A stretch of 64,000 bases of DNA from Torpedo marmorata. Its lineage: Eukaryota. The notes under the pieces were generated by a model. It was not told the origin of the DNA and did no database searches. It was given only the letters and a program-made list of their open reading frames with translations. Both the position numbers and the translations under genes were made by a program. This document shows positions 1 to 64,000 of this stretch, piece after piece. Each line of letters opens with the position of its first letter. Position 1 is the stretch's first letter. The stretch covers positions 64,294,001-64,358,000 of the forward strand of contig OZ360221.1 in NCBI GenBank assembly GCA_977017645.1. Direction: 5' to 3'.

Positions 1-605
1 CTGAGTGACCTGCTGTGTTTCTCCAGCACTTTTGTGTACTGCAGCTTCCAGAAAAAATCCTACAGGGATAATGTGCGAATTCACATCAAGCATATTGCTG
101 GCAAGCATCGTGTTGTTTCCCCAGCAGTTATATCCAGCTATTCAATGAAAGCATTGGCTTGCAGGATTAATTGGAAGTGAGTGAGAAGAATCCCAGACCT
201 CAGTGACAGATCTACCCCTCAGGTCCCGTTAATATGTCAGGCTGACTGGTCGGTTATAGCAGCACCTGGGGATCTGCAGGCCTACTAAGCTCACATATCA
301 GGTTACCGGCTCTCCTGCAGACCATTGTCTGGTTTTCACTGTCCTGCTGGACACGTCACCTTGGAATCAAGTTAGCCACAAAGAGACCTCAAGCCCCAAG
401 ATGAAAAATTATCCAAGGACATTTGAGCAATCTGTAAGCACAAAAGTACCAGGTTTAATCTTACTCTTTGACTTTTATCCTGTGGCGTCTATTTTAATTC
501 TTCATCTCTGTCACCCCACACTTTCATGCAAATGGCATAGAAGGCTGCGGACGGTGCTGGTAAATGGGATAGAGATGGATGTGTACGAAATGATCAACAT
601 GCACA

Positions 606-903
606 TAGAATATTGAACATCTCAGCACAGTACAGGCCCTTCTACCCACGATGTTGTGCCAACCTATGTATACCTACTCCACAACAATCTAACCTACTCC
701 ACAACTATCTAACACCTATAACTGTCTATTTTTCTTATATCAATGTGCCTAGCTAAAAGACTTTTAAATGTCCCTATTGTACCAGCCTCCATCAACACCC
801 CTGGCAATACATTCCAGGTACCCACCACCCTCTGTGTAAAAAAAAACTTACTTCTGACATCTCCCCTAAACTTTCCTCCACTCACCTTAAACAGATGTAC
901 TCT
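606..903 (-). mobile_element. CR1 LINE 3' fragment
   Basis: ORF 709-951 contains GGKFRGDVRSKFFFTQRVVGTWNVLP (CR1 ORF2 C-terminus) followed by GGGCCTGTACTGTGCTG-type tail. Confidence 0.85.
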
Positions 904-904
904 G

Positions 905-1770
905 GTAAAACACGAAAGTCTGCTGACACCGTGATTGAAATAAAAACACAATGCTGGAGAAACTCAGAAAGTCAAACAGTGTACTTTATATAGCAAAGAT
1001 AAAGATATATAACCAATGTTTTGGGCTTGAGCCCTTCATCAAGGTATGAGCAAAATGTAGGCAGGTGCCTAAACAAAATTGTGGTGGGGGAGGAGCAGGG
1101 GGAGGAGCACAGTCCCACAGGCAGGAGGGAATAAGGGAGGGAGGGGACACCAGCAAACAGGGGGGAGGGGGAATGGCTCTGTGAATGGAGAGGGAGGGGG
1201 ATGGAGAGCTGGAGGAAAGAAGACAGAGGGATAGGGAAGAGAGGGAGAACGGGGAGTAGGGTAGCAGAAACCGGAGAAGTCAATGTTAATGCCATCCGGT
1301 TGGAGAGTGCCAGACGGAATATTAGGTGTTGCTCCTCCAATTTACGGGTGACAGTACATGAGGCCATGGACAGACATGTCAGCGTGGGAGTGGGGCGCAG
1401 AATTGAAATGGTTGGCCACTGGGAGATCCCTGTCATTGATGCAGACAGAGCGAAGGTGCTCAGCAAAGCGATCTGCCAGACTGCGTCCAGTCTCTCCAAT
1501 GTAAAGAAGCCACAACAGGAGCACCGGATGCAGTAGATGACTCCCACAGATTCACAAGTGAAATATTGCTTCACTTGGAAGGACTGTTTAGGACCTCGAA
1601 TGTTGGTGAGGGAGGAGGTGTGGGCGCAAGTGTGGCACTTCCTGCGGCCGCAGGGGAAGGTGCCAAGGGAGCAATTAATGGGAAGGGATGAGTGGAAAAG
1701 GGAGTCACGGAGGGAGCGGTCCCCACGGAAGGTGGAGAGGGGAAGATGTGCCTGGTGGTGGGATCATGTG
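905..1770 (-). mobile_element. Penelope-like retroelement 3' part: GIY-YIG endonuclease (frameshifted) plus pseudo-LTR
   Basis: FTCESVGVIYCIRCSCCG / LYIGETGRSLADRFAEHLRSV...PVANHFNSAPHSH / RKLEEQHLIFRL across two frames; terminal TGATGAAGGGCTCAAGCCC motif. Confidence 0.88.
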
Positions 1771-1874
1771 GCATGTTGTATGAATCTGACGCAAAGAGAA
1801 GAGGATATTCTGTATTCTATAGATCTCTCTTCCACCTTATCTGCTGTTAGAAACCAACTTGTTTTTCTCATCCC

Positions 1875-1995
1875 AGTTCTGGAGAAGGGCATCAGGCCTG
1901 AAACATTAACACTGCTTCTCTTTACCCAGATTCTGCCTGACCTGTTGAATGGCTTCAGTGTTTCCATTTTTATTTCAGGTTCCGAGGCTGCAGTA
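1875..1995 (+). mobile_element. Degenerate Penelope pseudo-LTR fragment
   Basis: CTGGAGAAGGGCATCAGGCCTGAAAC...TGCCTGACCTGTTGA; similar fragments at 1-42, 11020-11110, 37660-37730 (minus) and ~57230-57310. Confidence 0.6.
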
Positions 1996-2239
1996 TCTTT
2001 TTGATATTCTTAAGTCTTTCCCACTTTATGAAGGAAGTAGTTGGCCAGTAGTAGAAAGTTCCCCATCAAATTGAACAATGCCATTGGAATACAGTACATG
2101 CTTGTCAATTGCTGTGCTCAAAATACCCACATGCTATAGAGGTGCACTTACAAACAGAGGCAGCAAATTCCTGAAGGATGTAAAGTACATTTAAAATTCT
2201 ATGCCCAGTATTTCAGATACTGACACTATACTAATACTA

Positions 2240-3058
2240 CTTATTGTCATATAATAAAACAGAAATGTAATATTACACAAAACTGCCTTTAGTCTGCCAT
2301 AGGCAGACAAAGATTCACCATTAGCATTGCCCGATGCCCCTTACTGTCAGAGAAAGAGAAGCAAAAGAGGACTCTATGAGTCACCGAGTGTCTGTGGATT
2401 CGCCTCCAGTGCTCCCGTAGGTTCTGCAGCTGCACAGACTCCAGTTCAGTTCAAACCATCGGACACACGAGCCCAGATCCAAACCTCTGACATGATGATG
2501 AAGCCTTCAATGCGCAAGGCCCTTCACAGTCCTCTTGCCTTCAGCCACCTCTCCAATCCTGATTCCGATACCTGGTCCTCATGAACCAGTCTCCAGCAGC
2601 CCGCAGTCCTTTGACTTCAAGTCGCCAGCAGCCCACAGCCTCTATGGGTTCCTCACCCGCAAGTCGGCAACAGCTCGCTGCCTGTGTGTGTCCTTTGGCC
2701 GCAGAGCCCCTCCCTGGTCCGCTACCATGGCCACCGTCCTTAGGATTGTCTCCTCCGCTTCTTCTCACCTGGGAGTGTTACTGGTGCCCTGCACCAGTCC
2801 GCTGTTTCCCCGGAGTCTGCAACCCATTGTGGCCGCTGTCGAACACAGGAGCTTCCACCTTGGTCTAGATCCCGCAGTCACAGGATTTTAAATAAAACAC
2901 TGTCGGCTGCTTTAACAGGCTGTTTATAGCCTGTACAGAGCCTTCGGCAGTAGGACTGGACAGTAGGACCCTGCGGGGGAACACTGTTTCTCCGCTCTCC
3001 GCTCTTCCCAGGTCTGAGCATTGCCGTTACAGAAGCTATGGCAGCGCCACCATTTTTA
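2240..3058 (-). mobile_element. ~0.82 kb non-coding GC-rich retroposon, copy 1
   Basis: Colinear with 7467-8320 (shared gtcagagaaagagaagcaaaagag, gagtcaccgagtgtc, ttccgatacctggt, ggcagcgcc.ccatt). Confidence 0.8.
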
Positions 3059-3086
3059 TTCCAGTTCCCCAAGCTGAGTATTAGAA

Positions 3087-3348
3087 ATTTTTTTATTTTT
3101 TAAATTTAGACATACAGCACGGTAACAGGCCATTTCGGCCCACGAGTCCGTGCCGCCCAATTTACACCCAATTAACCTACACCCCCAGTACGTTTCGAAC
3201 GTTGGGAGGAAACCGGAGCTCCCGGGGAAAACCCACGCAGACACGAGGAGAATGTACAAACTCCTTACAGACAGCACGGGATTCGGACCCCGGTCCCGAT
3301 CGCTGGCGCTGTAAAGGCGTTGCGCTAACCGCTACGCCAACCATGCCG
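3087..3348 (-). mobile_element. tRNA-derived V-SINE with CR1-like tail
   Basis: Minus strand has A-box TGGCGTAGCGG, B-box-like GGTCCGAATCC, V-domain GTGGGTTTTCCCCGGGAGCTCCGGTTTCCTCCC, tail GGCCTGTTACCGTGCTGTATGTCTAAA + A-rich end. Confidence 0.88.
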
Positions 3349-3689
3349 AAGTAATGAAACTATTTGTAAAGTCATCCAAAGACAAACCAGCAGTCCTGAG
3401 ATTTCCCAGAATTGATCACTATATAAGTTCTGGACAATGTGTACAGGTCCCACAAACCGAGCCTTCAACCTCTTTAAGAATATGTTTGCTCAATCACATC
3501 ACAACTGCTGCATCAAAAGTGTGGTCATTAATCACCACAAGAACTACAGTTGTTGCAGGCCCATTTGTTTATTGTGGTGATGAATTGATGGGCACCAATC
3601 TGAACATTTTATAGCATTTGAAAAAACAGTTTTAATATCAGACATCTGACCATCTTTTGGCTTCTTTGATAGAATGATCACAGAGATAG

Positions 3690-4510
3690 ATCTGGCAGAA
3701 TCACAAACGGCAATGAGGAAGCGTACAGGAGGGAGATAGATCAGCTCCTTGAATGGTGTAACGACAACAACCTTGAGCTCAACGTCAGCAAAACCAAGGA
3801 GATGATTGTGGACTTCAGGAGGAAGTCATGGGAACACGACCCAGTCCTCATCGAAGGCTCAGTCGTGGAGAGGGTCAAGAACTTCAAATTCCTGGGTGTC
3901 AACATCTCCGAGGATCTGTCCTGGAGCCTCCACGTTGATGCAATCACAAAGAAGGCTCGCCAGCGGCTATACTTTGTGAGGTGTCTGCGGAGATTCGGTA
4001 TGTCACCGAAGACTCTCGTAAACTTCTACGGGTGTACCGTGGAGAGCATTCTGGCTGGTTGCATCACTGCCAGGTATGGAGGCGCCAACTCTCAGGACAA
4101 GAGTAAACTCCAGAGGGTTGTTAACTCGGCCTGTGACATCACAGGCACCAAACCTCACTTCATCGAGGTCATCTACATGAGGCGGTGTCTTAAAAAAGCA
4201 GCCTCTATCCTCAAAGACCCCCACCACCCAGGCCATGCCCTCTTCACTCTGCTTCCATCGGGAAAAAGGTACAGGAGCCTAAAGACGAGCACTCAACGGC
4301 CCAAGGACAGCTTCTTCCCTGCTGCCATCAGATTCCTGAATAACCAATGAACCAAAGACACTGCCTTACTTTTTGTGCACTATTATTTATAATTTTTTAT
4401 AGTAATGTCGTAAAATGGTTATAATATGAATGTTAACTGCACTATGATGCTGCCGCAAAACACCGAATTTCATGACTTGTTCATGACAATAAATTCTGAT
4501 TCTGATTCTG
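3690..4510 (+). mobile_element. Rex1/Babar non-LTR retrotransposon, 5'-truncated
   Basis: WCNDNNLELNVSKTKEMIVDFRR...VERVKNFKFLGVNISEDLSWS...KKARQRLYF...DPHHPGHALFTLLPSGKRYRS; ends CAATAA + (ATTCTG)n. Confidence 0.9.
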
Positions 4511-4840
4511 GAATGCTTGTTTTAGTGCCTTGGGCAAATGCATTAAGCACTTACTTTCATAGTTAATTGCCTTAAAGGTACTGAGCATGCAAATTTAATC
4601 CTCTATCCAACCCTTGCTCCAGGCATTGAACAAAAGCCTTAATCCACAGTAATTCCATTCTTCAATTTATAAAAGAGATGCATTCATAGAACATAGCACA
4701 TAGCACATAGAACATAGGTCATGGGCCCACATGTCTATGCCGAACATGATGTCCAAATCAAACTAAAACTCTGCTGCTTGCACCTGATAGATATCCCTCC
4801 ACCCCTCCATATTCAAGCGTCTATTTAAGAGCATCTAAAC

Positions 4841-5088
4841 CAGGGGTGGCCAAACTACGGCTGGAGCTGCTGTAATGGCAGCGCTGCCACTGGTGCGGAC
4901 CCGCGGGGAGTGAAGTCTCAGCGCTCCCCCACAGGGTCCAACCGCCCAGTCCAACTGCCGTCGGCTCTGCACAGGCTTTAAACAGTGTCGACCGTGGTTG
5001 AAAACTGCCAGGCTTAATATTGTTTGGCCCGTGACTCCTTATATTTTTATGTATGTGGCCCACAACCAAAAACGTTTGGCCACCCCTG
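4841..5088. mobile_element. hAT (Charlie-like) MITE, 248 bp
   Basis: Perfect 15-bp TIRs CAGGGGTGGCCAAAC; 8-bp TSD ATCTAAAC / ATCTATAC. Confidence 0.92.
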
Positions 5089-5213
5089 ATCTATACGCTA
5101 CTATTATATCTGTTTCCACCACTACTGACAGCTCATTCCAAGCACCTACCACTCTCTGTGTAGAAAATTACATATCCCTTAAAGTTCCTCCCCCTCAACT
5201 TAAATGTATGTGA

Positions 5214-5652
5214 TCTGGGGTCCATTCATGGAATATTATCACGATTGGAAGATTTAGGATACCTAGAAGTTTGGATGCTCCGGGGATTCTCTGTCTAGTG
5301 TCTGGAGGTCGCTATTTGATCCATATTTGTACCTTTTTTTCAATGGCAACCTTGATTAGAGGAAGGGGTTAGATTAGAATTAGGTTAGTTTTGGGTTTTT
5401 TTTGTTGGACTTTTTTTTTTCTTTTTACTTTCTTTTTATCCTTTTTTTTGAGTAATTAGGAAATGGGTTTAATTATGTCTGTTACTGTTTATTTTAAATC
5501 AAACAGAATTTAACCGGTTTATATGGAAAATAGTTCTATGTAGTTCTAATATGTTATTTTACATGTATATGAAAATATTTGTTATCTGTTTATTACAGAT
5601 AATGTATGTATGATATATGTTAAACTCAATAAAAACTTTTTTAAAAGAAAAA
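5214..5652 (+). mobile_element. L1-like 3' end (5'-truncated) with TSD
   Basis: Begins near IWGPFMEYYH* (ORF2 end), T-rich 3' UTR, AATAAA, A-tail; 12-bp TSD AAATGTATGTGA at 5202-5213 and 5653-5664. Confidence 0.82.
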
Positions 5653-6389
5653 AAATGTATGTGACACGTTTCCCCTGGGGGAAAGATTCTGACTGTCCAC
5701 CCTATCGATGCCTCTCAAGAGTTTATAAACCTTAATCAGGTCACCTCCCTATGCTCTGGAGAAAACAACCCAAGTTTGTCCAACCATTCCCCATAACTCA
5801 TGCCCTCTAAGCCAGGCATTATCCTGGTAAACCACTTCTGTACCCTTACCATAGCCTCCACATCCTTCCTGTCATAGGGCACCCGGAAATGCAGACAGTT
5901 GTCCAAAGTTTTATACTGCTACAGCATGGAATGCCCCTGACTACTTATTACCAACACTGTGATTGACACTGAGGAGAACACTCCATTTTCTGGAGCTAAA
6001 TGATAGCCAGTCAAAGTCTGAGTCTGGAGGAGATTTATGAACTAGTTGAGGCTTGATTAAGTGAAACTGACATTCCTGTTTTCTACTTCGGCCATGTTTC
6101 GCTCTCTCTCTGAGGTTGCCAACTGAATGCTGCTGCAGTGGTCAACATGGGTCAAAGATCATTCCCAGTGATGGCACATTGCACTTCCTCACTGACTGAC
6201 AAAAAGTCAATACGTAGATTGGATTTCCATGAAGATGAATGGAGCTAAGGACCCTGAAACTATCTTAAAATTCTATTGCTATTGAATCTCCCACATTTAG
6301 TTTCCAGCTTTTCTTGCTCTCCTTAATTGAATAACCAAAGGAACTGCTCACACTATCCATCTGAGACTCTCATATTCACGAAACAATAT

Positions 6390-6658
6390 TTATTTATAAA
6401 TTTAAATTATAAATTTAGACATACAGCACGGTAACAGCCATTTCGGCCCACTAGCCCATGCCGCCCAATTACACCCAATTAACCTACAACCCCCGGTACG
6501 TTTCAAACGGTGGAAGGAAACCGGAGCCTCCAGGGAAATCCCATGCAGACATGGGAAGAACGTACAAACTCCTTACAGACAGCGCGGGATTCGAACCCCA
6601 ATCCCGATCGCTGGCACTGTAACGGCGTTGCGCTAACCACTACGCCAACCGTGCCGCC
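6390..6658 (-). mobile_element. V-SINE, same family as 3087-3348
   Basis: Close similarity to the first copy; B-box GGTTCGAATCC on the minus strand. Confidence 0.88.
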
Positions 6659-6679
6659 AACCGTGCAGTCGATGGTCAG

Positions 6680-6845
6680 ATGTTTGATATTTGTATATAT
6701 GAATACTTGTCCTGCATATATATTGTTTGTCTGTGTGTGTGTATGTCTGGTTGTGTGTCTGCATGTTTTGCACCGAGGACCGGAGAATGCTGTTTCGTTG
6801 GGATGTACTTGTGCAATCAGTTGATAACAAACTTGACTTGACTAA
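6680..6845 (+). mobile_element. Rex1/Babar 3' UTR fragment
   Basis: Matches the tail at 18280-18430 (ccggaga...ctgtttcgt.ggg...aatcag.tga.aa.aaacttga); ends in (ACTTG)n. Confidence 0.6.
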
Positions 6846-6849
6846 AATC

Positions 6850-7205
6850 ATAGAGTCTTACAGCACAGAAACTGGCCCTTTGACCGACCAAGAACATGTT
6901 AACTATCTAGGACCCATTTATGCTTATCCTACGCTGATTATGTTTGATTCTCCCCACTTTCCCATCAACTCCCCCAGATTCCAACACTCACCTATGCACC
7001 AGAAGTAAGTTACAGGGCAAATAAACCTAGCAACCTGCATGACTTTTGGGATGTGGAAATTATATGAAGCATCTGGAGGAAAACCCATATGGTCACAGAA
7101 AGAACATACAAACTCTGCACAGACGGCGCAGAAGGTCGGGATCAAAATTAAGTCGCTGGAGCTGTAAGGCAGCAGCTGTACTACCTGCGCCACTGTACCA
7201 CACCA
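6850..7205 (-). mobile_element. Older degenerate V-SINE
   Basis: Minus strand GGTACAGTGGCGCAGGTAGTACAGCTGCTGCCTTACAGCTCCAGCGAC head and TGGGTTTTCCTCCAGATGCT V-domain remnant. Confidence 0.7.
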
Positions 7206-7466
7206 GTCTCTTTGCAATCACCTAAAAACTTCTTTCTGGCAATACTGTATCTAGATTGTCTCACACTCTGTCCATTGCTCAACACTTATAGTCTTCCTCT
7301 GCAGGTAGGTTCGTTTCAATCGTGTTAATGTAAAGAGAGGCAGAAATCAAGTAATTACAAGCTAAATTTGCTCATCTCCCACAAATTGCTGCTTAAGGAA
7401 GAGTTAACAAGCCAATGAAATGTTAGCACCTTCTCTGTGTGCTCACATAAATTATGTTATTTACTC

Positions 7467-8320
7467 AAGATTCAAGATTCAAGATTCAATTTATTATCAT
7501 AGTAATAAGACAGTGTCATATTCCATGAAATTTCTTTTTGCCTGCTGCAAGGCAGACAGATTGGCCACCGGCAGAAATTGCCTAAGCGCCTCTTACATTC
7601 CTTACAGTCAGAGAAAGAGAAGCAAAAGAGAGTCTCCCCAGAGTCACCGAGTGTCCATAGATTCGCCTTCAGCGCTTCCGCAGCCACACAGAGTCCAGTC
7701 CAAACCATCGGCATCCCGAGCTCCAGATCCAAACCTCAGACACGGTCAGGGCGCCCTCGGCACCCCCTCGCATCCCGGTTCCGATACCTGGTACTCCTCC
7801 AGCCAGTTCGAGCCAGCCTCCAGCAGTCCGCAGCCCGGCGTGAGTCCCCCGACAGCAGTCTTCAGCAGCCCACAACCTCCGCGGTTTCCTCACCTCGAGT
7901 CGCCAGCATCCCGCCGCATGCACTGGTCCTTCAGCCTCAGAGCCCCCCACCGGTCCGCCGCCGTGGTCACCGTCCCGTGGGTCGTCTCTTCCGCTTCTCC
8001 TTCTCAGGCGGGGGGAGGGGTGATCTTCCCATCCTCTGGTGCCCTGCTCCAGTCCTCCGCTTCCACGGAGTCTGCAGCCCCTCGTGGCTGCTGCTGGTTA
8101 AAAGGCGCTGCCATCTTGGGCGCAGACCCCGTGGTCGCGTGATCTTAAATAAAACCACCGTCGGCTCCCTCAACGGGCCGTTCAAAGACCGCGCGGAACC
8201 GACGGCAGTCGACTGGGCGGCTGGACCCCGCGGGAGCGCTGTATCTCCGCTCACTCGCTCCCCGCGGGTCCGCACCAGCGGCAGCGCTGCCGCTACAGCC
8301 GCTCCGGCAGCGCCGCCATT
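7467..8320 (-). mobile_element. ~0.85 kb non-coding GC/CpG-rich retroposon, copy 2 (less decayed)
   Basis: Minus strand starts AATGGCGGCGCTGCC, ends AATAAA + (TTGAATC)n; homologous to 2240-3058. Confidence 0.82.
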
Positions 8321-8757
8321 ACGCCAATTACCCCCATTCCACCCGATCGAAAGCCTTCTCTGCATCTCAAACCGCCGTGGGAGCAATTTGAAAAATGTGC
8401 CTAAGAATAACATCTGTTCTGTCAATGCAAAAGCAGAAAATTAACACACAATTAGTTGAAGAGTTGCAGTGTTTCTAATGCACAAAGGAAATAAGAATAT
8501 TGAGTGGAAGTTCATTTGATTATGTTGAAGAGTATTTCAGTATTCATTGTTTATAGTTTTCTGAGATTAATATTACATATTACCCTAACCCTTAACAGGG
8601 AACATTATTGCACAGTACAGGCCTTTCACCCCACAATGCAGTACCGACCTATGGAAATCTACTCCACAACAATCTAACCCTTCCCTTCCTCACACCCATA
8701 ACCTCTATTTTTCTTACATCCATGTGCCTGTCTAAGAGTCTTTTAAATGTCCCTATT

Positions 8758-10885
8758 AGATTTCAGATTTATTGTCAGAGTACATACATGACATCAAATA
8801 CATCCCTGAGATTCTTTTTCCTGCGGGCGCAGCAGAATTACCACTAATTGGTAGTGCAAAAAAAAACTGTACATAGCGTAAAACACGTAAACAAACAAAG
8901 AATTGTAAACAGATAACGAATGTAAACAAACTGACTGTGCAATACAGAGAGAACAAAAAGAAAATCAATAAAGTGCACAAGTAAGAGTCCTTAAATGAGT
9001 CTCTGATTGAGTTTGTCATTGAGGAGTCTGATGGTGGAGGCAGGGTCGGCGCCAGAACGAGTGTTAGAGGGGAGGCATTAGGGTAACCGGGGGTGCACAG
9101 TCTGACAGTCGTAAACTCGCTCAACGGGGGGGGGGGGAGGTGCTGGTAGCTGCCTACCAGACGGAAATCTCCATTCCCTCTGACCGTAGCAGTGGAAATC
9201 GCTGCTTTTATTGCGTCGAGAGTCACGCTTGACGCACACTAGTGATGCGGTCGGGTGGAGAGTCACTAGCATGCGTCAAGCTAAGACACTAGTGATGCTT
9301 GACGCACGCTAGTGACGCAGGCGGGGGCAGGTCTGACGGAAAGCGATGGGGGCACCGCACCTCGCTTGGGGGGCAATGCCCGCGAATGCCCCCCCCTTTG
9401 GCGCTGACGCTGGGTGGAGGGGTAACAGCTGTTCCTGAACCTGGTGATGCGAGTCTTGTGGCACCTATACCTCTTTCCTGATGGCAGCAGCGAGAACAGA
9501 GCATGTGCCGTGTGGTGTGGATCCTTGATGATTGCTGCTGCTCTCTGACGGCAGCGTTCCCTGTAGATGTACTCAATAGTGGGGAGGGTTTTGCCTGTGA
9601 TGCCCTGGGCTGTGTCCTCTACCTTTTGGAGGGCTCTACGCTCAGGGGTATTGGTGTTCCCATACCAGACCGTGATGCAGCCAGTCAGTACACTTTCTAC
9701 CACACATCTGTAGAAATTTGCCAGGGTTTCTGGTGTCATACCAAACCTCCGCAAACTCCTGAGGAAGTAGAGGTGCTGACGTGCTTTCTTCACGATGCCA
9801 TTAGTGTGTTGGGTCCCGGAAAGATCCTCCAAGATAGTGACTTCCAAGAACTTAAATTTGCTCACTCTCTCCACCTCTGATCCCCCAATGATCACTGATT
9901 GTAAACCTCTGGCTTTCCTTTCCTGAAGTCAACAATCAGCTCCTTAGTTTTGGTGACATTGAGTGCAAGGTTGTTTTTGGTGCACCATTCAGCCAAGTTT
10001 TCAATCTCCCTCCTGTATGCTGACTCATCCCCTTCCTTTATACAACCCAATACTGTGGTATCGTTGGCAAATTCGTAGACGGTGTTATTGTCGTACCGAG
10101 CCACAGTCGTAGGTGTAAAGTGAGTAGAGCAGGGGGCTAAGAACACAGCCCTGTGGTGCTCCGGTACTGATGGAGATTGTGGAGGAGAAGTTCTTACCAA
10201 TCTTCACTGATTGTGGTCTAGAGGTGAGGAAATCCATGATCTAATTACACAGTGGGGTGTTGACTCCCAGGTCTTGGAGTTTTCTGATCAGTTTTGAGGG
10301 GATGATGGTGTTAAATGCCGAACTGTAGTCGATAAAGAGCATCCTGATGTATGCATCTTTGCTGACCAGGTGTTCCATGGCTTTGTGTAGAGCCAGTGAG
10401 ATGGTATCCGCCGTAGACCTGTTGCCATGATAGGAAAACTGGAATGGATTCATGTCACTGCTCAGACAGGAGGTGATATGCTTCATCACCAGCCTTTCGA
10501 AACACTTCACTGTTGATGTAAGTGCTCTGGTCGATAGTCATTAAGGCAGGTTACTACAGGTGGGTACCACGCCCTGCTGGAGTGAGATATTGAAGATATC
10601 TGTGAATACCTTGGTAAGTTGATCAGCACAGATCTTTAATACTCGGCCAGGTACTCCATCCGAGCCAGATGCTTTCCTCGGATTCACTCTCCTGAAGGCA
10701 GCACGCACTTCATCCTCAGATACGGACAGGGTGGGATCATCAGGGGACGTGGGGGTGCAGAGGGGTGGTTCCTCGCTGTTACTGTCGTCAAATCGGGCGT
10801 AGAAGGCATTGAGTTCCTCTGGGAGAGAAGCTTTGCCATCGGCTACTTTACTGGATTTGGTTTTGTAACAGGTTATGGCATTTAG
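8758..10885 (-). mobile_element. Rex1/Babar element (decayed RT), inserted in a CR1 tail fragment and carrying a hAT MITE
   Basis: [73 protein letters not shown] motifs; tail GACAATAAATCTGAAATCT; CR1-like sequence on both sides (8600-8757 and ~10890-10945). Confidence 0.9.
9041..9412. mobile_element. hAT non-autonomous element (Tip100/Ac-like ends), 372 bp
   Basis: Perfect 8-bp TSD GGTGGAGG (9033-9040, 9413-9420); 14-bp TIR CAGGGTCGGCGCCA / CAGCGTCAGCGCCA; the empty site is visible in the sister Rex1 copy at 27471-27490. Confidence 0.9.
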
Positions 10886-11389
10886 CATAAATATTGCACC
10901 ACCAACCCAGGCAATGCATTCCAGGCACCCACATTGCTCACTTCTGGGGTGGACTGAGGGTTTAACATCCACTGAAGAATTGATTCTAAGCTTCTGTTTC
11001 AATACGATATTGAAATAATGTTGACCTGAAACGTCAACTTTATTTTTTCCCATAGCCTGACCTGCTGAGTGTTTTTTCTCTATTTAGATTTCCTACATCT
11101 GCATTTTTTTTAATTTTCACCATCAACCTTAGATCTCATATCAAAATTTGAGGAGATAATAGTTGCCATGCACAACATGTTTTATGAAACCAATATCACC
11201 AAAGTGGATGAGCTAGTCATTTACCCTGTTGTAGCTGAGTCAATGTCCGCCGTGGCTTCCTACAGTACTGGAGTAATAGAGCTTCAAACTGGATCATTGA
11301 CAGCTTCACAAAAGCCGCTCTGTAAATTCTATTCAGAATGAATGATAAATCATCAGATTACGTTATTGATGAAAAGTATATCAAAGGGA

Positions 11390-13586
11390 GTTATAAAATA
11401 AACTGGGATAAGAGTGAAATTATGCCTCTTACTACAGGAGACTCTACTCAGTGTCAAAGAGAAACTCAATTTAAATGGCCAACGAATCGTATGAAGTACT
11501 TAGGTATACGAGTAAATAATGATTTAAAAAACTTATATAAATTGAATTACTTACCTTTATTGAAGAAAATTGGAGAAGATCTTAATAAATGGCTGAAAGA
11601 CCAATGCATGTGACGGGCTGCTGGCGACTCGAGGCGAGGAAGGGATTTCTTTAGAAAAATTAACATGGACATATGAGTTGGGAGGTTTACAACTTCCAAA
11701 TTTTAAGAATTATTATAAAGCAACACAAATGAGATTTATAGCATCTTTTTTTGAAGAGGGAGAGAAATCGGCGTGGATTAAAATAAAATTAGATAAGATA
11801 GGAGAAAAAATACCAGATTTTATATATAAATGGGAATCAAAATTAATAATGGGTGATAGAGAAACCCCTCTGTTGAAACGTTTGATTAATTTGTGGAAAA
11901 AAGAAAACATTGATGATGAAATGAGGGGATCTCTGTTATCAAGAATGTCTTTAATTCAAAATCGACTTATTCCTTTTACAATGGATAATCAACTATTAAA
12001 TATATGGTCTCGCAAAGGAATTAAATATATAGTAGATTGTTATGAAGGGGATAAATTAATGTCATTTGAACAATTAAGAAATAAATATGGAATACAAAAT
12101 AATACACTTTTTTGTTACTATCAGTTAAAAGCATATTAAGAGAAAAATTAGGCCCAACAATGTTATTGCCGAAACCTAGTGACATTGAAATTTTGATTCG
12201 GAATAGACATATTAAAAAATTTACTTCATTTATGTATAATTTATTACAAAAAGGAACTTCAAAAAAAGGAATTCATAGATCTAGACAAAGATGGGAGATG
12301 GATTTGAATATAAATATTGATGAACGAAACTGGTCGGAGTTATGTCGAGATAGTATGACAAATACAATAAATGTTAGGTTGTAGCGGCCCGCGACCTACT
12401 CCGCAGGCCGATACAGGGAGCCGTGTTCGAACACGGCAATCGCGCAGGCTGCACGTGATTCGGACAGCCCGTTCCCATAGGCCACAATGGCAAGGAGGGA
12501 ACGGGCCAATCCCTAAGGATGGATCGTGGCCCGACCAATCCTGGGCGTCGCGCCTTAGGCCACGCCCCATCCGTGACGCAGCAGTCAGGCTCGGCCCGCC
12601 TATAAAAGGCGGAGCCGACGGCAGAATAGGCAGTTCTGTCTTGACACTCAGAGGGTGTGTATCTTTCTCCTGAGCTCCAGAACTAGAGCGACGACCAACT
12701 CGACGACCAACTCGACGCGCAGAGCAATAGCTGTAGCGACGCGCTAAAAGGTACAGATTGGTTCAATATAATTTCTTACACCAATTATATATTACACCAC
12801 AGAAACTGAAAAGGTTAAAATTAGACTTATCAGATCAATGTTTTTGATGTAATCAGGAAATAGGAACTTTTTTACATTCAACTTGGTCCTGCCCTAAAGT
12901 AAGATCTTTTTGGATAGATTTTAAAACCTTTTTAGAGCATATTGTGAGAACTAAATTTCCACAAGATCCAACGTTGTTTTTATTAGGTAACATTGAGGAG
13001 ACACACAAAACATAAATTGAAATTAAATATGTATCAAAAAGAATTCTTAAAAATTGCATTAGCAGTAGCAAAAAAATGTATAGCAGTAACTTGGAAATCA
13101 GACTCCCATTTAGGTATGGAACTGTGGAATGCAGAAATGCGAAGTTGTATCCCACTTGAGAAGATTACTTACAATTTAAGAAATAAATATGATGTATTTT
13201 TGAAAATATGGTGCCCATATTTACAAACTGGAGGAATAAACTTATAGTCTTTTGTTTTTTTTGGGGTTTTTTTCTTTTCCCTTATCAAGTGCCTCATTAA
13301 TTTCCCCCTGAGAAATATATGAAAAAAAAGTAACTAATTAAAAACCGTGATGTAGGTGGAGACTTTTTACCATCCAGGACACTTTATCTTTCTTCATACT
13401 TTTCTTTTATTTCTTTTCCTTCTTTTCTTTCTTCTTTTCTGGGGTTTTGGTTTGGGGGGAGGGGGGCTGGGATTTACCCATCGTGTATAAGCAGTGTAAT
13501 AATAACAAACTGACAGACATCTTGCTATGTATTATATAATTATGCATGTATGGACAAACATTTTCAAAATAAAATATTTCCAAAAA
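11390..13586 (+). mobile_element. L1-like LINE, 5'-truncated ORF2 C-terminal half, decayed
   Basis: YKINWDKSEIMPL, KYLGI, GGLQLPNFKNYY, TFLHSTWSCPKV zinc-knuckle remnant, PLEKITYNLR; A-tail; possible TSD AAAGGGA (11383-11389, 13587-13593). Confidence 0.88.
12380..12748 (+). mobile_element. Solo LTR (Gypsy-like), 369 bp, inside the L1
   Basis: Ends TGTAGCG...CGCTAAA (CA end mutated); 4-bp TSD AGGT; removing it restores L1 frame NTINVRYRLVQYNFLH; TATAAAA at 12601. Confidence 0.88.
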
Positions 13587-13769
13587 AAAGGGAATTATTG
13601 CATTAAATTCTGTCCTTTTATTGTATAAAGTTACTTCCTGAAGTCTGTGAAAAAAAACCAGTTGTTAATGTTATTTTGGAGAGGAGCAATTAAGATAAGA
13701 TGAAGTTTTATTTAAAACAAATCCAAAGACTGTATAATTCTTCATTTGGTGAATTGATGATAATGATAA

Positions 13770-15065
13770 TGACAATGAATTTATTTACATACAGTATATA
13801 TTGCACAATGTACATACGGACCAAAATTCTAACTTGCTGCAGCTAAACAGGTAGTATACCTTAAGTTGAATTAAAAAGAGGTAATAAATACAAAAGATAA
13901 ATAATAAATATTCACAGTTACGATAGTGCAAGGAAAACAAAGTGAAGTTGCAATAGTACAGATCGTCCTTTTGTGATGTCAGAGCAGTCTCTGATTAGTG
14001 TAAGAGGAAGTTCATGAGCATGAGACCTATTGAAAAGAAACAGGCTACTGTAACTTCTTCCTGAAAGTAGCCATGCAAAGAGGTAGTGAACAGGGTGATA
14101 GGGGTCCTTTATCATGTTGGCTGCCTTCTTGAGATGGATGGGAGGTTGGAGTCTGTGATAGATCTAGCTATGATTGCTACCTTCTGCAGCTTTCTGCATT
14201 CCTGGCCATTCGAGTTTTCAAACCAAGCTGTGATGCAACCATTTAGTATATTTTCCATGGTGCACTTGCAGAAGTTTGATAGAGTATTCGACAGCATGCC
14301 AAATCTCCTCAGACTTCTTAGAAAGTAAAGGCGTTGATGTGTCTTCTTCACGGTGGCCTCAATGTGTGTCTTTTGATACATGGACTCCGAGGAACTTGAA
14401 GGTACCAACCCGCTCCACCTTTGTCCCAACAGTGTGGAAAGGTGCATGATCCCTCAGCACCTCCTTCCTAAAATTAACAATAAGCTCTTTGGACTTGGTG
14501 ACATTGAGAGCAACATTGTTGTTTTGGCATCACCCAATCAGATTCTTGATCTACATCAGGTATTCTGACTCATCATTTCCAGTTATTCAGCCAAAAACAG
14601 TGGTGTCATCAGCAATTTATAGATTGACTTGGCTATGCAGTCATAAGTGTAAAGGGAACAGACCAGGAGAATAAGCAAGCAGCCTTGGGGTGCCCCTGTG
14701 TTGATGGTCAGTGAGGAAGAGGTGATGTTGTTGATTCACACTGATTAGGGTCTGCTGATAAGGAAGTCAGGATCTAGTTGCAGTTTGGTCATGAGTTTTT
14801 CTGGTATGATGGTGTTGAACACTGAGCTGTAGTCAATGAACAACAGCCTGATGTCAGTGTTCCTGTGGTATAGGTGATCTAATGCAGAGTGGAGGGCCAA
14901 CGAGATGGTGTCTACCGTTGACCTGTTGTGATGATAGGTGAATTTAAGTGTGTCCAGATCCTTCCTGAGACAAGATTTGCTCCATAACCAACCTTCATAG
15001 CTCTTCATCACATTAGACTGGCCGATAGTCATTGATGCAGGTCACCTTGTTCTTCTTGGGTAGCA
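13770..15065 (-). mobile_element. Rex1/Babar fragment, decayed
   Basis: IRLLFIDYSSVFNTIIP, KKTHQRLYFLRSLRRFGM, IKDPYHP motifs. Confidence 0.82.
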
Positions 15066-15339
15066 GAATAATGGATTAACCAAATGAGCATTGTAAAGAA
15101 TTTTGATATTAACTATTTATCAGTAACTGCATTACCAAATCTTAATTCTGATCATTATTTCTGAACTTTAAATAATAAACCAGCAAATCTGATTGATTTT
15201 AGCTCTAAAAGCTCTAGTCTCTCTTAGTTATTCCACTGTATGAAACTCTGTCATTACACTATTTAAGATACACCAGATAACATGTAAAACAAAATGAACT
15301 ACCAAGGCTCAAAGCACCATCTTGTTCATTGCTGCCTAT

Positions 15340-15960
15340 TCATAGCAGCTGTTGGCCTCATATCAATAAATGTACCAGCATTAAAGGTAGACCACATTAA
15401 GATGCATGAGGTCAAGGTTTGCTTCCTGGAACAGCTGCAAAATCAACAAAAGAGGGAAAGCACAAATAACACCTGGGTCACTTAAATCTGGTCACACTGC
15501 ACACGATTCTCTTAACAGCAATCCCAACATACACATCTACCACAACACTGTGTCAAAGACAGACCACTCTCTAATTTATACCACTAGGCACATTGCCATT
15601 GTTTATTGTCCGTGTACAACCCTGTCAGAGCAGCCAGTTGTGCTCTGACCAAGATGTATATATAAAAGGATCAATAAGGTAGCAACGTCCATTGGCAAAG
15701 AAAACAGCCCCTCTTAAAACAAAGGCTCAGAAGGCCATCATCAATTGCAAGAAGCAGATGGAGAGATGGGTAGAACACTATTCGAGGAAATAAATCGTAA
15801 CCAAGGAGACTCTGGAGACCATAGAGAGGCCTCTTGGCATGGAAGGGTTAGTTTCTGAACCTGCAGTGGAGGAGCTTTATAAAGCTATCAAGTTGCTTAA
15901 CATGGCCAAATGAAGATACTATTCCACTTGAACTCATCAGGCACAGCACCCAGGCCACTA
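15340..15960 (+). mobile_element. Highly decayed RTE-like LINE fragment
   Basis: DHSLI endonuclease-end remnant and KTAPLKTK...KQMERWVEHYS motif. Confidence 0.45.
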
Positions 15961-16054
15961 AAATTTTACAGATCCTTTTAATGAAGTATCAGTCTGACCA
16001 TATTAACCTTTTCCTGCTGCTATGTCAAAATTGCAGACAGATGATCATTTAGCC

Positions 16055-18430
16055 CTGACCGATGCAACAGCCTTGACCCTCCACTCCATCCTGACCCACC
16101 TAGAGAACGATGCCTCATACATCAGGCTGTTGTACATTGACTTCAGCTCAGCGTTCAACCCAATCATTTCTCAGAGGCTAGTGAATAAACTGTCCTTGCT
16201 GCTACTGGATTCTGGACTTCTTAATTGAAAGAGCACAGTCTGTCCAGATTGGCAGCAAAACCTCAAGCCCCATCACACTGAGCACTGGCGCACCTCAGGG
16301 CTGCATGCTCAGCCTGCTACTGTTCATGCTGCTAACTCATGACTGTACTGCTAGGTTCAGTTCCAACGGAATCAGCAAGTTTGTGGATGATACAATGGTT
16401 GTTGGTCTCCTCGGCTTACAGAGAGGAGGTTGAAAGGCTGTACCGTGGTGCAAGAACAACAACCTGAGTCTCAACTTGGACAAGACAAAGGAGATGATTG
16501 TGAACTTCAGGAGGACGAAGGACCACTCCCCACTAAATATCAATGGCTCCATTGTAGAGAGAGTGGAGAGCACAAAGTTCCATGGCGTCTATTTAAAGGA
16601 CGACCTATCCTGGACCCATAACAAAACCCCTCAGTAGTCAGGAAGCCGCAGTCACACCTACACTTCCTAAGGAGGAGGGCAAGGCGACCAGCCCCCATCC
16701 TAACAACGTTCTACAGGAGCACAATAGAGAGTGTCCTGGCTGGCTGCATCAGAGTGGTATGGTAGTTGCAAAGCATCAGATCGGAGGTCAGTACAGAGAG
16801 TGATTAATGCTGCTGAGAAGATCAGTGGGGTCTCCCTTCCCTCTGTCAATGATACCTACAGGGAGCAGTCCTTAAAGAGGGCTCAGAGAATCATCAAGGA
16901 ACCTTGCCATCCAGCCTGCAGTATCTTCGAGACACTACCTTCAAGGAAGAGGTAAAGGAGCATAAAACCAGGACTGCCAGGCTGGGAAACAGCTTCTTCC
17001 TGCTGTTGAGACTGTTGAACAATTCTAGGAACCCGTAAATTATTTTTATATACCATATATTTCGGCGTATAAGTCGACTTGCAGATAAGTCGACCCCCCA
17101 TTTTCAGCCTCATTTTAATGGTTTTATTGTATATCCGGCGTATAAGTCGACCCCCAAAAATCACGATGGTTGAGCTGCTGGGCGTTGACCGGCGTATAGG
17201 TCGACCCACAACGATCGCGCTGATTGAGCTGCTGGGTGTTGGCTGGAGGTGATTGTTATCATGGAGGCTCAATTGAAACGATGAAAGTATGAGGCGAGTT
17301 TTAAATTAAAAGTGATAGAAATGGCCAAGAAAACCAACAACTGTGCTGCTGCAAGAAAATTTGATATATATGAGAAGTTGGTAAGAGATTGGAGGAAGAA
17401 AGAAGATACTTTAAGAAAAATACCAAAAAGGCAATGTTCGATGAGAAGAGGAATCACTCGTTGGCCAGAGTTGGAAAATCCTGTCGCAGCATGGGTACGT
17501 GAACAGAGGCAAGATTGCTACATAGTCACCCGAAATAAAATAAGAACATTTGCACTGAAGTGGGCAAAGTCGCACCCAGAACTCAGTAATGATTTTGAAG
17601 CTACAGTTGGCTGGTGCAACCGTTTCATGAACAGGAAAAATCTGGTATTACAACAAAAAACAAAAATTGCTCAGAAACTACCAAAAGATCTTGATCATAA
17701 AGTTGTAAGTTTTCACCAGTTTATTTTACGTAACCGGCAGAAACACAAGTTTGCATTGGCAAATATTGGAAACATGGACGAAACCCCCATGAATTTTGAC
17801 ATGATAGGCAATAGAACAGTGGAATGGAAAGGTGTGAAAACTGTGCAAACAGGGACACTGACGACGAAGCTGAAGCCGCCTCATCAGATACAGACTGGGA
17901 CCCGTACGATGACTGTTTAAACAGTGAGACCCCGGATGTGCTTGCCAAGATCTTTGCCTCAGACGATGATAGCGAAAGTGATTTTGAAGGGTTCTAAATG
18001 TCTTGTTGTTTTCAATAAAAATGTCAATGAAAATTTGTTGCAGTCGGGTTTTTTTTTGGTTTTTCAAGGGTCGACTTATACGCCGAATTGGGTTTTCAAG
18101 GGTTGACTTATACGCCGAATCGGGTTTTCAAGGGTCGACTTATAAGCCGAATCGGCGTGGAGTGGTTTTTGAGCTGATTTTAAGGTCTCAAAAGTATATC
18201 CGGCGTATAAGTCGACCCCCGTTTTTAGAGAGATTTTTGAGGGTTTCAAGACTCGACTTATACGCCAAAATATACGGTATATTTATTTTGGATCACTATG
18301 TATATATGTTGTTTGTGTGTTGGGTGTACTGTGTGTCTATGTGTGTGCACTATAGTCCGGAGATACACTGTTTCGTCGGGTTGTATATGTATATGTAAAA
18401 TCAGATGACAATAAACTTGAACGTGAACTG
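16055..18430 (+). mobile_element. Rex1/Babar fragment whose 3' UTR is split by a pogo/Tc2 element
   Basis: [35 protein letters not shown] motifs; tail resumes at 18280 and ends GACAATAAACTTGAAC. Confidence 0.82.
17053..18277 (+). mobile_element. pogo/Tc2-type (POGK-related) DNA transposon, internally deleted
   Basis: 25-bp TIRs CC(A/G)TATATTT(C/T)GGCGTATAAGTCGA, TA TSD, repeated GGCGTATAAGTCGACC subterminal motifs; transposase from ATG 17261 (early TGA): FKLKVIEMA...NCAAARKF, WPELE...GWCNRFMNR, IGNMDETPMNFDM, then truncated. Confidence 0.92.
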
Positions 18431-18826
18431 TATGGTTTCCCAATCCCCTGGTGGAACAACAAATGCACCCCCATATGCCACAAATTAAAGTGGCATCCTG
18501 TTATTTCACAGGAAGCCTTCAAGCCCAAAGAACAACCAAATTAACTGAGGCACAAAGTGTGCCTCAGAGAAAAAACTTACCTTTCCAGAGAATTTTGTCT
18601 CATGAGTGCTCATAGGTTCCTACTATACTAAATATCCACATAAACTTCTTGAAAACATTTCCCTCAACATTACCAAAGCTGGTTAACTAATGTTTTCCTA
18701 TTCTGAAGAGCAAATTGTTTTTCTCTAACCATTTGATACAGTCCCAAGACAAACATTAAAGGGACCGTTTGATGAATATTTCTAAGTGACTGGCCATTCA
18801 GGACTGAGATGAGAAGAACATTCTTT

Positions 18827-21800
18827 TTTTTTTGAATATTTTATTTTTATTTTTTAAAGCCAAACATATTATCAATAACAAAAATAATACATCATCAAAT
18901 ATAATATTTGTCTGTTGACTATTATACTAAAAAACAACAAAATTACAAACAAAGAAGAACCCACCCACCTAATTCCCCCCTAAAAGAAAAAAAAGAGAGG
19001 AATAGAATAAGAAAATGTTGAAATAGAAAAGGAAAGAAGACGTTGGTGGCTCGTCGCCCACGCCGCAGGCTTAAATTACTTGGCATACTCGGATTTCTGA
19101 AGAGGAAATGGACATAGGTCCTGGAGGTGAGGGGGGGCCTGGTTATAGATTTACAGCCATGTGTTGTAAATATGGAGTCCAAATATTTAAAAATATATCA
19201 TATCTATTTCTAAGATTATAGGTAATCTTCTCAAGGGGAACACAGCTGTACATTTCCTCATTCCATCTTGTCATACCTAGATGGGAATCAGACTTCCATG
19301 TGACCGCTATACATTTCCTGGCCACCGCCAATACGATCTCCACAAATTTTATTTGAAATTTTGACAGCCTCATCTTAGGTCTTACGCCGGAGATATTGCC
19401 CAATAGAAATAATTCTGGGCGTTGTGGGAACTGAATTTCTGTAATTTGTTCTAAGAGTTTCCCTAAGTCCGTCCAGAAAGGTTTTACCTTGGGGCATGAC
19501 CAGGTTAAATGTAAAAACGTTCCTATTTCTTTGCCGCATCTAAAACATTTATCTGATATTTCTGATTTAAATTTATTCAATTTTTGCGGCGTGAGATACA
19601 ACTGGTGCAAAAAATTGTATTGCACGAGTCTGTATCTCACATTTATTGTGTTTTTCATACTGCCCCGACATAAGTTGGACCAGTTTTGTTCATTAATTAT
19701 TATATCCAAGTCTGACTCCCATCTCTGTCTAGATCTATGTAGCCCCTGTTTAGGGGTTCCTTTTTGTAGTAAAAGATAGGCTGCTGAAATAAACTTCTTT
19801 GTGATCCCCTTTCGAATCAAAGTATCCACTTCACTGCATTCCAGTAGGGTCGTTGATGGGCCCAATTTATCCCTTAAGTAAGATCTCAACTGGAAATAGC
19901 AGAAGAGTGTATTATTCATAATACCATACTTATTTTTAAATTGTTCAAATGACATAAGTTGTCCCTGCTCATAGCAATCCTCGACACATCTGATCCCTTT
20001 CCGGGACCAGGCGTCCAGGATCTTATTATCCATTGTAAAAGGTATACACCTATTTTGAGCCAGGGGCGTTTTTGGAGATAACCTCCCCTTATTCCCAATC
20101 TGATCATTTATTTTATACCAGGTATCAATTATGTGTTTCAACAGGGGGGGTTTCTTTCACAATGGATATTAATTTTTTATCCCATTTGTATATAAAGTCT
20201 TCTGCTATCTTCTCTCCCACCTTATGCAGTTCCATCTTTACCCAGGAAGGCTTGTCTCCCCCTTCAAAGAAGGAGGTGACAAATTTCATTTGGGCTGCCC
20301 AATAATATTTTTTGAAATCTGGAAGTTGTAAACCTCCCAGTTCATATCTCCATGTTATTTTTTCTGTGGAGACTCTGGCTACCTTACCTCTCCAAATGAA
20401 CTTCCTGATATTTTTATTTAATTCTTGAAAGAACCCTTGAGGCAATGGTATAGGTAGTGTTTGGAAAAGATATTGGATCCGTGGCAATATATTCATTTTT
20501 ATACAATTGACCCTGCCAATAAGTGTTATTGGCAGTACCATCCATCTGTTAAGATCCTCTTCAGCTTTTCTAAGCAAGGGGAGGTAATTTAACTTATACA
20601 AATCTTGTAAGTTGTTATTTGTTTTAATGCCTAAATATTTATCCCATTTGTCAGCCACTTAAAATTTATATTCCTTTGGTATTGAGTATAATCTCCACCC
20701 GTAAGTGGCATTATTTCACTTTTGTACCAATTTATCTTATAACTGGAAATTTTCCCATAATCTTCCAATTTTAAGTGCAATTTTTCTAAAGAAACTGCTG
20801 GTTCTGTCAGGTATATCAGTACATCATCCGCAAATAAGTTAATTTTGTGCTCTTCCTGGTTAACCCTGAATCCCTTAATGTCTGGATCTTGCCGAATAGC
20901 TTCTGCTAACGGTTCTATAACCAAAGTAAAATGAGCCGGAGACAGTGGACAGCCTTTCCTGGTAGATCTGGATAGTGGGAATGCTGAGGAAATGTGTCCA
21001 TTGGTCACAACTCTAGCTTGGGGCTTATTATATAAAGCCTTAATCCAGTTTATAAAATTATGTCCAAGTCCAAATTGTTCCAGCACTTTGAATAAAAAAT
21101 CCCACTCCACTCTATCAAAAGCTTTTTCTGCATCCAGGGCCACAGCAACACCTTGATCCCCTCTTGTTTGTGCCAGATGTATTATACTAAGCAATCTGCT
21201 TACATTATCTACTATTTGTCTTTTTCGTATAAAGCCTGTTTGGTCCATATTTATCAATTTTAGCAAAAAAACTGCCAGTCTGTTTGCCAAAGCTTTTGCA
21301 ATGATCTTATCGTCTGAATTTAATAATGAAATAGGTCTATAAGAAGACGGCTTTAATGGATCCCTATCTTTTTTGGGTATCACTGTAATTATTGCTGTTG
21401 AGAATGATTCCGGGAGGGTATGTGTCTCGACCGCTTGATCCAGCACCTCCATAAGTAGTGGTATCAAAAGATCTTTAAATTCTTTGTAAAATTCAGGTGG
21501 AAATCCATCCTCCCCCGGAGATTTATTAATTTGCAATGAACCCAGTGCCCCCTCCATCTCTAGTTGGGTAAAGGGGGCATTGAGCTCCCCCTGCTCTTCT
21601 AAATCTAGATTTGGAAGATCCAATTGTGACAGGAATCCTTCAATTTCACTAATATTCCTTTGAGATTCTGATTCATATAGTCTAGTGTAAAATTGTTTAA
21701 AGGCCTCATTAATATCCTGTGGTTTATAGGAAATCCTGTCTGTTTCCATTTTGATCGCATTAATCGTTCTTGAGACCTGTTCTGTTTTCAACTGCCATAC

Positions 21801-22080
21801 TAAGACCTTTTGGGCTCTTTCCCCTAGATTATAGTATTTTTGTTTAGTTCTGGTTATCATTTTCTCCATTTTATATGTTTGTAATGAATTATACTTGAGC
21901 TTTTTATTAATTAATTTTCTACGTTTTTCCTCTGAGCCTGACTTTTGAAGGTCTTTTTTTCCAAATGAGATATCTCGTGTTCTAATTCATCCACCTCCCT
22001 TGTATATTTCTTTTTCATCTTTGTAGTGTAACTGATTATTTGTCCTCGCAAATATGCATTTAAAGTATCCCAGATAATAA
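18827..22080 (-). mobile_element. L1-like LINE, 5'-truncated, ORF2 RT to C-terminus with frameshifts
   Basis: KSPGEDGFPPEFYK, YRPISLLNSD, LDAEKAFDRVEW, GCPLSP, LFADD, CFRCGKEIGTFLHLTWSC; 15-bp TSD AGAAGAACATTCTTT (18812-18826, 22081-22095); inserted into a CR1 fragment. Confidence 0.95.
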
Positions 22081-22325
22081 AGAAGAACATTCTTTATCTA
22101 ATCAGTAATGAATCCTTGGAATTCTCTACCCCAATGGACTGCAGAGGTTCAGTCGATGATTCAAAGCAGAAATTTTTGAAGGTCAAGAAACTCGAAAGAC
22201 ATCAGATAAAAGCAGAAAATTTGCACCAAGATAAAAGATCAGCCATGATCTTATTGGATAGCAGAGTAAAGTCATGGAGCCAAATGGCCTCCTCCTGCCT
22301 CTACTTCTTATGTTCTATTTATTTA
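22081..22325 (+). mobile_element. CR1 3' fragment (continuation of ~18790-18826)
   Basis: aggactgagatgagaagaacattcttt...ttggaattctctacccc and tail gagccaaatggcctcctcctgc. Confidence 0.7.
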
Positions 22326-22547
22326 AAATTTCTACTTCCACTGAGGAATATTTTCTATTCTATTGAGTTTTTAATTAATTTAGCCAATAACTTTTTCTTT
22401 AGTGTAGAATTTGACAAAAAACTGAATTTCTAGTAAACAATTTTTTCCTGTTTTCCCCATTGTGCCTTTATTGCTTTTAGAACCAATGGCTCAGTGAGTA
22501 ATTCAGTGCATCATTCATATTATGTCAAGCAGTGGGAGTCAGGTGAC

Positions 22548-22840
22548 GTAGAACATAGAACTGTACAGCACAAAAACAGGCCCTTTGGCTCACAATGTCT
22601 GCGCTGAATGTGATGCCAAATTAAACCAAATCTCTCCTGCTTGCAACATCGCTCTATTCTCTGCATACTCATGTGTCTGTGTAGAAACCTCTCAAATGCA
22701 ACTATCATGTCTACTTCCATCAATAACCCTGGCAGCCTATTCCAGACTCCTACCACTGTCTGTGTAAAAAACATGCCCTGCAAATCTCCTTAAAGCTTTC
22801 CCACTCTCACCTTAAAAGCATGACCTCCAGTATTTGACAG
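22548..22840 (-). mobile_element. CR1 3' fragment
   Basis: FFTQTVVGVWNRLP; tail GGGCCTGTTTTTGTGCTGTACAGTTCTATGTTCT. Confidence 0.8.
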
Positions 22841-22856
22841 CTTTAGTTACTCACTG

Positions 22857-23680
22857 TGTTACGAACCAGACAGCAGCAATAGAAATTAGCCCAGACACTG
22901 TTATATTTTAAATAATATTTTAAATTATTAATTAACCATAATATAACACCTTATCTAATTTATCTAAACTTATCTAACTTATCTAAACTTATCTACTTAA
23001 CCCCCAACTATGCGCGAATATACTTATGTGTGTGTGGAATACCGCAAGCTACTACAGCTCAGGCACAATTCTCGAAAGGCAGTTCAAAGTTCAGTCTCAG
23101 AAATTCAGTGTTGACACGCAGGCTTGAAATTGATGCAAAGAGGTTCACAAAGTAAGGGGGGAGAGACCGGGGTGACAGACTGTCATAAACTCATGAAATC
23201 CTTGTCGAGGCTTCCAGAGAAATGTCCTTTTCAGACGAGTGGCAATCAAAACTCCCCTTTTATTTGCATAAGGGTCACGAACCGAGTGATTCTCACTAAG
23301 CTTCCAGAACCCTTTCGTGGGTCAGCCATTGAAAGTGACTTTCCCTTTTGGTCACAGAGTGGTATACTCATTCCCCTATAACACGGAGAAATCAGACAAA
23401 TTGTCTATTACCACACGAGGCCCTTCAAAGAATGCTTCTCCAAGTGCTGTCTCCTTAAAATGGCCCCTGAGCAAACTGTCTACTGTGTCTTGAATCTGTT
23501 GGTCACATGGTCTCTGCACCTGTGTTTTCCAGAGCCACTTCCTCTCTCTTCAGATGTATCCAATTTAGTACACGCTGTCCTAGTCTGTCAGCTCACAGTC
23601 AAACTCCCAAACTTGCAGCTTGATTTGTTCTCTTAAAGTGACAGTCCCACTCAATGAAAATGAACTTGGAGCACGTAATA
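22857..23680. mobile_element. Solo LTR (Gypsy-like), 824 bp
   Basis: Ends TGTTACG...CGTAATA (CA end mutated); 4-bp TSD ACTG (22853-22856, 23681-23684); internal (TTATCTAAAC)n repeat near 22950-22997. Confidence 0.78.
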
Positions 23681-25239
23681 ACTGGATGAAGGTTGGCTCT
23701 TTCCTTAGGTACTCATATTGGCAAAGAAAAGAAAAGGAAGTACTGCTGCCTTCTATGTCACAACCATGAAACTCCAGTGTGCCAATCTTCAACAGAAACT
23801 GCGACAAGGTTATCTTGCAAATATCATTAAATTATTGATTTCAAAGTCATTGTGCTGTTCAATAACACAGATATCCCATAGATTCTAGAAATTGCTATAA
23901 ATCCAGGTTGAGAAAAATGGAACTGAGAAAGAATAGAAGAAATCAGCTTCCCAGGAAGTTCAGATGTGAGTCCTTGGCAGTCTGTGTCCTATTTTTTTTT
24001 TTTTTTAAACAGAGTAAAGAAAAATATCATAAACATAAAACGTAGAGGTATCATTGGAAACACAAAATACTTATGGATTTCTTTTATTTACTTAATCAAC
24101 TACACACAAATCTTGCAAAACTTCATTGCATTTCAACTTTGGAATTAGGTGACATTTTCAATTAGTAATGACATAGATGCTGTCTCCCTTTCTGTGATTT
24201 TAGATTTCAATCAACAGCCAGCATTCAATGTCTTCACTTCTTTTCAAAGAGCAAATGAAACAATTCACTCTTTGAATTCAAATAACAGTTATTATCTTCT
24301 CTAATATTCATAGCTCCTTCCTTACGCTGTGTATAAAACTACCAAAAGAGCAAGATGTATAAAAAGTCATTTATTATTTTTTCCCCTTTCTTTTTATTGT
24401 CACTGTGATAAAAGCTGGATTTCATTGAATCTCGGCCACAAGAGAATAAATAGTAGATTTCACTGGTCATTCTTCCTATGGTCATATTGACCAACTGATA
24501 TTCACAGTACACCATATTAGAGCATAACAATGTCCTCTGCAAATCCTTATTCTTATTCAACATCTCTTTTGCCTTACAACATTTCTGTCTTCTTTTGGAG
24601 TGATTGCAAATTCAGAGGTTTTTGGTGTATTCATACAGGATATGCAATATGACTCTGACTCTCTATTTTGTCTACCTCTGCCACCTTAGTCTCAATATTC
24701 TTAGAGAGGATAGGGAGGTTGGAGATAGGCTGTAATTGATGAGAATCAAAGAAGGGTTTTCCACGAGTTGGACAGTGCACAGATGGTGATAGGGAGAAGG
24801 ACTATTATTGATGAGAGAAGGAATATGATAATGAAAGGAGACAAAGATGTAGGTTGGAAGAACAGAAATTCAATAAGTTGAAGATTGAATGTTCAAAAGG
24901 TGAGTTTAGTGGGTAAAATGAACTGGAAAACTAAGAAGGAGATATAGGCACAGAAAGTCAAAAAACAGGTTGAAGATTGGATTTATGGAGGTGGAAATTA
25001 TTGCAGATAAATAAGAAGCAGAGATGACACCAAATTCTAGTTTGCCCTTGTGTTTTTTTGAGGTAATTTTGTTTGGGCCCATAATGTATAACATCTGATA
25101 ACCCACCTACACCATCCTAACCTACCCTGATTTTCATTTCCATTAATTTCAAATGACTAATTTTATATTATATTATTATTGTGGAGAGAAGTTGGTAGAA
25201 TTATTTGCCGTTTTTCTTTAGCAGATCACTAAAATATAT

Positions 25240-25740
25240 TTTAAAAAACAGGAGATACCTGCGGAATGCGGCTGTACAGAAGGATCCAGCTGTCTACCTT
25301 TATGAAGCACAGAGAGTGAGCTTGTCAGGGATTACAAAGGCAGATGGAATGTTGGCCTTTATTACAAGGGAGGTGGAGAATGAAAGTAGAGGACTTGATT
25401 CAATCGTACAGACCATGGATGAGTCCATACCTGGAATATTGATAGAGTTTTATGCTATATTTGTGGGCAATTCAAAGAAGATTCACTTGATTGATTCCTG
25501 GAATGAAAGTGTTGTCCTATAGGGAATAATTGAGCAAGTTGGGCCTGTACTCACTGATGTTTAGGAAAAAAATATTAAGATATAAGATTCTGAAAGATTT
25601 GACAGGTAAAAGAGAAGTTTCCCCTCCAGGGGGAATTTAGAACTAGGGAACATAGTTTCAGGAATCATCAGTTTCAGAGATGAGGAGGAAGATAATGAAT
25701 CTTTGGAATTCTTTACCCCGGGGAACTTTGGAGGTTTAGT
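25240..25740 (+). mobile_element. Decayed CR1 fragment
   Basis: KADGMLAFITR motif, agaactagggaacatagttt, gaatctttggaattctttacc. Confidence 0.7.
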
Positions 25741-26744
25741 TTTCTAAGTTGGCCTATAAAAAAAATCAAATCAATCAGTAGTGTCAATAGGGAACATAGG
25801 AGCAGCAAAGTCCACAAATGGACTTAAATTTTCCACCATTTCAGTGCCCTATTTCTCACATCTATTAGCAAGTCATCCAAGTAAAATCTAACGACAGACC
25901 TGCAAAACAGAAACATGTTATTTTGTCCTTTCGAAGGTCGTTCTTTCTACTTGCATCTTGATCTTTTCACATTCTTGTGATGGCAACTGGGCAAGGTTGG
26001 CAGGAAGCTCCAATTTCCTGTAATTCACTGGCTCTCAACCAAAAATCACATTTGTATAAAGCAGTTACTTGTGACAGCCCAGATCTATTCCACTCTAGTA
26101 GACAGATTTGGGACTGTTTGTGTGAAATCTGTTGCACTGCTTAACAGAAGGTTTATAGTTTACATTGAACAAAGTGGGGCTGGGCTGCTCAGGTGGCTTT
26201 TATCAAAGGGGAAGTTCTGGGTGGTGACTAGGAGTCTTCTGAGTTTTTTTAATGAAATGTGGCCACTCAGGTGTTGAACGTCTAACATAATGGCTCAACA
26301 CTTTGACAGGCTCTCCTGTGACCCTTTTCTGTCATTAAATGAGAGGTATAGACTTGTCTAGTGGAAGAGGAATAGGACCACAAACAAGCTCAGATGTTAA
26401 AAAAGTTTGCTCAGTTGTGGAGAGTTTGGTTGTTAGCAAATAATTTGTTTCTGATGAGGGTGAAATTTGTATCCAGTCTGGGTTAGATCACCTGGACTAC
26501 AAGAACACTTACGTCAAACTGTTGTTCATTGACTTCAGCTCAGCATTTAACACTATTATACAAAAAGAAACTTAATCAAACCCAGAGATCTGGGACTCTG
26601 TTCGTCCCTTTGCATCTGGATCCTCAATTTCCTCATTGGCAGACCCCAATCAATGCGGATTGGCCGCATCATCTTTCCTCACTGACCATCAACGCCGTGA
26701 CATATCAAGGCTGCATGCTTTATCCCCTAGTCTATTCTCTAAAC

Positions 26745-27054
26745 CAGGGTTTCCCAAACTTTTTCTTTCCACTCACATTCCACCTTAAGTAATTCCTATG
26801 CCATAGGTGCTCTGTGATTAGTAAGGGATTACTTAAGGTAGTATGTGAGTGGAAAGAAAAAGTTTGAAAACCACTGTTTTAATCGTACCTAATTGACTCG
26901 TTATGTGCACGGTTTCATAACTCCAAAGGAAATGGGCCAATGACAATTTTTCTCAAGCAAAATATTTCAGTAACAATTGAGTCTAGAGCAGTGATTCTCA
27001 ACCTTCCCTTCCCACTCACATACCACCTTAAGTAATCCCTTACTAATCACAGAG
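26745..27054. mobile_element. Palindromic hAT (Charlie-like) MITE (26745-26876) plus spacer and truncated second unit (26989-27054)
   Basis: CAGGGTTTCCCAAACTTTTT...AAAAAGTTTGAAAACCACTG with long internal inverted arms; units preceded by CTCTAAAC and GTCTAGAG (Charlie-type targets). Confidence 0.82.
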
Positions 27055-27199
27055 AATATAAGATGGAGATTGAGAATGTAGTTTGGTGAACAACAATTCT
27101 ACTCTCAACATCACTGCGACCAAGGAGTTTATTGTGGACTTTAGGAAGGGGAGGCTGAGGGACCAAACACCTGTCTTTATTAACAGGACAACAGGAAAG

Positions 27200-28045
27200 A
27201 GATTCTGATTCAGATTTCAGATTTCAGATTTATTGTCAGAGTACATACATGACATCACGTACAACCCTAAGATTCTTTTTCCCCGCAGGCCAGGCAGAAT
27301 TACCACTTATTGGTAGTGCAATAAAAAACTGTACACAATGTGCACATATAAACAAATAAACAAATGTAAACAACTGACTGTGTAATACAGAGAGGAGAAA
27401 AAACAAACAAACAATAAAGTGCAAGAGTCCTTAAATGAGTCGCTGATTGAGTTTGTCGTTGAGGAGTCTGATGGTGGAGGGGTAGCAGCTGTTCCTGAAC
27501 CTGGTGGTGCAAGTCTTGTGACCTCTTTCCTGATGGCAGCAGTGAGAACAGAGCGTGTGCTGCGTGGTGTGGATCCTTGATAATTGCTGCTGCTCTCTGA
27601 CAGCAGCGTTCCCTGTAGATGTTCTCAATGGTGGGAAGGGGTTTGCCTGTGATGTCCTGGGCTGTGTCCACTACCTTTTACGCTCGGGGGTATTGGTGTC
27701 CCCATACCAGACCATGATGCAGCCGGTCAGCACACTTTTCACCACGCATCTGTAGAAATTTGCCAAGGTTTACGATGTCATACCAAACCTCTGCAAACTC
27801 CTGAGGAAGTAGAGGTGCTGACGTGCTCTCTTCATGATGCCATTAGTGTGTTGGCTCCAGGAAAGATCCTCCGAGATAGTGACTCCCAAGATCTTAAATT
27901 TGCTCACCCTCTCCATCTCTGATCCCCCAATGATCACTGGATCTGGTTTTCCCTTCCTGAAGTCAACAATCAGCTTCTTTGTTTCGGTGACATTGAGTGC
28001 AAGGTTATTGTTGGTGCACCATTCGGCCAAGTTTTCAATCTCCCT
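27200..28045 (-). mobile_element. Rex1/Babar 3' fragment, same subfamily as 8758-10885
   Basis: Strong similarity to 8758-10010; (TCTGAAA)n tail. Confidence 0.88.
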
Positions 28046-28824
28046 TCAAGTTCTTGGGAGTCCATTTATCGGAGGACCACTCCTGGAGCCAGCACACTAA
28101 AGGTACATGAAGAAAGCACACCGATGCCTTTACTTTCTAATAAATCTGAGGAGATTTGGAATGTCATCAAATACTCTATCGCACTTCTACAGGTGCACTG
28201 TGGAAAGTATACTGACTGGTTGCATCATAGCCTGCTTTGGAAACACGCGTGTCCAGGAGTGCAGAAGGCTGCAGAGAACGGCAAACCTAGTCAAGTTCAT
28301 CACAGGCACCAACCTCCTACCCACTGAAGATATTTGTATGGGATAGTGCCTCACAAAGGTAGCCAATGTCATTAAAGATCTTCATCACTCTGGTCACAAT
28401 CTATTCTTGCTGCTACCTTTAGGCAGAAAGTACAGAAGCCTGAAGTACAGCACCTCTAGTTCAAAAACATTTTTCCCAATAGCTATCATGCTCTTAATCC
28501 TCACCATTCTACTCCAACCATAAATTACTCCAGGACCACCAAAAGATCTGTCTGTGCTATTGAAATGTCACTTTCTTTTCTTGCACTAGCTACAACTGAG
28601 AACATTTATTTATCTGTCATTTTATATTTATTATCTCTTTTTCTATGTTTGCATATTGTGGTCATTTAATTTATACTATTATAGTTGGTGTATCTTATGA
28701 CTGCAGAAAGTAAGAATGTTGGTGCATCTGACACTTATGACAAACAACTCTCTTGTACCCTCTCTGCTTAGCTTAAGGATTCAATCAAATATCATAATAA
28801 CATGGACTATTATGCTTGTAAATT

Positions 28825-29100
28825 ACAGACTTAAGACAAGAAAAGACCCATTTTCTTTCTCTCAGGGTATATGGGTCTTGGAACTCTCTTCCTCATAGGG
28901 TGATTTAAGCAGAGTCTTTAATATTTTTAAAGCAGAGGTAGATAGATACCTGATAAAAAGCAAAGTGATGCAAGGATAAGACTGGCAGACAGGAATGTGG
29001 AGTTGGGTATGCAATCAGATCAGCTATGATCTTATCAAATGACAGAGCAGGCTTGAAAAGTGGAATTGCCAGTTTCTGCTCCCAATTCATTGGTTCACAT
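28825..29100 (+). mobile_element. CR1 3' fragment
   Basis: tcttggaactctcttcctca, tttaaagcagaggtagatagat, atcagatcagctatgatcttat...gagcaggcttga tail. Confidence 0.75.
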
Positions 29101-29230
29101 GATCATAACACCTACTGTATATAGATGGCCAGTTCTATAAAAACTGTTTTTTTTATCATATATTTATCTATAAAAATGGAGAAAAAAATTAACATAAGTG
29201 TGAAAGGCAATTACATAACCACATCAATAG

Positions 29231-29480
29231 GGCGGCATGGTTAGCGTAGCGGTTAGCGCAATGCTTTAACAGCACCAGTGATGGGGTTCGAATCCTGCGC
29301 TGTCTGTAAGGAGTTTGTACGCTCTCCCCGTGTCTGCGTGGGTTTCCTCTGGGTGCTCCAGTTTCCTCCCACTGTTCAAAATGTATGGGGGGTGTAGGTC
29401 AATTGGGTGTAAATGGGCAGCACGAACTTGTGGGCTGAAAGGGCCTGTTACTGTGCTGTATGTCTAATTTTTAAAAAATA
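29231..29480 (+). mobile_element. V-SINE, third copy
   Basis: A-box TAGCGTAGCGG, B-box GGTTCGAATCC, V-domain GTGGGTTTCCTCTGGGTGCTCCAGTTTCCTCCCAC, CR1-like tail. Confidence 0.88.
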
Positions 29481-29689
29481 ATTTAATAAAGTTAAATTTT
29501 AAAATATAGCCAAATGGCCATTGACAGCAGGTTAATACCACTGAGTCAGAATAGCAGATAACTGAATAAGTATCTGCCATTCTGACTTGATGCTATAAGA
29601 TTATAAAACCACCTTATGTCAGCATTGAACGTTTTCTAGAGGCCATTATGTAATAAAAATTATATTGTGGACATCAGAATGTTTTCCAC

Positions 29690-30230
29690 CCAAAGATCCT
29701 AAGAAATGCTGATGAAAAATATAAAAGCTTTTGACAATAGCTTTCCAATATTCAATACATAGTAAATTGTTGCTTGACATTGGAAGATGCTAAATGCAAT
29801 TGCCCTTTGCTAAAAAGGAAATTCACATAAATCAGGAAATTATTGGGCAGTAAGTTGTTGGTAAACAATTAATTTCTCTATTACAGGATGAAATTGCCAA
29901 GCATCAGGTAAAATGTGATTTGATCAGTACCAGTCAGGTTTCATTAGGGCATGTTTTGAATGAGCAACTAATTGGAATTTTTTTTAAATCAGCAGAAAGT
30001 GTAAGTGTTGTAATTAATATGTTTAAATGCATTTGCTAATTTAAATCTTAAAAATGCAAATGAGTTGAAAATGGTCATACAGTGGCAGAGAACAAGAGTA
30101 AAGGGAAAGATGAACTTAAGTGATGTAGAGAAGTTTGTTATAGGTCAATTGTTATTTGTTAAATGTATAAACGAATTGGATTAGAAAAAGGTCGGGACTG
30201 TTAGTATTTGCTGCAGACCCCAAGCTAAGG
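29690..30230 (+). mobile_element. Very old CR1 RT remnant
   Basis: ttggaagatgctaaatgcaattgccctttgctaaaaagga resembles WKxANVxPLFKKG; later tgtataaacgaattgga resembles YINDLD. Confidence 0.4.
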
Positions 30231-30274
30231 ATAACAAATTGTTTTTGAAATAGAAAATGATCATTAATAACCTA

Positions 30275-30415
30275 TCTCACTGCTGATTTTGGGAGCTTGT
30301 AGTGCAAAAGTTGCTGTCTTTCTTCTGTTAGAGCAATGAGCACACTACAAAAAATACTTAATTAGTTGTGAAGCATATTAAGGAAAACACTATATAGATA
30401 CACTCTTCTTGCCTT
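30275..30415 (+). mobile_element. Deu-SINE (SacSINE1/AmnSINE1-like) 3' tail remnant
   Basis: tgggagcttgtagtgcaaaagttgctg...cacactacaaaaaatacttaattagttgtgaagca...cactatatagatac resembles the recalled Deu-SINE tail. Confidence 0.55.
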
Positions 30416-33400
30416 TAATTAGCAAAAGCAGAAGGACCTTTAATTTGTACATATGGTTTAAGAAAGTAACTGTAGACAATTATACTTTCAGTACAGTAAC
30501 CAACTTGAAAATTATTTTGCAATTACAATAAACTTGCTCTTTGTATTTAGTTGTGTGTCTAATTGTTTAGTAACGGATTTTGGAATCACAGTGGTTTGCA
30601 ACCAATGCAACTAAAACAGATAATGCTGCTCAGTAGGTCAGTAGCCATCAGTAGGGAGGTTATGTCATTTTAGACCTCATGAAGGGACTTCCACATCTCT
30701 CCAAATGCTTCTGGATCAATTGGCTATTTCCCCACTTTTGTCTTCTCCAAACATCCAGTGGTTTCCAGAAAACTGACATTTTGATTCTTTCTTATACTCT
30801 GAGGAAATATGTCTCCTGGGATTGTTATTTTCACAAATTTTCTAAGTTTGCTGTTTGCTCCTAACATGGTAAATACAACAGGCAGAGGATCTTTTCATTA
30901 TATTTATGATGATGCCAGCATTCAAGTAAATAATTATCTTAGAGGTTTTGGGAACATATTTTTGATGTTTTATTGTAATTTGCATTTAAGCTTCTCTTAT
31001 CTTTTTTTTTGTTTTACCTCTACCTTTGCACATCTTCATATCTAAAATAGTAGACATTAAAAAAAAGTCCAAAGGATTCTCCAGTCAATTTATTTTGATA
31101 TTACATTGTGCATCATTCTGGCAATTTTACTAATCCAACAAATCTATTCTTGTGTATTTTGTCACATAAAATAAATAAATGTCATATTTCCCTCGCTACT
31201 TACTCATAACATTTTGAGGTTATAGAAACAAAATATGATAACATATGAAAATATGTTGTGTTGTGATACACGTGGACGCATTTTAACAGGCACCCGGCAA
31301 ACGCAGCCTTAAATACATATTTAACTGCATTTTTGACTGTGTGAAGTTGAGAACTTAGTTGTTTGTGACCATACTTACATAAAATGTTTTGATGGCCACA
31401 GTGATATATACTTTAATTCATACATGTTGCTCTATAGCAAAGGGCCGACATAGGCGGGTGGCCTTTCTTTGTGCGGGAAACCCCTCAGGTTCGAAATCCT
31501 TTTTTCTTCCTGCACGTGGGTCCTTGTTCCAGATTCACTGAAATTTAAGAGAAGGGGTGGTTGCTTTCGATGAGTTAGATTGCAGCATATAATGTGCCAA
31601 ATTATCCCATCAACTCCGATTTAAATTCCTTCCCTGACCAGTTTTATGATCAAAATTTAGCTTCATTTCATCGGAGAATGTGCGTTTAGAAACTTTAAAT
31701 TCAGTCCATCGTTGAAAACCGTAACACGGTAGAATTATTTTAATAACGAAAATTAGAATGCAGAACAATCTCAGTTTAATTCCATCATGTTGATAATTCC
31801 GTTAATTGAATGACAAACTGGTTAAAGTATGAACAGTGATTTCCATGGGAGGTCCATTTCTGGAAGTGTGGAGAGAGCTGGCATGTAGAGCGGTATTGTG
31901 TGGTGGTAACTGAAACTCTTCACGGTGTCCACTCATGCTCCTCTCAGCTAATCCTAACTGCGGGTAAAACCGTATTCACGTTATATAAAAGATTGAAATC
32001 TATTTAAATGAGAGGAATTATTCCCTTCCCCAATTCTTGCAGTTGCCATATTGTGTGAAACTAGTAAGGAAAGTAACTACTTTTGGCAACAAGATATCCA
32101 AAGAAGAGTGTTGCTTTAAGATTCGCAGAACGATGTTGGAAAAGGGGCTTTCGGTAATTTACAATGTTGTTCAAGGTAATTTAATGCATAGATTTTTATC
32201 TCTTTTTAACCTGAAAATTACACTGTATAAATATTGGCATTAGAATTTAAAATAATTTCTGGATGTACTGTATCTTCAAGGCTTTGGGAATAATATAGTT
32301 TAAAATTAGCATATTTAAGGTCTTCGAGACGGATTTTTAATTACATCAGAGCAAAGAAAAATTGAATTTATGTGAATTTAATATTACGGTTTCAAAATTA
32401 AATGTCTTTCAGTTGCCGAAGGACGCGCAGAAATTTAAATATACGAGAGTGAAGCGGCTTTAAAATGGTCCTCAGTTGACTGTAATCGCCTCTTTCCAGT
32501 TCCTCTTCTCGCCGGAGTGGGGTGCTGCAGGTTTGCTCTCCAGAAAAGACACGCGATTCTGCTTCTCCCCAGAGTGTTTATTTAAACGGTTCTGCGATTT
32601 AGAGGATATCACACAGCAAAACAATAAAGGGCCGGGGGATGGTAGTTGGTGGGAGGAGGTGGTAGTGGGGGTTGGGAATTGGGGCATCGAATAATGATCC
32701 ACCGTACAAAAGCACTTTTATCTTAGGAATGGTTTCGAAAAAAACGAAGTTAATGATGAGTCGAAAGGTGTTTTCAAATCAACCAAAGGCAGGTCCTGCG
32801 GAGACCTCTCGTCTCAAGGTGTTTAAATCTAAAAGCAAAAACTATAAAATAAGTGTAAGATACGCGTGTGCATAACGTTTAGAAAGGGAGTATATGATGT
32901 CGGAGACCGGGGCTTTCCTTCTAGATGCTGGGTCTCCGAAACTGAAACTTAACGCAACCAGATGTAGCTTTGTTTCGTTCCACCAGAAACCCGGGCGAAA
33001 TCACAGGCATACCTGTCGATAATAGGAGATTTCTTCATGTTCCATCTTGAACTGCCCACTATGGAGGAGAAAGAACTTGGAAGTTTAAAAAAAATGCGGC
33101 GCTTTCGAGAACTGCTCGTTCCTTAAATTTCCAAAAGACCCACAGATGGCGAATATCTGATATCTTTTTGAGCAGCAGCAAGTATTCGTCATTCCCGCTG
33201 ATCCAAGTGACAGAATATATCATGACTTTTGAAATCCTACATTCATCAAATGTCTCTCAAAATTAACTTTTAAAAATCAGACTTTACGCACTGTAAATCA
33301 AGGGAAAGTTCAACTTTAATAATCGTAAAGACCTTTTAACTGCTCGTGATGCAAGATGGAATTAACATTAGAGCACAAATTAACAGTTTATAAAATAAAA

Positions 33401-35832
33401 GTAAACAAAATAATATCTTATGTTCCCACATGCAACTAAATATGTTTAGCAAAGCTGCGTCTACGAATCTGTGCACTTTATCTTGTGTTTCTTACTGCGT
33501 AGCCCACCAATCATTTAGATTTTCGATGTTGTTTAATTTTGAAATAAAATTGGGGACTGTAAAGCTGGCTTGAAATAATAATCCTACCTAACGTTCGCGT
33601 GCTTCTCCGTAATGAAACCTATTCCCCGAGGTCGGGCAGCCTAAACGTCAATCAAAGAAGCTGATTCAGAATGCCATTGTTTGTATCCAACGTCACTGGT
33701 TTTCCTCTTCTGTTAACTTACAATGAAATGGCCGTCTGATCACTCATTCGTAATGTAGGTCATTATTTTGCTAAATCCAAGAAAAAATGTCCCAATCTTT
33801 CAGCCAGAGATGTTGCCTGACGCTTTACAAACAGAACCGTGTTTACTCAGCACGTTTTTGGACTACTCTGGGTTTATTTAAATCCAGCCACTGAAAAGGA
33901 CAATGAATGCAGATGGAAAGCCCGATAGAAAGCAGTATGGCACATCTCATTAAAGCATTGCGAGCCACTACCTTATATTAGACATTTAATTCTGTGTTCT
34001 TTAAAGGTTACAAATAAAAAATTAACATTCTGTGCGTTCTGAAATGCTGGGGGAAATGTGTGATTTCGTGATATGTTGATTATATGGATTCATATTGACC
34101 AGAAATTTTATATTCTATTTGTAATCGGGGTTTTATAAACTGGATAAATAGATATGTTTCTCCAGATATATCCTAAGATGATTCGTCATGACTCTCAGCT
34201 GTTGTTTTCTGTGTAAGTGTTGCGAAAAAAATGGATATCCAAATAGAGTATTTTTCCAGTTCACTCTTTTTGTTCTTTGTGTATTTTTATTCCCTTTCTT
34301 TTTCTTAGTTATAATTGCAGTAGAATCATTGTCGAATGTTTTCACTGGTGCTTCGTTCTCAGGAAGTTTAGTACTTCCATGATATAATAGAAAGAAGATG
34401 AAGCTGCAAGTCTAAATATGCACGCTAACTCTGGTTGTCGTATAAGTAAGTTGTTAAGGTGTCTGCTACAATGCTGTTTTAGAGAATTCTGAAGTATACC
34501 CAACGTAAAGCGAGTTCTGAAGACAATCGACTGTTACTTGTTTTTTCTGATTTTTTTTAATGATGGGGAAAGGTGAAAAAGAAAAGATGTTCGTAATTGA
34601 ATTATGCTTTCTCCAACTTGTCTGTACAGTATTATTTTCCAGAAAAATATCGCTAATAAAGGAAGTGGAGAACCCCAGAGTTTTCCAAGTGTCGCCGCTT
34701 GGATGAAGTGGAATGTTGTGTTTTCTTGCAGCTGCCCGCAGACAATCTAGCACAATGTTAATTAACCGTCAATGCTGTTAAACGTCTACCATAAAGGCAC
34801 AGTGAAATTATTTAAGGATATTGTTCTATAATAATCCTTCATCTTTTTTCTTCATTTGAAAGTAAAATCCGATAGTCAGAACATGCAGATACAAAGGGAG
34901 TTTGACTTATCTGTACATAGATCAATATTCAAAACGTGAAAGGGACGTTCACGTTTATTCAGCACGCATTAATATTAAAACATAAGAAATGGTTATTCCT
35001 GGTAAACTCGGCTGCAAATCCTGGAATATTTTACAATTCGAGTTTTCTTAAGTTTAACACACAACGCATTGAATCTTAAGTGCTCTTTTTGTTTCATTCA
35101 TTATGAGTTCTGACTGTCAGCTGGTTTCTGATTTGACGACAGGTGAATCCATAGGCTTTTTTGCACTTCTCTTTGGAAAAGGGTCTTTCCGTTTTCAGTT
35201 GTGAAAAAATGGACTGCAAAAAAGACTAATAAAATTTAAACAATCTATAATTAACGTACAGAAGACATTTATTAAGCAAAAAGGTTCCACGTTTTACTGT
35301 ATAATTATATTAATTGACATCAACTTACAGTGGGTTACAGAGAAAGGTCATTCCAATTTAATTTTCGATTTTAGCTTCCAATTTGAATACTTTTTTGGTC
35401 ACAAATCTCCATGTATGCAAAACAGGATATATTATTGCCATTTTTATAATCCCATTCATTGGGATTGCTTTCAAAAACAATCGTTAATCTTAATCTTTCC
35501 ATATCTCCAAACTCCAAAGGGAATCGATTGAGACGCCTTACTTTAATACCTTGCATCTGATAAATGAAAGTAGATTCATGACAAACGTTCTTTCTCCTCA
35601 AATGAGCAAAATGTTACAAAATAGTTTATAGGCAATATCTTCTCCTCAAAACATTTTTATTTTCTCGAAAAAAATGTAAAAATAAACAATGTGTAATAAC
35701 CCAGCGCAAGTTGAATTCCAGGACGTTTATGTTCATATTTATGTGTTTTAATGAGTGCTTGGTTTGGGTTCACATCATTTCTTAACCCACGAAATCACAA
35801 TTACGACTACGACTGGAGGCTGATGATCAGAA

Positions 35833-36001
35833 NNNNNNNNNNNNNNNNNNNNNNNNNNNNNNNNNNNNNNNNNNNNNNNNNNNNNNNNNNNNNNNNNNNN
35901 NNNNNNNNNNNNNNNNNNNNNNNNNNNNNNNNNNNNNNNNNNNNNNNNNNNNNNNNNNNNNNNNNNNNNNNNNNNNNNNNNNNNNNNNNNNNNNNNNNNN
36001 N
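35833..36001. other. Assembly gap (169 N)
   Basis: Run of N. Confidence 1.
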
Positions 36002-39000
36002 TTTATCTCTCCACCTCTCTCGCCGGTTTTACCTGCGATTATTTATGCTATACAACATATTAATATATCAAAAACTGTACAAAATATTCGTGCTATGGCA
36101 TTTGGAAAGGTGTAAACTCAGATGACCGAGTGCCCTTTTCTCGTCCAGGGCGTTATGTTATGTTTTATCAGTGCATGGAGGGGGTGGGGTGAGTAGTTGG
36201 TGGGGGCATCCACCGAGCGGACTCGAAAACCAACTGCTTGCTTTCTTATTTCCCAATAGAGAGAATGCAGTTTTTTTTTCAATCATTGATACAATTAAAA
36301 CACAATTCGCCATTTAGTTTAGTTCCGCGTTCGAATAAAATGGGATCGATGTTTAGTACTTTAACATCAAGTGGAAGTGCAGAGTTAGCCAGAGCAGCTG
36401 TTCGATGTGGAGTCAGAACAAAGAGGAAACCACTGATGTAGATCCAGTTTGTTTGTTCTAACCACTGAGATTTGGAGAGAACTGGTGGTTTCTCTTAAAT
36501 CTTTACTTAGGGATGAAACTTAAATCTCCCTTTTTTGTACAAAGGAGTTTTTTTTTTACATATAGGCGTACATTCAATTCTAACCTTTGGCCGCTCACAA
36601 ACTCGGTACACCAGTCAGTCGTAAAAGAGATTATCCTTGCCATATATAGTACAAATGATCGGTGCGTAAAATCTTATTTTCATCCTTAGTTGGAACTGTT
36701 TAATCGCCTCAATTTGTCTTAGACAGGTCTATGGTTAGAAACTGGAACTAGTGATTGCAAAACAAAGTCAGGTGATTGATAGGGACATATTGTAAAGTAA
36801 AAATTAATTTGTACTTCTGTGTCCCCATCTAATTTTCACATCAATGTGTATACGTAATGTGTTCTTTGCAATAGGTGAATGTTACCATTAAGTACAAAAA
36901 TGATTTTATGGCTGACAAATTACTAAACATACAGTACAGTAGTAATCTCGCAAATCAACATATTTTAAACCAAACTGTGGTGTCAAACTTTTAAGATTAA
37001 AAGAGAAAGATCATGAATTTTCACAAACGCATGGCAGTAATATCATATAATTAAAGATCAACGAGGAAACTTCGCGTAGGAATATAAAATCAGCACGATT
37101 TCTTTGATTTTGCCCGGGGCTGTCCTTGGATTCCACCGTTATCTTTCCAATTCATTGGAAGGTTTTTTTGCGCTCTTCTGCGATTACTACCCCTCCCCCC
37201 GTCCCCCTGATACCACTTTCTTGTTTTCATAGTTTAAAAGGCAGCCTTTTATTACTACAGTTTAATTAGCTTTTGAGAATACGTAAAACGCAATATATCC
37301 TTTATTTTGGACATTTATAACCTTATGATCTCTGTGCTATTATGCGATTTTTACTTTACGTTTAGCGGTAGCGTAAAACCGAATTACCTTAATATTTAGT
37401 TTTGCAGAATTCTGCCATGTTTCAGTTCAGAAGTAAGATTTCAATGTTATTTGGTCCTATTTTATGAAAGAAATGATCATCGGACAATGTATTCCGTGCA
37501 AATAAACCGACAAAGCAGATTTTACAGAATATATAGCTAGTGTATGTTATTAAAGATATATGGCAATGATGGAAAAAGATTGTGGCCTATTTGATTGCTT
37601 GTCATTCGACTATCAATAAGTTTTAGTTAAAAAAATGATTCCAACGGACTACAAAAAAAAAGAAACACACAGAATGCTGGAGGAACTCGACGAACCAGGC
37701 AGCGTCCATGGAAGGCAAAAGATAAGTCAATTTATCGGGAAAATTTGTAAGATGAAATCAAAACTTGGCAAGTAATTCCACGTGTCAAGAAAACGATGGA
37801 AATTTCCAATGGAACTGGGTTCAGTGTGAGTGGGATACAAATCATTGAATGTTTCTACCGTTTGTGACCGAGATCTGGCGCCGATAAGATCGAACAGAAC
37901 TTTGAATTTTTTTAATAGAACCGGCGTGAACACAATTTCCGAACTGATTTTTTTTTACTTTCTACTTCTCTTCAATTGCACCAAGCAAATCAGTTTTTCG
38001 GCTATAGTGAAAGGAGGGCTTCCAATAGTAAAGATAACAAACTGGTACAGATGCAAAGGCGAATATCTGCTGACTGAGTAGAACATAAAACGTTTCATGC
38101 TAAACTGTAATATTTTTTTCTTTGTCCAAAACGATCGTTTCATTATGACCGAACCAATTTTACAGAAACAATGATTCTATTCAATAAAAGACGATAATAG
38201 TTTTTAAGAGTCGTAAACTGTACATTATATATTAATTGTGAGATGTATAAGTAACCGATGCTTCCAGTATAAAGTACGTTTTCGGATACTGCAGAGATTA
38301 TATACTTTTTAAAGGCTCTTTACAATTTTCCTGATAAATTTGTTCACTTTATCCCTGTTTCCTCTTGTAGCCCAAACTCAGTCACCACTAGTTATGTGCA
38401 TGTACAACTTGTGTGTATTATACAACATTGGATTTAAAATAAATTCCCTTTACCTTTACAGGCAAACTAAAATAAACACATTTTGTGTATTTATGTACAT
38501 AAGGAACCTTTAAATTATTGATTTTCTCGCAATATAGTAATCTCGCAGCGCCATTGAATATTTCATAGTTCATACATCTGTGTACATTATTTAAAATAAA
38601 GTATTGAAAACGCAAAGCTTAACTACAGCACAGGATCTGCGGGTAAAGGGCCACTACTGGAAGTAAAGAATTAACAACACGCCTCCACTTTTGGAAACTA
38701 TCCCGACCCCACGTGTCACAAGCGTCTGTTCCCCTGCTGGGTCCTTTGCTGTCTTTGGGAATACCGATCACAGATTAATGAAACTAGTCTGTTTGTTCTC
38801 AAAATTGGGGATTCAAAAACACTATAAATTTAACCTGCGTTACACGAGGCTCCAAACTGCCTCTTAAAGCTAAGACAATAAAGAAGCGGCGTTAAAGATT
38901 AAACCGTGAGATTCCAATAAAATCGATAATTTGATAGTACAACGATTGGTCTGATTGATTGTGAAATGCTTAACAAATGTTTATTGATGGATTGCCTTTG

Positions 39001-40527
39001 AATCCATAAATAGTATGTTTGTAGGCCGTCTCTGTAACCCGAATTTCTGTATTTAATCTGCAAACAGAAAATTCACATCATATCATAACCCAAGTGCATC
39101 ATTCATTTTCTATCGACTTAAACGGCGGTTTGCATTCAATCATTTGATTCTGTCAACTTTTTCTGAGCAGTGAATGTTAGCATGTAGGTTTACGCCTGCC
39201 TTTTAACTTCAAATCCAAGTCGAGTTGACTGCTCTGAAAAAGTAGCGCGGTATCACAATTCCACAGAAAATCGAGACTATATTTTTATTTGTTTGATTGT
39301 TTACCAACAGGATATATCAAGCGGCATTTTAACAAATTCAGGCCACAGTACTTTGGTGTTTTCAATGCAAATGTAACGTTTAAGCATTTTTAAGTATGAC
39401 AGCCCAGCGAATTAGTGCAACTGATATTTTTGTGTGATTAGAATCCTGAATCCTCTTTTTTAAAAAGGTACGCCACGGTCGCTACTGCGAGCATTTACTG
39501 TCTCTTGATTGCAGCAATGACCAGGTTAGCCCATAAACCTATTCACACCTAACAATGGGGATTCTATCAACAATTAACAAGAAACAACATAATAAAGTCG
39601 TTTACAAAGAGCTGACTATTTACGATAAATTATCCAGTCTTTAGGAGAGCAGTGCGTAATTTCACACGCTTTATAAGTAAACTAGGTTTCAGGGGCACAC
39701 ACTCTCGCCATACCGTATCTCATCTCTAGTTTTTAACCAAACTCCATCCACAACATTCCGATACTGTGTAAATCAAACTGTATCATTGTTGCAAAAATAT
39801 TTTTATCATATCTAAACATTTTAAATGGATATCGTGGCACCAATCATATTATCCAATCGCTCTATTTTAATTATAATGCCTGACCATGATCTTAGAAACC
39901 TATTGGAAGATTAAAAAAGAGTTTTATTGAGTTTAAAAAAAAAAAAATCGGTATTAACTGTCGAATATCATTAACTCCAATCAGGAGGAATCCGGAGCAT
40001 CTGCTGATAGTTAGATTGCTGTGATTTACTTTAATTTGCTCTGTTTTGCGGGGCTTTTGGAGCAGCAAGTTAACAACACAAAGGGGAAACTGGACAACCC
40101 TGCTTACAGCGAAATTAACATGTGAACTGCAGAAAAGAGAGGGCAAGTTGCTAACCACACACAGATTCGCCATCTTTAATGGAGTTTAATTCTAGTTTCT
40201 TCTTTAGCATGCTACAGCTTAATATTGTGCATTAGAATGTCAGGGGAGCTTGCGTTATAAATCACACGAAAAGGAAGATCTGTTCCGCATAAACTAACGA
40301 GGTAGTCACAAATTCAGTAAACACTCGTTCTAACTGAATAACAACAAAGACCTTGGGATCAGTGGAGCAATATGGCGGAAATTTTAAGCATTTCCTTCAG
40401 GATATAAGAAACTATCTAGGCCTGTTGTTTAATTCATTTGAATGTTCTGTTTAGGATAATTATCATCAATTAGTTGAACGCAACTTTTAGACTTGCATAT
40501 TATATTCGTAGTATGTACACATATCTG

Positions 40528-40553
40528 TATATATATATATATATATATATATA
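40528..40553. repeat. (TA)n microsatellite
   Basis: Perfect TA run. Confidence 0.95.
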
Positions 40554-40649
40554 CATTCACACACAAATATGTGTTTAAATACAATATGTAAATAATTGTA
40601 TGACAGAAACCCTTTACAATATCATGTAATTATTTCAGCAAGCCAACTA

Positions 40650-43543
40650 AACAATGTAGCCTATTCATTTTATTTGTCATGAAACATAGGTTTTGCAGTT
40701 TCGCAGATCATAACAGTTTTAGTAAGTATAAAATAAGTGGCACTGACCCTGAAAATGGCCTTTGTTTGCAAACACAGCTGTTGCAATCTTTACATTGCAA
40801 ACTAAGGTATGCGCAGGAGAGAATGAAATACTAAGGATGGCATGAAGAGAAACCCAAGCATCTGGAGGGAAGCAGCTTGTTTTGAAACTGTCAATTCACT
40901 AAACCCTTATTGTGAGAACCTCATGCAAAAATTTGCCAGCCTTGATTGCAGTGGTTTCAAGCCACATCAACGTTAAAACAAGAGGTAAAAACAAAGATGA
41001 AACATGCTTAAAACAGACCAAAATGAATTAGCAGAACAGTAGGAAAAAGAAACTTTTTATGACATAGAAGACAACAGATCACCCAGAACAGATTTTTATG
41101 TTTTTTGAATTGAGATCACTTGTTACAACAGTGTTCAGTGTTGGTGTTGTGCTACATTGTTTCATCATTTAACTACCTCACGCATATTAATATATTTAAA
41201 ACATTGTTTTACCTACCAAATTAGTATTTACAAACATTGAGATACCTTCTTTCATTAAATTATGGCTGTCTTGTAAATAATTATTGTGCCCTTAGAGTAA
41301 ATGAGACAAAATATAATAATTTTACAGGAAGTAACATTTGTGGGGTGTTTTTCCCTGGTTAATTTAACGTATTTGAAATTATTTTTAATCAGTGTTTGAC
41401 CAGTGAAAATGTCCTTTTTTAAAAAAAGCAAGACTCTTAGGATAAATCATTGCAACATAGACTGCTAATAAGTCACATATGTCAGCAATGGCAAAGTGCT
41501 CTACAGTTAGCAGCACATTAACTTAAATAAGCAATGTGTCATGCATTTTTGCTGGTTGAAAATTTCTCTCTATATACATGGATTGGGAATAAAATTGCTG
41601 TGTGTTACAATAGAGTATATTAAAAATCTTCTGCTTCACCTAATATGAGAAAACGTTTTTTAAAGTGTACATTCATGGAGCATGAGAAGCATAGAAGACA
41701 GCATTGAAAGCTGAAATTACCCACTGTCTGTTTTGAATATCAAGTGACCTTGGGAGATATAACAAGGGACTGGTTTGTGATGATAGGGATATTCAAAGTG
41801 GTATCCACTGAAACTGCTTAGCAGCACAGTTAGTTGCTAGTGTACCTCTATTCTATGAATTCTAACTAGCACTTGTGTAGCATTTATATTGATATCTGAA
41901 CGTGAATAATGAAAGTAGCTACACAGAAAACAACCTAAATAAAATAAGAACTTCTGTTATCCATATGTTATCTCTTTTTGTAATGCTCATATAATGCCAA
42001 GTCTGGTTAAGCATCTTTAAAAAAAAATACAAACACTATATATTTTTTCATTATCAGATTTCAGAGACCTGGACATTTATGTGTAAAATGCCCAAATGTA
42101 ACACATTTCCTCAATCATTAACTTTTTTATATCCCTTTGATACAGCTATTTTTTTACAAGGTTTACAACATCTTCATTTTAAACAACCACACTTCCTCTG
42201 CATATTTCAGGATCCTAAATGCCCTCATTATGTGCAAAATGTCTAATTAACATACTGCTTGTTAATTCAAGCAATTGTAATTCTTAAGTTAAAATGCCAA
42301 ACAAGGTTACTCTTTTAAATTCAAGGATGGTGTAAATAATAACATAATCGATTCTTGTAAAATGAAACAAATGTAATCAAGACACATCTACAGTGTCTGT
42401 CACACATTTCAATGTAAGGCTAAATTATATAATATTAACAGTGCAAACTCTGTCTAGACTTTCTGAAGGAAGTCCCTGAAGATGGTAAACAAATGTCTCT
42501 CCCAAATCCTTGCAATGCACCTCACATTTGGAGTTTCTATCTTTTGGTGTAAATATAAGCATGGTTGACTGATTGTCACTTGCATTACTTCTGGAATCTT
42601 CACTGGATGTTTGATATCTGCATCATATCCAGAATTTTAATTTCTTCCTATTTCATAAGGCCTAAAAGGTATTTGGTCCATATGCGCCATGTGTCTGTAT
42701 TCATTGCCTTAGTATTGAATGCTCAAAACCATCAAAAATAGACCCCTCACCTGACTGATTCTGCTTTATATTCACTCCTTGATTAGTGGTTTTCTTTTGT
42801 TTTTAAAAAAATCTTAGTTACCTGTATGTAATAACCTACAAAGTTAGGGTTAAACCAAGGTTAATGTAGCCATTCTCAGGGTTCGAGAGGTAAACATTTC
42901 AAGCAATTATTTTACGTTTAAGAACTAAAGACAACAAAGCTTTGAAATCAGTAACCTGCTTGCACTTATCTATCTAAACACCAATGATAGGGACTCTTTC
43001 AAGATAAAAGCTTATTTTATATAGACTGACCGCCATATTGATTGAAATGAAGGTACATTCTTTTTTAAAGTTAAACATACGTTCATACTTTGCTACGATT
43101 CCAATACTGTATAATCAATCACTCAGGCAAAACATGAAGTCATTTGCGATTTAAAACTGTAGTGCATACATTTAATGGCTCATTTTCTAACATTTCACTA
43201 TTTCGACTTGTGACGTACATTTTGCAGTAACCTTGTTGTGGTACTGACTTATAATTTGAACATTGAAAAAAATTATTTTAAGTGTTCGAAAGCAACCGTA
43301 AAACAATTTCAAAGTGACATTAGTAGTTCAAAAAGTGTACTGTGGAATGCCTCGGTCAGTAGAAAACGGCGTTTGGTAAATCAAAAGAATAATCCACACG
43401 AAAGGTTTTCGGTCTTTAGAACAGTATTCCAATATGAAATTTTGCTGTATGTCGAGATTTAATATCCGGACAAGTTTATGACAAAAACGTTCTAATATAA
43501 ATTTTGCACAGGCAGTTTTTTAAAAAAATCCAAAATATCCCTT
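40650..43543 (-). other. SKIDA1: Probable long 3' UTR of SKIDA1 with candidate poly(A) signal
   Basis: AT-rich, TE-free sequence after the stop codon; minus-strand AATAAA at 40669-40674 followed by GU-rich TTGTTTAGTTGG. The 3' end is inferred. Confidence 0.5.
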
Positions 43544-45997
43544 TCATAAGTTAAATCGTCTGAATTTATGGCTAGGCGGGAGAGGTATTGCTGATCCACC
43601 CATCTGCCATTTCGACACAGGATGGGCCTTCTGAGGTGCTTCGGGATCCTTAGTAGAGTTCAGTGAGTACGCAGGGCACAAATCTCCATCTTTGCCAATA
43701 ATTAGTGACGGTGGAGAGGGAAAATTTGCCATGAAATTAAATGGCCTTTTCAACGTGGACGCTACACCATTGGCTACTCGCTTACGTTTATTTGTACCAG
43801 CAAATTCTTCAAGAGTTTCTTCATGCACATCTGTTTTACCTGTAAGACGCGGATTCTCTGATTTCACAATTGTTTTGACAGACGAGTTTTGCAAAGTATG
43901 TTGTTTCCCCAACACTAAAGTTCTGTAATTCCTTCTTATTCTTGCACCATTTCGAAATTCGTAGTCTTCTAATACTGGAATGTTTAAAGTGCTTTGAAGG
44001 TCTTCGCTTCGTCTGGATGGGTTTTGGGAATTGGTAGTTTTTTCAGTGCACACGTAGCTTTCTTTTGCTTTCGTCGAAAAACACTCTTGCATTTTATTTT
44101 CACTTAAAGTGGTTACTGCTTGCTTCGATACATTGCACGCATACTTGAGTTTCTTTCTAGGTTGTTGGGTCATATATCCATATTCTTCCTCGCAGCTATT
44201 TTCTTCTAGTTTTACTGTAACATTGTGCATAACTGCGTTCCCCATGTCTGCATCGTCACTGTGAATGTGAACGGCAGGCCCCTGACTGCTGTTGGCATTT
44301 AAACTCTGGAAAGCCGAGGACAGTGTGATGAAATTGCTGATTTTCGATTCTTTTTCGACATTTATTGCTAATGGGGAATCATTCTCAAGAGGCTCAGGAA
44401 CTATTGTCACGTTGTTTTCTTCTGCGCAGTGTGATATAGTTGCTCTGAGGCATTTCCTTGACTCTGTTAATGTTCTTTGTTGTGGAAACTCGGTGTTTTC
44501 CTTTGGGCTAGGATCAGGCCCCCCTTCTGTAGCACGGTTAATTGTCGATTCAGTCCTTTTCAGATGTTGTGAAATTTCAGAGTGTGGGAAGGGAAGTTCG
44601 GATATCCTATCGTTATTTATCTCGGCCACACAACTTCCATAGCTAGTTGAGCAGCACACGTTATGTGACTTAATTGTCCAGTTCTGCTCATTTCTCTTCA
44701 CAACAGTCGAGGACTTTAAATTACAATGTGAAATTCTTCCTTCTGGGAGATCGTTGCCGGCTGTTTCATATACCGCACTATTGTTTTTGGCTTGGAACTG
44801 GTAGTGGAAACTGGGCTGCGTTAAGACAAGAGGTTTGCTGCAGATGCTCGAGAAACTGGTACGCCTGAATCGAATGCTTTGAAGTGAAACTTGGCTGGAA
44901 ACGGAGCTAGAATCAGATTCGGACGAGCTGTCTTCATCACTGGCCGATGTTACGTCGGATGATTCGGACACGGTGTCCTCTTCTTCCTCGTCGGAAGAAA
45001 CCGAGTTGCTGGAACTCGACAAACTTGACCCAAAGTCCGAGTCGTTGAGTGCGCGATCAGAGAAGGAGCTCGACTCGGAATCGCTGCTCCAGCTTTCCTG
45101 CAGGGGCCCCTGGTTACAATGCAGTCCGTTGGCAAGATGACATTTATTCAAGCATTCATCCCCTCCTTTAGTTTTGTAAGATTTAGGAGAAGCTGCCGCC
45201 AGTAAGACTCGCTTGGCAGTGCTTGAACTCCCCGAATGTTTCTGAGTGATTTCACACGAACTTTTGCGCCTGAAATAATATGTTAACCCGGTAGCATTTG
45301 GAGACTTCGGGTAATAGGCGATGGCGGATTGGTAAAATACGGGATGTCGGCAAATCATGCTCCGAAATAAGGAGTGATTGGTGTGAAATGCTACACAGTT
45401 ACTTGATATTTCAGCGGTTTCGTAGTTTTGAGGGGCTTTGCAATGCGACCGGATCATTTCTGTGTAACTGTGGCTGGTAAATTTGCTGTAAAATTGAGGT
45501 AGATTGGAAGCCGGTAGCGAGCTACCGCCTCCTTGTAAACTCCTGTTAATTCCAGTCAAAGGCTGCGGCTTTCCATTCATACTCAACCAAACTTTGTTCT
45601 CTTTCAAAAAACTCGCGTAGCGATCGGTGGGGGCTTTCTCGGGTTTGAGCCCCGTTGACAACAATGTTCCATTTATTTTTCTCCTCTTGGTCCTGAGAAC
45701 ACGTTCGGTTTTGCATGAAGTGTACAGGGCTTCCACGTCTTCCCGAGAAATTAGAGTGCATTTAGCTGCATGAAAAGCAATAGAATTTATTGCCTTGAGT
45801 TTTCGCAATTCTTCCAAATCGCAGTGATGTTTCTTCACGTTTAGATGGTCCATCCTTTTGTGTACTGTAGTCCTGGGTATATTTTTCAGCAGATTAGTGA
45901 ATACTTGAGAAAGCGCAAACATTTGTTTCCCCTTAATTATAAGGTAACCAAGTCTCACACCATCCACCTCTTCATAACCCGATTCCAAGTCTCCCAT
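43544..45997 (-). CDS. SKIDA1: SKI/DACH domain-containing protein 1, single coding exon, 817 aa from the conserved Met (ORF open upstream to an ATG at 46066)
   Basis: Translation MGDLESGYEEVDGVRLGYLIIKGKQMFALSQVFTNLLKNIPRTTVHKRMDHL matches the vertebrate SKIDA1 N-terminal SKI/DACH domain. Central SSDSESSS/DSDFGSSLSSSSNSVSS/QSIRFRRTSF block and C-terminal KRPFNFMANFPSPPSLIIG...KWQMGGSAIPLPPSHKFRRF are also present. Divergent neighbour is MLLT10, as in other vertebrates. Confidence 0.97.
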   Translation of the reverse strand: MGDLESGYEEVDGVRLGYLIIKGKQMFALSQVFTNLLKNIPRTTVHKRMDHLNVKKHHCDLEELRKLKAINSIAFHAAKCTLISREDVEALYTSCKTERVLRTKRRKINGTLLSTGLKPEKAPTDRYASFLKENKVWLSMNGKPQPLTGINRSLQGGGSSLPASNLPQFYSKFTSHSYTEMIRSHCKAPQNYETAEISSNCVAFHTNHSLFRSMICRHPVFYQSAIAYYPKSPNATGLTYYFRRKSSCEITQKHSGSSSTAKRVLLAAASPKSYKTKGGDECLNKCHLANGLHCNQGPLQESWSSDSESSSFSDRALNDSDFGSSLSSSSNSVSSDEEEEDTVSESSDVTSASDEDSSSESDSSSVSSQVSLQSIRFRRTSFSSICSKPLVLTQPSFHYQFQAKNNSAVYETAGNDLPEGRISHCNLKSSTVVKRNEQNWTIKSHNVCCSTSYGSCVAEINNDRISELPFPHSEISQHLKRTESTINRATEGGPDPSPKENTEFPQQRTLTESRKCLRATISHCAEENNVTIVPEPLENDSPLAINVEKESKISNFITLSSAFQSLNANSSQGPAVHIHSDDADMGNAVMHNVTVKLEENSCEEEYGYMTQQPRKKLKYACNVSKQAVTTLSENKMQECFSTKAKESYVCTEKTTNSQNPSRRSEDLQSTLNIPVLEDYEFRNGARIRRNYRTLVLGKQHTLQNSSVKTIVKSENPRLTGKTDVHEETLEEFAGTNKRKRVANGVASTLKRPFNFMANFPSPPSLIIGKDGDLCPAYSLNSTKDPEAPQKAHPVSKWQMGGSAIPLPPSHKFRRFNL

Positions 45998-46272
45998 ATC
46001 GACAACTAAATTCTGTCCCACATTCGCTGAAAAAAAACATCGACCGCGAAATTCGACATTCCTCATGGCATCCTGTTTGAAAACACATATAATTATTCTT
46101 TCTGATACAGTTGATTTAAAAAAAAACTTTGGGATTATATTTAATACATAGCATATGGCATTGTAATGAATATAAATTAAAAAGCAGCATCACATGTTAT
46201 TTATATGCAGCGCAATTTCCACAGTATGCGTATTGCTATACCTGCAGTCCTTTAATTGTTCCAAATGAATAC

Positions 46273-46330
46273 GAGAGAGAATCGAGAGAGAAAGAAAGAG
46301 ATGAAAGAGAGAGGGAGAGGGAGAGAGGGG

Positions 46331-46358
<28 letters not shown>
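46273..46358. repeat. (GA)n purine tract upstream of the SKIDA1 coding exon
   Basis: Interrupted GA repeat ending in a perfect run. Confidence 0.92.
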
Positions 46359-46361
<3 letters not shown>

Positions 46362-46399
46362 GCAGCTGCTATTCCCGCCGCTGCTTCTCCCACAAATAA

Positions 46400-46700
46400 G
46401 ATGACAGAGTGAAGTGAGCTCGTCGGGAGACACCTTCATCAATTAATTCCCCTAAAGCCAGCTCTGATTGGATGCCACTGACAGGTGATGCAATAAAAAT
46501 TGATATTCCACCCCCTTCCAAAAATCCCCCACTAATTAGCATATCCTTATACACCCACCCTCTTGCTGAAGTAAATACAGTTAGTATGCAAATTTTTAAT
46601 ATATTCCCCCCTCCCCCGAAAAAAAATCATCCTAAAGAGCGCTCTAGCAGCCGCAAGCTACCTGGGTTATTTTATACATTTATTTATTGTGCCTTCCGAC
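46400..46700. promoter_or_regulatory. Candidate proximal regulatory element of SKIDA1
   Basis: Cluster of GATTGG (CCAAT), two TGACAG, TAATTA and octamer ATGCAAAT (46586-46593), next to a (GA)n tract. Confidence 0.4.
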
Positions 46701-49700
46701 GTTATTGATATAAAGAATAAGAAAATGATCTTAATAGTTTTATACGTGACTTTCCGCAGTGTGCAGGTCAGGCAATGCTATGGATGCAAAATACTTGATG
46801 GACACATTATACATTTTATTTTATTTTTTAAGTCGGCCTCTTGAGTTACCAACGACAATCAGCCGCATTCTTCCATTTATCTAAAGTTCTCATTTTCTTT
46901 AATTTGCTGTTTGTAATATAATTTTTATTGCATCCTTGGATGAAGTACCACCTTTCCAGATTTTGCGTAGCGTTTGCATCAAAGGCAGCTCCAGATTTAA
47001 CGCTCTGTGAGACAAATGGAATTTTATTTTTGTACATTGTTTTATTGACTTATCAACACGTGTTTAACAATTTGATGCGGATAAATCGTCGAATATCCCA
47101 AAACGAACATAATTGTAAAAGTATGTAGTCGTGAATGTAACATTTCCTTGTTTAACTATTGTCTGCCCAGTGAATTAGCAATCTAGTTTGGGCATACCTT
47201 TAGGACTGTAATGTTTGGAGGACGAATGCAACTGGATAAATGTAATGCTTTCTTCCCCTTATTCTTCAAAGGGTATTAACCATGCCAGTTTAATGAACTC
47301 ATTAAGGGAGAACGCGTATTATTTGAAACTTTCTGACTTTAATAAGATTAATGACACAAAATATGCATATGTGTAAAATCATTTTAAATCTTATTACGTT
47401 TCAGGAGGAAAATGGTGTTTAGTAGAGACAATTTGTATGTTACGTGCAATTCCCTTTCCCACACACATACAAAGATCTTTGCATGATAAATATGATATAG
47501 CAACAGTCGCTCATATAATCAGACTGGTGAACTTCCTGGCAGTTCATGCGGCAGATTAGCACAACATCTATAAAGATCTTGACGGTGGGTATCATAATAT
47601 TCTATGGCCCCTATTTTATATATGTACACGCATATAATAAATTAAAGTTCAATTAACAAGTATTTTTCTGCTGCTGGTTGGAAACAGGCAGCGGATTCTG
47701 ACCGTTTTCACAATGGCCACCTCGCTACTGGAGAAGCAGGTATCTGGAAACTGTTCTGACGTCGTCTGCAACAATCTTAAACTTTCTATTTTAATGCACT
47801 GGAGAAAAGTCGACGTGGCACAAAGAATTAATATCTTAATAATTTAAGCACCTTGAAGCTCTTCTGAACAGGCAGTTAAGAATAAAGGGACTCGATTGCT
47901 GACTGCAGCGTGCAACAAAAAAAAACCTTGCACGGCAGTTGAGCGCTTTGACTAGGTATATCGAAGCTTTGTACACAATTGCCAAGCACTATACTCAAAG
48001 TGCAAAATCGAACATAGAGGACTGGAGATCGTCAGAAAAGAGCTACACGCAAACTTTCAAGCAATACAAGATAAAGTCTGAAAATTAATGCCACCCAGTA
48101 CAAAATAGACGGAGAAGAAGCGGTATTCGCGGCGCAACACCAGAAATGGGCGATGAAAGGGCGGTAGTTATTTCTACAAACTTCATTTAATGGTCAATGC
48201 ACCAGACAACGCATCATTGCAGTTATTGCTGACGACAAGCAGATCTTTATTAGCCTTCATCTTAAACGGCCTGAGTCTGTATGAATTCTTAGGCTTCCAG
48301 CATCATAAAATGTGTCAAAATACACTTATTCATAATAGTTGAGCTTCGTTCAAGTATAGGTCATCTTTACAGCACAGTTTTCATCACCATTTTGATATAT
48401 TGATTGGTATTAAGGGGATTCTGGATTTCGATTTGCACAACATGCTACACAAGAAAACAGAAGATGTAGACCATTCTATTCACAAATGATTTTCTGTATT
48501 ATTTAATATGTTAAAGAATACTACAATAGACTGATTATCAAATCGCTTTAAAATTTATGATGGCTGATGTAATGGATAAAACTGGATTATAGGGACCATG
48601 AGGGCATAACATGTAATGGCCGTCCATTTGGGGCACGCAAGGCATTTAGGGAATTATTGTAAAGGCTAAAATGAAAATGAGAGCAACGAAGACGTATTTA
48701 ACAATTTCCAGTTATAATTCATAAAATTGCACAACAATTACTGTCATTACTTGCATTTTATACAACCATTTTTTGCTGCTCAATTCTGCCATCAGTTGTT
48801 TTTGTCACCATCAATATTTGACAGAAAATGACAGGTCGCCCTTGCACATCACTAAACGTCGTATATCCAAGGCTGTTCAGGAACAAGGGGTTGGATCTGA
48901 AAGAAAGCTCTTCGAGGCCCATCTCTAAATACACGAAAGGCGGGTTGTTTCCGCATGGCCCTATACATGGCGAGCTGGCGTTTTTTAATCGCCCAGGTTG
49001 CATCATAACAGGATTAAAAATGCTTGATTAAAACATAAGGGAAATACACCGATGCATTCATGCAGCTACACACAGGTTTTACATAGATTTTCATCCAAAG
49101 CCTAGATATCCGAGTTGATAACTGAGAGACAACACAGCAAGGTGGCTGGCTGTCATTTTAATCAAATATAAGACCATTGTAAATGATTTGATCTCAGCGA
49201 CAGCAACATCCTTCATAGAACAACACTGATTGTTCTAATTACAATAGCAGGTGATTTCCGCAGATTAATATAATCCCTCATTGGAGACGTTAAACATAGT
49301 TTGAATTAAATATAATTTGGAACAGTGAAACAAAATATCATTTTGAAGTAGTTTGCTACACTCGGACGTTCAGATAAAAAATAACAAAATATTTTCTGCA
49401 GTGGTCAATTGGGGGAAAAGTTACTGAAATACAACTGTCAAACGAGATACTCCACCAATAAAGTAAATCAAATGTGATTTCGAATTACAAAGAACATAAT
49501 CTTGTAGTGTTTTATATATTCAGATAAATACTGAATTCAATTGAATTACAAGCATTTTAATCACAAAGAACAGAGCCTAATGTTGTTGTTTGAAAGCCTA
49601 CATGCCATCTGTGTTTGGATAAAATTGTTTATCAACAGCTTCTATTTCACTTGTCAACAAATCTTATTTATTAATTTTGCCTCTAAATAGATAGACTCGT

Positions 49701-52700
49701 AGCTTGTTTAACTTCATATTATTATGGGATGGTTCATCGTTGTTTATAGACATAGTCTCGTCTATTTTTATCCACCGCCACCAGAAAGAGACACAATTCA
49801 CACACATGAAGAGTGACTTCTTGGTTTCTTCCTTGGTCAAAAACGCTTTATTCATCGAAATAACATGTTACAACCATGCAAATCAGCTGCACTGTTGAAA
49901 TGTATACTTTAAAAGTACACTTTTGAACATTCAGAACACAGTGCTCAAAATATATACCTTCTATTGATAATTGTAAAAGTAAATGTTTTATTGACACATT
50001 CTACTGAACTGATGAAACTTTTATGTATCTAATAAAAAAACCCAACAAGTAACAAACCAATAATTATATCAGAACGATCTGTTCACCCACAATTAATTAC
50101 AGGTTATATTTGAATGTAGAACAGAGTACAAATGATGGTTAAGAGTTAATAAAGGTGTAAGGCTTGAGCTATGCTACATCAAAATGTAGGTTAATATCAT
50201 ATATTTGTTCAAAGAACATCGGTTACACCAACCTTTTTTACTTATAAACCACTGTAATTGTGCTTGCATTAATGTTTCACAGTTACAAAACAAGGAACCT
50301 TCCTGTGTGTGGTGCAGTATCACTTAAGTGGCAAATTTTAAAGACTGCGAAAAGTGACACTTTATAAATGCATCAGCTGGCGCAGAACATTTACATAATG
50401 ATCCTGTTTTTTTACAAATCCCTTTCTAAATAATTTTATGTGAAAAAGATACCAAAAAGAAAAAAAAAGTTGGTTGAAAAAAAATAAACGTTAAATTTGA
50501 CTTAAACCGTCCAGGATGGATTTCCATCAAGAATTTGTTCCATTTTACTTGCATATAGACTGTATGCCAATTGTCTACTGACCCATAATCAAAACGTGTT
50601 GACCTTTCTACCCCTCTCCTGCCCCCTGACCTATCCCGAACTCAATGCAGCCTTTCTAAATTTGCAAAGCATTGAACATGCAAAGGGGGGCTGGGGAGGC
50701 TTTGTTCTCGACAGACCATCAGAGTGTGCATTCTGCAAAAAAAAAGAAAAGAAAAGACGCCCTTTCTCACTGATAGTGGTCGAGCAAGAAAAAAAAAAGC
50801 AGTTAAAGAGGGGACTACATTCCTCTCACAAGTATCAACGCTTACGTATAGGATACCAAGAGGAATAAGATTGCAATTTCGAGTTTTCACGTGGGCCAGC
50901 TGATTATGATGAAAAAAATCCAAACACTCAAGTTTCGAGGATTTTAGTCAGAGACAAATTTCGAATGCAGTATAAATCAGTTAAATGACGTAAGGAATGG
51001 TTAATTCTCAGTCAGTTGGCAAGAAGTAGGAATGTCATTAATAGCATTATAATTCGGTCAGGACTGAACTTGCCCTAAATGCGCTTTTAAAACATAAATA
51101 TTTCTTCAGCAGCCTCTATCAACTGTTCAGTTTAGCGGATTGAGTAAATACTTGAATAGACTCTGTGTTAAATTAACAATATGTTGTGACTGTCAATATA
51201 CGTTTACATTCAACAAAATTATGACATTAATCAAATTTTGCCATGTTACCCGAAGGTGAAGTTATATTGCGATGATCGTATTGTGAGTAGCTAGCTTGCA
51301 CTGAAAAGTATTTAAAATCTTTAATCACATACAATTGGCTTTTTAGAATGCGCAATTTGTGAACAATTACTTTGTGAGTATATAAGAACCAATGATTCGC
51401 AGCATCTAAAATTATTAGTAGTCTTTATACACGACATTTTTAAAATCCTTTCCCCCGAAACCTGTAATGGGCTTATAGAAATATATCTGCAAAGGAAAAT
51501 ATGCATCTACCGCCAGTTTTAGCAAATTGACAGAGCAAAGCAAACGATTTTTATAGTTATCGTGAATATTTATTCGGACGTAGAATTTACTTCGTCCAGC
51601 TGAATTCACAATTCTATGGAGTATTAAAAGTTTGCGAGGTTTTTGAATGTAGTGCATTGATTGTGCCGCATTAGAAACAGACGCAAATCGATTTATTTCA
51701 AATCTAAAAACGACTTTTGCAATATTATTGGGACTTGGGGGCAGTCTTTGTGATGTCTTTTTCAATTACAGCTTATGCGTAAAAGGCGTCTTCTTAAATC
51801 AAATTTAAACAACTGCAACGCTCAAAAGAGACAAAAGTAAAGTAAAAATTAAAGAAAAATATTTTCAGGTTTCTTAATGGAGTTGTAGGCCACTTCCTTT
51901 GAAAGTTCGACATTCAATTCGACTGGCAGCAGCAGAATTAGGATGGACTAGAGGGTCGTAACGTAACCGATTCAGAAGGCGGGGGTCAACTTACTGCAAC
52001 AACGTGCTCGGCAGGGCAGCCTTTAAAGAAACAACAAGATTAGGAAAAAATGTAGTGCATTAAACACCGTTTGCTAGATTTACAGATACCGCCAACGAGC
52101 TTCTTGAGATCTAATATGCATGGGAACACTTTTGTCGATTTTAAAGCACAGAAGGTAAGCATTTCCAAACACGCCGCTGTTGGGATCGTGGGTAGCAATG
52201 GAGAAACAAAGGGAATTCATTCTCCATCTCGAAAAATCAATGGCATGTTTTTACTCCCTAGTTGTTTGATTTGCCTTAAGGAGTGTAAAATATTTATTTT
52301 AAATATAACTTTCATTGTTGAAGAGTTCAATCAGAATTAAGTTGGAAACTCAATACGTTCTGAACGGAACAAAGCAAATTTTCAAAAGGTTTCCTGCAGA
52401 AATCGACTGGTTTTCATGAACTCAACGCCTCAAAGCATGCGGTATTCCCTTTTTAATCTCTCAAAGATTCATAGCAGAAATAATATCATAAACAATTAAA
52501 GAGACTTGATTTCCACAAAGTGAACATGTTAAGATGACTAAGTTTGTAAATATTGACGTAAATGTATTTTAATATAAAAAAGAAATTTGCAACATTCCGT
52601 TAAATGTGAACCTTGTTTTGGCTCCAATAGCATGGAAGAAGAATTAATATAAACACTCCACTAATTTGTTTTTAAATACATAGACATCCAGAAAAGTACG

Positions 52701-53149
52701 AAGACAAGATGTAGATTTTTTTCGTCAAAGCTTTTTGTAATATCACGTTTGCAATCAGCAACGTCCAATACATTCCATTGAGAAATTTCAGCCCCTACTT
52801 TTCCTTCTATTTTCGTCTTGTCATTTATTCATCGACATAAAATCAAATTTAATAATCTAATTAATTTTTTGTTCGGTATTTAGCTATCCATGTTTATAAA
52901 GTAAAATATTTTAACAAGCGTGTATCGCATTTTGCAAATTTAGCGAACCTACCGTGAACAAGGTGATTACATCAAAATGAAAATTTGATTTTTTACTCTT
53001 TGTACTGTATTTCCCGACATATTTACAGTTTAAAAATTGCTGAAAAAATCATTTTAAGGGAAAAAAAACCAAGAAAAATTAATTTTGTAACTTTGCAGAT
53101 CCCCCTCTGCAGCACTTCTGAAACTCAATGTTGGGATCTGCAACTACTT

Positions 53150-53660
53150 AGCCTGGTTCACGTGGGTAACGATAGGTTGAGTGCGTCACCTTTAACCTTC
53201 GCTCGTTCCGGCTTTGGCTCATTTATATACCCACAATGCCCATTCAGTCCATCAATGAGCGCGCGAGCGAAAAAAAAAAGCAGAGCCACCGGAAGCTGGA
53301 GTCGGCATTTCAGCCTAGTGTTTTGGAATGGCTGAGCCAAAGGTCGAAACCGAGCAGCGGATTGGTTCATGAGCTGTCAGTCATTCAGACATTCCAAAAA
53401 AACCCACACAACCCCCCCCTCCCCCTCCACACTCATACACACGCACGCAAACAAACAGACATGGCTCGCGCAGTTTCCGTTATCAGCTTCAGTTGCGCGT
53501 GAAACATTCTCGCGCACCTTCCCACTGTTTCCCCCACCCCCCCCCCCCAACATTGGCCGTTTGAATTTCGCAGCCCTCGTGGGCTGTCAATGCGCCTGCT
53601 CGGCAGCCCGAGCCCCGGCTGCGTGAGTGTGTGCGCGCGCTGGCGGGCCCCCCGTCAGAA
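53150..53660. promoter_or_regulatory. CpG-rich promoter region of MLLT10 with a probable upstream exon ending at 53622
   Basis: High CpG/GC, ATTGG (CCAAT) boxes near 53361 and 53552, CTGTCA motifs, minus-strand TATATAAA near 53222-53229, donor-like gc|gtgagt at 53622/53623, 121 nt before the coding-exon acceptor. Confidence 0.7.
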
Positions 53661-53743
53661 TGGGTCTAAAACAATGTGGGACGTGAATTTAGAAACCAGA
53701 TTCTTCTCCCATTTTGCCTCTGCCCTCTTCTTTCTACTCGTAG

Positions 53744-53888
53744 ATGGTTTCGAGTGGACTTCCGGCTGACTTTTCAAATATGAAGGAGATGATTGGCGGC
53801 TGTTGCGTATGCTCAGACGAGAGAGGCTGGGCTGAGAACCCCCTAGTTTACTGTGACGGACACGGTTGTAACGTTGCCGTTCATCAAG
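53744..53888 (+). CDS. MLLT10: MLLT10 (AF10) first coding exon, start of the PHD finger of the PZP domain
   Basis: Pyrimidine tract + tag|ATG; encodes MVSSGLPADFSNMKEMIGGCCVCSDERGWAENPLVYCDGHGCNVAVHQ; donor AAG|gtaatt; 145 nt, phase 1. The MVSS start, MKEMIGG and linkage to SKIDA1 favour MLLT10 over MLLT6. Not in the ORF track. Confidence 0.96.
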
Positions 53889-56559
53889 GTAATTTTTAGC
53901 AGAAGCAGCAGCATCAGGACAGACCTCTGGCCTCGTTTCAGGCTGAAGCCTCGATGGAGGCCCGGCCCCGTACTGACTTTCTTCAATACATTTTTTAGGC
54001 CTTAAAAGGTCTGATCTAAGTGTTCTTTTAAAATGAACAGAAACTGGAATTATGCAATGTATTTCGTACAATGATTAATTTACAGGTGAATTGTTGTCCG
54101 TCATTGTTCGCAGCACCTGTACAGTTAATCATAAAATGTCCCATTTCATGATAAGGACTAACTTCCTGGAATCTATGTGGAGCTGTTTTAATGAAATGGT
54201 TATAATTCTTAATAAAAATAAAATGTAATTCAAATTGGCACACTAAAGCATTCAATTTTTATCTCGGAATATATGATTATACGTATGGCTCTGCCCGTGT
54301 GTGCATAATCACGATGTACACGTTTTTTTGTTTATTTTTAAGATTACACAAATTCATCGTTGTAAAGCATACAGGGGTATGGTTGTTGTTTTGGCTTGAG
54401 TATATCAATTAGTCTACATTTTGATCGAGATATACCTGCATGTGTGTATGCATCTATATTGATGTTTCTATGGACGTCTTTTTTTCTGGATTCCCGTTTA
54501 TCAAGTTTGATAGTGTTGTCAGATCCTCATTTGTTTTTATTTATGTCCATATGTTTATGTGAGTGAGACTACATGCTTGTGCATATCTGTACACATCTAA
54601 TTTTTAGTATGTGCATATAGATCCTTATCTATTCATGTTTATTTCAAATTATGTGATTGAATATACATTTTGCACATGTTTCAATGTAGTTGTGAATATG
54701 TGTCTGGGCAAGAGTGTATGGTATGTATGTGTGCATCCATATGTTTGCATATTTACAGAAAAAAAATGGAATAGATGACAGCAGACAGATGAGCAAACTA
54801 GACAAAAAGTGAAGTAGTCCTGAAAATGTATTACTCCCAAATGAATTTAGATTTGAACAATTCCTCCACGGAATTCAACGATAGAACATGCTGTTCAACT
54901 CTAATGAAGTTGTGAGGAGGAAGGTCAAGAAAGGGTTAAGGGATTCAATTTTATGGAGGCAAAAAAAAGTTTCTGTAGCCACAGATTGATTTTAGGATGG
55001 TGTATTAATTTTCTGATGCCAGATTTGGGTATGCCATTAAACAGTTATGCACGAGAAAGAGTTAAAATAAGAGTGTAGTATAGATGATTGTGTCTCTGAA
55101 GAATTGAGGTGGTTGTGAAGACCTTGCATTAGTTCCTTGTTCTAAAACAGGCCCCTTTTTTCCCCTCGTAATCCTCTTGTTCACGTAGTGAAATAGTTAA
55201 CCTGTGAGGAATTGGAAGGCATCAGTCTGGTTCATAATGAATTCCTTTACATAAAAGTCATATGATAGACATTGTGGTTGAGGAGGAGTGTGAAATATTG
55301 AATGAGAAAGAAACAAGGAGTTTACCATTTTTCAAAGTAGATAAATTGCCAGATCTGATGAAATCGATCCCAAGCTATACAAATACACAATGTTACAAAT
55401 TGTAAAGGTTTTTGCTATCAATTTCCAATCCTCTTTGCCTACAGGTTTAGTGTTAGATGACTGGAAGATTTCTATCCTGGTATAGTAAAACACTAATAAT
55501 CTACCCTTATTATTTGGAAATCCCAACTGTTCAGCATCTGGTTTAGCAGGACCCATGCCCACACTCAATGGGCCCCTGTTCACTGGAAAACTTATTGTAT
55601 TGTTGCGTAACATCTTTTTGAAAAACAAGTGAATTAAAAGTTTGTTTAATAACATGCAAAATTTGGAATTTCTGCCAGTCTACGTCCAAAGCCCCAAGCA
55701 TGCCAGATTGTTGGAGTTTTATTTTATTGTGATGTTTGCAACAATGGAAAAAGGAATAGACAGGTTAGTCAGCATGGAGGTGAGCAACCTTTTGAGAAAA
55801 AATAAGGAAGAATATTTAGAAACACACCTATTACCGGTAATCATAGATTTGTACATGTCTGTATTAATCATGGGGGTTAATATTTGTGTAACATGTGTAT
55901 CTGCATCTCTGTATTAAATTATTTATCCATGTTTTCAAATTCATCCCACCACAGGAAATTTTACTTTAACTCTATAATATACCTTTTAATTCATCTAGTG
56001 CTGTTTGATCTTTGGGATTTTGGGTTGTGGGAATTTGCATAATTTCCATATAAGCTTTTACGTAACTTGAGTGTTAATTTTGTTCATTTATAAATGTGCT
56101 TTACCACCCCTCTACGATTTTGCTTTCTTTCATTATGCTCTTTGCAGACCTCTTCCTCGTATTATGCATTCTTTAATTTCACCTCTTGGATAATCAGCTC
56201 TTTCAGACACATTTTGAATACTTAAGTACTCCTCAACCCTCCTACTCTCCTGCCACTATCACATACTTGACTCTTTCTTGGGTAAGCCTGTGTATTTCCT
56301 CTGTTTCTCATAGCATCCTCTTAACGGGATCGTTAAAGCAGTTGTGATTGCTTCATTATGAAGAGTAAAATTATTTGCTCCATCCTACCAGAATCATCAT
56401 TAACTTGTAGCTTTGAGTTTATTGCTGGTGATTGCATTGACATCCTGGTCATGATAGAAACTGGGTGAACCTCTGCTTCGTATCTGAATATAATAAAGCC
56501 TCTCTCACCAAGATATCTGCTGCTGTTTTCCTTTCAACCTTTTCATCTTGGCTAAAGGT

Positions 56560-57690
56560 AGACTAAGTGGTGGGACCAGATGGCGTAAACCTGAGGTTTT
56601 TTAAGGAGGTGGTTGCAAAGATAGTGGACCCATTGGTTGAAATTTCTAAACTCTGGGAGGGTACCAGGAGATTGGAAAACAGCCAAAAAGGAAGGAAATC
56701 AGAAGGCCTGTTAATTTCACATCCATTGTTGGCAAGATGCTAGAGTCAATAATCAAAGAGGAAATAACCAATCATTTAGGAAAGGTGAATGTAATCGAAC
56801 CTAGTCAACACGATTTTATGACAGGTAAATCATGGTTGACAAGTTTGTACAATTTCTTTGAAGATGTGACAGTTGATGGAAGGGAACCTGTAGATGTGCA
56901 ATGTGTTTAAATTTCCAAAAGGCATTTGAAAAGGTGCCACATAATAGGTTGGGGCATGAATTAAAAGGTCAAGGCATTGGAGGAAATATGTTAACATGGA
57001 TTTAAAACTGGGTGGGTTCTTTACAGGCAGGAGGGATGAAACTAATGGGGTACTTCAGGGATCCTTTCTTGGCCTTCACTTGTTTACTATTTACATTAAT
57101 GACCTAGAGAAGAGAAAAAAAATGTAAGGTTTCAATGTTTGATGATATGAAAATGGGTGAAAGGGCTTGTTGAGATGTGAATGTTGTGATTCTGCAATGC
57201 AATGTAGATAGATTATTTCTCAAAAAATGGTTCCTGATCCGAATAGTGACTGTCCATTTCTTTCCCTGTATCGTGCCTGATCCTCATTATTTGTTAAGAT
57301 TCCAGCATTTACAGTTCATGTGTTTCCCTGGGTAGACTGATAAAACTTCTGGCAAATGGAGTTTAAGGAGGACAAGATGTAAGGAGAGAAGAATCAAAAG
57401 GTGGATTATTAACTGAATGGAGTGAAACTGAAAATGAGTGAAGATCAGAGGGATCTGGATGTTCTTTTGCATGAATCACCAAATGTTAGCAGTCTGGTCC
57501 AACAAATATTTAAGAAGGCAAATGGTATGTTGGCTTCTATTGTGAATGGGTCAGAGTTTAAGAATAGGGAGGTTTTGTTTTGCATTTGTCCATGCTTTTG
57601 GCAAGGCCACACCAGGAATAGCATTGGAAGCAATCTAAAGAGATTCACCAGTTTAATTCCTGGAATGACAGGATTCTTATTATCATATTG
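56560..57690 (+). mobile_element. Decayed CR1 RT fragment in an MLLT10 intron
   Basis: DWKTA, SIVGKMLESII, FQKAFEKVPH, FTIYINDLE, KKANGMLASI remnants. Confidence 0.8.
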
Positions 57691-59394
57691 GACTCAAAAT
57701 ACATTTTTGACCATATTTCTTTAAGACTAAGATAATGCTTCTAAAATTCTCATTTGTACTTTTTATTGTAAAGACCAAATTTGAGTGCTGGATAGCTGCC
57801 TTTGTTCTGTTATAGTTGAGGTAATCTAAAACTTGATCTGAATTCTAACTAATCCCATTCACTTATCCCTGTGCTGTTGAGATAAATTGGCTTTCGGTTG
57901 AGCAACATTTTAATTTTTCATTAAGTTCTCATCATTATTTTGAATTTCTTTGTGGCCTTGCTATTTTCCATTTTTGTAATTTCCTCCTCCACTGATTTCT
58001 CTTGACCATCCCCATATTTTATTCTCCAATAGAACAGAATTGAAACTTTCTCCCAAAACCTTTCCACCTCTTTTTCCTTTCTTCCTCCTTGACCAATACC
58101 TTCGTCAATTGCCCCAATATCTTCTAATATGGCTCAATCAAATTTTGTTTGATGACATTCCTAAAGCTTTTTTCACTAGTGTTTCAGAATTTAATTTCAG
58201 GATGATCAAGAGGCAGAACTGAAAGAGTGTTTCAGAACTGAAAGTGATGATTTGTAGGACAGCATTTTACAGAGGTAAGAAGGGGGGGAAGCAGTGGAGT
58301 GATCTGGAGATGAAAGTGAGTGTTTTAACTTTTAAATATTGCTTAACTGGCTGGCAATTTAGGTGAGCAAATGTATGGGGGAAAAGGGATATCTTGCAAT
58401 TTAGATTATGGCCAGAGTTGTCGTATTTACTGTTGGAATGGTCAAATCAAGAGATAATGCAAAGACCTCATTTGTTTCAGTTGTAGATGCCTTGGGGTAG
58501 TATAGTTCATGTGTAAATATGTTTGTACAATTGTGTTTGAATGTGGGTCTGTATGTATGTGTCTGCATATACTGCATATATGGAGGTGGTTCTGCCTTCC
58601 TTTAAAGAGGTGTGCACAAGCGAGATTTATGTTTATATATTTGGATCCTTTATGCACAAATATGGGGCAATGAGTAGAACATTCTTACCCAGGTTTGTAG
58701 TCCACTCGGGCTGGTTGTCTGCTATTTTGCTTGCATACATTAGTGTGTGATATTTGTGCTGCTTCAAATGTGTGTACATATGCACATTTTATTCCAGAAT
58801 TTTTTCATTGGCATTGCGAACCAGCAATAATTGTAGATATAAATATATTTCTGAATCAGAATAATGTGTGACTTGGATTGGTATCCACAGGAGATACCCA
58901 TAGTGTTCCTATGCACCTGCTACTCTTACCCACTTTGGTAGAGGTCATGTGTTTGGATGGTGTCCTGTTGTTTGGGCATGTTTGACTGCATACTTGTGTA
59001 TAGATCTTTGGTTCTGTACAATAAAGGGTAAATGGCTTTGGTTGTATTTGTGGGCAGGCATATATGTATGCTTGTGCATTTTGATATGAGTTAGCAAAGA
59101 TGTGCTTCTGCCTTGTATTGATGTGTATGTGCCATATTTGGGTATATTTGTTTGTTTGCACACCTGTATAAATATGCACTTAAGTGTGCTTTCCTGGTAC
59201 CTTCAGGTAGTTAAGTACGTATCTACACTCATATATTCTGTAAATCTGCATTTACATGTTTTTTGTGAATCTCTTTTTACATATGCATAATTGCATATGA
59301 CTTCATGTACAAGTGTTTATACATCTAGCTTCATTTCTATGTATTGTAAACATAATTTTAGTGTGTGTTTGTAAGTAAATGAGTGTCTACATGG

Positions 59395-60050
59395 TAAGCG
59401 GTATGGCACTGAGGAGTGCAGTAGAACAGAAGGATCTGGAAATACTTGAAAGTGGCTCACAGGTAGATATGGTCATAAAGAGAGCTTTTGGCACGTTGGC
59501 CAGTTAGGATGTTATGGTGAAGTTGTACAAGACATTGGTGAGGCCACATTTTGAGTATTGTGTCCAATTTGGCCACCTAACTGCAGGAAAGATACAAATA
59601 ATATTGAAAAAGTGCAGAGATTTACAAGGATGTTGCCTGGACTTGAGGAACTGAGTTACATGGAAAAGTTAAACAAGTTAGGACTTTATTCCCTGGAGCA
59701 TTGGAGAATGAGGGGAGATTTGATAGAAATATAAATTATGAGGGGTATATATAGAGTAAATGCCAGCAGGCTTTTTCCACTGAGGTAAAGGGTGAAAGGT
59801 GAGATGTTTAGGGGGAACATTGGGGGGACCTTCTTCACACAGAGTGGTGTGAGTGTGGAATGAGCTGCCAGCTGAAGTGGTGAATGCGGGCTCGATTTTG
59901 ACACATGAAAAATTTGGATAGGTATATGGATGGAAGGGTTATGGAGGGGGCTATGGTACGGGTGCAAATCAACGGGACTAGCTTGAATATTGGTTTGGCA
60001 CAGACTAGGTGGGCCGAAGAGCCTGTTTCTGTGCTCTAGTGTTCTGTGGT
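59395..60050 (+). mobile_element. CR1 3' fragment in an MLLT10 intron
   Basis: LYKTLVRPHFEYCVQF, RGDLIE, FFTQ, tail GGGCCGAAGAGCCTGTTTCTGTGCT. Confidence 0.85.
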
Positions 60051-60911
60051 CTGCAAGGGGGTATCTGTACCCAGTTGGTCCAGTGGTGTTCTAAACCTAA
60101 TGGAATTTATTTCTAACTTGCATCTTTGTAAATTTATTCATTTCTATTTCTGCCTTGTTTCATCTTAGAATTCTGTCTATCTGCCTTTCTTACACATGTC
60201 AGTAATTAGAATAATGTATATTTTGTGAAACACTTGATTTTCTCACACAAGCTATCTTTTTTTTTTAAATGAAAAAGCTAAGAAAATACATTGTTTATCT
60301 CGTATTAGAGTAAATTAGACCAGTAAGGCTGAGGAAAATTCTCTTAAGATTTTTTTGGAATAGTGTATTTAATTTTGAAACCAATTAAAGCTGCAACCAG
60401 TCTGTAATCAATAAATATGAGGGCTTCTCCCTATGCACATTGTTTCAAATAAACTTTCAATGGACATTTTTCCTGCATTAGTTTCAAAATAATTTGAAGT
60501 ATAAATTGTGTTAATATTAACCCTAAAATTTGTGCATTTTGGCTTGAATGTCACTGTTCTGTGAGAAAAGTGCACAATATTCATGGCAGATTCACTGTAT
60601 GAATTTAGGACAATTTATGTAATTGACAAAATTAATTTTGAATAAGAGCTTAAGGTTTAGTCTAAACTTAATGTAGGCTTTAAAATAATTGTTATTTGTG
60701 AATTTGATGTAAATTTGCTTCAAGAAAATTCTACTACAATTTTTGTTGTTTATTAACCAATTGTTGGTAGTAAAATATGTGGTTGGGGAACGATGGTATG
60801 AATTAATAGTGCATGTCCTTGATATGTGTGTAAATGCACAAGAACAAAATATAAACATGAAACTGTACAAGTCAATGAATAGGTTGTTTAGTTTTTCCTT
60901 AGGCTGCCTTT

Positions 60912-61002
60912 ATCTCAAGGTTCCTTTTATTGTCATGTAATAAGACATTCAAAATGTAACATACATTGTATACTTTAACCTTTGCCTGCCATAAGGCAAA
61001 GA
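60912..61002 (-). mobile_element. 3' tail fragment of the non-coding retroposon family of 2240-3058/7467-8320
   Basis: tttattgtcatgtaataagaca...tttgcctgccataaggcaaa matches the ends of both longer copies. Confidence 0.55.
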
Positions 61003-61138
61003 GTAACCTACAAAAGATACGTAAATATTTCACAGAAAAAATTTAATCTGAACTTCACTACAATTTGCTTTTTATTTGTATCGATGTTGACTGGTGAATG
61101 GATGGCCTAAGATATTTTTTTTGCCCTTGCAATTTCAG

Positions 61139-61218
61139 CATGTTATGGCATTGTGCAAGTACCCACTGGACCATGGTTTTGTCGAAAATGTGAATCACAA
61201 GAGAGAGCTGCCCGAGTG
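61139..61218 (+). CDS. MLLT10: MLLT10 second coding exon (PHD finger)
   Basis: tttcag| acceptor; encodes (A)CYGIVQVPTGPWFCRKCESQERAARV; donor GTG|gtgagt; 80 nt, phase-compatible with the previous exon (145+80 = 75 codons). Confidence 0.96.
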
Positions 61219-62476
61219 GTGAGTCCAGCATTTTCTAGTATGTTTCTTACAATGCTTTAAGTATGTCTCCAAAATATATTTAAATGTTTTGCCACAAATT
61301 TCCTTAATTCAGATTTCTAGTATATACAGTTTTTCTTTTTAATGTTCATGATGGTATCTCAGATTTTGAAAATTGGGCTGAATAGAAATTGTAATGCTTT
61401 AATGCTATTGTCAGCAGTTGTTTATGTTTTTGTTTTAAAATGGATTGTGTTCTAATTTCAAATAGCCTGATAATAGCAACAGAATAGCTCTGCAGTCAAA
61501 CGAGTTCCTCATTTTGTAAAACACTACGGACAAAATGATCCACTGGCTTAACAAAGCTGTTGAGATGGCTGGATGTGATCCCTCCCTTCCCCCTTTTTTA
61601 TTATTGCTCACGTGCCTGTTTTGCAGAGAATGTAGATAAAATTCCCCAGTTGTCTGGTGTCGATTGGTCGAGCAATTACATTGCGAGCTCAGTGCCGTCA
61701 TCGTGCTGTGCTTTCAGTACATGATAAGCGGCCTCCCAAGGTGACGAAAATAAAATATGCGGAAGACTATGAGAAATACTGCTATTTGCAGTATTCAGGA
61801 CAGTGCCTGAGCGACAATCACTAAGTTAGGCAGCAAGAGGGAGTTTTTTTATTCCAAAACCAAAGGATCGAGCTCTCAGTACGTTTTCTGATGTGTATGT
61901 TCACTTGTGGTGGTTCTATTTTAGTATTTAAAGAGAAAAACAGTAGATCCAATTTTTAGTCGTTGCCTTCTGTTTTACTTTTTCGTATTTCAACTGGTTG
62001 AGTTTTGATTGTTCTGAGATTGTAAGGATCAGAGTGCTTATTTGCGTCTTCATACAAACGATCCCATTCGGGTGCTGTGTTCTGTAAACGTGGGGGATGG
62101 GAATTGCATATGATTCAGTCACTGTTTTTCAGCAGTTTTTCTGGGATGAAAAAAATGAACATTTTATTTCAGTTGTACTATTTCTGGTTTGACGTTTCTT
62201 GTGTGCTTTGCACAATGTTTGTGTTTGGACTGAAATGCTAAATCAAGTGACGTTTATAGCGTAGCGAACCATGCTAATGTACAACAGTTTGCATACTGAA
62301 TAGGGTGTTATTGAAGTGTATGAGATTGGGCAATTGAATTGAAGCCAATATCAATAAATGACAGGTGATTTAATTTGTGTTGATTAATTTCACTGACAGT
62401 AAAGCTTGGCAATAAATGCCATTAGTTTGTATGTGGTATGGAGTACTGTACTTAACTATTTTTATTTTTTTCCAAG

Positions 62477-62531
62477 AAATGTGAACTTTGCCCTCACAAG
62501 GATGGTGCTCTCAAGAGGACTGATAACTGTG
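62477..62531 (+). CDS. MLLT10: MLLT10 third coding exon (zinc knuckle of PZP); gene continues beyond the window
   Basis: ttttttccaag| acceptor; encodes KCELCPHKDGALKRTDNC(G); donor G|gtaagt; 55 nt, phase 0 start. Confidence 0.95.
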
Positions 62532-63499
62532 GTAAGTATGTTTATATGATAATTAAATCATCCTGTCTTTATGGCAATTTTGTGTTTTTGATTAAAAATT
62601 GTGCAGAGTGTGATTATATTATGAAAATAGGCAATGTTTGCCTGTTAATTGCAGACACTTATGTGAAATATTTTTAAGTCACTTTATTTTAATGGACAGC
62701 ATAATTTAATGGATAAGTATAATTTGTTTGAATGTTAATAATCACATTCAAATTTGAATTTCACTATTTGTTGGTGAGAGCTATGGAAAATTGTTTTGAA
62801 GTTGCAATTGTACGGATACATGCAAATATGGCTTGGTTATTAGGAATATTTGCTGCTTTTGAAGTTGCTGTCCTACTGTTAATATCTAATAAAGTGACAA
62901 ATGTGATTATACTTGGATATGAATGGTATACAGCTTTACACATTATTTTCATATTTTAAGACAGTGATTTTTAAGTGTACTTTCTAAAATGAACTCCATC
63001 TAGTGGTTGTTTGCATGTGAAATGGTTTCTGTGATATTATTTGCATATGGCACTCCATGTGGTTTGTCAGATTACTGTATATGTTTGAAGGATAGCATTA
63101 AGTAGTGCTACTTGTTCAATTTGCTACATGTAAAATTGAATATTGAAATAACTAAAAATATTTTAAATGGGAATCAAATCTAAATTATACTCCAGTCCCT
63201 TTCCAGTTATCATTGGTTTCTGGTAATGAAGTTAAGTTTTTGTTTTGCATTCTTGAATTGTTGTAAGCTACTGAATTGCTGTTTTTTTATTAGGAGAGGT
63301 TTAATATAAATACATGACAGAAGAAAGCAGTGGCCTATAAACCAGGTACATTTTAAACAAGGACATTAAAGAGCTTTTAAAACAATTCAGATGTCACTAT
63401 GTATAGTTACATGATGTAGACTATACTATGACAAGTGTGAGGTGTGAAGTGTAAGTCAAACCAGGGCAGAACTTGTATGGTGAATAGTAAGGCATTAGA

Positions 63500-63825
63500 G
63501 AGTTTTGAAGAACAGAGACCAAGCAGTACTAGTGCATAATTCATTGAAAGTGCAACTTGGGTGGACTAGTTGGTGAAGAAGGAAGAAGGCATTTTTCACT
63601 CTTGCCCCCTCCCCCATGAAGGCCAGAGTGAAAAATGATTCAGCTGTGCAAAGCATTGATGAGACAGCACTTAAATTACTGTGTGCAGCTCTGGTCACCC
63701 AGCTATTGGAAGGACATCAATACATTGGAAGGGGTGCAGAGAAGTCACCAGGATATTGCCAGGACAGTTTGACCAGCATGTACTAGTTGGGTCGAAGGGC
63801 CTGTTCATTGCTGTGTGACTCTGAG
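63500..63825 (+). mobile_element. Decayed CR1 3' fragment
   Basis: attgaaagtg, tgtgtgcagctctggtcacc, ttggaaggggtgcagagaag, tail gggtcgaagggcctgtt. Confidence 0.7.
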
Positions 63826-64000
63826 GAATCTACTTGGAAGACAGAATAATGTTACACAGTGAACTGTTGAAGCAGGTGTCCTCTTATTAAAACAAAGGGA
63901 GCCAAGATTTTGTTTTGGAATCATTATTCAGTAAATTTTACAGTTGTAGGTTTCATGTGTGCAAATGTAACTGAAGGCTGGATCTCTTTCTCTCTCTTCA

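Follow-up and report, generated by a model that had tools for sequence, protein, structure and literature searches.

A candidate poison exon in a CpG-retaining patch of a short MLLT10 intron

RESULTS

Gene content and exon layout of the locus

The sequence of the analysed window, by which we mean the whole 64-kb stretch of DNA, occurs at one place only in the 6.2-Gb genome, as judged by genome search. The gene is MLLT10, as a first, sequence-only reading had named it: the PHD1 and zinc-knuckle exons are in place, a second, MLLT6-like locus exists elsewhere, and upstream lies a minus-strand open reading frame of 881 amino acids (43547-46189) that, by a name and a synteny with MLLT10 which we presume, we take to be SKIDA1. 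AF10 steers H3K79 methylation by DOT1L and is a leukaemia fusion partner. The exons and the other features discussed below are collected in Table 1. The initiating ATG of MLLT10 directly follows an AG acceptor and is itself followed by a second in-frame ATG 36 nt downstream (53744-53782 region, plus strand); a non-coding first exon is therefore probable, with the CpG-rich sequence around 53200-53660 as its likely place. The intron between the second coding exon and the zinc-knuckle exon, which hosts the candidate described here, is short (1.26 kb) and repeat-free, and the exon that comes after the zinc-knuckle exon lies 32.7 kb further downstream, beyond the window.

The same exon layout is found at a paralogous locus, taken as MLLT6 (contig C61:13039500-13079499, minus strand), where the intron at the equivalent position spans 34.6 kb and where the peptide of the 80-nt MLLT10 exon is also found. 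The acceptor of the 55-nt exon is a non-consensus AAG at MLLT10 versus CAG in the paralog.

Table 1. Features of the MLLT10 locus, in window coordinates
Feature	Position	Strand	Remarks
MLLT10 first coding exon	53744-53888	+	145 nt from the ATG; N-terminal half of PHD1; AF10/AF17 homologs found
MLLT10 coding exon	61139-61218	+	80 nt; C-terminal half of PHD1; ends in phase 0 after ...ERAARV; donor GTG/GTGAGT
Single-copy CpG-retaining intronic patch	61500-62300		24 CpG, o/e 0.76
AG-free zone	61565-61624	+	about 61 nt; pyrimidine run 61579-61599, possible distal branch A 61578, CTCAC with A 61610
Candidate poison cassette exon	61627-61740	+	114 nt, bounded by AG...GT; predicted from sequence
In-frame TAG	61633-61635	+	c.232; codon 78 when counted from the first ATG
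AATAAA	61749-61754	+	8 nt past the candidate donor; not above chance
Perfect 8-bp hairpin	61775-61795	+	chance-level
MLLT10 zinc-knuckle exon	62477-62531	+	55 nt; weak AAG acceptor; ortholog skipped in mammalian records

Anatomy of the candidate exon

The intron, flanked by coding exons, contains a sense-strand AG...GT segment that the sequence-only reading had proposed as an NMD-triggering cassette exon, and most of the anatomy it described is borne out. The acceptor TTTTGCAG ends at 61626 (AG at 61625-61626), the 114-nt segment follows, and the donor AAG/GTGACG is at 61740/61741 (GT at 61741-61742). The upstream exon ends in phase 0, inclusion reads AGA ATG TAG in frame, and the TAG lies 105 nt before the end of the segment and hence the next junction, above the 50-55-nt threshold. 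Inclusion would leave introns of 408 and 736 nt. The branch-like GCTCAC is likewise present at 61606-61611. The pyrimidine tract exists as a run of 21 nt that ends at 61599 rather than 61600, and it lies upstream of GCTCAC rather than between the motif and the AG. Therefore, the branch point would be either A 61610 (at -17) with a short tract, or A 61578 (at -49) ahead of the long one.

We also considered a frame-preserving coding exon translated by readthrough: the stop is the third of 38 codons and the remainder is open, but no protein record supports such a product.

Splice signals and local motifs measured against background

When scored with a textbook position weight matrix rather than MaxEntScan, the candidate acceptor is the best of the 70 AGs in the intron (4.9 versus 1.5 for the real downstream acceptor), and the candidate donor ranks second among internal GTs (3.5; real donors score 3.8-5.8). 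In four neighbouring and paralog introns, 79 kb in total, eight other AG-GT pairs score at least as high as the candidate, and three of these eight pseudo-exons have an AG-free zone of at least 40 nt. Dinucleotide shuffling of the host intron produced an equally good pair in 24 of 400 shuffles, a frequency that does not allow for the candidate having been picked from 64 kb. On their own, the splice signals are weak evidence for an exon.

The hairpin that had been singled out past the donor is indeed present, but it does not exceed chance: 11 other such hairpins occur in 74.5 kb (it is one of 12 in 75.8 kb). Together with a 261-nt fold of z -1.21, this frequency led us to reject the hairpin as a signal. 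An Rfam scan of 60500-64000 gave three matches (E 2.4-4.2), all under the gathering score and none on the segment, which, with the same fold score, argues against an intron-hosted structured ncRNA (snoRNA, miRNA or cis-element). None of nine classes of RBP and polyA motifs was enriched (best, 43 of 300 shuffles).

The AATAAA downstream of the donor raises another reading, in which the acceptor is used but the segment is a composite last exon, polyadenylated after the signal at 61749; the mRNA would then be immune to NMD and would encode a 77-aa PHD1-only AF10 peptide. Short PHD1-only AF10 forms do occur in mammalian databases, and a 1998 title in the reference list of PMC3431333 mentions truncated AF10 polypeptides arising via alternative splicing. 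Against this, AATAAA/ATTAAA hexamers number one observed versus 0.6 expected (138 of 300 shuffles), and inspection of the sequence reveals no strong GU-rich element downstream; we regard a composite last exon as highly improbable.

CpG retention marks the patch around the candidate

CpG retention is the strongest signal at the locus, and the patch is probably special. As had been remarked from the sequence, CpG dinucleotides cluster in 61500-62300, with none in 61219-61499, none in 62301-62476 and one in 62532-63600. The o/e ratio around the candidate is the highest among nine pseudo-exon calls (0.26-0.62 for the others); it compares with 0.18 in 55000-61138, upstream of the candidate, and with 0.04-0.47 in the eight other repeat-free intron runs. 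At background ratios of 0.15-0.47, between 4.8 and 14.9 CpG would be expected in place of the 24 seen (Poisson 3e-10 to 0.018, with boundaries set post hoc).

This excess bears on an alternative, namely that the segment is an unconstrained pseudo-exon, spliced at most as noise in the manner of the lineage-specific cryptic exons of the mammalian intron. Equally scoring pairs turn up roughly once in every 10 kb of intron, many unrelated tails follow this donor in mammals, and the hairpin and motifs are at chance level, all of which is what such a pseudo-exon would predict. The CpG count is not, and neither is a repeat-free intron of 1.26 kb, which is short for a 6.2-Gb genome. We therefore consider an unconstrained pseudo-exon unlikely.

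Exon use does not follow from CpG retention, because retention runs 560 nt beyond the donor (o/e 0.79) and a nearby 22.7-kb block has an o/e of 0.80. The block (31001-53743) is devoid of local repeats, has a GC content of 36%, covers SKIDA1 and the MLLT10 promoter, lies 8 kb upstream of the patch and looks like a methylation canyon. Both observations, the first concerning sequence well outside the exon, are compatible with the patch being a non-exonic element in which the AG and GT are incidental: it could belong to the SKIDA1-MLLT10 block as an intronic enhancer or an unmethylated island, or be a splicing control for the skip-prone 55-nt exon. The latter version gains from the skipping of the downstream exon in 11 mammalian records (see below) and from its weak AAG acceptor here, but regulatory flanks usually abut their exon and the 176 nt adjoining the downstream exon contain no CpG. 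It also speaks against a non-exonic element of either kind that the 5' edge of the patch is where the intron has its best acceptor, along with a long AG-free zone; we hold such an element as a tentative but serious possibility.

Repeat coverage, estimated by local self-comparison of 144 kb only, is 1% in the host intron and 53% in the downstream intron. The claim that the patch lacks transposable elements unlike the other introns thus stands for the downstream side, but not for the upstream 7.25-kb intron, which is also low (3%).

Searches for homologous sequence

The suggestion that the exon is possibly ancient finds no support in three comparisons, with the paralog intron, with metagenome loci and with the tails of database proteins. 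Aligned to the 34.6-kb paralog intron, the candidate intron reaches a local score of 28, where 324 background windows average 27.9, i.e. no homology. The donor region matches the paralog intron at 13 of 13 nt; this was considered as a trace of a shared exon and set aside as chance, with the same alignment score of 28 versus 27.9. A metagenome search with the first coding exon recovered 80 loci, which appear to be invertebrate. Both flanking exons were found in 34 of them and 25 of these 34 have an intron of about 70-1,100 nt at the equivalent position, so the intron itself is old; across the 80 loci, no similarity to the candidate intron was detected (best E 0.11).

At the protein level, 50 alternative C-terminal tails compared with all frames of the intron showed no likeness to it (best z 2.4), and the ...ARV-RM product expected from the cassette was absent among the database proteins listed, including the best 120 of 363 and the best 120 of 336. 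These protein-based negatives are weak, since NMD isoforms are seldom deposited as proteins.

Unproductive splicing of MLLT10 on record in mammals

In PMC10123112, Table S2 places three GENCODE NMD poison exons in human MLLT10 within chr10:21827841-21875223 (hg19), at chr10:21830192-21830290, 21846550-21846753 and 21860904-21860955 (99, 204 and 52 nt, respectively), and Table S7 gives two human MLLT10 events, both marked not significant. Human and primate protein records diverge after ...ERAARV. This fits our assumption that the 47-kb interval chr10:21827841-21875223 is the orthologous intron, and the human poison exons probably occupy the same MLLT10 intron as the candidate. Given that human MLLT10 carries annotated poison exons, the idea of poison exons in this gene is a reasonable one.

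A different route is represented by 11 mammalian records that join the PHD exon to the next-but-one exon, skipping the 55-nt exon with a frameshift (mouse AAH69988.1/Q6NSP8, chimpanzee PNI61166.1, porpoise, dingo, goat, beaver and five other assemblies). Their tails match the out-of-frame next exon of the present genome at 19-23 of 37 residues (12 of 16 in one partial record), and some of the records may stem from projected annotation instead of a cDNA of their own. The tails that follow the equivalent donor in mammalian records are many and unrelated to one another, and the short PHD1-only AF10 forms have tails that start from this same position. On the strength of the human poison-exon annotation and the exon-skip records, mammals are already on record as splicing MLLT10 unproductively at this position, via routes without demonstrated homology to the 114-nt segment.

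As for the candidate exon itself, a full-text literature search, with most subscription papers and bioRxiv supplements outside its coverage, found no published title or abstract that deals with it. We found no MLLT10 rows in the supplements of PMC11188260 (one file excluded), PMC7347940 and PMC9882217, the long files of which may be incomplete. In PMC8091538, PMC12026817 and PMC8361881, the MLLT10 rows concern other exons of the gene, and PMC2715136 mentions MLLT10 exon 13 alone.

DISCUSSION

We propose, with a probability of about 0.4, that the 114-nt segment may be a minor poison cassette exon that would divert a fraction of MLLT10 mRNA to NMD and so trim AF10 dosage. The acceptor fits a constrained alternative exon, as do the AG-free zone of 61 nt and the single-copy CpG-retaining patch. 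The original AS-NMD reading keeps its frame logic; its splice scores are matched by eight other pseudo-exons in 79 kb, and the hairpin adds nothing to it.

Mechanistically, the cassette acceptor would compete with the weak downstream AAG acceptor for the upstream donor, which would sometimes be joined to 61627 instead of to the acceptor at 62476. Translation would then end at codon 78, giving a 77-aa product with PHD1 only, and exon-junction complexes downstream of the stop would trigger NMD, resulting in less AF10; either the mRNA would be degraded or the 77-aa product would presumably be unstable. Under this mechanism, CpG retention would reflect purifying selection on splicing-regulatory sequence. 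The TAG follows the first ATG by 231 nt and the second by 195 nt. According to PMC12776119, the start-proximal zone of NMD escape extends over ~200 nt, or over 22-100 codons depending on the gene; the stop thus borders on the ~200-nt zone, in which NMD can be weak.

How does the candidate compare with established poison exons? Like the conserved examples in TRA2B, U2AF2, PTPRA and PHIP (PMC8091538), it is an intronic AG...GT segment between coding exons that has unusual flanks and would introduce a premature stop far ahead of later junctions. For those exons, however, the definition comes from junction reads and from conservation across vertebrates, whereas ours is predicted from sequence. With the annotated human MLLT10 poison exons (PMC10123112), it shares the gene, a stop inside the exon and probably the intron; they differ in that the human exons measure 99, 204 and 52 nt, none of them 114 nt, and reside in a 47-kb rather than a 1.26-kb intron. 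The mammalian skip of the 55-nt exon affects the same gene position and is likewise predicted to end in an early stop after PHD1, but it drops a coding exon while the candidate route would add one.

At best, if real, the candidate would add one more poison exon to a gene for which such exons are annotated already. The class of mechanism is well known, and the exon is a prediction. A bolder version, in which early jawed vertebrates already had the exon, conservation has kept it, and it combines with skipping of the 55-nt exon into a two-way splicing switch (or, alternatively, serves as a PHD1-only terminal exon) that sets the AF10 dose, appears doubtful to us. Should MLLT10 transcripts be diverted to decay at this intron both in mammals and in a cartilaginous-fish-like lineage, be it through homologous or convergent exons, the junction would be an old point of dosage control and a target for splice-switching oligonucleotides.

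Other AG...GT pairs at the locus

Two further, weaker plus-strand pairs are found inside the patch. One combines a tandem CAGCAG acceptor and, at 62365, a good donor, delimiting a segment of 229 or 232 nt (62133/62136-62364) with a stop in frame; the other uses an inner acceptor at 61717, yielding a 23-nt frameshifting segment (61718-61740). In the upstream MLLT10 intron, a plus-strand AG...GT pair bounding a frameshifting segment of 134 nt (56148-56281) outscores the candidate (6.2 and 4.2), with a surrounding CpG o/e of 0.30.
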